Shown here piece after piece: positions 1 to 64,000 of a stretch of DNA of 64,000 nt. Below the pieces are notes generated by a model, which was not told where the DNA came from, did no database searches, and saw nothing but the letters and a program-made list of their open reading frames with translations. The position numbers and the translations under genes were made by a program. The stretch spans positions 5,952,001 through 6,016,000 of the forward strand of contig CP158635.1 of the NCBI GenBank assembly GCA_050273025.1, given 5' to 3'. Positions within the stretch are counted from its first letter, which is position 1. Each line of letters opens with the position of its first letter. The stretch is from Cenococcum geophilum. Taxonomy: Eukaryota.

Positions 1-3000
1 CTATAACTCGCCGATAGTAGTTGTACCGTATAGAAGATTACCTATATAGTATAACTCCACCTAGATATAAATAGGCACCAGGAAGAACTCTGGGCCTATA
101 TTATACTACTTACTAACTACTCTATTATCCTTAGAATAAACTAGCTTAAATAATACAACCCCGCCATTAACTAGAAAAAGAGAGAAGTAACCTTTAACTT
201 TAAATACTATAGAGAGACCTGCCTAGGATATGGCCTAGCCGCCTCTATTTACTCCCTAGGATACTAACCTAAGGAACCCCTTATTACCCTACCTATAACC
301 AACTACTACTATATAAGTGCTACGGCCTTCTACCGCATAGTATATAGAAAAGGCTGGACTGTTACTATAGCCTCCTAATTACAACTATATAAGCTTAATA
401 AAGAATAGGACTACGTCCTCTATAGTAATAGGATAGATATAGTCGACCTTTTAGAAAATAATGCCCCCGCAAAACTCTACGGACTTTTACCTTTAGACTT
501 TAAGAAGTTTATAAAGCTTAAAAAAGGACTTACCAACGAGGAACTCCGCAAGCTCCTCCCTAAGAGGTACTATGACTTTATTAACGTATGCTTATAAAAG
601 AGCGTAGATATACTCCCCCTATATTAACCTAATAACTATGCCATTAATATTAAATAAGGAAAAACGCTACCCTATAAGAGACCCTACCTAATATTAAAAG
701 ACGAACTTCTAGTTGTTAAAAAGTATATTAACAAACACCTTAATAAAGGGTTTATTCGCCCTAGCATGTCCCTAGTAGCCGCCCCTATCCTCCTTACTAA
801 GAAGCTAAGAGGAGGTATTTAATTCTACGTTAATTATAGAGGACTTAACGCTATTATAATTAAGAACCAATACCCCGTACTACTTATATATAAGACTTTT
901 AAGCGGCTTAGCCAAGCCAAAATCTATACTAAGCTTAATATTATTGCCGCCTTTAACCGCCTCTAAATATAAGAAGGTAATAAATAGAAAACTATATTTG
1001 CATCGCGCTTTAGCTAATTCGAATATACCGTTATACCCTTTGGCGTATATAACGGCCTAGGCAGCTTCCAAAGCTATATTAATAACGCCTTATAGGACTA
1101 CCTTAATAACTTCTGCTCTGCGTACCTGGACAATATACTTATTTATAGTAATAACCCTTCTAAGTATACTGAGCACGTTTAAAAGGTCCTATAGCGCCTT
1201 AGGGACGCAGGACTTTATATTAATTTAAAGAAGTGCGAATTCTTAGTTATAGAAGTAAAATACCTTAAACTAATTGTTACTACTAAGGGTGTCCGTATAG
1301 ACCCTAAGAAGGTATATATAATTACTAAATAGTAAACCCCTAACTATATTAAAGACGTATAAGCTTTCCTTAGTTTTGCTAACTTCTATTAAAAATTTAT
1401 ATATAACTTCTTGGGTGTTATAGTACTACTTATAGTAATAATGCGAACGAAGGGCCTTTCCGCGAAAGGAAGAAAAATATATTTATATTTTATCTAGACG
1501 CTTAAATGCGAGAAGGCATTCTAAGACCTTAAAGATACTTTTACTAAAGCACCTATCCTAGCTTACTTTATACTAGGACGACAACTTTATTTTAAGACTA
1601 ACTCCTTAGACCATATTAACGTAGGCGTCCTTTTCTAGATAGGTGACGACGGTCTCCTCTACCTAGTCGCATTCTATTCGTCTAAGCTTATACTATAAAA
1701 ATATAACTATAAGATCTATAATAAGGAACTTCTTACGATTATATAAGCGTTTAAGGAATTCCGACCGGAACTTTCCTTAGTAAAACCTAACTAGCTAACT
1801 AAAGTCCTTACGGATTATTGCAACCTTAAGTACTTTATAACTATAAAATAGCTAAACTAACGCTAAGTACGCTAGAACGAGTTCCTCTCTGGTTTTAACT
1901 TTAAAATTATATATAGGCTAGGAGTATAAGGTACTAAGCCTAATAGCCTAATACGCCGCTTATAAGACCTTCCTTAGTCTAAAGATAACCCCTATAACTA
2001 GTTCTAATAATAGACGATTCTAAAAGCACGGAATTTGGCCCTAGGTATGCTACCTATAATAGAGCTAACTATACCTTAGCTCTACACTATAGAACTAAAA
2101 TTACCTCCTAAAATTAACGAGCTTATTACCACGGTATATAACACCTCTGTTGACCTATTATTATATTAACTTATTGCCACAAAGACTGCCAGCGCCCGTA
2201 TACTACCGACTAAACTCTAAAGCTTAGGCTAAATTAATATAGCAGCCTTAGAAGTAAAAGAGAATAGGCTCTATTATAGAGGCCGTCTATTCATCCCTAA
2301 CTTAGAAAATCTATAACGGTAACTAATCTAAATAGCCTACAACCTTTAATTAAGCGGCTACCTAGGTAGAGGAGGAACCTATAAGCTTCTTAGCCAATAC
2401 TACTTCTGGCCTAAAATAATAGACTTAGTTAAACGCTTTATAGGCGCCTACTATAGTTATAAGCGCGCTAAGGCCTTTAATATAAAGTACTAAGGACTAC
2501 TGCACCCTCTACTAGTACCTATATAACAATGGGCAGATATCGCCATAGATTTTGTTGTTGACCTACCACCCTATAAGCGACATGGCCGTACCTATAAGAA
2601 CATCCTTATAATAATATGCCGACTTATAAAAGAGCGCCACTACGTCCTAACTAAAGGTATAGCCGTTAGCAACGTTACTAACGCCTTTTTTTACAAAATC
2701 TACTAATTACATAGGTTACCTAACTTAATTACGTCCGACTAAGGCATATAATTCAGCTCTAATGTATAGAAACGAATCTACTAACGCCTTAGCATCTCCG
2801 TTAAGATATCTATATCCTTTTACTACAAAACTACTAGGCAACCAGAAAACGCTAATATTAGTATAAAAGCGTACCTATAATAGGTAGTTGCCTATAGTTA
2901 AGATAACTAGGTAGATTACCTCCTACTAGGTGAATTTACAGCAAATAATTACGTCTTAACTACTATAGGACTTACCCCGTTCTTCGCGAATAAGGGATAT

Positions 3001-4199
3001 TACCCCTAATCCGGCATAGAACCACCAGAACCTATTAATAAGAAACTACTATATAGAAAACGCCTTAAGATACTACTTGCTAACTAGCATATAGACTATA
3101 TAAAAAATCTACTCGACTACTATAAGGGAGAAATGGCCTGGGCTTAAGTAAAGTAGGCCTACTTTGCCGACTGTTATAGAACGCTACCACTAGAGATGCG
3201 TGTTAGCAACTGGGTATAGCTAGATATATGTAATATCTCTATGTAGAGGCCTATAAAGTCACTCGATTATAAGAACTTTAGCCCCTACTTAATTAAACGA
3301 GTTATTAATAGGGGAGCCGCATATAAGCTAGAGCTCCCGCCTACCCTAGCCACCCGTGGGATATGGCCTGTATTTTACCTATAGCTACTACACCTTTACT
3401 AGCCTAACCCCTTACTAGGGTAGACACAGCCCAAACCCCTACTAGTATTAATTTAAGATAAGAACGAAGACGAGAACTATAAGGAGTAGACCATTAAACG
3501 AATTATTAACTCTAAATACTTTAGTAAAGGCAGAGGACGACGGCTCTACTACAGAGCTATATATATAGGATTTGACATAAATTAGCTAAAATAGTAACTA
3601 TAGGAAGACTTTAAAAATGTAAAGGATCTAATTAGCAACTTTTACTACGCGAACCTATAGAAACTGGGCCTAAGCAGAGATTTTATACCTAATCCTCTAT
3701 AGGAGCCCTTATAGAGTTAAACCGTTATATATTACTATATAGGGGCAAATTGCCATTAGATTGCCGTTAGATTGCGGTAAAGTGCGATTATATAACCGGA
3801 ATATTGTTAAGATGTCCAGGAACTTTAACCGGCGGTTAAAGTTATCTAATTAGTTAGATTTTTAGATGCCAAGCCTTATTACATAATATTATTTTAAGCC
3901 TTTAGTAATACCCCCCTTTCTTCTTTTCTATACCCTAAGTGTCCCTTTTATATGTATATAGTAACCACAGCGTCGCCGGAGCTCCGCCTCTATAGGAGGG
4001 GGGGTAGTGTTACGGAACCCCACCGCAGGGGCCTCCATAGGAGAGCCCCGTGCTCTCGCGTATACCTCGCGTATAGCTTATGTCAGCTACGCGTAGGTAT
4101 ATCACCTCCTTACGCCCTTAACCCTTACGATCGATCGCGCAATGTCTTATAGACTCCTCGAATACATACGTCTTGTAGCCACTGCCCCGTCCTGTAACA
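1..4199 (+). mobile_element. RIP-inactivated Ty3/Gypsy chromovirus retrotransposon (3' part: pol to 3' LTR), element G1
   Basis: Degenerate pol in Gypsy order: RT (YLDN/DIL at ~1123), RNase H, integrase (~2350-2950), chromodomain-like segment (~3480-3690). Polypurine tract AGGAGGGGGGG at ~3994-4004 precedes the LTR. Many TAA/TAG stops typical of RIP. Confidence 0.93.
4008..4199 (+). repeat. 3' LTR of G1 (192 bp)
   Basis: Starts TGTTAC, ends GTAACA (terminal inverted repeat), immediately after the PPT. Confidence 0.9.
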
Positions 4200-6421
4200 C
4201 TAGGCTTAGGTGTTCTTATCTCGTCTTAAGAGTTTTAAATCTCACTCATCTCGTCTTAAGAGTCTTATGCCTGTGGGAAACTCTATCCTAAGCTTATTTA
4301 TATGTCTTTAAACTAAGCTACTGCTCTGCTCTATCGGTTTCTATTTATCGTAGGTCCTTAAGCTTACCTTATCTTATCTTAAGAATCTTAGTCATCTCTT
4401 ATCTCATTTTAAGAATCTTAAGCCTTTAGCCTTTTGCCTTTATTAAGTGCCAAAGTGGTTTACTGTCCTACTTCTCTTACGTCTCGTAAAGCGATAGACA
4501 TCGTGTCTAGTAGGGTTTTAATCCCTACTAATGTTCCCTATTCTATAGTAGAATCATCCTCTACTTTTAGTATAATATTTCCGAGGTCTATATGCTCTTA
4601 GTAAGCTGCTTTTATCGCCTTATTGTTATAGAATGTTTCGCCTACGTTAAATTCATCATTTTTAATATCCGATCTGCGAACTAGTTCATTAGTTCCTCTA
4701 TACTCTATAGATTTTGGCTCCTATAGCTAATAGCTTATACTATACTTAGCGTCTTTATAAATCCAGCATGCGTTATTATAATAAAACGCAAAACTTCTAA
4801 TTAAATATTCTTTTGTTCCTTGCAGTATATTATCGTCCCTCTATATATATATGCCTTCTGTTAGTTAGGTTCCCTTTATTATATAGTAACTCTAACTATC
4901 TTTATAATCCCTTGCGAAATAACCTTATTTCCCGCAATTTATATAAGCTCTATCTTTAAACTATTAACTTTATTATAGAGTCCGCCTAAACATCTTCTGC
5001 TATTAAGATCCCTAGTTTGGCCTCTACTCCTTAGTCCTATAATCACTAGATCCTTAACCTCTAGGTTTCTATAGTTTCCTACTCCATCTCTTATAGGCTT
5101 CTTTAATACCACTTAGGTCTATTAGCTTTGCGCCATACTATAGTTTTTAACTTAGCTTTAGTTAATACGTACTCTACGCCTTATACAACTATAAAACTCT
5201 ATCCTAACCTCTCTTGGTCTGCTCCCTTTAGTAAATCCTATTATCGATTTTTATTGCTTAATCTATTAGTTCCCTTAAGGTATCCGCATCTTCTATTAGA
5301 ATAATTACATCCTAGACTTTAGCCTTAAGTCCCTATTTATACTATACTATAAGCGCTTTATTATTCCACTTAACTTATATTGCTAGCGTTTAAAATTACG
5401 TTATATACTTAATTACTAAGGTTTATTGCGTAATGTCTTAAAGTTTTCTTTCTGCCGTGGTTGTCGCCTCTAGGTCTCTAAATATTTATATAAGTCGCTC
5501 TATAAATCCGTACCATCTTAAAAACATAAACTATACCTCTTAGTTTATAGTCGTTATTCCGTTTACTTATATCTCTATAAGGTAAGGCTTAAACTATTTA
5601 AGTGCTCTTCTTGTTAAGAATAATCCTACGTACGCTATTTAATCTATAGGTATTATTAGCTTTACTCCCTCTTACGCAACTTTAAAGTGCATCTACGTAA
5701 GGAATCCTTTAAGCTTTGATCTCTCTCCTAAGAATCTTTTAATTAATGGTAACTTAACCTTTGCTGCGCCTATCCCGTTAATCCTATTTTCGAGTACTAT
5801 ATTATTTTCTATTAACTAGTTAACTATCTCTTATAGTTGTCTAACCGTTATAGGTTACTATAAGTTAGTATCTGCTATACTAGTGTCATTACCTAATCTC
5901 GAAGTAGTTGCCGCCGTTAATGGTGTTATAGTGGCTGCTTTTAGTAGCATGTTGTTTGACTTTCTATATTTAATACTATAACTAGGTAGTGATTATATAA
6001 CGGAACCTTATAGCAGGAACTACAATAGGCTTATTAATGGGCTAGGTGTATAGGAAATATAAAGATAGTAGTTAATAACGTAATAATAACTAGTAGAGTA
6101 GTTGCCTAATAGATTAACTCCAATTATATTCTAAGAATCACTATAAGGAAGGAACTATCTAGGTAGGGACCAAGGGTCCTTAAATACACAACCGTACTCC
6201 TATAAAATCCTTCTTATACGTAATATACGTGTGCTCTATCTACTCTGTCGCGGATTATATAAATCCTATAGATTATGCAGATCACCTCACGTGACCTCGG
6301 TTACCATTCCTCGTTACATAGTTCTATTGGCTCCATTCTAGACCGTGCTTAAATTAACCAACTAGCTTCTTCCAACTCCTCTCCAAGTAGTCGTAACATT
6401 GTACTTAAAGCGTCCGTAACA
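4200..6421 (-). mobile_element. RIP-inactivated Gypsy element G2, 5' part (LTR + gag), interrupted by G1
   Basis: Minus-strand gag from ATG at 5950 with 'KVKLP..RF.GERSKLKGFLT(Q)M' and a CCHC knuckle (C)INCGK(Q)G(H)FARD(C) at ~4905-4948. The LTR ends ...CCGTAACA at 6421. Confidence 0.85.
5996..6421 (-). repeat. 5' LTR of G2 (~426 bp)
   Basis: Right end CGTAACA (TGTTACG on minus). Left end TATAACGG is taken as a RIP-altered TG.. terminus just upstream of the gag ATG, so the left boundary is approximate. Confidence 0.7.
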
Positions 6422-9400
6422 ACTAATATAATATTTTAACGTTCCCCTTATAAGCTTATAGGCTAGTATTTCTTTAATTTCCTATTTATTATTGCTATTA
6501 ACTTAAATTAGTAGGGGAGATTTATTCTTTTATTTAGGTAATAGGTTATTTATAGCTTTTTATAGTTTATTTAGAGAGAAAATAGGGTAAACTTTAATTA
6601 AATCTAGGAGCTTTACTTTATACACGTTACCTATCTTCTTAAGAACTTTATATGGTCCTACTATCTAATAGTCTAGCATATAGCTAGGTCGTTCCGTCTT
6701 CTAGTTCTTTATTATAACCTAGACTATATCTCCTACGGCAAAGTTAGGCTCTTACCTATACTTATTCGCCTACTATTATATTAATTTTTAGGCCTTTTCT
6801 AAATTTATATAGGCTACCGTCTAGGCTTCTTCTAAGCGCTTAGCGTACTACTAGGCTTCCTTATAAGATAGTTTTTTATATATAGTCTAGGGTCCTTCTA
6901 GTCTTTCCTAGTTAAAGCTTATATAGGGTAAGTAGCCCATTTCTAGCTAGATAGGGGTAAATCCTATATAGTTATAAGGTAGGGTTACTTAGGCGTAGTC
7001 TATTAGGGGTAGCAGTTTAGCCTAGTTATCTTAAAAGTAGTTAATAAAGGGCCGAAGTCTCTAGTTTAAGTATTAATTTATAATTTCCGTCTAACTATCT
7101 ATCTAGGGGTAGTATACTGTAGAAAGCTTTAGCTTAATACCTAAGATTTAGGTAAACTTATTCTAGAAAACTAAAATAAATTATAGCCTATAATTAAATA
7201 TAATAGTATCTAGTAGTCTATAAATTTGGTAGACGTAATAGATATATAATTAGGCCGCCTCTTTAGTATTAATATTTTTATAACAAGGGATTAAGAACGG
7301 GCGCTTACTAAAGCGGTTAACTAGGATTATAACTATATTATATCCGTTATAGTCTATAGGTAGTTTATAGAAGTCTATAAAGATATACTACTAGGGGCGT
7401 TCTAGTATTAGGAGTAGTTTTAATAGTCCTAGGGTTTTATCTTATAGAATTATAGATCTATAATAGTTGTTATAGTTCCGTATATAGTAGTTAATATTTA
7501 TAACTATTCTGGGCTAGTAGTAGCGGTCGCTAATAATCTTACGAGTCTTATTTTTTTAGGGTAGGCCGTAAAGACCTAGGTATAAGCTTTAGCAATAAGC
7601 TGGGTCTATAAGTTCTATTTCTTAGCTACTATTAGCCGTTCTTAGTGCTTAAGTAATCCGTTTTTAAGGGACTATAGGCTAGTAACGTTCTTTGCTTTTT
7701 TACGGTACTCCTATAGAGAGGGGGTTGTTTAGTTAGCCTATAGTAGTTTATTAATAAGGTTAAGTTTAAAGGAGTTAATAGAATATATCTTAGCGCCTAA
7801 AAAGTCTATACTTAGTTCTACCTATATCTAAGGGTTAAGGTATTTTAGTTATAATAGCGTCTAGGTCTATAATAAGATCTTTATAGCTATCTAGTTATTT
7901 AGGTTTTACTTATACCTTATAAGAGCGTCCGCATAGTTTATAGCGCCTAGTCTATATATAATTAAGAAGTTAAACTAAGATAGAATATCCACCTAGCGTA
8001 CCTACTAGGCTATAAGGGCCTTAGTTATTATAAAGTATTCTAGGGCCTTATAATCTAAAACTACCTTAATTAGCTTAGGGGTCCCCTCTAGCTATATACG
8101 CTAGTACTAAAAGCTAAAAATAATAGCTAGTATTTCTTTATTATGGATATAGTAGTTTAGCTTAGCATCTATTATAGTCTTTAAATAGTATATAATAGGG
8201 TACCACTCTCTATCTAGTTACTTCTAGGAAAAAATACCAGCTATTACGCCGTTTAAGGCATTAGTTTCTAGTATTAAGGGCTATTCTAGGTTAAAATAGG
8301 TAAGTAGGGGAGCCGATACTAGCCGTTTCTTAAGCTTATTAAAGGCCTGCCTATATATAGCGTTAAAGTAAAATAGCTAGTCTTTTCTAGTAAGACGGTT
8401 AAAAGGCTAGGTAATTCTACTATAGTTCTTAATAAAGCGTTAGTAGAAGTTATAAAAACCTAAAAATAATTATACCCCTTTTACGGTCTGTAAAGGTACC
8501 TACTAGTTAATTACAGCCGTCTTCTCTAGGTCAGTTTTAATTCTATTTATACTAATAATAAAACCTAGGTACTTTATACACTTAACACTAAACTCTAACT
8601 TCTTAATATCGACCTAGAGGCTAGCCTTGTAAAGCTGTTATAGGACTTTATAGACATACTCCTTATATTCTAGCTTATTCTTAAAGTAGATTATAATATT
8701 ATCTAAATAGGCTGTATAGAAGTTGTTAAGGTAGTTAAAAAGTACATTATTTATATACCGCTAGTACGTAGCTAGTCTATTAGTTAGTCTAAAAGGGAGT
8801 ACCTTATATTTATACGTTTTGTAATAGATCTAAAATATAATAAGATCTTTAGACCTAAGGTTTATCCTAATTTAGTAAAAAGTCTAGCGGATATTAAGCT
8901 TTATAAAAACCTTAACTTTACTTATTTAGGCCAAAGTCTTATTAAGTAGGGGCAGCGGATAGCGGTCCTTATAGGTTATATTATTTAGCTTATAGTAGTT
9001 AATATAGAAGCGGAGTCCTCTATTTAGCTTTTTAATAAAGAAAATAGGCGAGGTAAAAGGGGCTTAGCTAGGCTTAATAAAGCCCTTATTTAGGTTATTA
9101 ATAAAATACTACTTTATAGCCTATAACTTAATAATAGACTACTTATAGAGGGGGCTAAAGCTAAGGGTATTTTCCTTGCCCTGCTTAATCTTAATCTTAT
9201 AGTTATACGGTTAGTAAGGTAGAAGTATATTAGACACTACTTTAGAGAATACGTCCTTAAATTTCTAGTATTAATAGGGCAGCTTTTATTCTACTAGTTC
9301 CTTATCTATAAGCTTACTTTCTTATCTACTAAGCTTACTTCCCTTTTCCTTAATTATTTAATTAATTTTATATAAGCTCGTTATAAAGGTAACGGTATTA

Positions 9401-9659
9401 GGCTAAACTAAGTTCTAGTAGAATCCTACAGCACTAATGCAGCAGATATTAACTAGTGGGAGGTCCGCTAGTTTTCTTATAGCTATTTTCCGGACCGTAT
9501 TTTACAGTTTAGGGTTTATAATCTTTCTTAGCTCCTATTCTATTTTCTATAGATTATCCCTCTAATCTATTAGTTTAGTATAACATCTAATATCCCTTAC
9601 TATTCTTCGTGGCTATATAGGGCCTAAGCTCTCTATAGGGGGCTTTTTTAGGTTACTAC

Positions 9660-9915
9660 TGTGGTGGTGTAGATTGGACGTCGCCTACTGTCTTGGCATT
9701 TTCCTATATTTATAGAGCCTTCGGCTTCCTTCCTTCTTTCCTCTATTATATACATATATATCACGACCTTACCAGTTACCGGAAATACACTCTTTTCTTT
9801 CCTTCTTACTAACTGATTATAACCGACTGACCGACCGACCGACCGACCGACTGACTGACAGACTGACTGACAGCACTGTGACTTTCCTATCTTAGAGAGG
9901 TCGTACCCTCCCACA
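9660..9915. mobile_element. Solo LTR (256 bp) inserted in G3
   Basis: TGTGG...CCACA termini, 4-bp target duplication CTAC (9656-9659/9916-9919), absent at the matching position of the sister copy (~19990). Contains a (GACC/GACT)n tract. Confidence 0.85.
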
Positions 9916-11872
9916 CTACTAACTTCTTAGGTTTTTAATGCGGGTGGCGTAATATAAGTAGTCTGGGGGCGACGTAGTATACAGATCCGTTATAAATTAA
10001 GCTATATATCTTTCTTAAAGGCCTAGTCCCTACGCATAGCATCGGCCTAGTAAATAGTATTAATCTAGGGCTATATAAGGGTTTTTATTATAATACTAAT
10101 TTCTTTTATAAAAAAAGGGGTTAGGGGTAGGGTTTTAGGCTAGATAAGCCATTTACTCTATACGTTAAGCTATAAGCCTAAATAGGCTAGCTATTTTCGT
10201 CTTAAGATTATATTATAGCTACCTAGGTCCGTAATAAGGAAGGGGATATTATACTACCTTTATCCGTTAATACGGAGGTAAATTTATAAGATAGTTATAA
10301 TAAGTGGCCCTATTCGCCCGTTATACCCATAAATAGAAATTAGTTTAGGCAGTTCTTTAATAAATATATTTAGAAAGTTAGCCAGCTTTATAGTATACTA
10401 GGTGTCTATTAAGGCAAAGGCATTTACTCTAAAGTTAGCTAAAATAGAGGTTAAAACTTAGTATTTATTACGGAATAAAGTATAAGGAATAGTGTAGCTT
10501 CTTTTACTAACTAGCTAACCTAGATTAACATCTAATATATTAATCCCTTTTAACCCTAAAGAGGAGTCTTCCTCTAGGGTTTCTTTTTTTTCTAACTTTG
10601 TACTATTCTCTTAGATTAATAGAACCTTATCCGCTTTTACACCTATTAGGTAATCCTTTACACGGTAACCTTTTTAACTATAAGAGAAGTAAGCTCCTTA
10701 ATCACTAAGGGCCTATATATAGAGGTTACTATATATAGGCCGAGTATTCGCCGGACCTATAGCAGGACTAGCCGTATAGCTAGCTACTAAATTAGTAATA
10801 GGCTGTATAAGCGGTACTATAGGGGTTATTAATCGTGCTAGGGCATTACGGGCCGTTCTTATATTGCTTATAGTCTAATTTAAAGGGTTTTTAGCTTTAT
10901 ACCGTTTGGCGCATATTTTAATTTAGTAAAGGCCTTAGTTAATAGCTAAGCACTAGTCCATAAGTTCCTTTAGCGTCTATATAGTAGTAAAAACTAATAG
11001 TACGGCTCGCTGCAGGTCTAGGGTAAGCTTATTAAATAGGTTTAGCATTAAATCTTCCTAGGGAATTTAAGCCTAGCCGGCTAGGTGCAGAAAGCGGGTC
11101 TAAAAGGCTAAGAAGGTCTCTATTATTTTTATATTTAGGCTTTTATAATTAAGTTAGGCGTTCTATACTTTAAAGGGGTCCTTATAAATAGAAGACAGGT
11201 AGATAATTATCTCTTCTTTAGAGAGGAAGGGATCTATTAAGTCCTATATATACTAAGGACGTAGGTGCGTTTATATATTTCTACCGGTACGGCTAAAAAC
11301 ATAGGTCATTTTAGCCTAAGTAGTAGGGAAGTAGTCCGTATTAACTTTAAGCTTATTCTATAATTAAAGCTTCCAATTATTAAATATAGAGTTAATTCCG
11401 TCTATAAGCAATAGGGGGTCTATAACCTTTACAGACCGTAATAATATTAATACTATATATTAGGCTAGAGCCTTAAGGACTATAGTAAGTCTTTAAGTAT
11501 TTAATAACTCTTTATTAGGTATAGGGGGTTCTCTAGCTTTAAGTAGCTCTTAAAGTTATTTAATTTTGGCATTAGCTACTATAAGCTCTACCTAGGAGTT
11601 TAAGTTAGTTGTTATTTTATTATTAGAGGTATTTAAGGGTCCTATAACTGCTTTACCAGCTACTATATTTCTTAGCATTATAATACAGTTATTAGAGTAA
11701 CTTTTAGTAGGATTCTGCAGGGGTTCTGGTCTATACATATTTTATAAATCTTATTATTCTTTAAGTTCTAGTAATAATCTTTAGGTCTACTTCTGTATTC
11801 TATTCTTATTTATAGTCTATAAATATTTTTAAGTTCCTTCTTAGGAAGAAGAGGTAGTTAAGCTTTAGGTAA

Positions 11873-12149
11873 TATTAGCGACTTAGTTAATTAAGGCATA
11901 AGTACGGTAAGAGGGACGGGTAAGCCTATATAATTAGTAGTCTATAAATAAGGATCTAAAGCTAAAAAAAGGAAAGGAGACGGAGGGCGGCGCCGCTTAA
12001 TATTATATACGATCCTCTAGTTACGTAACGGCAACTGTCTAAAACTATATAAAACTATCTATAACTATTTATAACTATTTATAACTATCCGCCATAATCT
12101 ACTAATATCTATTAGCTATAATCTACTAGTTTCTACTAGTGCCGTAATA
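11873..12149 (-). repeat. 5' LTR of G3 (277 bp)
   Basis: Both ends match the reverse complement of the 225-bp LTR at 17822/26009. The middle differs and has an extra ATAACTATTT tandem. Confidence 0.8.
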
Positions 12150-12777
12150 CCTTACCTAATAGCCTAGACTTACCGCGTAGTATTTTATTTTCCTTTATAC
12201 TTTTAGCTGGGGGTATATATAGGGGACCTAGGTTAGGGCCCTAGGATAAAATATCTAGATTTAAATTTAGATTTGTTTTACTATTTCTTAAGGGTAAAAA
12301 TTATACTATAAGGATAAGGGCTATAGGCGTATATATATACTAGCGTCTATATATTGCTTAGCAGTATCTATCTTAGTAACGCACAATACTAAGACCTCCT
12401 ACAATATTCGCGAATATTGAACGCAGTCACTACGTGGCTAATTCGCTTTTAATATCGCTAAACTTATTAATATTTATTATATATTTATTATTTATTCGTT
12501 TAAGAATTATTTTATAACGCTATTACCGCCTATAACTAACTAGAATATTTATACGCGTGTATAATTCTAATAAGTAAACTTACCTAGACGACCTACTTTA
12601 ACTACACCATCGTCTATAACCGCTACACCCTCCTCTATTAGTCCTATAATGCTATCTAAAGCTAATATACGCGCCGCTGCCGTAAAAGAGCGTAAAATTA
12701 CTAAAGAGTAAAGGGAATAAGCCTAAGATAAAAGGGAGATTTAAAAATATAAGGAAGAGCGTAAAGCCCGCCTAGTA

Positions 12778-13010
12778 CGTCAGGAAAAAATTTAGCAGCA
12801 TTTTGCCAGCATTTTTAGCATTTCGCAGCATTTCGCAGTATTTAAAACAGACCATACGCATTAAGCAGCATCTAGGCAGCTCTATATATATATTATATAT
12901 ATATAGAGCTGCCTAGATGCTGCTTAATGCGTATGGTCTGTTTTAAATGCTGCGAAATGCTGCGAAATGCTAAAAATGCTGGCAAAATGCTGCTAAATTT
13001 TTTCCTGACG
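12778..13010. mobile_element. Foldback/hairpin MITE (233 bp) with TA target duplication
   Basis: Near-perfect inverted repeat CGTCAGGAAAAAATTTAGCAGC...GCTGCTAAATTTTTTCCTGACG centred on a (TA)n loop, flanked by TA (12776-7, 13011-2). Confidence 0.88.
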
Positions 13011-16000
13011 TAGAGGAGGCTTACTAGCATAAATATCATCTAGCTTAAATGGCTTAATTATAGTTAGGCTTAGCCGCTTCGGCCTTATAAGCTATTATAA
13101 TAGCTACTTTAGCTAATATTCTTAGTAAGCCTCTCCCTTTTAGTATAAAGTTACTTAAACTCCGCCTTCCTAGCGTTATAAAAAAGAATTACCTAGACAT
13201 TTTTAAGGATACCTTTAATCCAGTAAACCTCGCCCACCTTTAAGTTTATACCGCTTAAATTAAGATTACTAATAAGATATAGATTAAAAATGGTACTCTA
13301 GTTATAAGGAAGGTAAAGGTAAATAGAAAGCTATTTATAGATAAAGGTGTTTAATTTAAAGGTTTTACTAACTACGTAGTTATTACTAGCACCCTCTATA
13401 TATACCCGCTGGACCTTATTGCTAGTATACTTCTCTAAATATATATAATTCGCACCTTATTAACCTAGTATATCTAAGTAGGTTATATACTTAATTTAGC
13501 ACTTAACTATTACACTTTTATAATAACTAATAGCCAACTAGAGCCCGCTAATTAGTAAATACTAGCCTAGTATATAGCGCCATACCTTATAATATCTAGT
13601 ACTATCGGCTTTACCGCCTTAAAGAGACCTAGATTAAATACCTCTTATACCTCTAATACCTGCCGCAAGTTTAATAGTAGAGGCTGCAATAATATAGCTT
13701 ATAAATACCCGTATAAGTACTTAAAGTGTAGTAAAGATCATATTATATTATCTAGAGCTTATACCTAGAAATAGTAAGGCGAACCTTATAAAGTAGGGTC
13801 TAGCCTAATAATAATATTAACTTTAATTATACGCCTGGGACCTAGGCCTAATATATTACTATTATTCCCTACCTTTATAAAGGCGAAAGCTCTCTACCAC
13901 TCTTTATTACCCCTAAGGATCTTAATATAGTACTTCCTTTTATCTAACTACCTAGGTAATCTACTAGCTATCTTAGTAGGTATCCTAACCTATAGCTATA
14001 AAATAGGAGCCGAATTTATCCCTACCCTAAGATTATATAAGAACTATAACTCCTCTTAAAATAACACCGACCTTATCTTTAAGAAGATAATATTAGACCT
14101 TAAAAAAGGACATATTAGAATTATAATAGGGCCTATTATAGTCTTACCTCTTAGCCTAGTGCCAAAATTAGATAGAGGGTACCACTAAATTTACAACCTC
14201 TCCTTTCCACTAGTATCTTTAGTTAATAACGCAATCCTAGAAGAATATAGAGCACTAGTATACACTACAGTTACCGCTATTTAAGCCTATGTTATTTCTA
14301 TAGGTTATAGATATCTACTGCTTAAAAGAGATATTAAAGACGCGTTCCATATAGTCCCCCTATCTTATAGGGTAAGATTATTAATAGGCTTCTCCTAGAA
14401 AGGTATTACCTACTAAAAATACTACCTATCCTTTAGTCTTTAAACTGCGCCGCTTATATTTAACCTCTTTATAAAAGGCCTGCACTAAATACTCTATTTA
14501 TAACTACCTTATAAGGTAGAACACTACCTAAATAACTTTATTTTTATTCTTACCAACCTAAACAACTTAGCGGCTGTTACCTAGACTTATATCTCTATTA
14601 CTAACTCCCTAGGTATCCCTTAAAATGGCTTTAAGGACATAGCAGGAACTATTATTAAGGTTTTAGGATACACTATTAACACTGTATAAATATAAACGTA
14701 ATTATTACTATAGAAATAATTACGCACTATTAAGAAAGTCACTACTGCATTCTAATATAGCTTATTATTGTTCCTTTAAGCCTAGTAGCTTATGGGCTAC
14801 CTTATATAGTACACCTATATAATTAAACTTGGTTAATCTTACTCTAAATCCCTCTAAATCTTTATTACTACTTAACTAAAGACTCTAACAAATAAGTATA
14901 AACCTAGGCGATTTAGCACTAAGTTGCGACGTAACTTATATATCTAGCTTAACCTACTTACTATAAGTAATAGGGTATTGTTCTTTAACAACATTAAGCG
15001 TACCTATATTTATCTCTTTACTAACGCCTCTACCCGGTTTAGGTTTGGTGGCTTTTACTTCTTTAAGGAACTTAAATACAAGAATAACTAGTAGTAGTAC
15101 ACAGCTAACCTCCCTTAATCTTAGGCGTTTAGTATATTACCTAAGCCCAGTTAATAAGCAGACTATATTAATCTAAAAGAGATATATACTATTGCTTACG
15201 CATTTAATCTATGGTCTACCAACTAGCAGTATAGCGCGCTATCTATTTACACTAATAGTATAGTGGTTTACTAGGGTATTAAGAAAACTGTTATCTATAG
15301 CGTAGTAAACAAATCGCTCCATAAGATTATGCTAGCTACTATAGCTTATAATATTATAATATCCATAAAGTAGATCCTAGGTGATTTAAATAGCTTAGCT
15401 AATATACTATCTTAATTTTAGGCTACGGCTATCTATTAGTTCTGCCCATACTAGGCCCTTAATTTATTACTACTAAAGCTAATAAGTTTTTAATAGGTGC
15501 CGCAAACCTAATAGACTACTTATAACCACCTATAAACTTTAAAGATAATATTAACGCGCCATTTAACCTCTACGCGCTCCTTCTTTGGCACGGCCTTACG
15601 CTAGCAACCCGTAGGAACTATTCTTTAGCAGTTAATAGCTAGGAGTTATACTACGCACTTAAAGAAGTCTTCCCCTACCTAGCTAAGCCGCGTAAACTAG
15701 GCGAATGGATTGCCCGCCGTATATTTAGTACCTCCTAGCCATAAATAAGTAGGTTTAAGGCCGAAACCTTATAAGCCTATATCTCCGTAATTCGCTCGCG
15801 CCACGTAGATTACGGTATCTTAATTACAGCATTTAAGGATCCTATAGTACACCAATTACTCACTAAAGCAGCCACTATCTCTCCTTTAGTAAAAAAGGAC
15901 AAGTAACCTATTACTAGGGATATTTTAGCCTAGGTAGTAATATACGGCCTATTGCTACCGGATATTAATACTAATGCCGCATTCACCCTTACATTTACTA

Positions 16001-16659
16001 GATTTCTATAAATAGGCGAGATTACGTATACTATGGCGGAGTTTAAGAACCAAACGACCTTCCTAGCAAAAAAGGCCACCTGGTATAATATCACCTTTAT
16101 ACCTAGTAGGATAATATTCCGCCTTAAATAGAGTAAAGCTAATAAGTAATACTAGGGCGTTAATATCGCTATTACGGCGGTAGGCGGCCTATTATACCCA
16201 GTCGCTACTATAATAAAGCTATTTAATAGGGACCCTTAACCCCTTAACTCTCCCTTATTTAGTCTTAATAGTAAACCCTTTACCTCTCTAGGGGTTTGCA
16301 AGATCCTTTCCTCCTATCTAGTAGCTACTAGGATTAACCTAAGTAGCTACTTAAACCACTCCTTCCGCTAGGGCGCTGCTTGGTTTACTAAAGATTTAGG
16401 GTGTTTATATTAGCAAATTTAGTAGCTAGGTTGGTAGTTATTAGAAGCCCTTTGCTTATATATTAGAACTAAGACTACTAACCTCCGTCGCCTTAACTCT
16501 TACTTCTAGCGTAGTATGCCTCTCTTAGCGTAAGGATTACTAGGTAGTAGGTTAAGATATTAAGACGGCCGCTAAGGCGCTAATAGTAAATAAGCTAATA
16601 GTAATTTTCTATACCGGGCATAGAAAATCCTAATTGGTTAGCTTATAACTTAGGGTCTA

Positions 16660-16852
16660 TAGAATATAGCAGAATATAATAATATAGCAGAATTTAGCAG
16701 AATACGATAATGTGGTAGAATTTGGTAGAATATAATAATATGGCAGAATTTGGCAGAATGCGATAATATAGCAGAATTTGGCAGAATATAATAATATAGC
16801 AAAATTTAGTAGAATACGATAATATGGCAGAATATGGCAGAATACGGTAATG
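16660..16852 (+). repeat. Degenerate ~28-bp minisatellite (GCAGAATTTGGCAGAATACGATAATATG)
   Basis: About 6-7 tandem copies with RIP variants, downstream of the YR ORF. Confidence 0.8.
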
Positions 16853-17128
16853 TCTTATTAGGCGCAGGAGCTTTACTTAGGGATATCTGGCCGCTTTAGG
16901 GCAAATGCTTAGCAGATTTAAGTGCTAGGTACTAGCAAAACTATTAAAAACTAGCCCTAGAGCGACCTTATAGCCCTACGCCTCCCAATTATATAAAAAT
17001 TAAATATACCCTTACGTGACTGTGATAGATAAGGCATTTAAATAGAAGTGGGGGTAGGATTATATTATTCTTATAGCACTTATAAATTTAAAAGAAAGTA
17101 TAGTATAAGTGGTAGATAAGGCAAGATA

Positions 17129-17586
17129 GGTAATTAGGACACTCCTATATAGGAGTCTTAAAGTAGTAACCTAATAGTATTTTTCCTCCCGTTAATATAG
17201 TATGGGTATACTACTTAGAGAGGTACTCTTTATATTACCACTTATATTTACCTTAGAGGTTTTTTATACCTATATTATAGTAGTAGTCTATATAAACCTT
17301 AATTAGGACTATATTAGACGTTAATTAAGAATTAAGAATAAGAATTAATAGATAATTCCTTCTAAATTATTATTATTTAATCTTATTTAATATCTAATAC
17401 GGTTCTAAGCTTAGTTTATATAAATAAATACTAATTAATTAGGTATAAAAATCCTCTAAAAAAGGCGATATAAGAGGTAATATAGTATATACCACTTTAG
17501 GTAGTACGCCCGTACTATATTAACGGGAGGGAAAATACTATTAGGTTGCTACTTTAAGACTCCTATAAGGGAGTATTCTAATTACC
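17129..17586. mobile_element. MITE (~458 bp) with ~140-bp imperfect TIRs, TA flanks
   Basis: 17129-17270 (GGTAATTAGGACACTCC..TTAAAGTAGTAACCTAATAGTATTTTTCCTCCCGTTAATATAG..) is the reverse complement of 17441-17586. TA on both sides; AT-rich spacer. Confidence 0.78.
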
Positions 17587-17821
17587 TATTTATAAAGGCT
17601 TAGTTAAAAGAACAGAATTTATTAGTAGCTAGTAAATAAGAATTCTAAAATAAGGACTAAAAGAAGGTTAAGGAAAGGATACGTCTATATATATAAGCTA
17701 AGGCTTAGCTTAGCCGAGTCCCTAACTAGGGCCTATAATAGTACCGTAATATTACCCCACCTTTAGTAATATAATGGGACTTTATAGACAGGGGGCTATA
17801 AGGATATAATTATAGAATAGG

Positions 17822-18046
17822 TATTACAGCACTGGCAGAAAGCGGCAGCTATAGTAGACGTTATAGTAGATATAGGGCTTACGTGACTTTTATGTGACTA
17901 GGGATCGTATCTAACTCCTCGCGTTACTACTTATCCTTTCCTTTCCTTTTCCTTAGCTTTAGATTCTCGTTTATAGACAATCCAATTATATAGGCTTGCG
18001 CGACCCTTTTGCCGTACTTACATCTTAATTAACTAAGTCGCTAATA
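17822..18046 (+). repeat. 5' LTR of G4 (225 bp)
   Basis: Direct repeat of 26009-26233, differing mostly by transitions. Confidence 0.93.
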
Positions 18047-21000
18047 TTATCTAAAGTTTAAACCACTCTTTCTTCCTAAAAAGGAACTTAAATATATCTA
18101 TAAGACTATAAATAGGACCCTAAGGACATTACTAGGACTAAGGAAAGAACCTAAAGGAAAAGAATAGAACCCTAAGGAAAGGACCTATAAGACACGCATA
18201 GACTAGAACCCCTAAAGAGATTACCTAGAATTACCTAATACCCTAGCACTATACTACAAAATATAGTAGTATCTTAAGCAGCTATAGGATCCGCAAACAC
18301 CTTAGATAAGGAGATAATTAATATCTTAACCCCCTAAGCGGAGCTCGTAGCAGCCAATGCCGAAATTAAGCGGCTATGAGAACTGCTTAAACCTAGAGAT
18401 ACCCCTATATCTAGCGATGACCTATTAGACAGACTCGCTACGGTCCTTAAGGCCCTAGCCTAATATATAGTATTAGTATTGTTATGGTCTATAAAGGTCG
18501 CGGATCCCCTATTGCTTATAGACAGAGCCGACCCTATATTTAATAATTGGAAGCTTTAATTATAGAATAAGCTTAAAGTTAATGCGGACTACTTCCCTAC
18601 TACTTAAGCTAAAATAGCCTACGTCTTCGGCCGTACTAGCGGAGACGCCTAAACGTACCTACGTCCGTAATATGCTATAGACTTAGTAGACCCTTTTATC
18701 TTAGAAGAAGAAATAATTAACTACCTATCTTCTATCTATAAGGACCCTTTTAGGGTATAAAACGCCCGCCTTAGCTATAAAAGTCTAAACATAAAAATAA
18801 TGGAGACCTTTTTAGCCTTCTAGACCCGCTTCTTATACCTAGCCGGATAAGCCTAGATTCCCTAGGAAGATCTACTGCTAGACCTCTTTAATAAGCTTAC
18901 CTTAGACCTATAGCGGGCCGTATTACTAGCTTTTACTACTATATAGATGTTAAAAGAACTTATAAACTACTGCCTGGCCATTAACTAAGGCCTCTATTAA
19001 ATTAAAGTACGAGCTAACCGGATAAAGGCTAGGAATCCCTTAAATTAAGCTATAAGTAATATAAGAACGGCCTATAATACCCTAGTATAACCCGCAACGC
19101 CTACTACACTAGCCGCCAACCTAGTAACTAGCCGTGTAGCTAGCCCTACCGCGGGCTAAGCGTTTACTCAGCCTATCTACAGCGACCCCTATATATAGGC
19201 CCTTAGCGATTAAGGGGCTTGCTTCTTATATAGTTAAAAAGGCTACCCTATAAGGAATTACCTAATAAAGGTAAAAGTAAACGAGGTCCTATTAATTTAG
19301 AAGAATAGTATAGAGTTAGCAAAAGAGGAACCCTAGAGAAAGACTTCTCTCTAGGGTTAAAAGGGATTAATATATTATATATTAATCTAGGTTAGCTAGT
19401 TAGTAGAAGAAGCTGCACTATCCCTTATACTTTATTTCGCAATAGATACTAAGTTTTAACCTCTACCTTAGCTAACTTAGGAGTAAACGCCTTTATCTTA
19501 ATTAATATAAAGTGCGCTATAAAACTAGCTAACTTTTTAAATATACCTTTAGAAGAACTACCTAAGCTAATTCCAATTTATGGGTATAACGGATAGGTGG
19601 GACCTCCTATTATAACAATCTTATAGATCTACCTCCGCGTAGATAGACGAAGGTAATATAACATCCCCTTTCTTATTACGGATCTTAGGAGCTATAATAT
19701 GATTTTAGGGAGGAAATAGCTAGCCTATTTAGGCTTATAGCTTAACGTATAAAGTAGACGGCTTATCTAGCCCGAAACCCTACCCCTAACCCCTTCTTTT
19801 ATAAAAGAAATTAGTATTATAATAGAGAACCTTATGCAACCCTAGATTAATACTATCTACTAGGCCGATGCTATATGTAAAGACTAGGCCTTTAAGAAGG
19901 ATATACAGCTTAACCCGCAACGGATCCGCATATTACGCCGCCCCTAGACTTATATTACGCCACCCGCACTAAAGACTTAGGAAGTTGGTAGTGACCTATC
20001 TAAGTTCCTAATGGAGAACTTAGGCCCTACGCAGCTATAAAGAAAGGCTAGGAATATTGGACGATATACTAAACAGATAAACTAGAAGGATAACTTACGG
20101 AAAATAGAATGCGAGCTAAGGAAGACTATAAACCCTATACCGCAAAATACGGCCCAATAAATATCCGTAAAGAAACCTACGAACCTCCTACCAGTTAATA
20201 TCTACTGTATTAGCGCTATAGGATTCTACTAGAACTTGGTTTAGCCGAATACCGTTACCTTTATAACTAGCTTATATAAAATCAATTAAATAATTAAAGA
20301 AAAAGAGATATTAGCCTAAGATAAAGACAAGCTTATAGATAAGGAGCTAGTAGAATGGAAACTACCCTATTAGTACTAAGAGTTTAAGGACGTATTCTCT
20401 AAGGCAGTATTTAATATACTCCCACCCTACTAACCATATGACTATAAGATTAAGATTAAACCAGATAAGGAAAACGTCCTTGGCTATACCCCCCTTTATA
20501 AATAATCTATTGCCGAATTATAGGCTACTAAGTAGTATATTATAGATAACCTAGTAAAGGGGTTTATTAAGCCTAATTAGGCCCTATTTGCCTCCCCTAT
20601 TCTCTTTATAAAAAAGCTAAACAGAGGACTTTATTTCTACATTAATTACTATAAGCTTAATAATATAACCCGCAAAGACTATTATCCGCTACCCCTACTA
20701 AATAAGACGCTGGCCCGAATAAATAGAGCTAAGGTATTTATAAAGCTTAATATCCGTTAGGCCTTTTACTAAATTAGGATAAACCCGAGATCTATAAACC
20801 TTACTATATTTCAGACTTAATACGGATTGTATAAATATAAAGTACTCCCTTTTAGACTAACTAACGGACCTACTACGTACTAACAATATATAAATAATAT
20901 ACTCTTTAACTACCTTAACAACTTCTATACAGCCTACCTAGATAATATTATAATTTACTTGGAAAATAAGTTAGAATACAAAGAGCACGTCTATAAAGTC

Positions 21001-22854
21001 CTATAACGGCTCTATAAGGCTGGCCTTTAGGCCAATATTAAAAGGTTAGAGTTTAGTATAAAGCAAATAAAGTACCTAGGGTTTATTATTAGTATAGATG
21101 GAATTAAGGCAGACCTAGAAAAGACGGCTATAATTAATTAATGGGAACCACTACGGACCGTAAAAGGGATATAGTTATTTTTAGGCTTCTATAACTTCTA
21201 CCAACGCTTTATTAAGAACTATAGCAGAATTACTTAGCCCCTTAGCCGCCTTACTATAAAGAACTAGCCCTTCTACTTTAATACCGTATATAGGCAGGCT
21301 TTTAATAAGCTTAAAAAACGACTAGTCTCTACTCCCTTACTCGCCCACTTTAACCTAAAACGGCCCTTAATGCTAGAAACCGATGCCTTAGATAGTATTA
21401 TTGCTAGCGTTTATTCCCAGAAGCAGATAGATGAAGAGTAGCACCCTATTACTTACTACTTAAAGACTATAGTAGATGCTAAGCTAAACTACCCAATCCA
21501 TAATAAAGAAATATTAGCTATTATCTTTAGCTTCTAGCACTAGCGAGTATAGCTAGAAGGGACCCCTAAGCCTATCTAAGTAGTTTTAGATTATAAGGCT
21601 TTAGAATATTTTATAATAATAAAAGCCCTTACGGCCCGGTAAGTGCGCTAGGCGGATACCCTATCTTAATTCCACTTCCTAATTATATATAAGCTAGGCA
21701 CTATTAACCGTGCGGACGCTCTTATAAGGCGTAAACAGGACCTAAATAACTAGATAGCCGCGAAGATCTTATTACGGACCTAGACGCTACTATAACTAAA
21801 GCACCTTAACCCTTAGATACGGGAAGAACTAAGTACTAAATCTTTAAGCGCTAAGATATATCCTATTAACCCTGTGGAATTTAACCTTATTAATAAACTA
21901 CTATAATCAAACTGCATAGACCCTTCTCTACAGAAGTACCGCGAAAAGGCAAAGGATATTAGCAGCCTATAGTCCCTTAAAAATGGACTACTTAAGTATT
22001 AGGAACGGCTAGTAGTAGTAAAAAAACAGAACTTATAAACCCGGCTTATTACCAAAGCACATACCTAGGTCTTTACGGCTTACCCTAGAAAAAATAAGAC
22101 CTATAAGATTATTAGTAACCGTTACTACTGGCCCGGAATAGTTATGGATATTAACCGTTATATATAGAACTATAACGACTACCATAGGTCTATAATTCCA
22201 CGAGATAAGACCTTAGGACTATTAAAGCCACTCCCAATACTAGAGCGCCCCTAGTAGTATATCTCTATAGACTTCTATAAACTACTAGTAGACCGTAACG
22301 GGTACGATATAGTTATAATCTTAGTTAACCGTTTTAGTAAACGCTCTTTCTTAATCCCCTATTATAAGGATATTAATGCTAAAGAGGCGGCTTAACTATA
22401 TATCTATTACATCTACTAAATTTATAAACTACTAAATACTATTATATCGGACCGCGGACCGTAGTTTATATCGGCTTTTTAGAATAAGTTTACTTAAATC
22501 CTAAAAATTAGGCTAAAGCTTTTTATAGCATACTACCCCTAGATAGACAGTTAGATAAAGATTATAAATTAATACTTAGACCAGAGACTTTAGCCCTTTA
22601 TTAACTACTTCTAAGATAACTAAGGCAAACTGCTACCTCTAATAGACTATACCTAGGCGACCCTACCTTATAACTTTACGGGATTTATACCTATCTAACT
22701 AGAAATAGGGTATCTACTATAAATAAGCTTTAACTAGGATAGACTAAAAGGACTACGGACTATACGCAAGAAACTGTCTTATAGGGAAGCCTAGCACATC
22801 GGGAAAATATTCGCAGGATGAGATTTAAGTAGACTTTGGTTTTCGCGTTTCGCG

Positions 22855-23220
22855 TAATTAACATACAATTTAACTAACTTAACACGCAATTAACTAACTT
22901 AACACGTAGTTGACCTACTTAATATACAATTTAACTAACTCGACACGCAGTTGACCTACTTAATATATAATTTAACTAACTTAACACGTAGTTAACCTAC
23001 TTAACATATAATTTAACTAACTTAATACGCAGTTAACCTACTTAATATGCAATTTAACTAACTTAATACGCAGTTAACCTACTTAACATACAATTTAACT
23101 AACTTAATATGCAGTTAACCTACTTAATAACTTTAAAAGCTAACTGTATATCCTTTAACACGCAGTTAACCTACTTAATAACTTTAAAAGCTAACTATAT
23201 ATTTCTTAACGTGCGATTAA
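22855..23220 (+). repeat. ~20/21-bp alternating minisatellite (CGACACGCAGTTGACCTACT / ..CAATTTAACTAACT)
   Basis: Visible tandem copies with RIP variants. Confidence 0.85.
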
Positions 23221-23307
23221 GGTAAAGTTATATACTATATATTTAACTATTATATATAATCTTATATAATCTTATACAATCTTATACAATCTTATAGTCT
23301 TACTACT

Positions 23308-23701
23308 TAGAGGCTCTGCACAAGGCTCTACACGAAGCTCTGCGTACAGAGGCTCTATATAAAGCTCTGCGCATAGAGGCTCTGCACAAAGCTCTGCATG
23401 AAGCTTCGCATAAGGCTCTACACGAGGCTCTACACGAAGCTCTGCGTATAGAGGCTCTGCACGAAGCTCTGCACAAAGCTCTGTACGAGGCTCTGCGCGA
23501 AGCTCTGCACGAAGCTCTACACGAGGGTCTGCGCGAGGGTCTGCGCGAGGGTCTGCGCGAAGCTCTGTGTATAGAGGCTCTGCACGAGGCTCTGCGAGAA
23601 GCTCTGCGTACAGAGGCTCTGCACGAGGCTCTGCGCGAAGCTCTGCGTACAGAGGCTCTACACGAAGCTCTGCGTACAGAGGCTCTACACGAAGCTCTGC
23701 A
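23308..23701 (+). repeat. 12/17-bp minisatellite (GAGGCTCTGCAC / GAAGCTCTGCGTACA)
   Basis: Dozens of GCTCTGC-core tandem units. Confidence 0.9.
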
Positions 23702-23832
23702 TCGGGTCCCCGCTATATTCCCAATAGCCTCTACACGTGCCTCTACCCTATGTAGCCACCTTATTTTTTACCCTTCCTTCCTTCTTTATATCCTCCCTAC
23801 CTAGGGAGGCACCAGAACGGCAGCCAGCAGAG

Positions 23833-24622
23833 GACCGTTGCTAGAACTAGACGACCGTCGCCAGAACCAGATGACCGTTACCAGAACCAGACGACCATCG
23901 CCAGCCAGACGACTGTCGCCAGAACCAGACGACCGTTGCCAGAGCCAGATGATCGTCGCTAGAACCAGACGACCGTCGCCAGCTAGACGACCGTTACCAG
24001 AACTAGACGACCGTCGCCAGAACCAGACGACCGTCGCTAGCCAGACGACCGTTACCAGAACTAGATGACCGTTGCCAGAGCCAGACGACCGTCGCTAGAA
24101 CTAGACGACTGTCACCAGAACCAGACGACCGTCGCTAGAACTAGACGACTGTCGCCAGAACCAGACGACCGTTACCAGAACCAGACGACCGTTGCCAGAG
24201 CCAGACGACCGTTGCCAGAGCCAGACGACCGTCGCTAGAACCAGACGACCGTCGCCAGCTAGACGACCGTTACCAGAACTAGACGACCGTTGCCAAAGCC
24301 AGACGATTGTCGCCAGAACCAGACAACCGTCGCCAGCCAGACGACCGTTACCAGAACCAGACGACTGTTGCTAGAGCCAGACGATTGTCGCCAGAACCAG
24401 ACGACCGTTACCAGAACTAGACGACCATTGCCAGAACCAGACGACTGTCGCTAGAACCAGACGACCGTTACTAGCTAGACGACCGTTACCAGAACCAGAC
24501 GACCGTCGCCAGAACTAGACGACCGTTACCAGAACTAGACGACCGTTGCCAGAGCTAGACGACCGTCACTAGAACCAGACGGCCGTCGCCAGAACTAGAC
24601 AACCGTTGCCGTCGCCAGATGA
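23833..24622 (+). repeat. 20-bp minisatellite (CCAGAACCAGACGACCGTCG), roughly 40 units
   Basis: Head-to-tail copies with occasional 16-bp variants and no spacers. Confidence 0.92.
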
Positions 24623-24679
24623 TAACGACTAGCCAGCCAACACTATAAACGATTCGATTGATTAATCGAATTAAGGTAG

Positions 24680-25021
24680 CACAGACAGGTAGGCATAAAT
24701 AGGTAGATGCTAACGGGTAGGTAGATATAGATAGGTAGGTAGATGCAGATAGGTAAGCAGATATAGATAGGCAGGCAGATGCAGATAGGTAAGTAGATGT
24801 AGATAGGTAAGTAGATGTAGATAGGTAGGCAGATATAGACAAGTAGATATAAATAGGTAAGCAGATACAGATAGGTAGGTAAATGCTAATAGGTAGGTAA
24901 ATATAGATAGGTAGGCAGATGTAGATAGGTAGGCAAATGCAGACAGGTAGATGTAGATAAGTAGGCGATATAAATAGGTAGGCAATGTAGGCAGGTAGGT
25001 AAGTCAATAGGTAGATAGGTA
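24680..25021 (+). repeat. ~18-bp purine-rich minisatellite (AGGTAGGCAGATGCAGAT)
   Basis: Tandem degenerate copies; the source of the spurious YLPI/YLST ORFs. Confidence 0.85.
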
Positions 25022-26008
25022 GAAAAGAACCATCGCTGTATTATATTAAATTATCTAAAATAATAATATTTATTTTGCTAGCCTTATAAATAGCTTTAAA
25101 ATAGCTTTTATTTATTTAAAATATATTATTAGTATAAAAGAGGTAAATATAATTATGGTTGCCAAATGCGCAGATTGCTAGCAGGTTGCGCGCAGGCTAC
25201 GCGCAGGCTGCGTGTCAAAAAAACACGACATAGGCTAGTCGGTCGAGTTGCCAAATGCCCTCAACTGCGCGCCAATTGCGTCAACCACCAACCATTGAGG
25301 CCATTTAAAGGGTACCATATTTTGCCGATGCAGTACGCTAAGCGCTTAGAGGAAGCCTAGACGGTAGCCCGTACAAATCTAGAAAAGGCCTAAAAATTAA
25401 TAAAATAGCAGGCCAATAAGCATAGGCGCGAGCCCGACTTTACCGTAGGTAATATAGTCTAGGTTATAATAAAGAACTAGAAAACGGAACGGCCTAGTTA
25501 TAAGCTTAATTATTAAATAGCAGGACTGTATAAGGTCCTTAAGAAAATAGGCAACTTATATAAAGTAGAGCTCCCAGATTTAATTAAGGTTTACCCTATT
25601 TTCTCGCTGGATAAGCTACGGAAGGCTATAAACGACCTATTAGCTAAATAAAAGAACAAACCCCCCCTGCCGATCTAAGTTAATAGCGATAATAAATAGG
25701 AAATTAAGGAGATACTGACCTATAAGCTAGTAAGGAAAACGCTAAAGTATCGTGTTAGTTGGAAAGGCTATAACCTAGATCTTACCTAGTACCCTATATG
25801 GAACTTTATCGGCAGTCCCCATAAGCTTTAAGAATTCTATAGCCGTTACCCTAATAAACCGGGACCGCTAAAGTACCTAGACAAATGGATAAAATACTAG
25901 TATAATAAAGATGATAAGCTACCAAAAGAGTATAAAGATAAGAACGCCCTATAGGTATAATACGGACATATAAAGCCTAAGGGCAGGCTTTTGCGGAGGG
26001 GAGGGTAA

Positions 26009-26233
26009 TGTTACAGCACTGGCAGAAAGCGGCAGCTATAGTAGACGTTATAGTAGACGTAGGGCTTACGTGACTCTCACGTGACTAGGGATCGTATATA
26101 ACTCCTCGCGTTGCTACTTATCCTTTCCTTTCCTTTTCCTTAGCTTTAGATTCTCGTTTGTAGACAATCCAATCGTACAGGCTTACGCGACCCTTTTGCC
26201 ATGTTTATATCTCGATTGACTAAGTCGTTAACA
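26009..26233 (+). repeat. 3' LTR of G4 (225 bp)
   Basis: TGTTA...TAACA after the PPT, followed by TSD ATAGG. Confidence 0.93.
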
Positions 26234-27000
26234 ATAGGATAGATTAGTAAGAGAGACAAATCTTTAAGAAGGTAAGGCCTTTAAAATTATAAAGACTATA
26301 TACTATAGGCACGTACCTCTAATATATAACCGGTAACTATTTAAAGGGCGTTTAGAGGTTATCCTAAGGGCAATCTAAGGTGTCCGCAATAATATCCCTT
26401 ATATTACTCCCCCTTCTTATAGTTAGCCCCTAATTACTATTACCTTATAGTAGGGAGATTATAAGGACTTATCCTAAAAGGGGTTTAGAGAGATATTAGA
26501 GAGGTATTAGTATACTACTATATATTATCTATCTATCTAACCCCTACTTTAAACTTCTAAAAAACCTTAATAAGGAAAAAATATAACTAGAGAAAAGATG
26601 TAAGAATTACTAGGAGACCTATTAGAAGCCTACTAGAAGTATATTAGTAACTACCTAGGCTAATATAAGGACTTTTATATAACTCTACTTCTAAGCCTTT
26701 ATACTAGTCTATAATTAATTATAAGTATTATAGGTAATTTAGTATTTTAGTATAGTTCCGTAAAACCTTTTAGTATAGGATTTAATATATAGAGCCTTAG
26801 CTTACTATTATCTTTAACTGCTAAGATATAGTTCATAATCCTTTTCTTATAATCCCCTATATTACTAATATATTACTCCCGCATTTACCCTTTAGGCTAT
26901 TAAATGCGGTTAAGGTATTAATTAGTTATTTAAAGAGACTTATCTCTTAAGATTTAGTATATATACTTTTAAATCTAGTGGTTCTATACCGTATATTTAG
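26234..27000. repeat. Unclassified RIP-mutated relic (continues 17587-17821)
   Basis: Strong TpA excess; joined to 17821 through the G4 TSD. No domain recognised. Confidence 0.5.
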
Positions 27001-28299
27001 CGTGGACCTCCGATAACTTGAGGGAGGGTGTTGGGGCGAACCTCTTGGCAGGAATCTGACCAATCAGACAACTTCGACCGGCGGTCGAAGTTCCTTGAAA
27101 TCTCTTCAACCACCTATATAGAAAATAAGCAATACACAGAGTTTTAGCTCCATAACCTCAATTCAACAGTACCCCCATTGGATTTAAGGATACGTTGTTG
27201 TTGACCTTCACTTCGCGAACGCTCAGAGTTAGGGAAGAAGAAGAGCTAGTGGTACCCTTTTATTGTTGTTGTTGATCCAGGCAGCCCAAATATCTTGAAG
27301 TTACCAGTTTCTACAGTCTATCCTTCATATTTGTTTGGCCCTGGTATGTTCTCCGCAAAAGCCCTAGGAGTAGTTTGATCATATTGGCCAGGTAATCCCG
27401 ACATTATGATCACTTTGGGCTATTACCACCTTGACGGCTGAAGCCAAGTTCGGAAGTTTAGCTACTCTACGCAGGAACGGTTTGGATACACCACGCGTAG
27501 GTTTATCAGTTTTGCATATGAACGATGTTACTGGAAGGTAGAAACGAATAGAAGTTAACATTTCAGATTGTGTTGACGACCTTTTTAATCATCAGTCTTA
27601 ACAAACCTACGCTGTTCCTCCTGCTTTGATCCGAATTCACTATTAATGGTATCCATTGCACGCCTGAGCAATGGCGTGAATACCAAGCTAAGAGTGAGGA
27701 AGAGTGCAACAGTGAGTTCAACGTCCTAAATAGCTTCGCTAGGGCATTGAATAATTTAGTAGTTGTGGTTACAAAGGCAAAATACTGACAAGGATATACA
27801 CCACTAATTTCAAACCAGGAACATGAACGTGTTTCAATTCATGCCTTTGAGACGTTGACATTAAGAGCCACGCCCCAGTTACGTAAGAAGAGATTAAATA
27901 TCTCGTATGCTATCTCTACTGAAATTTCAGAACGCCCCTAATGCATTATATTACAAACACACCCGCGTATTCCGACTTTAGGCACGCTGAATGTTGTACA
28001 GAGTTACCCAGCCTCCGGTAAACTCGGATTGCAATCCATTCCCACACCATTCCCACCATTGAGTAACATAACGTGTGGGAAATATCTGGCCTGGAGGACC
28101 GTTCTTCATCCAATAATATAACCCATACAGTCCGCCGCAGACATTTCCAGCTAAAATCCAGCAATCATTTGATGTAGGGACAGTTACTTATTCCCGCCGC
28201 GTTTCTGCTCGAGGAATAGGACTTGCTTCCGTACTGCAAAAAGAAAAGAAAATATTAGCGACAAAGTCCTAAACAGTATTAAAACAGTCAGACACGAGT

Positions 28300-28900
28300 G
28301 TGCTGCCTATCCCAGCCATTACTCATCGCAAACTTGAGCATGCAACATGACCTCCCATCCATAACCAAACAGTCTGTTTCGGCACCACGAAACTGCGGCC
28401 CCCCCCCTCAAACGGCATCCATTGGTTGCTGGTCGCATCCAGACCGTCGTGTTCTAGGGCCTTCGAGCGTAGCGAGAGAAAACGTACCGATCGGATCATA
28501 CTTAAGCATGCTAAGCGGTCTGTGTGCGCGCGGTCGCATAAGCGTTCTGTAATAGCCAGTCATGGCCATTGAAATGAGGCGCACCATGATGGTGCGGGAC
28601 TTGGCTGCGCACAGTAAGTGTTAGTATACCAGACATGTCAAGCGATTGTTGTTGCGTTGAGAGAGTAATTGAGGATTTGAGGAGTGATGACGCTCCGTGG
28701 GCGGGCTAGGGAACAAGGCCAGGAGCACCTGCCGGGAGAGGCAGCTTGGTAGGCGAGGATTGGTACCTTTTTTAGCCATTGCAGCAGAGGAGGTAGGTCG
28801 TTGATGGAAACAAAATGAGGAATTTGAGTTGGGACGTGAGGGATCGGCTCGGCGTGATAGTGGCAACCCATCGGCGCATATATCAGCACTAGTGAAACGC
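28300..28900 (-). pseudogene. Possible heavily degraded cytochrome P450 3' remnant
   Basis: Across frameshifts, in P450 order: 'VSINDLPPL', 'AAMAKKG..PRLPSCLSRQV', '[13 protein letters not shown]', 'YDP.GTFS', '[11 protein letters not shown]' (FxxGxRxC-like, Cys lost). Confidence 0.35.
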
Positions 28901-29819
28901 CACCGCAAATATTACCGTTGCCAATTGAAGTGTACTAAATTTCAGATAGAGATACTGCTTCGCATAGAGTTTGTCCATTCATAGCTGATTAAAGCTTTTA
29001 CGGTTTGTCGAATGGGTTCCATTCATTCATGAAGGTCATGCCATTCTTGTATAAAACTTTCAGATGGCTCCTTTATCCGACTCACTTCTAAGCTGATTTC
29101 AATAATTATATTTTAAGTCCCTAACCGAAGAAGTGAGACAAACCCTTTATCAACCTTATCTAAAAGTGTTTCTCCTGAATGGAATCCGTCTTACCATAAT
29201 GCTAAATTAGCTCACTAACATTTTGAGTCTAAGGCCAAAGGGCCATTATTGACGATCTTTCGAGTACTTCCCCCTATCTTCGTAACATCCTCACTTCTGC
29301 GAAACGTTTAGGATTGCATACCACAAATATGGCCTGCAGAGTTAAGGTGGTAGTGTCTCCGACATTTAGGCCAGTAAGAGAAAGGCGCTCACCGAAAGGC
29401 CGCCGTAACCGCAGGTTCAGAGATGGACGTGCCCGCTCATAAAATAGAAGCAATAATGACGCCTTGTTATGAGAAAGAAGCTCATGAGGTTGCGAGACTG
29501 TATTTTGATGACAGAAGGGGTTTCATGGCTAACTTCTACATTACAGCAATAATATGGAATGCAGTATTTAAAATTGAATTAGTAACATGCATGGCTGATG
29601 CGCCGCATCCCTACTATATGAATGCAGACTCCCTCAAGCTCCACTCGGAGTTTAGCTCTGCATCCATGCTAGCTCTAGGCGGTTTACGTAGCTGTGCTTC
29701 GATGCTTCGATGCCGATGGCCCGATCTCTTTGATCTCTGGGGTACATATACACAGTATAGACCTTATCTGCATTCTACTTTCGTCATTATTCTGTCATCA
29801 TCACGCCGGCTGTTCACCA

Positions 29820-30390
29820 TGTGGCGGGTGGACATGCAGGGTCTCAGGGTAGAACGGTTGCTCGATTCCGTAGATTGTGCCAGATCGTCCATCTTGATCA
29901 TATAAAGTATGGAGACAGCGGATACCTGCAGGTCGAAGGGGTTATAGATTGATGTGACGTAGCTGGGAAGCGGTGAGCACAGAGGTAGAAGGCCAGCGTT
30001 AGGGCCTCAGGATTTTGACACCTTCTGAGTAGTATTCTCCTACTGATGATAAACTGACAAAGTGGTTGAGGCATTTGATACGGTCAAGATCGTGGGCCAC
30101 TGGGAAAGCACTAGGGTGATTAAAATGTATGACTTCTGCAATGCGATGAGAGTTAGGAGACTAGGTTGCCGTGGGCCATCTCGAGAAGCAAGGCGCTGGG
30201 GTGAGCATCATGGCCATGAAGTATGACTATACCTGCGAAGAGATGAGTTTGCAAACCAAAAATCTCCAGCATTGAGCGACGGAGAAGACCTAGTTTAGAT
30301 TGATCAGCATTAAGAGTCCGGCCTTCTAGCATGGTGGCACCATGGCTAGGCTCCAGACCCCTTTGAAGGATTTGGTCAGCGTGCATGTCT
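29820..30390 (-). pseudogene. Possible decayed protein-coding fragment, unknown family
   Basis: Protein-like segments in shifting frames ('HPSAFPVAHDLDRIKCLNHF', 'TLYDQDGRSGTIYGIEQPFYPE') with stops. Confidence 0.25.
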
Positions 30391-32500
30391 GGGAGAAACC
30401 TTAGGAGCCTGTTGCCAATTTATTGCCAATTAGGAAGGGAACAATTTAAGTGTCTAGGCTGATAACCTCAGTTAAGACAAATATGGAAAGTAGTGTTCCA
30501 GGCAAGCAAGGTAGCTACTGTTCGTCATCCGCTCCACAGTCTTGGGAAACGTCAAATGTCTCGAACACACCGAGAGTGATGGCGACATGTTCGCTCACTT
30601 CGATGACGGCCGCTAATGACTAACGGATGATTGCGGCTCTTCTAGGCGCAGTCAAGTGCACAAATAAAATTTCCGAAGAACAGCGAGAGATTCGTTGATG
30701 CAGTGACTCAGCCACTCTACGAGCGGGTCCTACGACGTGAATGGGACCAGAGAGACGGTACGTTCGCTCGGTCGGCGCCCAGAGCCGATAACCTACCCTA
30801 GAGCCGGGATTATTTTCCAGGCAGCTGAGACCTCGTGGCGTTAGGCGTATTTGAAATGGGCGAGAGAGGTGAGATTTACGTATGCATCGACACCTCAGGT
30901 TGACAGGAAGGGCGGGCTCGGCAGAACTTCATCCCCAGAAAAGGTAATTGCGGGGAAAATGACCGATTTTGCAAAACAGTGACAGAAAGGAAGGGTGTGA
31001 TGAGTTGCCTAGCCATTATGAATGCTTCACTGCTACCTAGGTGGCTCAGCTTCCAAGAGGGGTATTGAGAAAAGCTCTCATACCCAGGCTACCAGGTATA
31101 CTCGACAACTAGACGCCTGCACAAAACTAAATGACGCTCTGAAACAACTAAACTGACGACCGGTCGACATAAACGTTGCGTCTGCTGTGTGCCATGTGCC
31201 GTGTTCTGTCATGACCGGCGGGTTGATGCGACTGAGTCTTGTCTGAGGCTTGACTTGCACTCATGCATTAATCATCCCGAGGTTGCGGGAGGTGAACAAA
31301 GTGCAATGTACTTTATAACATGGTCAGGTGAGCAGGCCGACCGGCAGGCAAACATGACTGGACGGTTAATGGAGGTATGGTGCGGTGCGGGCCGAAGTCG
31401 ACTCCAGAAGACCGGAAAGGCGTCGGGTTACTTCTTTCGAAGAGCAACTTGTCGTTGCAGTGACTCACCGGACATTCACTCATGTGCCACGAAGGTCGAG
31501 ATACTCAAGCAATGTGGTCAAACAAGAGAGCAAACGTGTATCCAAAGAATCCAGAAGCCTCGTGGCACTCGGGGAGGGTGTACGTCGACTATTGTAATGC
31601 TGTGTGGCAGCCCTGGCAGGTGTGGCAGACGCACAGCACAAGGAAGCGACACCGCCCCAATTGCTCCGATCAGCTCGACAGGGACCACACAACCCTTGAG
31701 AGTCCAGCACTGCCATAGAGCTCGCCCTATAAGGAACAGCCGTGCAGCGGGCCTTATTCATCAGTGGCTGGAGGCTTGCCAAGCCCGCCTTCCACCCTGT
31801 CAGAAAGTTTCCGGTCAACCAGAAACGGATGCTAATCTGAAAGTGTCCCGGACTGGCGAAAAGTTGCGCTCGAGCACACACACACTACAGCATCTCACGC
31901 AACAACGGAATACACGGCAGTCAGTTTGAGCAGGCAGGACTTGTTGCGGTCCGGTGGAAAGCGTGTGATGTTCTCATCGCAAACAGGCGTGACAGCTAAT
32001 AGCTTCGCCGCCATCAGAAGGCGACAGGTGGTTTCACGGCTGCATAGCCTCGAGGGAAACAAATCGTCAGCAGGCGAGATAGGGGGCAAGGTGGTTGACG
32101 CTGGCCTCTATACAAACCTTCAACACGGACGAGTCGTTCTCGAGTTCATGGTTGAAGCGACGGGATGTCGCGCATCCCCGTCGCGGCCACACCCGCGCGC
32201 TGAGGCTGTGCAACGTGGAGATTTTCTTGTGTTGCGGTGAGGGGCGGTTCAATCAAGCGCAAGGGTGATTCGAAGGGTGTTTTCGATTGCGCAGCTTGGC
32301 CAAGGTGAAGCCTGGGGTTTCCAGTGAAAACGGCAGGGAAGGGTCACGGCTGCACCTTGCCTGATGGAGCGGGGCTTTGCATTGAAGCGAGACCATTCTC
32401 CACCATCTCGTTCCTCCAGCTCCAGCGCCAGCAACGCCATCCTGAGGCGGAGTCCACCAATCGAAGTGGGGGCTGGGACGGTGGGACGCGATACTCCGAC

Positions 32501-32533
32501 ACTGCGACACTGCGACACTGCGACACTGCGACA
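32501..32533 (+). repeat. 8-bp microsatellite (ACTGCGAC)x4
   Basis: Read directly from the sequence. Confidence 0.85.
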
Positions 32534-33158
32534 AAAGCGACAATGGAATGAAACTCTACAGTCCGAGTACGTTCATGCTCACGCATACTCCGACTCTTCC
32601 GGGGGGAGTCACCCCGCGGCTCCTGAGCACGCCTGGGCTGGACGAGGTTGCGCAACAGTCATAGGCTAGCAGCAGCCCGAATGGTCAGACTCACTGGACG
32701 GGGGCATGCCAAACATGTTTCTAGCGCGTTTCGCTGCCCATCCGTGCCAGCTCCTGTCGTCATGAGCAGGCAGTGGACCCCGGTTGACCGCCCTCCGCGT
32801 CTGCGCCTGACGGCTCGCTGCGCGCGACCCCTGCACGCAGGCATTGTGGGGGCCCTTTGCATGCATGCCCAGTCCAAGCCCTAGGCATCCACTCCATAAA
32901 CCCTTCCTGGTCAACAGCATATATCTTCCTCTATGCTGCCACCTTTCTTTCCCACACCCACGCTCCATAAATTCTGCGATACTCCACCACACCAGGAAGA
33001 CTACTGTTCAACCAGCTCCCGCGCCTTTCAAATCAATCACGACATATTACTTTGCCGTAGGCAAAGTGGCCGCAACCATTCCAGCACCACTAGCCTCGAC
33101 GCCTTTCACCACGGCGCGCCGCCTCAAACCCATTCTCAAGAAATCCCCGACCACCACC

Positions 33159-33872
33159 ATGCCTTCCGTCTCTCGTCGCGACACCATGCCTACTCCTGCT
33201 ATCATCCACACCAAGACTGCCGCGCCTCGCAAGGAGCGCGCGGTGGAATTCCTGCCCGAACCCGTGACCGGTGTGTCTCGTCCGGTGAATGCCAGCGAGA
33301 GCTGGGCTGCGTACAACTTCGAATCACACGCGCGCAAGTGTGCTTACTGCCACAACCCATACGAAGTCCACCGGAACCACGACCAGCTCTGCGAAGCCGG
33401 CCACAGGCTTGCCCAAGATGTAGCCCGCTACATCTACAACCGCGACGGCGAGACCTACAGCTTCAACGAGGAGGGCCACAAGCTCGTGCGCGTGGAGATT
33501 CCAGCCGATTACAACGAAGTTCGCGGTCTCTTGAAAGCAGTTGAGCGAAGCTTGAGGCACCGCAGCCGCAAATCATTCCTCAGCATGGACCGCACCTACT
33601 ACGTCCCTCCCCGTACTCACCCAGAACGCAGTCGCTCGGTCAAGGTCGAGCAGCCATCCAAGCCTCCTCGACCGCGCTCTGGCGAGATTGTCGACTGGCC
33701 GCAGAAAACCAAGGTCACCGCTGAAGTCTCCAGCTCTGCCTCGAAGCGTGGCTCCCTATACGAGATGGATCTTGCGCAGCAGCGCCGCGATTCCGTACGC
33801 TACAGGGTGGAAGTCCGCGAGCCATCTCGGCGGGACATCCGCGAGCACCGCCTGTCAGGCTACTACCGCTGA
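33159..33872 (+). CDS. Fungal hypothetical protein (237 aa) with an H-x3-C-x2-C...C-x2-GH putative zinc site
   Basis: Long ORF with strong C-ending codon bias from the CACC-ATG at 33159 (MPSVSRR..). Motif FESHARKCAYCHNPY..LCEAGH. Upstream TATA-like CATATAT at ~32918. Confidence 0.8.
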   Translation: MPSVSRRDTMPTPAIIHTKTAAPRKERAVEFLPEPVTGVSRPVNASESWAAYNFESHARKCAYCHNPYEVHRNHDQLCEAGHRLAQDVARYIYNRDGETYSFNEEGHKLVRVEIPADYNEVRGLLKAVERSLRHRSRKSFLSMDRTYYVPPRTHPERSRSVKVEQPSKPPRPRSGEIVDWPQKTKVTAEVSSSASKRGSLYEMDLAQQRRDSVRYRVEVREPSRRDIREHRLSGYYR

Positions 33873-36800
33873 AACACAGCACTTACGGACATTCTTCACA
33901 AAATCTGGTAACACATGGAGCGACTACTCTTAGACCTCCGTCTACCTCCGCCTGCTACCGCGACAAGTCCGGCACTTGCGCGCAGCAGTGCGCAACCTGG
34001 GGGTGGACCTGAAATAGGCCACCTCACCAGGTCGCATTCAACGCTCCAAATATGTCTCGCTTTATAAAGGATTAGCAGCGAGGCTCTGCTTCACGAAAGC
34101 AAGTGCAAATTTTGGGAGCGAAGTTGGACTCATGTCTCGGCATGGCAATCATTGAATCAATTCCATTGTCCGCAAGAACAGTTACTTGCGCATTGAAAAG
34201 GATATTCGAAGGCTGTCTTTGGGAATTTTGGGGAGAGTGAAACTGGCAGGATTATTTGGGAAGAGGCTTTGGCTAAATTAGCAGCTACATTTACAAATGC
34301 AAATACATTCAAAGTCCAAATATCAGTCAAATTGTGCCAATAGCGGGGACGGCGTGAAGTGCAAACCATGGCCCCGTGCGCAGCGCAGCGACGGAGTCCG
34401 AGAAGCGTCCTTATCCAAAGGTCATTTGCGCGCAGCGAGTAATAGTCGAAGAACTATAGCGGCGGGTGGCCTGACCTGCATTGGAAAGGTTGAGCCTGCA
34501 GGCGGGCGCGGCACCAAGAATGCAGAGGAATGCAGAGGAATGCAGCGGAATGCAGGTGTGACTGGTTTTTGCTTTGAGCCGTACGTAAACTTGAGTTCGG
34601 CAGCGCGAACAATCTGCCGAGAAAAGTTTTGCAAGCCACTGCCCCTCCGCTGCCTCAAAGTCAATAAACATATAGAGACAAAAGAGTCACTGATTGCAAT
34701 ATCCCGTAATCAGCGCCTATGCACGGCACCAATTGTCGCAGCACCATGTCTTAGTGTCTTTCTGTGACAAGGGCCATATGACTGACTCTTGCGATGATCT
34801 GGCATCGTCGTGGTCGAAGGGCGCTGTCGCCGTCGCCGTGCCGCTATCTCACGGGGGAGGGGAAAGGGCTGGAGCTATCGCCCTTTTACTTCCACGGGGA
34901 CCTTCGCGCGACAATCCCACGAAAATCGCCATCATATACTTCTGTGTTTAGCAGGTTCCTCCTCGCTGCAGCCTCACCCAGGCACCACTACCTGGACCAG
35001 TTGGACAGCTGGTTGTCCATCACTTCCTAATTTCCAGACCGGCCATTTGCCACAGCGATGCGCTGGCTAAGGTCTCCCTCCATATATCTCTCCTCCTCTT
35101 CTATGCTACATCACTACAAAGGGTGCCTGTTCAACCTTGGCAGTCTCAGAACGACCATGGAATTGCCCAAGTCCAAACTTTTGTCATTCATTATCAAAAA
35201 GCACACCAAAGCACCTGCCGGCCGGTCAGACAGCCACAGTCGCTGCGGCTCGCCAATCCAGACGCGGCCTCCAAAAAGTGATAAGTCTACACAATAAGGC
35301 CACCCTTCCAGGCCCTTCCCAGTCCCGCATCAGTCGCAGCACGCAGTTCAATTCACGATGCGCCGCGCGCCCACAAGGATAGCCCACCTATACGATGTGC
35401 AAAAGCGTGCGCCCCGGATGGGTCGGATGAAAGGGCTTCACCGTCTATCGTTTATCTCAGCGGCGACCTTGGACATCCCGCTTTTTTCCTTTTTTTTTTT
35501 TCTGGTTTCAGGCCTTCCTCCTAATTTCCAGGGCGCAGACAGGCCGGGCCTAGTCGACGGCCGACACGCGCGGGGTCCAACGGGGCAAGAGCAGTGTCGG
35601 TAGCGACGCGCGAAGCGACGATCGACTTTCCCGCCGATCCTGCACGGCATCACCCTGGCGGACGGCCAGTGTCACCTGGTTAACGGGGCGAAGAGGCCCC
35701 TCGGCTGGTCGGGCACCCAGAGAAATCACTAGGGTGCTGACCAGAGTTGCGGGGGAGAGTTGAGCATTGCCCGGGCGACGTGAGCGCGGCAGTGCGGAGC
35801 AGCGGATTCCGGTTTTGGAGATAGATTGAGGCTGGGAGAGAAGATGCGCGTTTGAGGATTCTGGCAGAAAAACGGACGCTGAGTGGTTGGCGGGCTCCGC
35901 ACGCTTCGAGATAAGGTTTTGGTGTTTGGCCCTTTTGGGCCAGTGAGGGGATGCCAATCACGTGATACAATTCCATTGTCAATATTCCCTACCCTAGCAA
36001 CCAAATTTTAATTCCAGTTTTCTTGCATACGTGCAGCGCTTCGTTTCAGAAGAACCCCCTTATACGGGCAGAAAAACCACTCCTAACTGGCCAGCCCAAA
36101 TGAGAGGTCCAAGATTGGGGTCCTGGTGTTGGCAATTGGGCTGAGGGGGGCCGAGCTTCAATCACGTGATGGCGAAGCCCACCCAGCCCTGTGTAAATAT
36201 AGAAGTTGCCCTATGCGATCGTGGCTTAGGGAAAAGGGGAAGCTCGGAGCCAGTTTCAACTTCACTCCTACGATCGACCAAACGACGAACGACCTTTGAG
36301 TTTTCTGCCGCCAAGCAAATCGCGACAAATCTCCTCGTCGCGACCAATTCGGCGTCTGGGGTTCCAAATATAACTCTCTTGTTTTGAGGTTTCTAGATGC
36401 GCGTTTCTGTCATCGCGGCTTTCCCATCGTGCATGCCGAAGGCTTTACGGATCTAGGCAGGTCGGCCGCATCGTAGTGGTCTGCTGAGAGGTACGGATCC
36501 CCATCGTGAACGAGCTTTCGAATAGACCAGAGGTTCGGAGGTGCGAGGTTGGAATCCCCAACCGAAGAGCTCAGGGGTCTCTTCGTTTCAGCTGCCCTTG
36601 CTTTTTTATCCCCATCGGAGCTCTGATGTGCTCTGTTAAGATGCCGAGGTTTGAGTTCCGAGCGCCGACCCTGAACGGAATTTCTACTAGCTTACACGGC
36701 CTCTCTTATAATTTCCGAGTATCAGAAGCCTCTTTTTCAACATCCCGTGTCTGGTAGGGTTAGATGGGGTCGATGCGAGTGCATCCTTTGTTGGTGCTGC

Positions 36801-37054
36801 ACCAGCTAAGGTGTTCTTTCTCTTTCACACTGGCGATATTGCACCAGTTGAGCATTTTTTTCCGTCTTAACAGACTAGCTCTTGTCCGAATTGATTTGTA
36901 ATCTTCGGCATTTTACTGGCAAGGATGTGCGGTAATTTAGGTCTCATAACCGATGTATTTCCTCCTCAACCTCAAGTACTCACCGAGCTCCTCGCGTTCA
37001 AGGCTCGCCCCAATTCTCTCGCACATTCCCCATTAAGTAAGAACCCAAGCAGCA

Positions 37055-37530
37055 ATGGTTCCTGGAGGTTGTCTCTGTGGCAAAATAAAGTACGAGCTTA
37101 ATGACGGGGATTACACAGCCGTATGTCCACCTCGCCATTCAGAGCTGCAGTGTCCGTGATCTGACATTGCAACCAGGGGCTCTGCCACTGCAGCATATGC
37201 CGCATCAACACCGGCTCCGCCTTCAGCACCAATCTTTTTGTGCCGGTCTCATCTTTCCACCTTCTCTCGGCTCCGGAGACGGTGTCTCGTTTCGAAATTG
37301 ATGGCACACGCACTGGGTCCGGCTTTCCCTCCGTAATGTGCTTCTGTTCTTCTTGCGGGACCACGCTGTGGGCAGAGCCACAGAACCCGGAATATGCTGG
37401 CATGGAAATTATTAAAGCTGGCACTGTGGCTGATAGAGCGTGGCTGGAGAAGCAGGCGCTAAAGGTGGAGCTGTTTAAAGAGGATGGACTAGCCTGGGTT
37501 GGAGATCTAGTGGGTAAGGAGAAGGCCTAG
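37055..37530 (+). CDS. GFA / Mss4-like zinc protein (glutathione-dependent formaldehyde-activating enzyme family); exons 37055-37120, 37177-37530
   Basis: MVPGGCLCGKIKY...|GLCHCSICRINTGSAF...FCSSCGTTLW. Intron GTATGT..CTGAC..CAG (37121-37176) restores the frame. Confidence 0.92.
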
Positions 37531-37604
37531 GGTGAAGAAGAATGACGAGTGCTTCGGTAGACAGGATATACTAAAAGACAATATACGCCCTCTTTCTTGA
37601 GCCT

Positions 37605-39330
37605 TCATCTGGTTCGGAAATATTCGTATGGTTTCTCGTCCAGCACACCACTTCTTCGTACACTGTTTAGCTGTTCAACTGACCCATCCCACTTCATTCC
37701 CCGAATATAACAATATCCGACCAGGATGAAATGGCCATCTCGTTGCCTTAATATATATGGAGCAACAGCTCCGATGAAGGCGCGGAGAATGTCGTCAGTT
37801 CTAGCTTCGGGGAGAGCTAGCCCCATGTGGCCTTCTAACGTCACAAGAAACCTCCGCTGATAGCATGCTTTGCAGACCGCGTGGTAGCATTCCATCTTAA
37901 GGGCGTTTGGGCCGGGGCGAGTCGGGTGGGTGGCTTGATTGCCCTAAGAGGTTCCCCACCTAGTAGGACGCAATTGAAAACATATTCTACTAAGCCTTCC
38001 GTCCCTAACCCAAAGCTCCACCATTCGCGTGCAATGCTACGCCACTCTACGAAGACCTTAGAGTCCCAATGCCGGGGGCCGACGTTACACAGATGTTCCA
38101 TGTCAGCAATAGTACCAATTCTGAACCCGCACACAACCATAGCCCCGCTTTTTGTGAGTTCCTTGGCTCTGGAAAGTGAAGTTCGGCTTCCGTGAGGTTC
38201 CATATATTTGCATCCGGAAAGACTATATCGAGTTCTCTTGTTTCGCATATAGGCCAGCCAGGGGCCCAAGTGGGCAACCCAATCAACCCAGAACGCCCTT
38301 GAACGGCTTTAAGAACGTTCAAGCCAACTCCCAGGATTAAAAACGCAGCAACATTAGCAAATACCTCAACTGTCGACTTGCTGTAATCCACGAGTTTAGG
38401 AAGATCATACTGAGGTACCGAAATGGAAGTTGACAGAGAGATCAGAGGTAGGAGAGCAAAAACTTTGTCTTTGGGATCTGAAGAATCATAATGTCGAGCA
38501 GAGCAAAGGGTGTGAAATAGATGCCCAGCATCAGTTCCAATTAGTTCCTGAGGGATGTGTCAGCCAGCATAAAAGCTGCTCATGTGAAGAACGGATGGTA
38601 TTTTTCAACCGGTTCTTAAACGAATTCGGAACGAATGGCCTTGGAAAATGTCCTCCAACTTATGGCTTGTGGGCCATGGAACACGATAGCAGATGAAGAT
38701 GAGGCGGCCTCTTGCGGAACCCATAGTCTACCGAACCACGGCCGCTTCAGAAAACTGTGTAAGCCTTAACTTCAAGTAAGGTAGGAGGAATAAAAGAGGT
38801 ATTGAGTTTGCTAAATCGGTTATTGCAAACTTCATCCATTTTCGCTCTATTCTTGATGTAATCCATCGCCATCCTGCTGTTCCTATCCTCTTCACCTACA
38901 TATATGATAACCTGTGTAGCTAATTTATGAATGCGTGACATCAGACTAATTTGAGCGCTGCGCTCCATAACCGCCTTGATCGATGCAAATCACATCTACC
39001 CAGGAAATTCTTGGTCCTAATTTGTAACGTAGTGCCCTTAAAGCAGCTGCACAGTTCGCAGTAATAGATACCCTTTCTCCTGTGGGAAGCAGTGCGATCT
39101 CCTGGCTTCGCTCAGTGCCCCACGTTTAAGAGAGCGTTTCGTTTAGCCGTGCTTTGGTCATGTCGCAACCGGGACAATCCGGTGCGAATCCTGTTATATG
39201 ACCCCATGGGCAAAGAGCTAATTCGGTGTGAATGAGAGCCCCTTGTAGTTCATCGGTATGGTTTCCAGGCTGAAGGACCAACAAGCGGATCTCGTTGCTG
39301 AATAACGATACATGTTTTCGCGCAAGATTG
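37605..39330 (-). pseudogene. HET-domain (HET-6-like heterokaryon incompatibility) pseudogene
   Basis: Motifs EIRLLVLQPG, TLS*TWG (stop at 39126-39128), NCAAALRALR..WVDVICIDQ, ERSAQISLM, RPWFGRLWVPQE, DPKDKVF, DYSKS, LPTW and GHMGL..ILR..LVGYCYIRGM, spread over several frames. Confidence 0.88.
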
Positions 39331-39900
39331 TCGCTTTCAACTAGGTAAATGACAACAAGCAGTAAATAGCAGTGCCTTATATCGGAGGGTAGATATATTT
39401 GTTACCATATTTGTTAGGCTCCAATGGAAGGCTGGAAAGAAGTCGTTGAGAATTGGTCACGTGGAGGCCTCCCTTTACGGATAGTTTATCCTTTAGCCCC
39501 CATCTCTTGGTACTGTTGAGAATTATGCCTCGCAGGATCAAAGCCAAGAACTTATCGTTTACTATCTTACATGAGCCCACATTTGCTACTCTCTAACTGG
39601 TACTCCAGCTCTTTCAGCTCTTTTACGTAGGATGATACCCATGTTCTTTTCCAGGATATTGGAGGCGCTGTTATGTAGTATTAACAGCGGGTCAGCAACA
39701 CAGCCTTGTAAGGCTTTTCGCGTGGCACCGCCTCTAATTCCTTCGAGGTACCAGTGGAAACCTTTAAATATTAGATCCTACATGAACTCATACATTCTCT
39801 TAAAAATCTGAATCTTAATTATAAGATAAAATTCCCTCGAGTCCGTTTGCCCCGTTCTTGCACTCAATTTCTTTCCAAATTTCCGACATCGGAAGTACGC

Positions 39901-40620
39901 TCAATCTTCATCCAAGATGACTTCGCCAATCTTCAACTTTAAAATCATTAGCAAAAGCCCTGCACATATCCTTAGGGCTCTTACCATCTTTACATTTCCT
40001 CCCGCGTTCATTATGCTCCTAATCCATGGCATCACCTCTTCCCGCTTCAATCCGGCTATGGGACTACTCCCACTCTCCGCGTCATCAGCGTTCGGGGCTG
40101 CCATTCTCTGCAATGAAAAAGAGTGCGACTGCGAACCATTCAGTCTTATACGTTCCCCAATCCTCTGCATTATGGACCTAATTCTGGGAGTTGGACTTTT
40201 AGTGGCTCTGATCGCAACGTGGGTCACTCTTCCGTACCATTGGAACGGGAGTTCGGTCATGCTTGGGACGTACGGAACGAACTTTCTCCTTATTAATTTG
40301 TAAGTCTTGATTTTGTGGTCTAATGTGACTCGAGTGCAATACGCTCTTGCTGACAAGATTTATCATCTAGTCTCGTCCATGCATATTTTGTTATCCAGCA
40401 GCTTTACGAGTTACTGCCTAACATCGCCAATCGCACCACCCCATGTCCACAGTGTAACTATTCTCCACTTACACCCAATGCTGGACGCAGGCATGCGAAG
40501 GGTTATGCTCCCCTGGTAAACAACGAAGAGCAAGAAGGCTGCCGTGACTGCAAAACTGTGGGTGAAGTTGCTGAGCAACCTGAAGGGCCTAGGGATGCGT
40601 CCAAGGCCGGCGATGCGCTA
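39901..40620 (-). pseudogene. Hypothetical gene or gene remnant
   Basis: 151-codon ORF lacking a clear ATG, with an intron-like GTAAGA..GCTAAT..AG near its 3' end and a hydrophobic upstream segment separated by a stop. Confidence 0.3.
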
Positions 40621-41900
40621 GATTTGGTGTAGAAAGTCATAAGGGGCAGGAGTTATGGTTGTCCAGAGCCTGCATCGGAGTGGTGAAAGGCATTGCGTTC
40701 GGGGGCTCTTTTAAGATACTGAAGGTATGGGTTACTCTCATTTATCAGCGTTGCAAAGACCCAGAATTATCTTAGTGTACAATCCACTGTAGACGGTCAG
40801 TATTTGATATTATTTGCGCGGAGACCAATAGAATGGCAATTGGTCAGGGAGATAATCAATGAAAGCATGCTGGATAGGGAGATAGTAGTTTTCGCGTTCA
40901 GGGCGACGGCCATTCTTAGGCTCAAGGTCGACTCTATTTTACAAGAGAATCTGTTTTAGACATGGTCACTCCTTGTAATTACCAAAAGGATAGGTCCTGC
41001 AGCATCGTGATCTCGAACGCAGGAACCGCTCAGCAGCTTTAAGTACCAAGAATTCAAGCCGCAGCCCTATAAAAACCTCCTGCTTTAGACAGGAGATTTT
41101 CCGAACCAAAGGTTGACCCATCTCATGGACTTGTTGACTCTGAGGTTCGGTGGTATCTTCCTAAAGTACAAGAGAAAGCAAGTTTGACCGCGTTTGCTAC
41201 TCATACGTCATGTCTCTCGTCACCAATACATTCGCATTGTGTTGACCGTAAAAATTAGATCAGGACAGGAGGACTCATGTGTAGACTGATCTATGAAGAA
41301 AAGAGACTATGTATATACATGAGATGGGTGGCGAAACTGTCGAACGGCGTGCTAATTGCGATCGTCGTCCTGTTTCCTATGTGGGTACAGATTAGGGGTG
41401 TCTTGGCTATTTCACTTGACTGTATATATTAAGCCTCAACAACCTACATTAATTCGACAGAGTTCTCCTTCTTGACCTGTCCGTTCGACAGAAACGCTGA
41501 CGACGATGATTCGTAATTGCTACTGGGACCACATTGCCACCTCAGTCGACAAATTGTGGAACATGAACTTTGCTTCTGAAAAGTCGCCCGTCGCCCGCTA
41601 CCGTTGGAATATGCAAGCGCTTCTAAGAGCGCGATCACTTTTCTGTGGGCTCAGCCATCAGTCTCTTTTATTCTGTCGACCAGGATCAGACCCGCGTACT
41701 TTGTCCCTGATGCCTACCGCCCTATGACTCACCACCCTGCTACCTACCACCCCCCGTTCTGGTTGTGTAACGCCCTGTTTCAATTACATACCCCCCCTTC
41801 CCCCTATTTCCTATACCTTCCTCATGTATATATAGAGGCCATAGAGCCACATTTAATAGACAGAGTCCTCATCCTTTATTGTCCGATCGACATATTCATC

Positions 41901-42601
41901 TTACAGCATTCCTCTCACCTCTCCCACACTACCTCCCATACCCACTATCATGCTCATCTCGCCGGGATAATACAGTCTCTTCCTAGACCTCTCCGGCCTC
42001 ATAGGCCTGTCAAGCCTTTCTAGCCTTCCTGACCGGAATGGCCTCTCTCTTGTTGGTGGTCGCTCTCTGGTCGGCGGTCTCTCCCTGGTTGGGGGCCTCT
42101 CCCTCGTTGGTGGTCTCTCCCTAGTCACCGTTATTTCCCCAGTTACCGGCCGCTCTCTAGTCACCGGCCTATCGCCAGTCTGCAGAATATCCGGCCTAGG
42201 CGGCCTCGGAGGCTGCATCAGCAGACTCTCCAGCGTCTTCTCGATCGTCTTCCCGATATCGCCGTCGTACGTCCGATACCAGGCCTAGCCCGGCTGCACG
42301 ATCTCGCGCACCGCGGATGTGCGTCCGCTGCTATAGCATGAACACGCCAAGCGCTATCAAGCAGATGATGCTGACGGCACCCACTGCGATCTCGGCGATC
42401 TCGGCCGGCGGCAGGCCCGCCCGCAGCGTGCTGTCGATTACGTCTGATGCGCGGCTGGGGGAAGCGGAGGGTGTGGGAGGGGGTTAGAGGGGAGGGACGC
42501 CGGCGAAGTCACATCCGGATTGGGGGATGACCGCATTTGCGGTGGTGCATTGGAGCGCGTGGATGAGGAATAATTGGGTAAGGGGAAAAGGTGAGTTGCA
42601 T
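41901..42601 (-). pseudogene. Disrupted single-pass membrane protein with signal peptide and (RERPPT)n tail
   Basis: MQLTF/PLTQLFLIHALQCTTANAV (signal-like), Pro/Ser linker, TM 'GLPPAEIAEIAVGAVSIICLIALGVFML', then an 18-bp repeat encoding RERPPT. Contains three in-frame stops and frameshifts. Confidence 0.6.
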
Positions 42602-45600
42602 GTTGAAATCCAGATTGAGGTGCGGGCAAGGAGGATGAGAATTGCTGTTAAGAGAAAGATTGCTGGGGTTGCGTATGTTGAAGAGTTGGAGATGTCGTCG
42701 TGATTTATTTGGTTAGATGTGCATGCGTGGTGACGAAGTTTGGCGGTAAACACCGGAAAGGGTTAGTATGCTATGAGGGAATGCTCGTTCGTATAATATT
42801 GGATATCGCTTACAGTGGAGATATCATAGTTGATGGCGTAGATGGCTGGAACATTTAGAGCGGAGGAGAACAAAGCACCAACGGTGAGCGCAAACACGGG
42901 ATTTGCAAACAAAAGTATCGCACGATGGTTGTGAATGGCTTCAAATGCTAAACACAACGAGGGAATAACAGTAGAGAAGATATGCAGGATTACAAAGCCG
43001 CTTCGCGTCGTAGAGAAGAGAAAAAGAATGTTGCAAGAATTTGGAAGATGGAGGGAAGTTAGAAGAAGGCGCACAAGAGCAGCGCGACATTGCGAGGTGC
43101 ATCATGAATCGTGATTGAAGTATCGACGATGGGTTGATCTAGCGTCTCAAGAGGCTTCGTCAAATATATCCGTTTACGAAAGTCTGAGTAGTTTTGGCTG
43201 ATGGATGATTCGTTCTATGCATGGAATGTCGCAGGTTTTATTGCAATCTCCGCATTCGGCTAAGAATCCGAATGCGGGGAGCATCCACGATCGTTTAGGC
43301 GAGCGAGATAGCCGTCCACCAATCTGCTGCCCTGCAGGTCCTGTCCGGCGCAAAACTTGGCGATGGATTGAGCAAGACAGACTCACTCTCCAATTTTCGG
43401 GCCGACCTGGGCTCTTTTGGGAATGCCAGACAAAGGCTAATCATATTCTCGCCATGACCGACTCCCTCCAATCTTCTCACCGAGGAGCTCTATGCTACAA
43501 AAGAGCCCGGACTTGGAGCGCTTTAACGGCTGTGAACACAGCCACGCAAGCGGACGTCATGCTAGCTCACAGGCGTTGTATTGCCACAACAAAGGCCTCT
43601 CAGGTAACGCGTTGTTTGGATTCTGGTGTTCTGCACGGACCACTTACTCCATGGACGCCAGCGGGTTAAGGGATAGGGAAATTGAAGCACGTGAATCATA
43701 TCCGGAGATTTCTCTTGTTGCACATATTTCCAACTGATATCGGGTATATCCTGCAGCGTGGGTCCCATGGCGTAATGATACTATTTCCATCTCACCCCTT
43801 CTAGGATTGGGTTGGTATTGAGTAGCAGCTGAAATTGCTGTCAGTTTGTTTCATCAACAGACACTTGTTCATTTGTAAAATTATGGGGCAGGGTTGATGT
43901 GTATAAGCGGATGATAAAAATTGGATAATGAGAATTCCGTGTGGGTACTCGCGAAATCCCGAAAAGTTGGCCGTTCAGCATGAGGGAAAACTGTCGGGAA
44001 CACGTAATAACACTTCCGAGCTCTTCGTTGAAGTCTTCAGGTTTTTTGTTCCTTTAGGTGATGTGCTGCCATAGCCCTGAACTTTTGCGAAAGTTCGGTC
44101 GGACTGAGGGTGTAGCTTACGTGTGGGAAATCGTGTTTTGCTAAGATATTGGCAGCTTTCTTCTTCTCTGGATACTTCTCCCATTCAATATAACCACCCC
44201 AGCCTGGCCTCTCTTCTCAAAACAAGGTATTTCACCTTATTGCTTGAATGGCAACGCATGAGATTCTGCTGGAGACATGCTATGTTCACCGCTGGAAATT
44301 TAATGCTAAAACCCCGTGGACGGGAGGTGATGATAAACCTTGACTGCGATAGTCAATGCCCTCGAGTCCACAGGGTATAGTCGCAGTTGCACAACCGGAA
44401 AGCTGGAGGGAAGGGCAACACATCCGGATCCATGCTCAATACGTCGTCGTTAGCATCTGTTGGTTGCTTGCTGAGGCTCGGTAACGGCCGCTGGGATTGC
44501 ATGGCCTGCCGAGGCCTGCAAAACCCTACTGGTGAGAATGGATAGCTCCATACGGAATAGCTGCAAGGTCGTTGCTAGCATTTGCTAGCGTTAGTGTTTG
44601 CAAATGACGAATTAGGCAGGACATCGCAAAGAGAACAGAATTCAGACAAAGCGCGATTTAATGAGATTGTCATGACAAAGGTATCCCTTGTCCTGGTGAA
44701 ATTCGTCCTACGATTATCGATAAGATCCAGCCAATAGAATCAATAGGATCAAGGCTCCGTGATCGAATCTATGTGGTTGTAGAAGCTGTCGATTTAATAT
44801 ACAATTGCTATATACATTCAATCTTTAGAGTTAAGTCGCTTAATATGAATATTAAATCGGTAGAATAAAGTCTATATCATTAAAAGTACAATTGGAAGGC
44901 ATGGCTGATTGATGTATATTAATTGAATTTATGAAGGTAATACGCGTACATGGTGTTTTGGTGTTCTGCGCACGGTCTAACTTTCGTAGGACATCACCAG
45001 GATAAGGGATGATGAAATTGACAAATGGTGGCGGACTGAGGGATTATGCGAAGGAGAGAACTGCTGCCGAATGGGTTTTTTCTCTAAACCAACCTCAAGG
45101 TACAGCAACATTTTGGCAGGTTTATCACGCGAGATTGGGAGTGCGTGAGGTGGCTCAGGCATCAACTCGAAGCAAGCCGCATGCTGATCCGCAAAGGGAG
45201 AGAAAATGTGTGTGTGTGTGTGTGCGCAACTAGTTCATCTGCGGATTTGTAGCCCTTTCCTGACATGTGCGAGACGAAATAAAACAGTGGGGACTGGAGC
45301 TTCCGCGCTTCCGAAGAGGCTAGCTGTATGCATTCCTGACACGAATTTTAGTAATTAACAGCACGTGACTGTCATTGGATACCTTGGAAACTTCTCGGGG
45401 TTCCCGCCCCTCCGCTTCATGCGCTGACCACCACCATTCATTCTCTCCACTCCCACAAGCTTATCAACCTCCATCTCCTTAGCTGCAGCCAGGATAAGTA
45501 CTTGCAGATATGGGCTTGACACTCCCCGACGGCCCGGATAACGAATCTGAGCCACCATCTTGACACGCTCCTGGCGTCCTATATATCGCCTTAGATCTTT

Positions 45601-46635
45601 AGTAGTTTGAGTATAAGTCTGAGGCATAAGTTGGAAAATCTCCTTAAACTGTGGATATGGTCGATCGTCCCCTACTTTTGATTTAGAAGTCGCAGGGCTA
45701 TTTCATCACCGCTTGGCATACCTTGATGCTCAAGCTCCCCACAAACAGTCTATTTCCTGTCAAGCGCTTTTCATCTGTTACTCTTATTGAACTTGCAGCA
45801 AAGCTCGGCGTGAGAGCATACCTATGACCAACAGGCAATTGCTCATCCGTACGCCAAGTTTTTACGTGCTGCCGGAGTCTTTCTTGCATTAATCCTTCGT
45901 CTCGGAAGACCCACATCCAGATCTGGCCGGCGAGGTAAAGTTCCCCAGCTCCGAACTGTTTCCTAGGCTCGAATCTCTCGTCCCCGGGTTGCCTTCCTCT
46001 TTGGTGCTCCGCAGATTAGCCGATGCATGCATGAGTGGCACAGCACTGTAAACGTGGCCATGTACCCGGAAACTAGCCTTGGGCCTGCAGCATTAACTAG
46101 GTTGTCTCCATGACTTCGGAGGAATGACAGAAAGCGATCCATTCAGAACTTGATGGATCCTCCCGCAGTGCTAACGTTCTGCATCCACATATGCACGCAT
46201 GGCCTGTCCTCCAATACGCAACCAAATGGCCAAGCGGCATGCAACTGTCGAGTCGGGAACTCCACCGCAGTCAGCGAGCCTACTTAAAACGAATCTGATG
46301 CCGGTGTGCGTTCACCGGCCACGTTCTCTATCACCAGATATCTGCGCGGCATGAAAGCCGGATGCCGCTATTGGCCTTCTAAAGCTGAATGAGAGCGGCA
46401 CGGTATAGGAACGGGACGATCTGATAAAGTGTGGCCCTTGAAGTCAGCTTCCAGGCGCCCATGGTGCGAAATAGACTCTCGGGAAAGGGGGTATACGAAT
46501 CCTGAGTGATGAGAGCCTTGCGCCTCCCCCGCAACGGGGATTAGTGGCCCAGGTATATAGTCCCCACTATTATCTGAGCATTCGCAGCTCTGGCACAGAT
46601 ATTGAGCGTTCTTTGATCAATTCGACTCGAAACAA

Positions 46636-48757
46636 ATGGCTCCGTTCAACAGACAGACCGAGTTGATGGATAAAGCAAGGCGTGGTGCTACCTTTGACAC
46701 TTATCAGCTTACATGTTTGATACATGGAGGGTAAGGGCACCAGCTCCTTGGACTGCATAACCAATACCCGGGACCGTGGTTTACCATGAAGCAGGGCAGA
46801 CACCGTCGAGAGGCGTAGAGCTGCATTTCACCGAGTTGAAACAGTTGCCAACACCTTACACCAATCACAACTCCCCCGTTCGTATGCGAATATGGACCGT
46901 GAAGAAGCTTATGACGAAGGATTAGAATGGGGCAAGGCTGCTTTTGAGGATGGAATCAGCTACAACCATGACTTCTTCGATAACATCACGCCGCGATACG
47001 TTTTGAGTAACGCTAGCCCGTTTGGCCTCACTACCGTCATGTTTATACCCACAATAGAGCTTCAGGCAACTGCCGAACAGAAAGCGTATTGGTTGCCTCT
47101 TGCAAGAGCAGGGAAGGTCAATGGAGCTTATTGTCAAACGGAATTAGGCCATGGCACGTTCGTTCGTGGTATCGAAACTACTGCCACCTTAGACTTTAAG
47201 ACGGACGAGTTTATCATACACTCCCCAACACTATCATCCACGAAGTTCTGGCCAGGGGCAATCGGGTTCTCCTGCACTCATTCCATAGTTCTAGCTCGAC
47301 TTATTATTGGCGATAAGGACTATGGACCACATCTATTCATGGTACAGTTTCGATCCCTTGAAGATGGTACTCCAATGCCAGGTATTGAGCTAGGCGACTT
47401 GGGTCTGAAAATGTCTTACAATGGCACCTGCAACGGCTTTGCAACGTTTAATCAAGTCCGCATACCGCGCACCGATATGCTGATGGGCAATGCTACTGTG
47501 TCTCAGGAGGGCACTTACACAAAATCCGCGCACGCAAAGCTCTCATACGCCACCTTGGTATACGTACGAACCGTTATCATTCATGCTGTAGCTTTCCAAC
47601 TGGCTCAGGCAGTAACAATCGCCACAAGATACTCCACAGTACGGGAACAAGGACTGGGCCCGAACGGGATGGCCTCAGCTGAGACCGCCCTCATGGCTTA
47701 TAAGTCTCAGCATTATCGGATCTTAACTAATATCTCCAAGGCATATGCCATCCTTTTTGCTTCGTGGACATGCGACGCTGAATATCAGGAACTCAGACGG
47801 CAGCAGACCAATGGCAACCATAGCATCCTGCCATTCAACCATAATCTCGCTGCTGGACTCAAGGCGTGGTCGACACAAACTGCTGCTGATGGCGCAGAAG
47901 ATTCTCGAAAGTGTTGTGGTGGACAGGGCTATCTCATGACATCCGGGTTGCCGGAGATAGTAGCTTCAGTGACAGCAACAGCAACCTTCGAGGGTGAAAA
48001 CTATGTCCTCTGGCAACAAGTCGGGCGCTATCTCTTCAAGTGTATTGACACTCTTAAGACTGGCAAACGGATCGATCCGCAAATGTCCTACCTGTCGGAT
48101 GGCTATGACCATTTCTTTTGCGTTGACAAAGCTGTTAGAATCACAGCTGGCCCCTGCGATGCTAGGCGTACCCGATTCCTCGATCCAGCTGTCCAGCTGT
48201 CCATATTCCGGCACAGAGCTCTCCGCCTCATCTTCACCAGCTACAATGACCTCCGCTCTTCAACCCTTCCTCCCGCTGATGCCTGGAACCAGCACATGAT
48301 GAGCATTATCTCCGCAGCTCGTGCACATATTGAATACCTTGTTCTCTCATTCTTCATCTCACATACTCATACACTCCCTTATACACCGCACCAACGCGTG
48401 CTCACGAGACTCTGCTCGTTATTTGCCCTGACAACCATCACGAACCCTGCATCCATCAATGCAATCTCCTTTGTCGAAGATGGCCACCTCTCTCTGATAC
48501 AGCTCCGCGATATCAAGGATTGTGTCAATGACCTACTTGCCGAGCTTGTCCCCGATGCCGTCGCGTTGACCGATGCGTGGGATTTTACCGATGCGAGCCT
48601 GTGCAGCGCGCTCGGCATGCGGGACGGGAATGTGTATGAGACGCTAATGAGCTGGACGAGGCAGATTCCGATCAATGTGCACGCGAATCAGAAGAGGGGT
48701 GTTTACGAGAAGGGTTGGAAGGAGTGGGTCGAGCCGGTGCTGAGGGCGAAACTGTAA
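46636..48757 (+). CDS. POX1: Peroxisomal acyl-CoA oxidase; exons 46636-46730, 46795-48757
   Basis: Motifs GAYCQTELGHGTFVRGIETTAT, KFWPG, RYSTVREQ, RKCCGGQGY, TFEGEN, DAVALTDAWDF and LGMRDGNVYE. C-terminal PTS1 'AKL'. Intron GTAAGG..CAG keeps the frame. The symbol denotes the family, not proven orthology. Confidence 0.95.
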
Positions 48758-50252
48758 GTAGAGGGGTAGAGATGAGGGGATTTCAGCTACGATCTGCGAG
48801 AAGAGGACGCTAGGAGATAGTGTGGAAGATTAGTGTTGACCACATGTCAAGAGCATAGTTTGGATACGACAATGAACATTGTTGTGCAGAAGCGATGAAA
48901 GTAATGATGTGACGAGACACATCATGATCAAAGCCTGTGCTTATTTTCCTGCACTCTCGAGTCATTCAGCTGCAACCCATCCGAGAAAACTTTCCGTCTC
49001 CGCACTTGCGCACGTTGTTGTAAGCGGCTAGCCCAATGGCAATGCATAAGGCAGGTCGGCTGCAGTTGTTTTAGCGATTGGCACGGACACGACATCCGTC
49101 ACCGAATTTGGCGCAGGAACCGTCCTTGCTATCAGAATGGCGAAAACCAATTAGCGTAACTTTTTCGAGCGACTCGCAGCAACTGCTTACATATGCCCCG
49201 TCTGAACGCACCGGTTCTGCTTCGGTCTGGGTCAGATGTCGATGAAAGACACCTTCCTCTTTGCACCTCCCTCAACACCACCTCGGCATATCCCATTCAA
49301 GCAGCGTTGATCACGCGCGGCCGCTTCAATGTACCGTTACCCCGGACGTGGTTTTTCATATCTGTAAGGACGACGTACATTTGTAATAAGACGCGCTAAG
49401 ATGGGATATGTTCTCTTCGTAAACTTGCCCAAAAGTTGCTCCATTGAGAATTGAGTCTTGGCATTGATTTGGGCGTTTAGGCGATTACCTTGTGATATGA
49501 AGTGCTAAGTAGACGGACAGAATGTGACCTGAGATTGTTAATTTAAGATAATACCCCAGCAATTCTGCTTTGAAGACTAGATGAATAACCACTTCGGGGT
49601 CCTCAGCGATGTTTCAAACCCAGGTCTCAATATATTTTCTTCGAGCGTTTTCATAAAAGTACAAAATCCGAAAAGCCCCATCGGTTCAAATATTTCCCGA
49701 TTGTTCATTGGCTCCACCGATTTTTTGAGTGGGTATCTAAATATAGTATCGAACAAGAGGAGAATTGTGTAGGAGAAAGTATGTATAATGTAGACTGAAA
49801 GCTTGGAGCCGCAATATCATTGTAACAGGATTCTAGGAAATCCCATTGTTGAGTAATGGGATGAATCCGACCTCTCCAATCTAAGGTTGATCCTCAGGAT
49901 TAGGATAACCAGAATCGATTCCTCCGAATATTCTCCAAAGCTCCGTAGGAGAGTAGACACATTGGGATGGCAGAAGAACGCTAGTGGGCTTGAAAGACTG
50001 CATTCATTTTCGTGCCGGAAGCTCCGCGGGAAGGAGGCGTGATGTGCACAAGCGAATATCGATCCGCAGTGAGGTAAATAAGTAGCCACCCCTCGTTTTG
50101 TGCGTTTGGCGTATAGACATTTGTCGATAACGCTACTTCTTCGTTTGGAGGAATTGCTTTGAAAGGGTCGAACTAGTATCAAATTTTCTTGAGTAGATGT
50201 TGGTCCGATCGTTCTTCTCGCATGCGGGTGGGTGATGGAGAGCTGTTTTTAT

Positions 50253-51859
50253 TCACTGGTTGAAATTCCAGTTTGGTTCCGAACATGGCTCCCAGCTGTC
50301 CGTGAGATTCTTTATCCTATCCATAATCCATCCAGACCTATACCCTAAGGTGTCGCCATGTGCGCGTCGTCCTAGCCGAATGACTTTCCCCAAGGAACAC
50401 TCGGAGGGTTTGTATCTGTACTGCACGCAATCACTGTATTGCTCGCAAGTATATTTGCAGCTCTCAAAAGATGCCGTTGAATCCTTATCAAGATCCGAGA
50501 GCTTGTACCAGTCCGCGCCTTCAGTAAGGGAATCGTCATTAGCGGGTTTGGTCATTATTTGATCCTGGGAGAGGTTGTCCCAGTTTTCACGGTCAGGAGA
50601 GAGTCGTGGAACTACAAATTCCTCAAAAGCGTTCTTAATCAGATAAGGAGTGTCCCAACCCTAATGTAAAAGTGAATGGTTATTCCTCTCATAATTTCGT
50701 ATAGCTAAGAAACAATCGCAGTTGACTGGACTGTACTCACATTCCGCTTGACCCATGCTTGTTGAAAGTTCCACAGAATGTCAATCTCGTTTGGGCTCAT
50801 ATGGTGCCAGCTAACGACCGGCACACACCAATGCCTCTTCGTCCAGTCAAGTGATGCCGGTGTCTCTCCTTGCAGAAGCGGGAATGCAGAGTAGAACTCT
50901 ACATGAGCATTTTTGAGCCCTAGAGCCAGCGCAACATCACCACAACACTCCCCAGCAGTCATCTTCTCCCACTTTGACACGTACTTCCGTTCATATGCAG
51001 TTGCGTACAACTCTGCAGCAGCTTTTGACAAGAGAAACCCACCTCCTCGTTGAGCAAACCTGATATCGCCAACGTTGCTGGGTGCACCGACGTAATATGG
51101 GATCCTAGAATCCAGACGGTTGACCCACTGCAAGAGGTTTGTCCAGCTTAGGGATGTATCCGCTTCGATAAAAACGAAGAATTTCGCCTGAGGTCGCATC
51201 TTATATGATTTGTATACCATTGGCAAGAACTTCCATTTGTCTAGAGCCTTTGTACCTTCACCTTTTAGATCTGCAAACTGTTGCCATTCTGCTCCATATT
51301 GTTGAATTTTCTTATAGTGTTCAAACTCTTTCTGCTTTTCTCTGGTTTCTGCGGTAACGTTCTCGAGCGCATCGTATATATTTTGCCCGGCGACAACGCC
51401 TTGTAAGTCGGAGAAGATGGCATAATGAGGCGTGCAGCGAAACAGGGTAAGGAGATGCTCAGGGAGCTTTTCGTATATCTCTACGGCGCTCGTTTTTAAC
51501 ACCACCATAACATCCTCGGCACCTTTCGCGTCGAAGCAAGATATCGCAGAAGGCTCAAAGGGAGCGACTGAAATTGGGGAAGGAGAACTTTCTGGGACAT
51601 TGATTTCTTCCGACGCAGATGTCTCTGTAGCACTTTCGGGGTATGTTGTGGCTGCCACGTAGCTGTTGCTGAATGTCGCGGGGATAAAGAAGGGTGCAGG
51701 TGTTGGAGTTGCTGTCTCCTCTCCCTGCCCAGATATTCTCGAGGTTGGAGAGTACTGTGGTAGGCCATAATTCCAGAAAAGCAACCCGAATGACAACGAC
51801 GCGACAACGAAGGATAGACGCGATAGGGTAACCCCGGGGCGCGCGGAGGAGATCCACAT
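50253..51859 (-). CDS. Glycosyltransferase family 31-like (Fringe-like) type II membrane protein; exons 51859-50741, 50660-50253
   Basis: N-terminal TM, Ser/Thr/Pro stem, 'VVLKT', 'LDKWKFLPM', 'FVFIEADT', 'GGGFLLS', 'CCGDVAL', 'WCVPVVSWHHM' and a Cys-rich C-terminus. Intron GTGAGT..TAG (50740-50661). Confidence 0.9.
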
Positions 51860-52427
51860 GGTTCGGAGAGTTACGATGTCAACTGCTGAAATTATGGAAG
51901 CGGGACAAGCAATTGAAAATGCGATACAAGAGTATTGAGACGTAGTGAAGCTTTTGGCATGCATGACGACGAGGCACAGATCTGATGCCCGGTGGTTTGA
52001 CAGTAACACCGAGTTAACGCCGATATCCCTTCGTGTGGCAAGAATTCAAGGACTTTTCGTATATGCACGCCTCATAAGCCAATCTAGAGGCTCTATACTG
52101 TATAGAGCTTGGTGTTGAAGCCTCTGGTCAGTGCGATTCTCGGCAGCAAGGGTGCTGGCGCCTCATTGACGCTTGGATATCGAATAACCGCTGGTTAAAC
52201 TGTTCAACCACTTGCAGCACTTAATACACCTTATTTAAAGTATATAGCACGTCCTCCCTATAACCTTAAGCTGGTCCTTTACCGGTTTATCCTTATTGAC
52301 GTTAAGAACGCGTATAAAGCGACTCTAATAGAAGATTTTCCTATATAATCAGCAGCTAGTTAATGGAGGAAGGGTAGAAACCTATTCATAACGTTATATA
52401 TTACGACTTTTTACCCAACTTCCTCAA

Positions 52428-52451
52428 ATATATATATATATATATATATAT
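52428..52451. repeat. (TA)n microsatellite ending a ~250-bp AT-rich, RIP-like island
   Basis: Read directly; 52210-52450 is TpA-rich. Confidence 0.7.
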
Positions 52452-53112
52452 AGGTGTTTTTAGTGGTGGCCTTCTGTAGCATTTCATCGGCATCGCGTTT
52501 TGGTGAGGCTTGCTAATAAAATCACGCTAACTAGGGTGCCTGCAGCATGCTAACCCAGGCAGGAGCCCAATACGAAAAGTCACACTTGCCAGAAGGGATG
52601 TCACTCGCGCAAGTGGTTACCCTTTTTAGGCTTGATTAATCTCTGCAGTATGAAACTCAATTGATTAAGTGCATAACCACTGGACTCACAGTATATGAGA
52701 GTAAATGCACTTTATCCAGCAATTCGTCTACATAGCGCTGAAAATGTACTTTCGGGCGCAGTACCGGAGGTTCCTCCAAGGAGCTCCTCTCAGTCCACCA
52801 CACCAGAAAAAGGCAGGCGGTGATTAGTTATACAATACACCCAAACTAGCTATAGCAGACATTTGATCACATAACCCCCTGAGTATACATCCATGTCTCG
52901 AGGCTTAAGCCAGAACAGATTCGAAGCGTCAGAAAACAAAACTTAAATGCCTGTACAATATCAGTATCAATATTGGCTGTGCTCCATTTGACCGATCCAT
53001 TCGGACTCCTGAGCTACACAGACAGGTGTTTGAATGAGAGCACTAGCGCATCCTGGATTTACTATACCGTGCAAATGTATCGCTGGCTTCGTCAATAATC
53101 ATTCTTTACACC

Positions 53113-53919
53113 TTACTGCTCGTCCCATCTCAGGCCTTGGACCGACCATATCCTCGCCACCCAGCAGGCAACCAATAAATCTCTCCGTGGCCCATCGACA
53201 ACTGTTTGAATCTTAAAGTCCTTCCCCTCCTCTATGGCTACGACGTCGCCCCAATTATCCTTCCATTTCCCTTTCTTGACACAAAACAGCAGGTTTTTAT
53301 TCCACTCATCCTTGGCATGATACCCATACTTATGCATTTTAGCCTCATTTTCTGCCCTTAGCATATCATTGGCAGCGTTCTTCGTCATATGCCAAAATCT
53401 GCAAAATCTGCCTCGAAGCCCCGAGCCTTGCTCAATCTTTATAATGCCACGAAGGGTAGAGTCCCGGAGACCACGCATGTCATAGCTAGATATAGTATAC
53501 ATGGTCCCATCCTCATCATAGCTTATTCGCGGCAGTACCTGTATGTTCGCTGAAGGAAGGGAGTGCGCGCGGGACTCGCTAGGGAGTAAGCGGCGGATAT
53601 GTAATTTAGCAGGCCGTCCAGACTTGGTATACTCTTGATATAGTTGGTATCGGGGACTATTAGAGGTCTTGTTTGCATATATAAGAGGCGCGTGGAGCGT
53701 GAAGCTATTCGCAAGCGCGTCGAGTGGCGCGTAGTCTGGAGGCTCGTCCGATAATACGAAGGATGGCCCTAATGATGAGGGAGTTGTAGCTACTGATCTA
53801 AGTGCATTGCCTTGTGTAGCTGTAGGGGTAAATGGTGCTGATAGAGTACCTGGCTTAGATAGTGTGATGTCATATTCGCTCCCCGGATAATGCGGGGGAA
53901 GGTCGCGATATTGATTCAT
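53113..53919 (-). CDS. Fungal hypothetical protein (268 aa)
   Basis: Uninterrupted ORF from MNQYRDLPPHY with PPxY-like motifs and a C-terminal 'W.D..G.VVA.E...RDLLVACWVARIW' pattern familiar from ascomycete hypothetical proteins. Confidence 0.8.
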   Translation of the reverse strand: MNQYRDLPPHYPGSEYDITLSKPGTLSAPFTPTATQGNALRSVATTPSSLGPSFVLSDEPPDYAPLDALANSFTLHAPLIYANKTSNSPRYQLYQEYTKSGRPAKLHIRRLLPSESRAHSLPSANIQVLPRISYDEDGTMYTISSYDMRGLRDSTLRGIIKIEQGSGLRGRFCRFWHMTKNAANDMLRAENEAKMHKYGYHAKDEWNKNLLFCVKKGKWKDNWGDVVAIEEGKDFKIQTVVDGPRRDLLVACWVARIWSVQGLRWDEQ

Positions 53920-54099
53920 GGTGCTGTGGAGTGAGAAAGGCACCCCAAACAGTCAAATCTGGCTTCGACCGTAAAGCGGAGGCAAAAGGCAGGAGGCATG
54001 ACCCCGCAAAGGTAGATTATGAGGGGTTTTGTAGGAGTATGACCATGCCATTGCCTCCATACAGTCAAGATTTTAGTAGCTAAAGAAAAACTCCACCCC

Positions 54100-54340
54100 A
54101 TAAACTTTTTTAATAAAGTTAATACCTTTTTTAAATATCCTTAATTAAGCCGCTATAAGCTCTATACCTTTAATTTTTATCTTATAGTTAATAAGATAAT
54201 ATAATACTTTATAGAATGCATTTCTAAAACTATTAATATTCTATTAAAACTAATACCTAAAGGCTTTAAAATTTAGGCACTAGCTAATAAGGGCTATATC
54301 CTTAATTAGTTATAGTATACTAAAGGTTATAAAAAAGATA
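54100..54340 (+). mobile_element. RIP-inactivated piggyBac-like transposase fragment
   Basis: De-RIPed reading V(DEMM)..F.(GR)...T.NI(PS)K(P)IP(E)GFKI(W)ALAN.GYIL(DW)L(W)..KG, matching the piggyBac DDD region. Confidence 0.75.
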
Positions 54341-54379
54341 GAATTTATAGAATTTATTATTAAACTAGGACGAATTAGT

Positions 54380-54898
54380 ATAGACCTAAAGAAAGTTAAA
54401 CTTATAGTTAGTTAGTAGGAACTAGAGAACGTTATATAATTAAGATCGTTTCTAGGATTTTATAACTACTATAGAAGGTTTATTATATAATGGTTAAAGA
54501 ATATTAAGCTATTTATAAGGCTTATTAAAAAAATTTAAGCTATAGGTATAGAATGGTAATGTCATGGAAGTAGGCACGAACTAGAATACAATGTACTAAA
54601 CGGGGTAGTAATTGAGAAGGCTACGTACGCGTAACTATGCGTGGTTGATACAAAGACATTTGGATGCAGAAACAGAATAGGTCAGGTCAACGTGGTCAAA
54701 GAAATAGGGGTAGTCGTGGGGCGTAGGTGTTACGAGACGAACGTGCGTGGGTGACTCCCGTGATAGGTAAGTAGAAGAAGCTATTCTAAGAATTTAAAGA
54801 GTTACTTACCTAAGATCTAATCCTTAAAATCCACTAACTAACGCTAGAGATAGTGGTTAAGATAGATATATTAAACTTTATATTAGGAGTATACTTAC
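54380..54898 (+). mobile_element. Gypsy pol relic (RT end/RNase H), split by a solo LTR
   Basis: 'IRSFLGF.NYYRRFI..' at ~54440-54490 and 'F(Q)EFKELLT.D(P)IL...VV.(T)D(AS)(D)F.LG' at ~54780-54898. Confidence 0.75.
54560..54765. mobile_element. Solo LTR (206 bp)
   Basis: TGTCATGG...CCGTGATA termini with 5-bp TSD GGTAA (54555-9/54766-70). Confidence 0.85.
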
Positions 54899-57800
54899 TA
54901 TTAGTTACACAAGGGGGATATCACGTAGCTACGGTTCGTAGATAGTATAATAATTATTATTGTTTTTATTCCAAGAAAGGGGAAGGGTAAGGAACCTAAG
55001 GTTCCTTACCACACTAGTGCCGCAGCAACACGTAACGGCAACTTACCTCACATGACGGCAATTTACCGCATATGGCGGCAATTTACCCTATTCCCAACAC
55101 TAGCAACTCTTCTTTTTATAGTTGCCATCTATAAACACCTATAGATTGCTACTATACAAAAGTATAAAGCTAAGGGGAAGAAGGAAAAGAGGAAGGGTAT
55201 TAGGGGGTTAACGCAAAGACAAATGGGCTACTAAGGCGCTAGTAGTAAGCAAGCTAATGGCGATTTTTTATACCGGGTATAGAAAATCCTAATTAGCTAG
55301 ATTAACAAATGGCGTCAGCAAAACTCTATACCGCCACCCGAATTAATTAGGCACGGCGCTCTTAATAAGAATTTAACTAATTAGACAACTTTAACTAGCT
55401 ATTAAAGTTCTATAAAATTTTAACTTCTTTAAATTTCCCTTTTAACCTAACCTTTAACTTATATACGTAGAGTATTTATATTAATAAATGTCTTTAGTGC
55501 CTTATTTAGGTTTACCTTCGTTATTACATCTACTAGGTTATCTTAGCTATTAATCTATTAAATCTTAAAGAGTTCTTAACACTTATAGGATTACTAAAGT
55601 GCCATAATATCGATTATAAGACGCTTCTCCTTTATAGTGCTAAGCTTAACTAAACACTTATAAAGGGAGTATAAGTCGGTGCACACAATTATAGAAATAG
55701 TAGGAATTTTAAGTTAATCCATAATTATCTTAAGGGTAGTTCTAATTATAATTGCTATATTAACTCCGCTAACTATTCCATATATCTCTAACGCTAGAAC
55801 GCTTTAAGTAACGCGTTTACTCTTAGTTAAGCTCTAATAGATAAGGTTGCCATAGATTATAAAGTTATTCTCTCTAGTAGATTTATTTATAATAATAATC
55901 TTATATCCTAACTAAGAGCTAAAATCTTTATTATTAGTAAACGATCTATTAATAAACACAAAGATCTTAGCGGTGGGGAGATTAATAGGCATATAGAGTA
56001 GCCCTTAGTTAAGATAATTTATCTACTAGGAAAAGCGCTTATTTAAAGCAAAAACGTCATCCTTAGTTAGTTCCTAGTATTAGGCGGCAATAGAGAGATT
56101 AAAGGAAGCCTTAGGTTAATAGATAAAAGTAATATAAGCCCCGCAAGCGCGTTATTCCACATATCCTTATTTTAGAAAATTAACATTAATAACGTTAATC
56201 TTCTTACCTTAACCCTTCTAGCGTAAAGTAATAGAATCCTTATTTATAAAAAGGATACATCTATTAAAGAGTAATAGTATTATTAAATTAAGTCTTTCCT
56301 TTAGCTTTACTATAAGATTTACCTTTACTAGCTTATCTTCTTTAAGAGCTAAGAATTAGTCGTCTCCTAAGATAATTATATTATCAGTTTATATACTAAT
56401 AATTCTAAATAGAGTTCCTGTAGTTATAATAAGGAAGTAGGGATTAAATATAGAAGTAGTTATTAAAAGCTTTTCTTTATAGTGCTTGCTATAAGTAGCC
56501 TATTAATAAGTTCCTGCCTCTACAATTCCGTATAATAGCTTAAGTATAACTATAATCGTGTCTTTAGGATACTAGTGGCGAATTTACTCTAAAAGGTATG
56601 CCAATATTAAGCGCTAAAGGTGCATCTCTAATTAGGTGTAGGCTTAAGTAATATTTTATAAATAAACTGCCATTCTATTCTTTATTAAGGAGGGAGCTAA
56701 TATAATAATAACTCACTAACTAGCTCGTTAAATTATAGGAGATTATATAAGAATTATCTCTTTACTATTATTATTATAACCTTAGATAATAAGCCTTAAT
56801 TTCTTAAATAGGGCGTTAGTAGCTTTGCCCTTAATCTCGTTAACTATTCTTAACTTAAAGATATAAACTCTATTAAACTTAGTAGGGTTATATTTCTTAA
56901 ATTTAAAGACTCCTCTTATAATAAGACCGTCAATCTCCTACTTATCAAATACTTAGAAAGGAGCTCCTAGGGTTATAATACAACCTTCCTTTTAAAGCTA
57001 TTTTACAAGCTTAAAGTTAGCCTTCTCTTTAGCTATTATAAAGGCCATTAATAACTTAACTCTACTCTCTATAGCAGCAACAAATTACTCTTTAAAATTA
57101 ATAAGATATTAGCGATTTTATAATCCCTTTAGGCGACCTCTACCGCGTCATAATTGCGGCACGTCTACTACAATTATATTAGAATTATAGTCGCCTTCTA
57201 GGGCATATTAATCGTGGTTCTCCTCTAGGGCATCTTCTAAAGCATCTTTTAGGGCATCCTGCAAAGGCTTGGAACTATTATCTTTATAGTAGGGCCTAAT
57301 AACGGTTAAACGGAATTAAGTAGGTCTATAGGGCATCTAAAGAGTATAAGTTTAACTATTAATTATAATAAGTTTATATAGGCCTAACCATCCTCCCTTT
57401 TTACGCTATACCCGTACTTTAGATTAGAGTGGTAAATTAAGCATAGTTAAGGTATTTAGGCCATTTCTTATTCCTAGTGCGTTATTAACCTAGTGCGTAG
57501 CGTATAGATATTATACCTCCTTTATTACTTTATAAATAGCCTTAGCTTATTATACAATAGAGGGAGATAGTAGAGAATTATTAGTTATTTAAGGGTAGGC
57601 GTTAAAGACTAGTAATATAGGTATGAGTTTATTTAGGCCAGCGGAATTATTAATAGCTTTAACAGCTATTTATAAGGTAAGTTCTTCGCTAACGTCCTTT
57701 AGTTTTAAAGAGATAATCTTATATACGTAGCGTAATGGTGTATAATATTACTCTACTTTTTTAATACTATTATATGCCTTAATAGGGACTTCCTTAACCT

Positions 57801-59897
57801 TAATTACTATTGCCTTTATTTATTATCGGAACTCTATAAATAAGAAGTTCTTTCCTATATTATAAATAATTTAATTAGGGGGTCCTAGGTAGACATTAAT
57901 CTAGTATAATTAAAGGGTATCCTATACGTTTCTAGCTAATATATCCCTTAAGAAACGTGCGGCTTAGAAGAAGGTTAATAAGTTAATAGCTTAGAGAACT
58001 AGCTTACCGTTAAGATATATAACATTAATAATAATATAGAAGTTAAAGTTATAGTTATCTTTAAGGGTAAACTTAAATCGGCTAGGGGACTTCTAGTTTA
58101 TTTAATAGTAATAGCAATACTTTATAAGATGCTTAATTGCCTTAACCTTAACTTTATAACCTACTTATTAAAAAACCCTAAGTAATTAGTAAACGGATAG
58201 GTGGCTAAAACGATGGTGTAGTTAACGTAGCTCTAACTTAGTTAAGTAATTTTAAGTAACACTCCTTTCTAGTTATTAGAGGAGCAACTAAGGGTAACCC
58301 TACTTACGTATAATAGGCACCTAATTATCTCCCTAAATAAGCATATTCTTAAGGTTATTAAGCTTAATACCTAATTTATTTATATCTTAGATATAGAATA
58401 GGAACGGGGTGTTTGCGGGAATAATATAGAAGGTAATATATCCTAATAGGGTTTAGACCTTAATTATGCTAAGAGAAATTATAGTACCCTTACTAAAGCA
58501 AATTATATATTAGCCTACTATTAATTAGTTAATTTAAATAGAGCTATTAAGCTACTAAAGAGCTTAAACTTAAGGTTCTCCTACTATAGATACTCCTACG
58601 GCTCTAGTATCTAGCATAATACTATAGAAGACGTTCGCTAAGTATCTATTATTAAAGGAGAACGCGGAACTTTCCTTTAGCTTATTAAAGATATCTAACT
58701 TTATAATAAAATAGAACATAGATTGGTTATTAAGAATAGCAATAGTTTATATACCATTTACCTTACTATATTTAGTAAAGTATTAGTTAGGAGAGTAGTC
58801 CTTAATGTCTATATCCATAAGGAGCTATTTAGCCTTATTAACCTTATCCTTAAGGTCTTTTATACCTTTATATTGGACTAAAAAGCTTTAGAAGTAGGCC
58901 GTAGTAATCTTATAATTTCTAACATTTCTTATACTTTATCGGAACTTATTATATACCTCCTTTTACTTATTAAGAGAGTGTCTATTTAACTAGTAATTTA
59001 ACTTCTTATAAATATAGCACTTCTTCTAACAATTGTTCCAAAATAAACCTCTATAAGGACCTCCACGATTACTTTATAGTTAACGTTAATTATACCCTCT
59101 GCCGTATCCCCTACTCTGGCCACTATATATTTAATTAGTCTAGTTATAATTATATTAGTCTAGAATCCCAGTTTAAATAGGGTTTTTGGTATAGAATTAT
59201 TAGGGTTCTTATATTTATATTACAGTGCCTATAGTAGAGCGTAGTTCGGCATATACTCCTTTAAATATATCTATAGGTTTATATAGCGCCAAGTTACACT
59301 TAGAAACGCCATAGTATACTAAAATAACCTAGTCCCTTAGACTGTTCTTATTTTAATAGGTTTTAATAAGTCCGCGTTAGATTTTCTAAAGTTTATTAAA
59401 AAATAGTTAAAGGCACTCTAGGCAAGTCGTTATTAGGTTAAAAGCGATAACTCTTTAGAATATAGTCTCCCGCTATTTAGACATATAGAGTTAGCAGTTT
59501 TTATTAGTTTTAAAGTGGGCTCTAGTAAGCTAAAGCATTATATTAAAGCTATAGTTTTTACCTATAATATAGTCGTAATAGAACGTCACCGCCCGTCCCT
59601 TTAATATAACAGAGAAAGCATAATAGAACTAGTAGCGTTAAATTTTAACCTTATTACAGCAGTTATAAAAGACCTATAGTTTTACTCTAAGTATATTATA
59701 TAATTCTCCTCCAAACTTCTTCTCTTTATCTAAATATACCTTTATTAAATTCGTAACTTCTTAAAATAGAGGCTTATCGGTTAGCTAGGATAAAGGAGTT
59801 AGAGGTAGTAAAGGTAGAGAAAAAGCACCTCTAGGTAGGAGAGCATCTTTAGGTAGGAGAGTAGCGTTCTAGGGGTTTCGTTCCGAATTAAAGTTAC
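54899..59897 (-). mobile_element. RIP-inactivated Ty1/Copia element C1 (3' LTR 54899-55099), interrupted in gag by C2
   Basis: Minus strand: gag, protease (D(T)GA), LH.RFGH, integrase, RT, then RNase H 'IVCTD(S)YSLY(E)CLVKL(GT)TKEKRL(M)IDIMAL' (Copia order). The LTR ends TTCCCAACA with a purine-rich tract adjacent on the minus strand. Confidence 0.9.
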
Positions 59898-62800
59898 TGT
59901 TGGGAATAAGGCAAGCGGTCGTTACGTGTCGTCACGTGTCGCCGCGGCACTAGCGTGGTGAGGAACCTTAGGTTCCTTACCTACCCCCTAATTCTAAACA
60001 ATAAGCTTTATCAACTAACATTTACTGTGTCTACTTGAGTAGCATTGGTGAGTTACCTTATAACACCAACACTAATTAGTGGTTAAATACACAGTCAACT
60101 ATAGAGCAGCTAGGTTATCAATAGAAGAGATAGTCTTATACAGGGGTGCCATATACGCTTATATGGAATGGATCCCAGCAATACTATGCTACCTTAAACT
60201 TGCGGAAAACTAGTAATAGAAGTGTTACTAAGTACTAGGAGATACTAAGTTGTGTCTATTACACAGAACAATTACGTTTATAAAGATTTGGTTAAGTACT
60301 TTAGGTTAAAAGTGTTACTAAACCTAAGGTCTTAAGTTGACGTCTAAAACGCGTCAAACAACATCTTAAATTACCTACCTTTGGACAGTAAACCTACGAG
60401 ATCCTATAAAACCGAAAATCCTACCTACCTTTGACGTATAACACCTCGTTAATTCTACCTACTATAGCGTTAACCTATCTAAAGAAGTACGAGAAAGATA
60501 TTAACCTAGAGATATAGGACAGAGCCGTAACTAACTTTATAACCGCTAAGTAACAGGACCTAAATAGATTCTTAGTATACCGTATGGAATACTATAAAGA
60601 CAGCGAATACGATAATACCGCGCTATAGTATTATATGAAGGAGGATTTTATTAGATAGATAAAGGAAATATAGGTTCCTATAAATAAAGATATTATATAG
60701 GACTTCCGTAACTTCCTTTAGAAGTATAAAGTATTTGTCCCTATAGATAGGGGTAGTATTAGGGACAACATTTAGGAATACGTTATTAATGTAAAGGAAG
60801 AGCATAAATAAACTCTATAAGAGATTAAGCACTAACTACGCACTATAAAGAAGCTTAAATCATAATAAAACCCAAGTAATACACCACTAGAGACACGTTC
60901 TAACTCTATTGCTCTAGGCACGAGTTCTAACATTCTATATCCATCGCCTCTACCTCTATTTTTAACTCCCCTGTATCAACTAGCTTAACCTATAGTCTTA
61001 ATTAATAACCCCTAATAAGCGCAAGATCCCCTTACTTTGCGGTTTAATAACCTTTAAACTCCGCCAACTAGATCTATATTACTATTATAGCCTATAATAT
61101 AATGCAGCTAAATACTAATTGGAGGCACCTTAAAAATGCTTATAGAGCTTATAAAGCTCTATTTAGAATAGGAGAAGAAGTTTGGCGAAGAACTGTATAA
61201 TATCCTTAATTCAAAGTTACGTATTTTCTACGACTGTTGCCAAAAGGTTGGACTAGAACCCAATTAATACCATATTACTTATTTAGTTATGCTTAAGGGC
61301 CGAGCTAGTACCTTCTATTATAATTATTTAGTAGGAAAAGGATATAATTTTAATTAAATAATATATGAAATAAGATGCCACTTTAAAATAGAGGAGAATA
61401 AGCAGTAGTATATATTGGAGTAGAGAGAGACTACCTTTCTAAGAATTATTACTATAAACCTAGGTGCCTCTTAACTTAATTATCTTTAAAAGCTCTTTAA
61501 TTAACTCTAGATAATTTAGCGTGGTTTATCCAAATTATATTAAGAGGACTTTAGCCTATATAATTAAGTTATTAGCGTATACTAAGGTGTTAAAGAATAT
61601 AACCTTACTTTCTTTAACCCTATAAGTACTTACGAAGGAGTATATACTTAATTAAGATCCTCTATTAGCACCGCCCTATACTCTTAAAAAGTATAGCAAT
61701 TTAATACCTAACTCTAACCTACTTTAATTAACCTAGCTAACTAATACGATTATAACTGGACTAATTAAATATATGGTGGTCGTAGTAGGGGATATAGTAG
61801 AGGGTATAATTAACGTTAACTATAAAGCAATCGTGGAGGTCCTTGTGAAGGTTTATTTCGCAATAATTAGCAAAAAAAATGCTATGTTTGTAAGAAGCCA
61901 AATTACTAGTTAACTAGACACCCCCTTAATAGACAAAAGGAGGTATATAATAAGTTTCGCCAGAGCGCATAAAACATTAGAAATTAAGAAGTTATTATAG
62001 CCTACTTTTAAAGCTTCCTAGTTTAATATAAAGGCGAAGAAGATCTTAAGGGTGAGATTAATAAGGCTAAATAGCTCCTTATAGATATAGAAATTGAGGA
62101 CTACTTTCCCAACTAATACTTTACCGAGTATAGTAAGGTAAATAGCGCATAAACCGTTGCTGTCCTTAATAACTAATCTATGCTCTATTCTGTTATAAGG
62201 TTAGATATCTTTAATAAGCTAAAGGAAAGTTCCGCGTTCTTCTTTAACAATAAATACTTAGTAAACGTCTTTTATAGTATTATGCCAGATACTAGAGCCG
62301 CAGGAGTATCTATAGTAGGAAAACCTTAAGTCTAAGCTCTTTAGTAGCTTAATAGTTCTATCTAGATTAACTAATTAATGGTAGGCTAATATATAATTCG
62401 CTTTGGTAAGGGTACTGTAATTTCTTTTAGTATAATTAAGGTCTAAACCCCGTTAGGATATATTACTTTCTATATTATTCCTATAAATACCCTATTCCTA
62501 TTCTGCATCTAAGATATAGATAAATTAGGCGTTAAGCTTAACAACCTTAAAAATATACTTATTTAAGGAGATAATTGGGTGCCCATTATACGCAAGTGGG
62601 GTTACCCTTGGTTGCTCCTTTAATAGCCAGAAAGAAGCGTTACTTAGAGTTACTTAACTAAGTTAGAGCTACGTTAACTACATTATCGTTTTAGCTACCT
62701 ATCCGTTTACCAACTGCTTAGGGTTCTTTAACAAGTAGGTTATAAAGTTAAGGTTAAAGCAATTAAATATCTTATAAAGTACTGCTATTACTGCCAAATG

Positions 62801-64000
62801 AACTAGAAGTCCCCTAGCCAATTTAAGTTTACCCTTAAAGATAACTATAACTTTAACTTCTATATTATTATAGATATTATATATCTTAGCGGCAAGCTAG
62901 TACTCTAAGTTGTTAACTTCTTAACCTCCTTCTAAGCCGCACGCTTTTTAAAAGATATATTAGCTAGGAACGTATAGGATACTCTTTAATTATACTAGAT
63001 TAATATCTACCTAGGACCCCCTAATTAAATTATTTATAATATAGAAAAGAACTTCTTATCTATAGAGTTTTAATAATAGGTAAAGGCAATAATAATTAAG
63101 GTTAAGGAAGTCCCCGTTAAGGTATATAATAGTATTAGAAAGGTAGAACGATACTATACGCTATTACGCCGCGTATATAAGATTATTTCTTTAGAACTAG
63201 AGGGTGCTAGCGAAGAGCTTATCCTATAGATGGCTGTTAAGGCTATTAATAATACCGCTAGCCTAGATGGGCTCGTACCTATATTACTAGTTTTTGGCGC
63301 CTACCCTTAAATAACTAATAATTCTTTACTATCTCCCTCTATTATATAATAAGCTAAGGCGATTTATAAGGCAATAAAGGAGGTGTAACGTCTCTACGCT
63401 ACGTGCTAGGTTAACGACGCACTAGGAATAAGAAATGGCCTAAATACCTTAACTATGCTCGATCTGCCACTCCAATCTAAGGTACGCGTATAGCGTAAAA
63501 AGGGAGGATAGTTAAGCCCATATAAACTTATTGCAATTAATAGTTAGACTTATACTCTTTAGATGCCCTATAGACCTACTTAATTCCGTTTAACTATTAT
63601 TAAGCCTTACTATAAAGATAACAGTTCCGAGCCTTTATAGGATACCCTAGAAGATACCCTAGGAGATACCCTAGAGGAGAACTATAATTAACGTGCCCTA
63701 GAAGGCAACTATAACCCCAATATAACTGTAGTAGATACGCCGCAACTATGACGCGGTAGAGGTTGCCTAAAGGGATTACGAAACCGCTAATACCTTATTA
63801 ATTTTAAAGAGCAACTTATTACCGCCATTAAGAATAGAGTTAAGCTATTAATGGCCTTTATAACAGCTAAAGAGAAGGCTAACTTTAAGCTCGCAAAACA
63901 GCTTTAAAAGGAAGGCCGTATTATAACTTTAGGAGCTCCTTTCCAAGCATCTAATAAGCAGGAGATTAACGGTCTTATTGCAAAAGGAGTCTTTAAGTTT
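59898..64000 (+). mobile_element. RIP-inactivated Ty1/Copia element C2 (5' LTR 59898-60071), runs off the window
   Basis: LTR TGTTGG...CCAACA related to the C1 LTR. gag with CYVCKKPN(CW) at ~61880, protease MPDT(G)AA at ~62282, LH.RF(GH) at ~62680 and integrase. 62100-64000 is the reverse complement of ~56900-58800. Confidence 0.9.

Follow-up and report, generated by a model that had tools for sequence, protein, structure and literature searches.

A short CCAAT and palindrome cassette carried by both Gypsy and Copia retrotransposons of a fungal genome

We identified a cassette of 50 nt, M1, in at least seven lineages of LTR retrotransposons in a fungal genome: two Copia (one of them GalEa), four Gypsy and one without a detectable pol. 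Alignment of the copies allows us to show that they are of common descent and that M1 has been transferred across the Gypsy/Copia divide, including one replacement of a tract in a GalEa element by its Gypsy counterpart. Gypsy and Copia are customarily seen as separate lineages with unrelated non-coding parts, and M1 departs from that view: a tract can be traced from the 3' end of a Gypsy element into a GalEa Copia, and a single cassette occupies about 3,000 loci. Promoter motifs of LTRs, palindromic boxes and recombination between elements are each of a known kind; what appears to be new is the repeated exchange of M1 between Gypsy and Copia. A literature search, in which subscription journals were thinly covered, returned no report of such a cassette common to fungal Gypsy and Copia elements.

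The M1 cassette

The window, the 64-kb stretch of DNA analyzed here, contains three copies of M1 (Table 1). The cassette consists of a CTTGGC block, a CCAAT box and a pair of 10-bp inverted arms that flank a variable centre of 3–4 nt. An earlier sequence-only reading of the window had placed the cassette at these three positions, and both alignment and BLASTN recover it there (E = 1.3e-6 for the pair with the G1 copy and 1e-3 for the pair with the C1 copy). Its statement that the copies differ almost solely by transitions is also borne out. The unmutated copy and the reverse complement of the G1 copy are identical at 40 of 51 aligned positions, with 10 transitions, 1 transversion and one 4-nt insertion; with the C1 copy there are 34 identities, 16 transitions and 1 transversion. 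Judged from these alignments, the differences among the three copies match the pattern of RIP.

The genome-wide search proposed in the same reading finds M1 well beyond the window. Across the 178-Mb genome, a 35-nt pattern that allows for RIP is matched 2,980 times and its reversed control 0 times. A one-off capture by the window copies is ruled out, as M1 is present in 30 of 30 fetched copies of G1 and 30 of 30 of C1 (40 copies were scored for each family, from 1,884 and 2,985 candidates respectively, and 30 of each fetched). The CCAAT box is intact in only six of these G1 copies and two of the C1 copies, so M1 is not shielded from RIP.

The arms form a stable 10-bp stem on either strand (z about -2.5 to -2.7). 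The most frequent loops among 262 contexts are GCC (83), GGC (74), GTC (30) and GTGC (21). Compensatory changes in the arms, which the sequence-only reading had suggested looking for, did not appear: these contexts contain 0 paired and 6 unpaired arm transversions, a weak test given how little the arms vary. An Rfam search with M1 returned nothing near the gathering score, and a known RNA family was discarded as a candidate, the sole match being a chance riboswitch hit (E 9.2). Perfect M1 hairpins number 57 in the genome; all 15 that were examined are part of the retrotransposon contexts described here, and host promoters contain none of them.

Table 1. Features of the window and loci of the G4 composite
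Feature	Position	Strand	Remarks
M1, unmutated	27044..27094	+	From sequence and within-window BLASTN
M1 parts: CTTGGC block	27044-27049
M1 parts: CCAAT box	27060-27064
M1 parts: 10-bp inverted arms	27070-27079, 27083-27092
M1, RIP-mutated, 3' UTR of chromoviral Gypsy G1	3819..3873	-	Antisense to host
M1, RIP-mutated, 3' UTR of GalEa-type Copia C1	55361..55411	+	Host on minus strand, hence antisense
3' LTR of Gypsy G1	4008..4199	+	Polypurine tract (PPT) 3994-4004
3' UTR of Gypsy G2c, without M1	25890..26010	+	Element about 17824-26236
3' LTR of Copia C2	27029..27168	+	TG...CA; about 180 bp elsewhere
PPT of Copia C2	27020..27028	+	Same purine run before 11/30 LTR copies, the 3' LTRs
TATA-like box of C2 LTR	27115..27122	+	55 nt after CCAAT box; read from sequence; putative function
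M2 (two inverted CCAAT boxes around palindrome), C1 3' UTR	55246..55304	+
M2 copy in other, unclassified repeat, without M1	16587..16645	+
G4 composite	L301:1128-4300; L326-L327 (G000:C6:8679000-8693000)		Protein P0001

Host families and orientation

To tabulate host families, as the sequence-only reading had recommended, we took the first 30 of the 2,980 pattern matches by position. All lie in LTR lineages: G2 (11), G1 (6), G3 (5), C1 (5), G4 (2) and N5 (1), with none in C2. G2 has the RVT_1, RNase H, integrase and Chromo domains (Chromo E 2e-6) of a chromoviral Gypsy element. G1 has integrase and Chromo, the latter at an E of 6e-4, which is below the cut-off; G3 is Gypsy by similarity only, and G4 is a carrier of a Gypsy-like integrase. 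The Gypsy hosts share 24–31% amino acid identity in pol, and BLASTP between the pols of the two Copia hosts gave no match.

GalEa Copia elements are characterized, in the accessible part of PMC5445492, by KSRLVI, QTDD, CQPEA and ADxxTK motifs, a Conserved Hairpin Site (CHS) in place of the PBS and a 5-bp TSD, and the clade is given there as restricted to Pezizomycotina. With C1 as a fungal GalEa element, the host is probably a RIP-active filamentous ascomycete. C1 (L126) carries KSRLVI, QTDD, CQPEA and a VDxxTK variant of ADxxTK; a CHSeq1-like 9-mer follows the 5' LTR in 3 of 3 copies, and L095 has a 5-bp TSD. C1 is itself interrupted by a second GalEa subfamily copy, about 80% alike and inserted head-on (59927-64000 and L299); this copy, too, has M1 antisense in its 3' UTR, just past the end of the window.

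The G1 and C1 copies were said to have the same orientation relative to their hosts and to lie between the end of pol and the PPT, which is what we found. In G1, pol ends at ~3711, ahead of M1, PPT and LTR; in C1, on the minus strand, pol ends near 55430-55445, the PPT is at 55107-55117 and the LTR runs from 55099. The antisense orientation does not extend to all hosts, as three host lineages carry M1 in sense. Among the 30 unselected copies, 25 are antisense to the host pol, 3 are sense and 2 have no pol match, and M1 is also in sense in the C2 LTR.

M1 is absent from subfamily G2c (30 of 30 copies examined), which has at least 40 copies. The G2c element in the window is interrupted by an insertion with tandem arrays of about 20-40 nt units (22855-24641). 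N5 (L302:4343-7828) is a 3.5-kb LTR element with internal tandem repeats and no detectable pol; it carries M2 and M1 in sense before its PPT and is inserted in a G3-type Gypsy element.

A metagenome scan yielded at least 122 stretches with at least 124 matches among those listed. Among these matches are at least 97 C2 LTRs, at least 8 copies of G1, G2, G4 or C1d and at least 19 unrelated chance matches; the copies belong to the same families and are less mutated than the genomic ones. In viral contigs the M1 pattern had one chance match, and no pol relatives were found.

The copy at 27 kb lies in a Copia LTR

A genome search with 27020-27120 gave 338 candidates, of which the best 40 were scored and 30 loci fetched. 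The matching part of the fetched loci is about 180 bp long, opening with TGTTGG and closing with CAACA. In two elements such LTRs, 95–97% alike, are paired 5.4–5.7 kb apart around a Copia pol (PF07727, E 1e-29), so that C2 combines Ty1/Copia LTR termini with paired direct repeats around a Copia pol. The PPT precedes 11 of the 30 LTRs, and a PBS-like motif starting with GGTTAT, which we take to be a tRNA-Met PBS, follows 9 of them (scored by eye). A 5-bp TSD, as looked for at solo LTRs, is present at 4 of the 30 loci (scored by script). Because of the paired LTRs around pol, the PPT, the PBS-like motif and the TSDs, we read 27029-27168 as the 3' LTR of C2, preceded by its PPT and with M1 in its U3. 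This LTR lacks 36 nt near its 5' end, a deletion seen in reads, and the internal part of the element is gone; the repeat at 26250-27003 is truncated at this point and comes from a different family. The sequence-only reading had described this copy as unmutated at the point where an AT-rich nest gives way to normal DNA. It is unmutated, but it sits inside the C2 LTR and not in normal DNA.

Exchange between Gypsy and Copia elements

The core of M1 is nearly the same in the families compared. In the least-mutated copies, taken with the help of the metagenome matches listed, the 43-nt core agrees with the window copy at 43/43 positions in G4 and one G2a, 42/43 in G2a and G2b, 41/43 in G1 and C1c and 40/43 in C1d. 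The flanks of M1 have only 22–62% identity between families in global alignments. The blocks (CTTGGC, CCAAT, the arms, a downstream ACATCT-like block and often CACGTG) occur in the same order, with spacers that differ by family. Because the core is near-identical while pol has diverged and the flanks are unrelated, M1 must have been transferred. Vertical descent cannot give this pattern of sharing, and convergence is unlikely for the positions outside the motifs.

One transfer can be followed in detail. Members of the GalEa subfamily C1d (L132, L133, L270) have a C1 backbone with a 95-nt tract at M1 that resembles Gypsy G2a (91/95 identical, 3 transitions, 1 transversion) and directly follows a short match to the G2 polypurine tract. 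In subfamily C1a, the same M1 core sits in another tract. The C1d tract indicates that a Gypsy element was the donor and that the exchange was double; since C1d has both this 95-nt Gypsy tract and a remnant of a Gypsy PPT, exchange across the superfamilies is shown. The proposal that unrelated Gypsy and Copia elements exchange a portable cis-module is upheld by this tract and by the family-wide presence of M1 in G1 and C1.

A second cassette, M2, has 2,439 matches in the genome (control 0) and occurs both with and without M1. Its copies fall into two classes by their arms, with a G:C pair in one class replaced by C:G in the other (19 and 41 of 60 contexts). At one locus (L358), M1 is fused to M2 at their CCAAT boxes. 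The orientation of M2 to M1 is reversed when C1 is compared with G3, and that of the M2-M1 block to its host when G3 is compared with N5.

Other likenesses were noted at these 3' ends. The distal 3' UTR of C1 (55144-55245) is similar to a diverged LTR of the G2 type that has the same orientation (17934-17982, L104), with 76% identity over 50 nt and 63–65% over 119 nt, and the 3' UTR of G1 has motifs also found in the G2 and C1 LTRs. By their sequence these would be older exchanges.

M1 has passed among the LTR retrotransposons of the fungal lineage, probably by recombination at their 3' ends. This could occur by a double template switch between co-packaged RNAs or by ectopic DNA conversion that starts from the 45 bp in common, and the palindrome would permit inversions. 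Both routes, which we infer, fit the M1 data alike.

Possible function of M1

Whether M1 is a compact RNA-polymerase-II promoter or enhancer cassette of the LTR-U3 type is, in our view, an even call. The CCAAT box is a candidate Hap/CBC site and the CCG/CGG-centred palindrome beside it a candidate site for a dimeric factor. The accessible part of PMC5468973 gives CCAAT as a Hap site, GCCARG as a PacC site and CGG/CCG as a Zn2Cys6 site; the factors are assigned to M1 by consensus alone, and CCAAT and CTTGGC are frequent by chance. M1 would act as an upstream element in the LTR promoter of C2 and for the accessory ORF of G4, and in G1, G2, G3 and C1 as an orientation-independent booster of the adjacent 3' LTR or as an antisense promoter. 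Its orientation independence fits the binding of double-stranded DNA. The U3-promoter position upstream of a TATA box is found in C2 only (CCAAT at 27060, TATA-like box at 27115), and in G4 M1 lies about 260 nt before the start of the 1,041-aa accessory ORF. No clear TATA box was found after M1 in the antisense hosts. M1 would be helpful at most and not essential: the M1-free subfamily G2c has amplified well, which counts against a need for such a promoter. In most copies RIP later erased the CCAAT box.

In each of the 3 contig runs (summed over copies, unstranded), the 3' half of the LTR has a 3–5 times greater depth of RNA contigs. One stranded RNA library, from a diverged strain, has few LTR reads, mostly antisense, and no cluster of starts. 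A strong RNA signal was rejected as cassette activity, its source being the neighbouring bL33m gene. This gene, which encodes a mitochondrial ribosomal protein, is spliced and highly expressed (27880-28800, minus strand; introns near 28234-28487 and 28605-28766), and its 3' end is about 700 nt from the C2 LTR. In run X21, six RNA reads continue with other sequence upstream of 27176, which suggests a strain without this nest junction.

M1 could instead be a neutral or self-spreading passenger: a template-switching hot spot created by its 45-bp identity and hairpin would let it homogenize and hitch-hike without benefit. We regard this as unlikely, given that M1 has been kept in at least seven lineages, with its blocks retained where the spacers have diverged, and that its position in C2 and G4 is typical of promoters. 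Several observations speak for it nonetheless: the near-identity of the copies, the lack of paired changes, the repeated tract replacements and fusions at M1 (C1a/C1c/C1d, L358) and the success of G2c. Of 16 subfamily pairs, only 3 have a core that is better kept than its flanks at P<0.05; in this set the five G4 pairs are non-independent, and the C2 rows were selected with a pattern in which the arms are fixed. The 13 non-significant tests also favour a passenger, and the three significant pairs may reflect replacement instead of selection.

An element acting in the RNA, such as a hairpin near the PPT for packaging, dimerization, export or pausing of reverse transcription in several families, would account for the stable stem on both strands, for a loop that varies while the arms do not, for the constant location of M1 in the 3' part of the genomic RNA and for the paired arm swap in the sister cassette M2. 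However, the M1 arms have no compensatory change, and the asymmetric CCAAT and CTTGGC blocks are kept even though the RNA reads them oppositely in different hosts. Such an element is distinctly unlikely.

It is highly improbable that M1 is a tiny independent MITE targeting 3' UTRs, despite its inverted repeat and its presence or absence between G2 subfamilies: its edges have no TSD or terminal repeats, the ends of the shared tract differ per family, the 'empty' form has other sequence substituted for M1 where a MITE would leave a clean empty site, and the 15 hairpin loci examined lie in the same retrotransposon contexts. The end of a MITE was also ruled out, as own TIRs with a TSD, clean empty sites and free copies were not found among the loci examined.

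The idea that M1 is a chromatin boundary or insulator that stops RIP or heterochromatin has next to no likelihood and is largely refuted already. The unmutated window copy does lie at a RIP border, as the sequence-only reading emphasized in suggesting that M1 marks such borders. However, the RIP index (250-nt bins) drops at about 27001, at or before the start of the LTR and not at M1. As the unmutated copy is part of the LTR, the RIP border near 27 kb is simply the end of the element or nest. RIP is confined to one side at 13 of the 30 C2 LTR loci, but these are element ends, and solo LTRs lie in DNA unmutated on both sides. In the unselected set, 29 of 30 M1 copies are in DNA that is RIP-mutated on both sides and 1 is at a border, which is no enrichment, and M1 itself is mutated in most G1 and C1 copies. 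C2 LTRs carry few mutations even where the adjoining interiors are heavily mutated, with 1-4 differences per 100 nt in 10 copies chosen for their likeness to the unmutated one.

Comparison with known elements

A CCAAT box upstream of a TATA box is part of the general anatomy of LTR retroelements. M1 in C2 conforms to it, being in U3 with its CCAAT box 55 nt before the TATA-like box, but in five other lineages from two superfamilies it lies outside the LTR and is mostly antisense.

The RM boxes of Sireviruses are described, in the accessible part of PMC2829016, as palindromes with a CGG/CCG core that occur upstream of the LTR TATA box and of an extra ORF and are conserved amid diverged flanks. 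The M1 palindrome precedes the TATA-like box in C2 and the extra ORF in G4, a likeness in layout only. RM boxes are, in the same text, short, present in multiple copies per LTR and limited to one plant Copia genus, whereas M1 is fungal, 50 nt long, includes a CCAAT box, occurs once per LTR or unit and crosses from Gypsy to Copia.

The CHS, according to the part of PMC5445492 available, lies directly after the 5' LTR and only in GalEa elements. Like M1, it is a non-coding hairpin common to different families of one species, and C1 has its own CHS-like 9-mer. M1 differs in its sequence, its location at the 3' end and its presence in Gypsy and non-GalEa Copia elements, and is not a CHS. The mosaic ends described here are also similar to those arising from exchange between elements by reverse-transcription recombination and LTR swapping, as treated in the accessible part of PMC6894440.

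Implications

If M1 is a promoter module, one host signal could switch on unrelated families together, which may help explain joint expansions in this 178-Mb, RIP-active fungal genome. Gypsy and Copia might even form one exchange community at their 3' ends, in which M1 and M2 are selected, interchangeable regulatory modules that tie families to the same host signal and catalyse further cross-superfamily recombination, the non-coding module evolving as its own unit; this is possible, if somewhat doubtful. M1 offers a simple marker for measuring recombination between superfamilies. Caution is needed with repeat libraries, where shared 3' modules can merge unrelated families.

The G4 composite

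At all 5 loci examined, G4 is a composite of >13.5 kb that includes two tandem units of 5.4 kb, 77% alike. Each unit carries an integrase C-terminal stub, M1 and the 1,041-aa ORF. A search of 25 kb at one locus did not reveal the composite's 3' end. An Atlas search with the domain of the ORF returned nothing, and a profile search of PDB sequences returned nothing significant. The protein family that includes the ORF comprises 609 clusters and has a PhyH-like 2-oxoglutarate/Fe(II) dioxygenase fold. The HxD motif is present in 72 of 80 aligned members of this family, and both HxD and the distal His have been lost in three G4-type copies.
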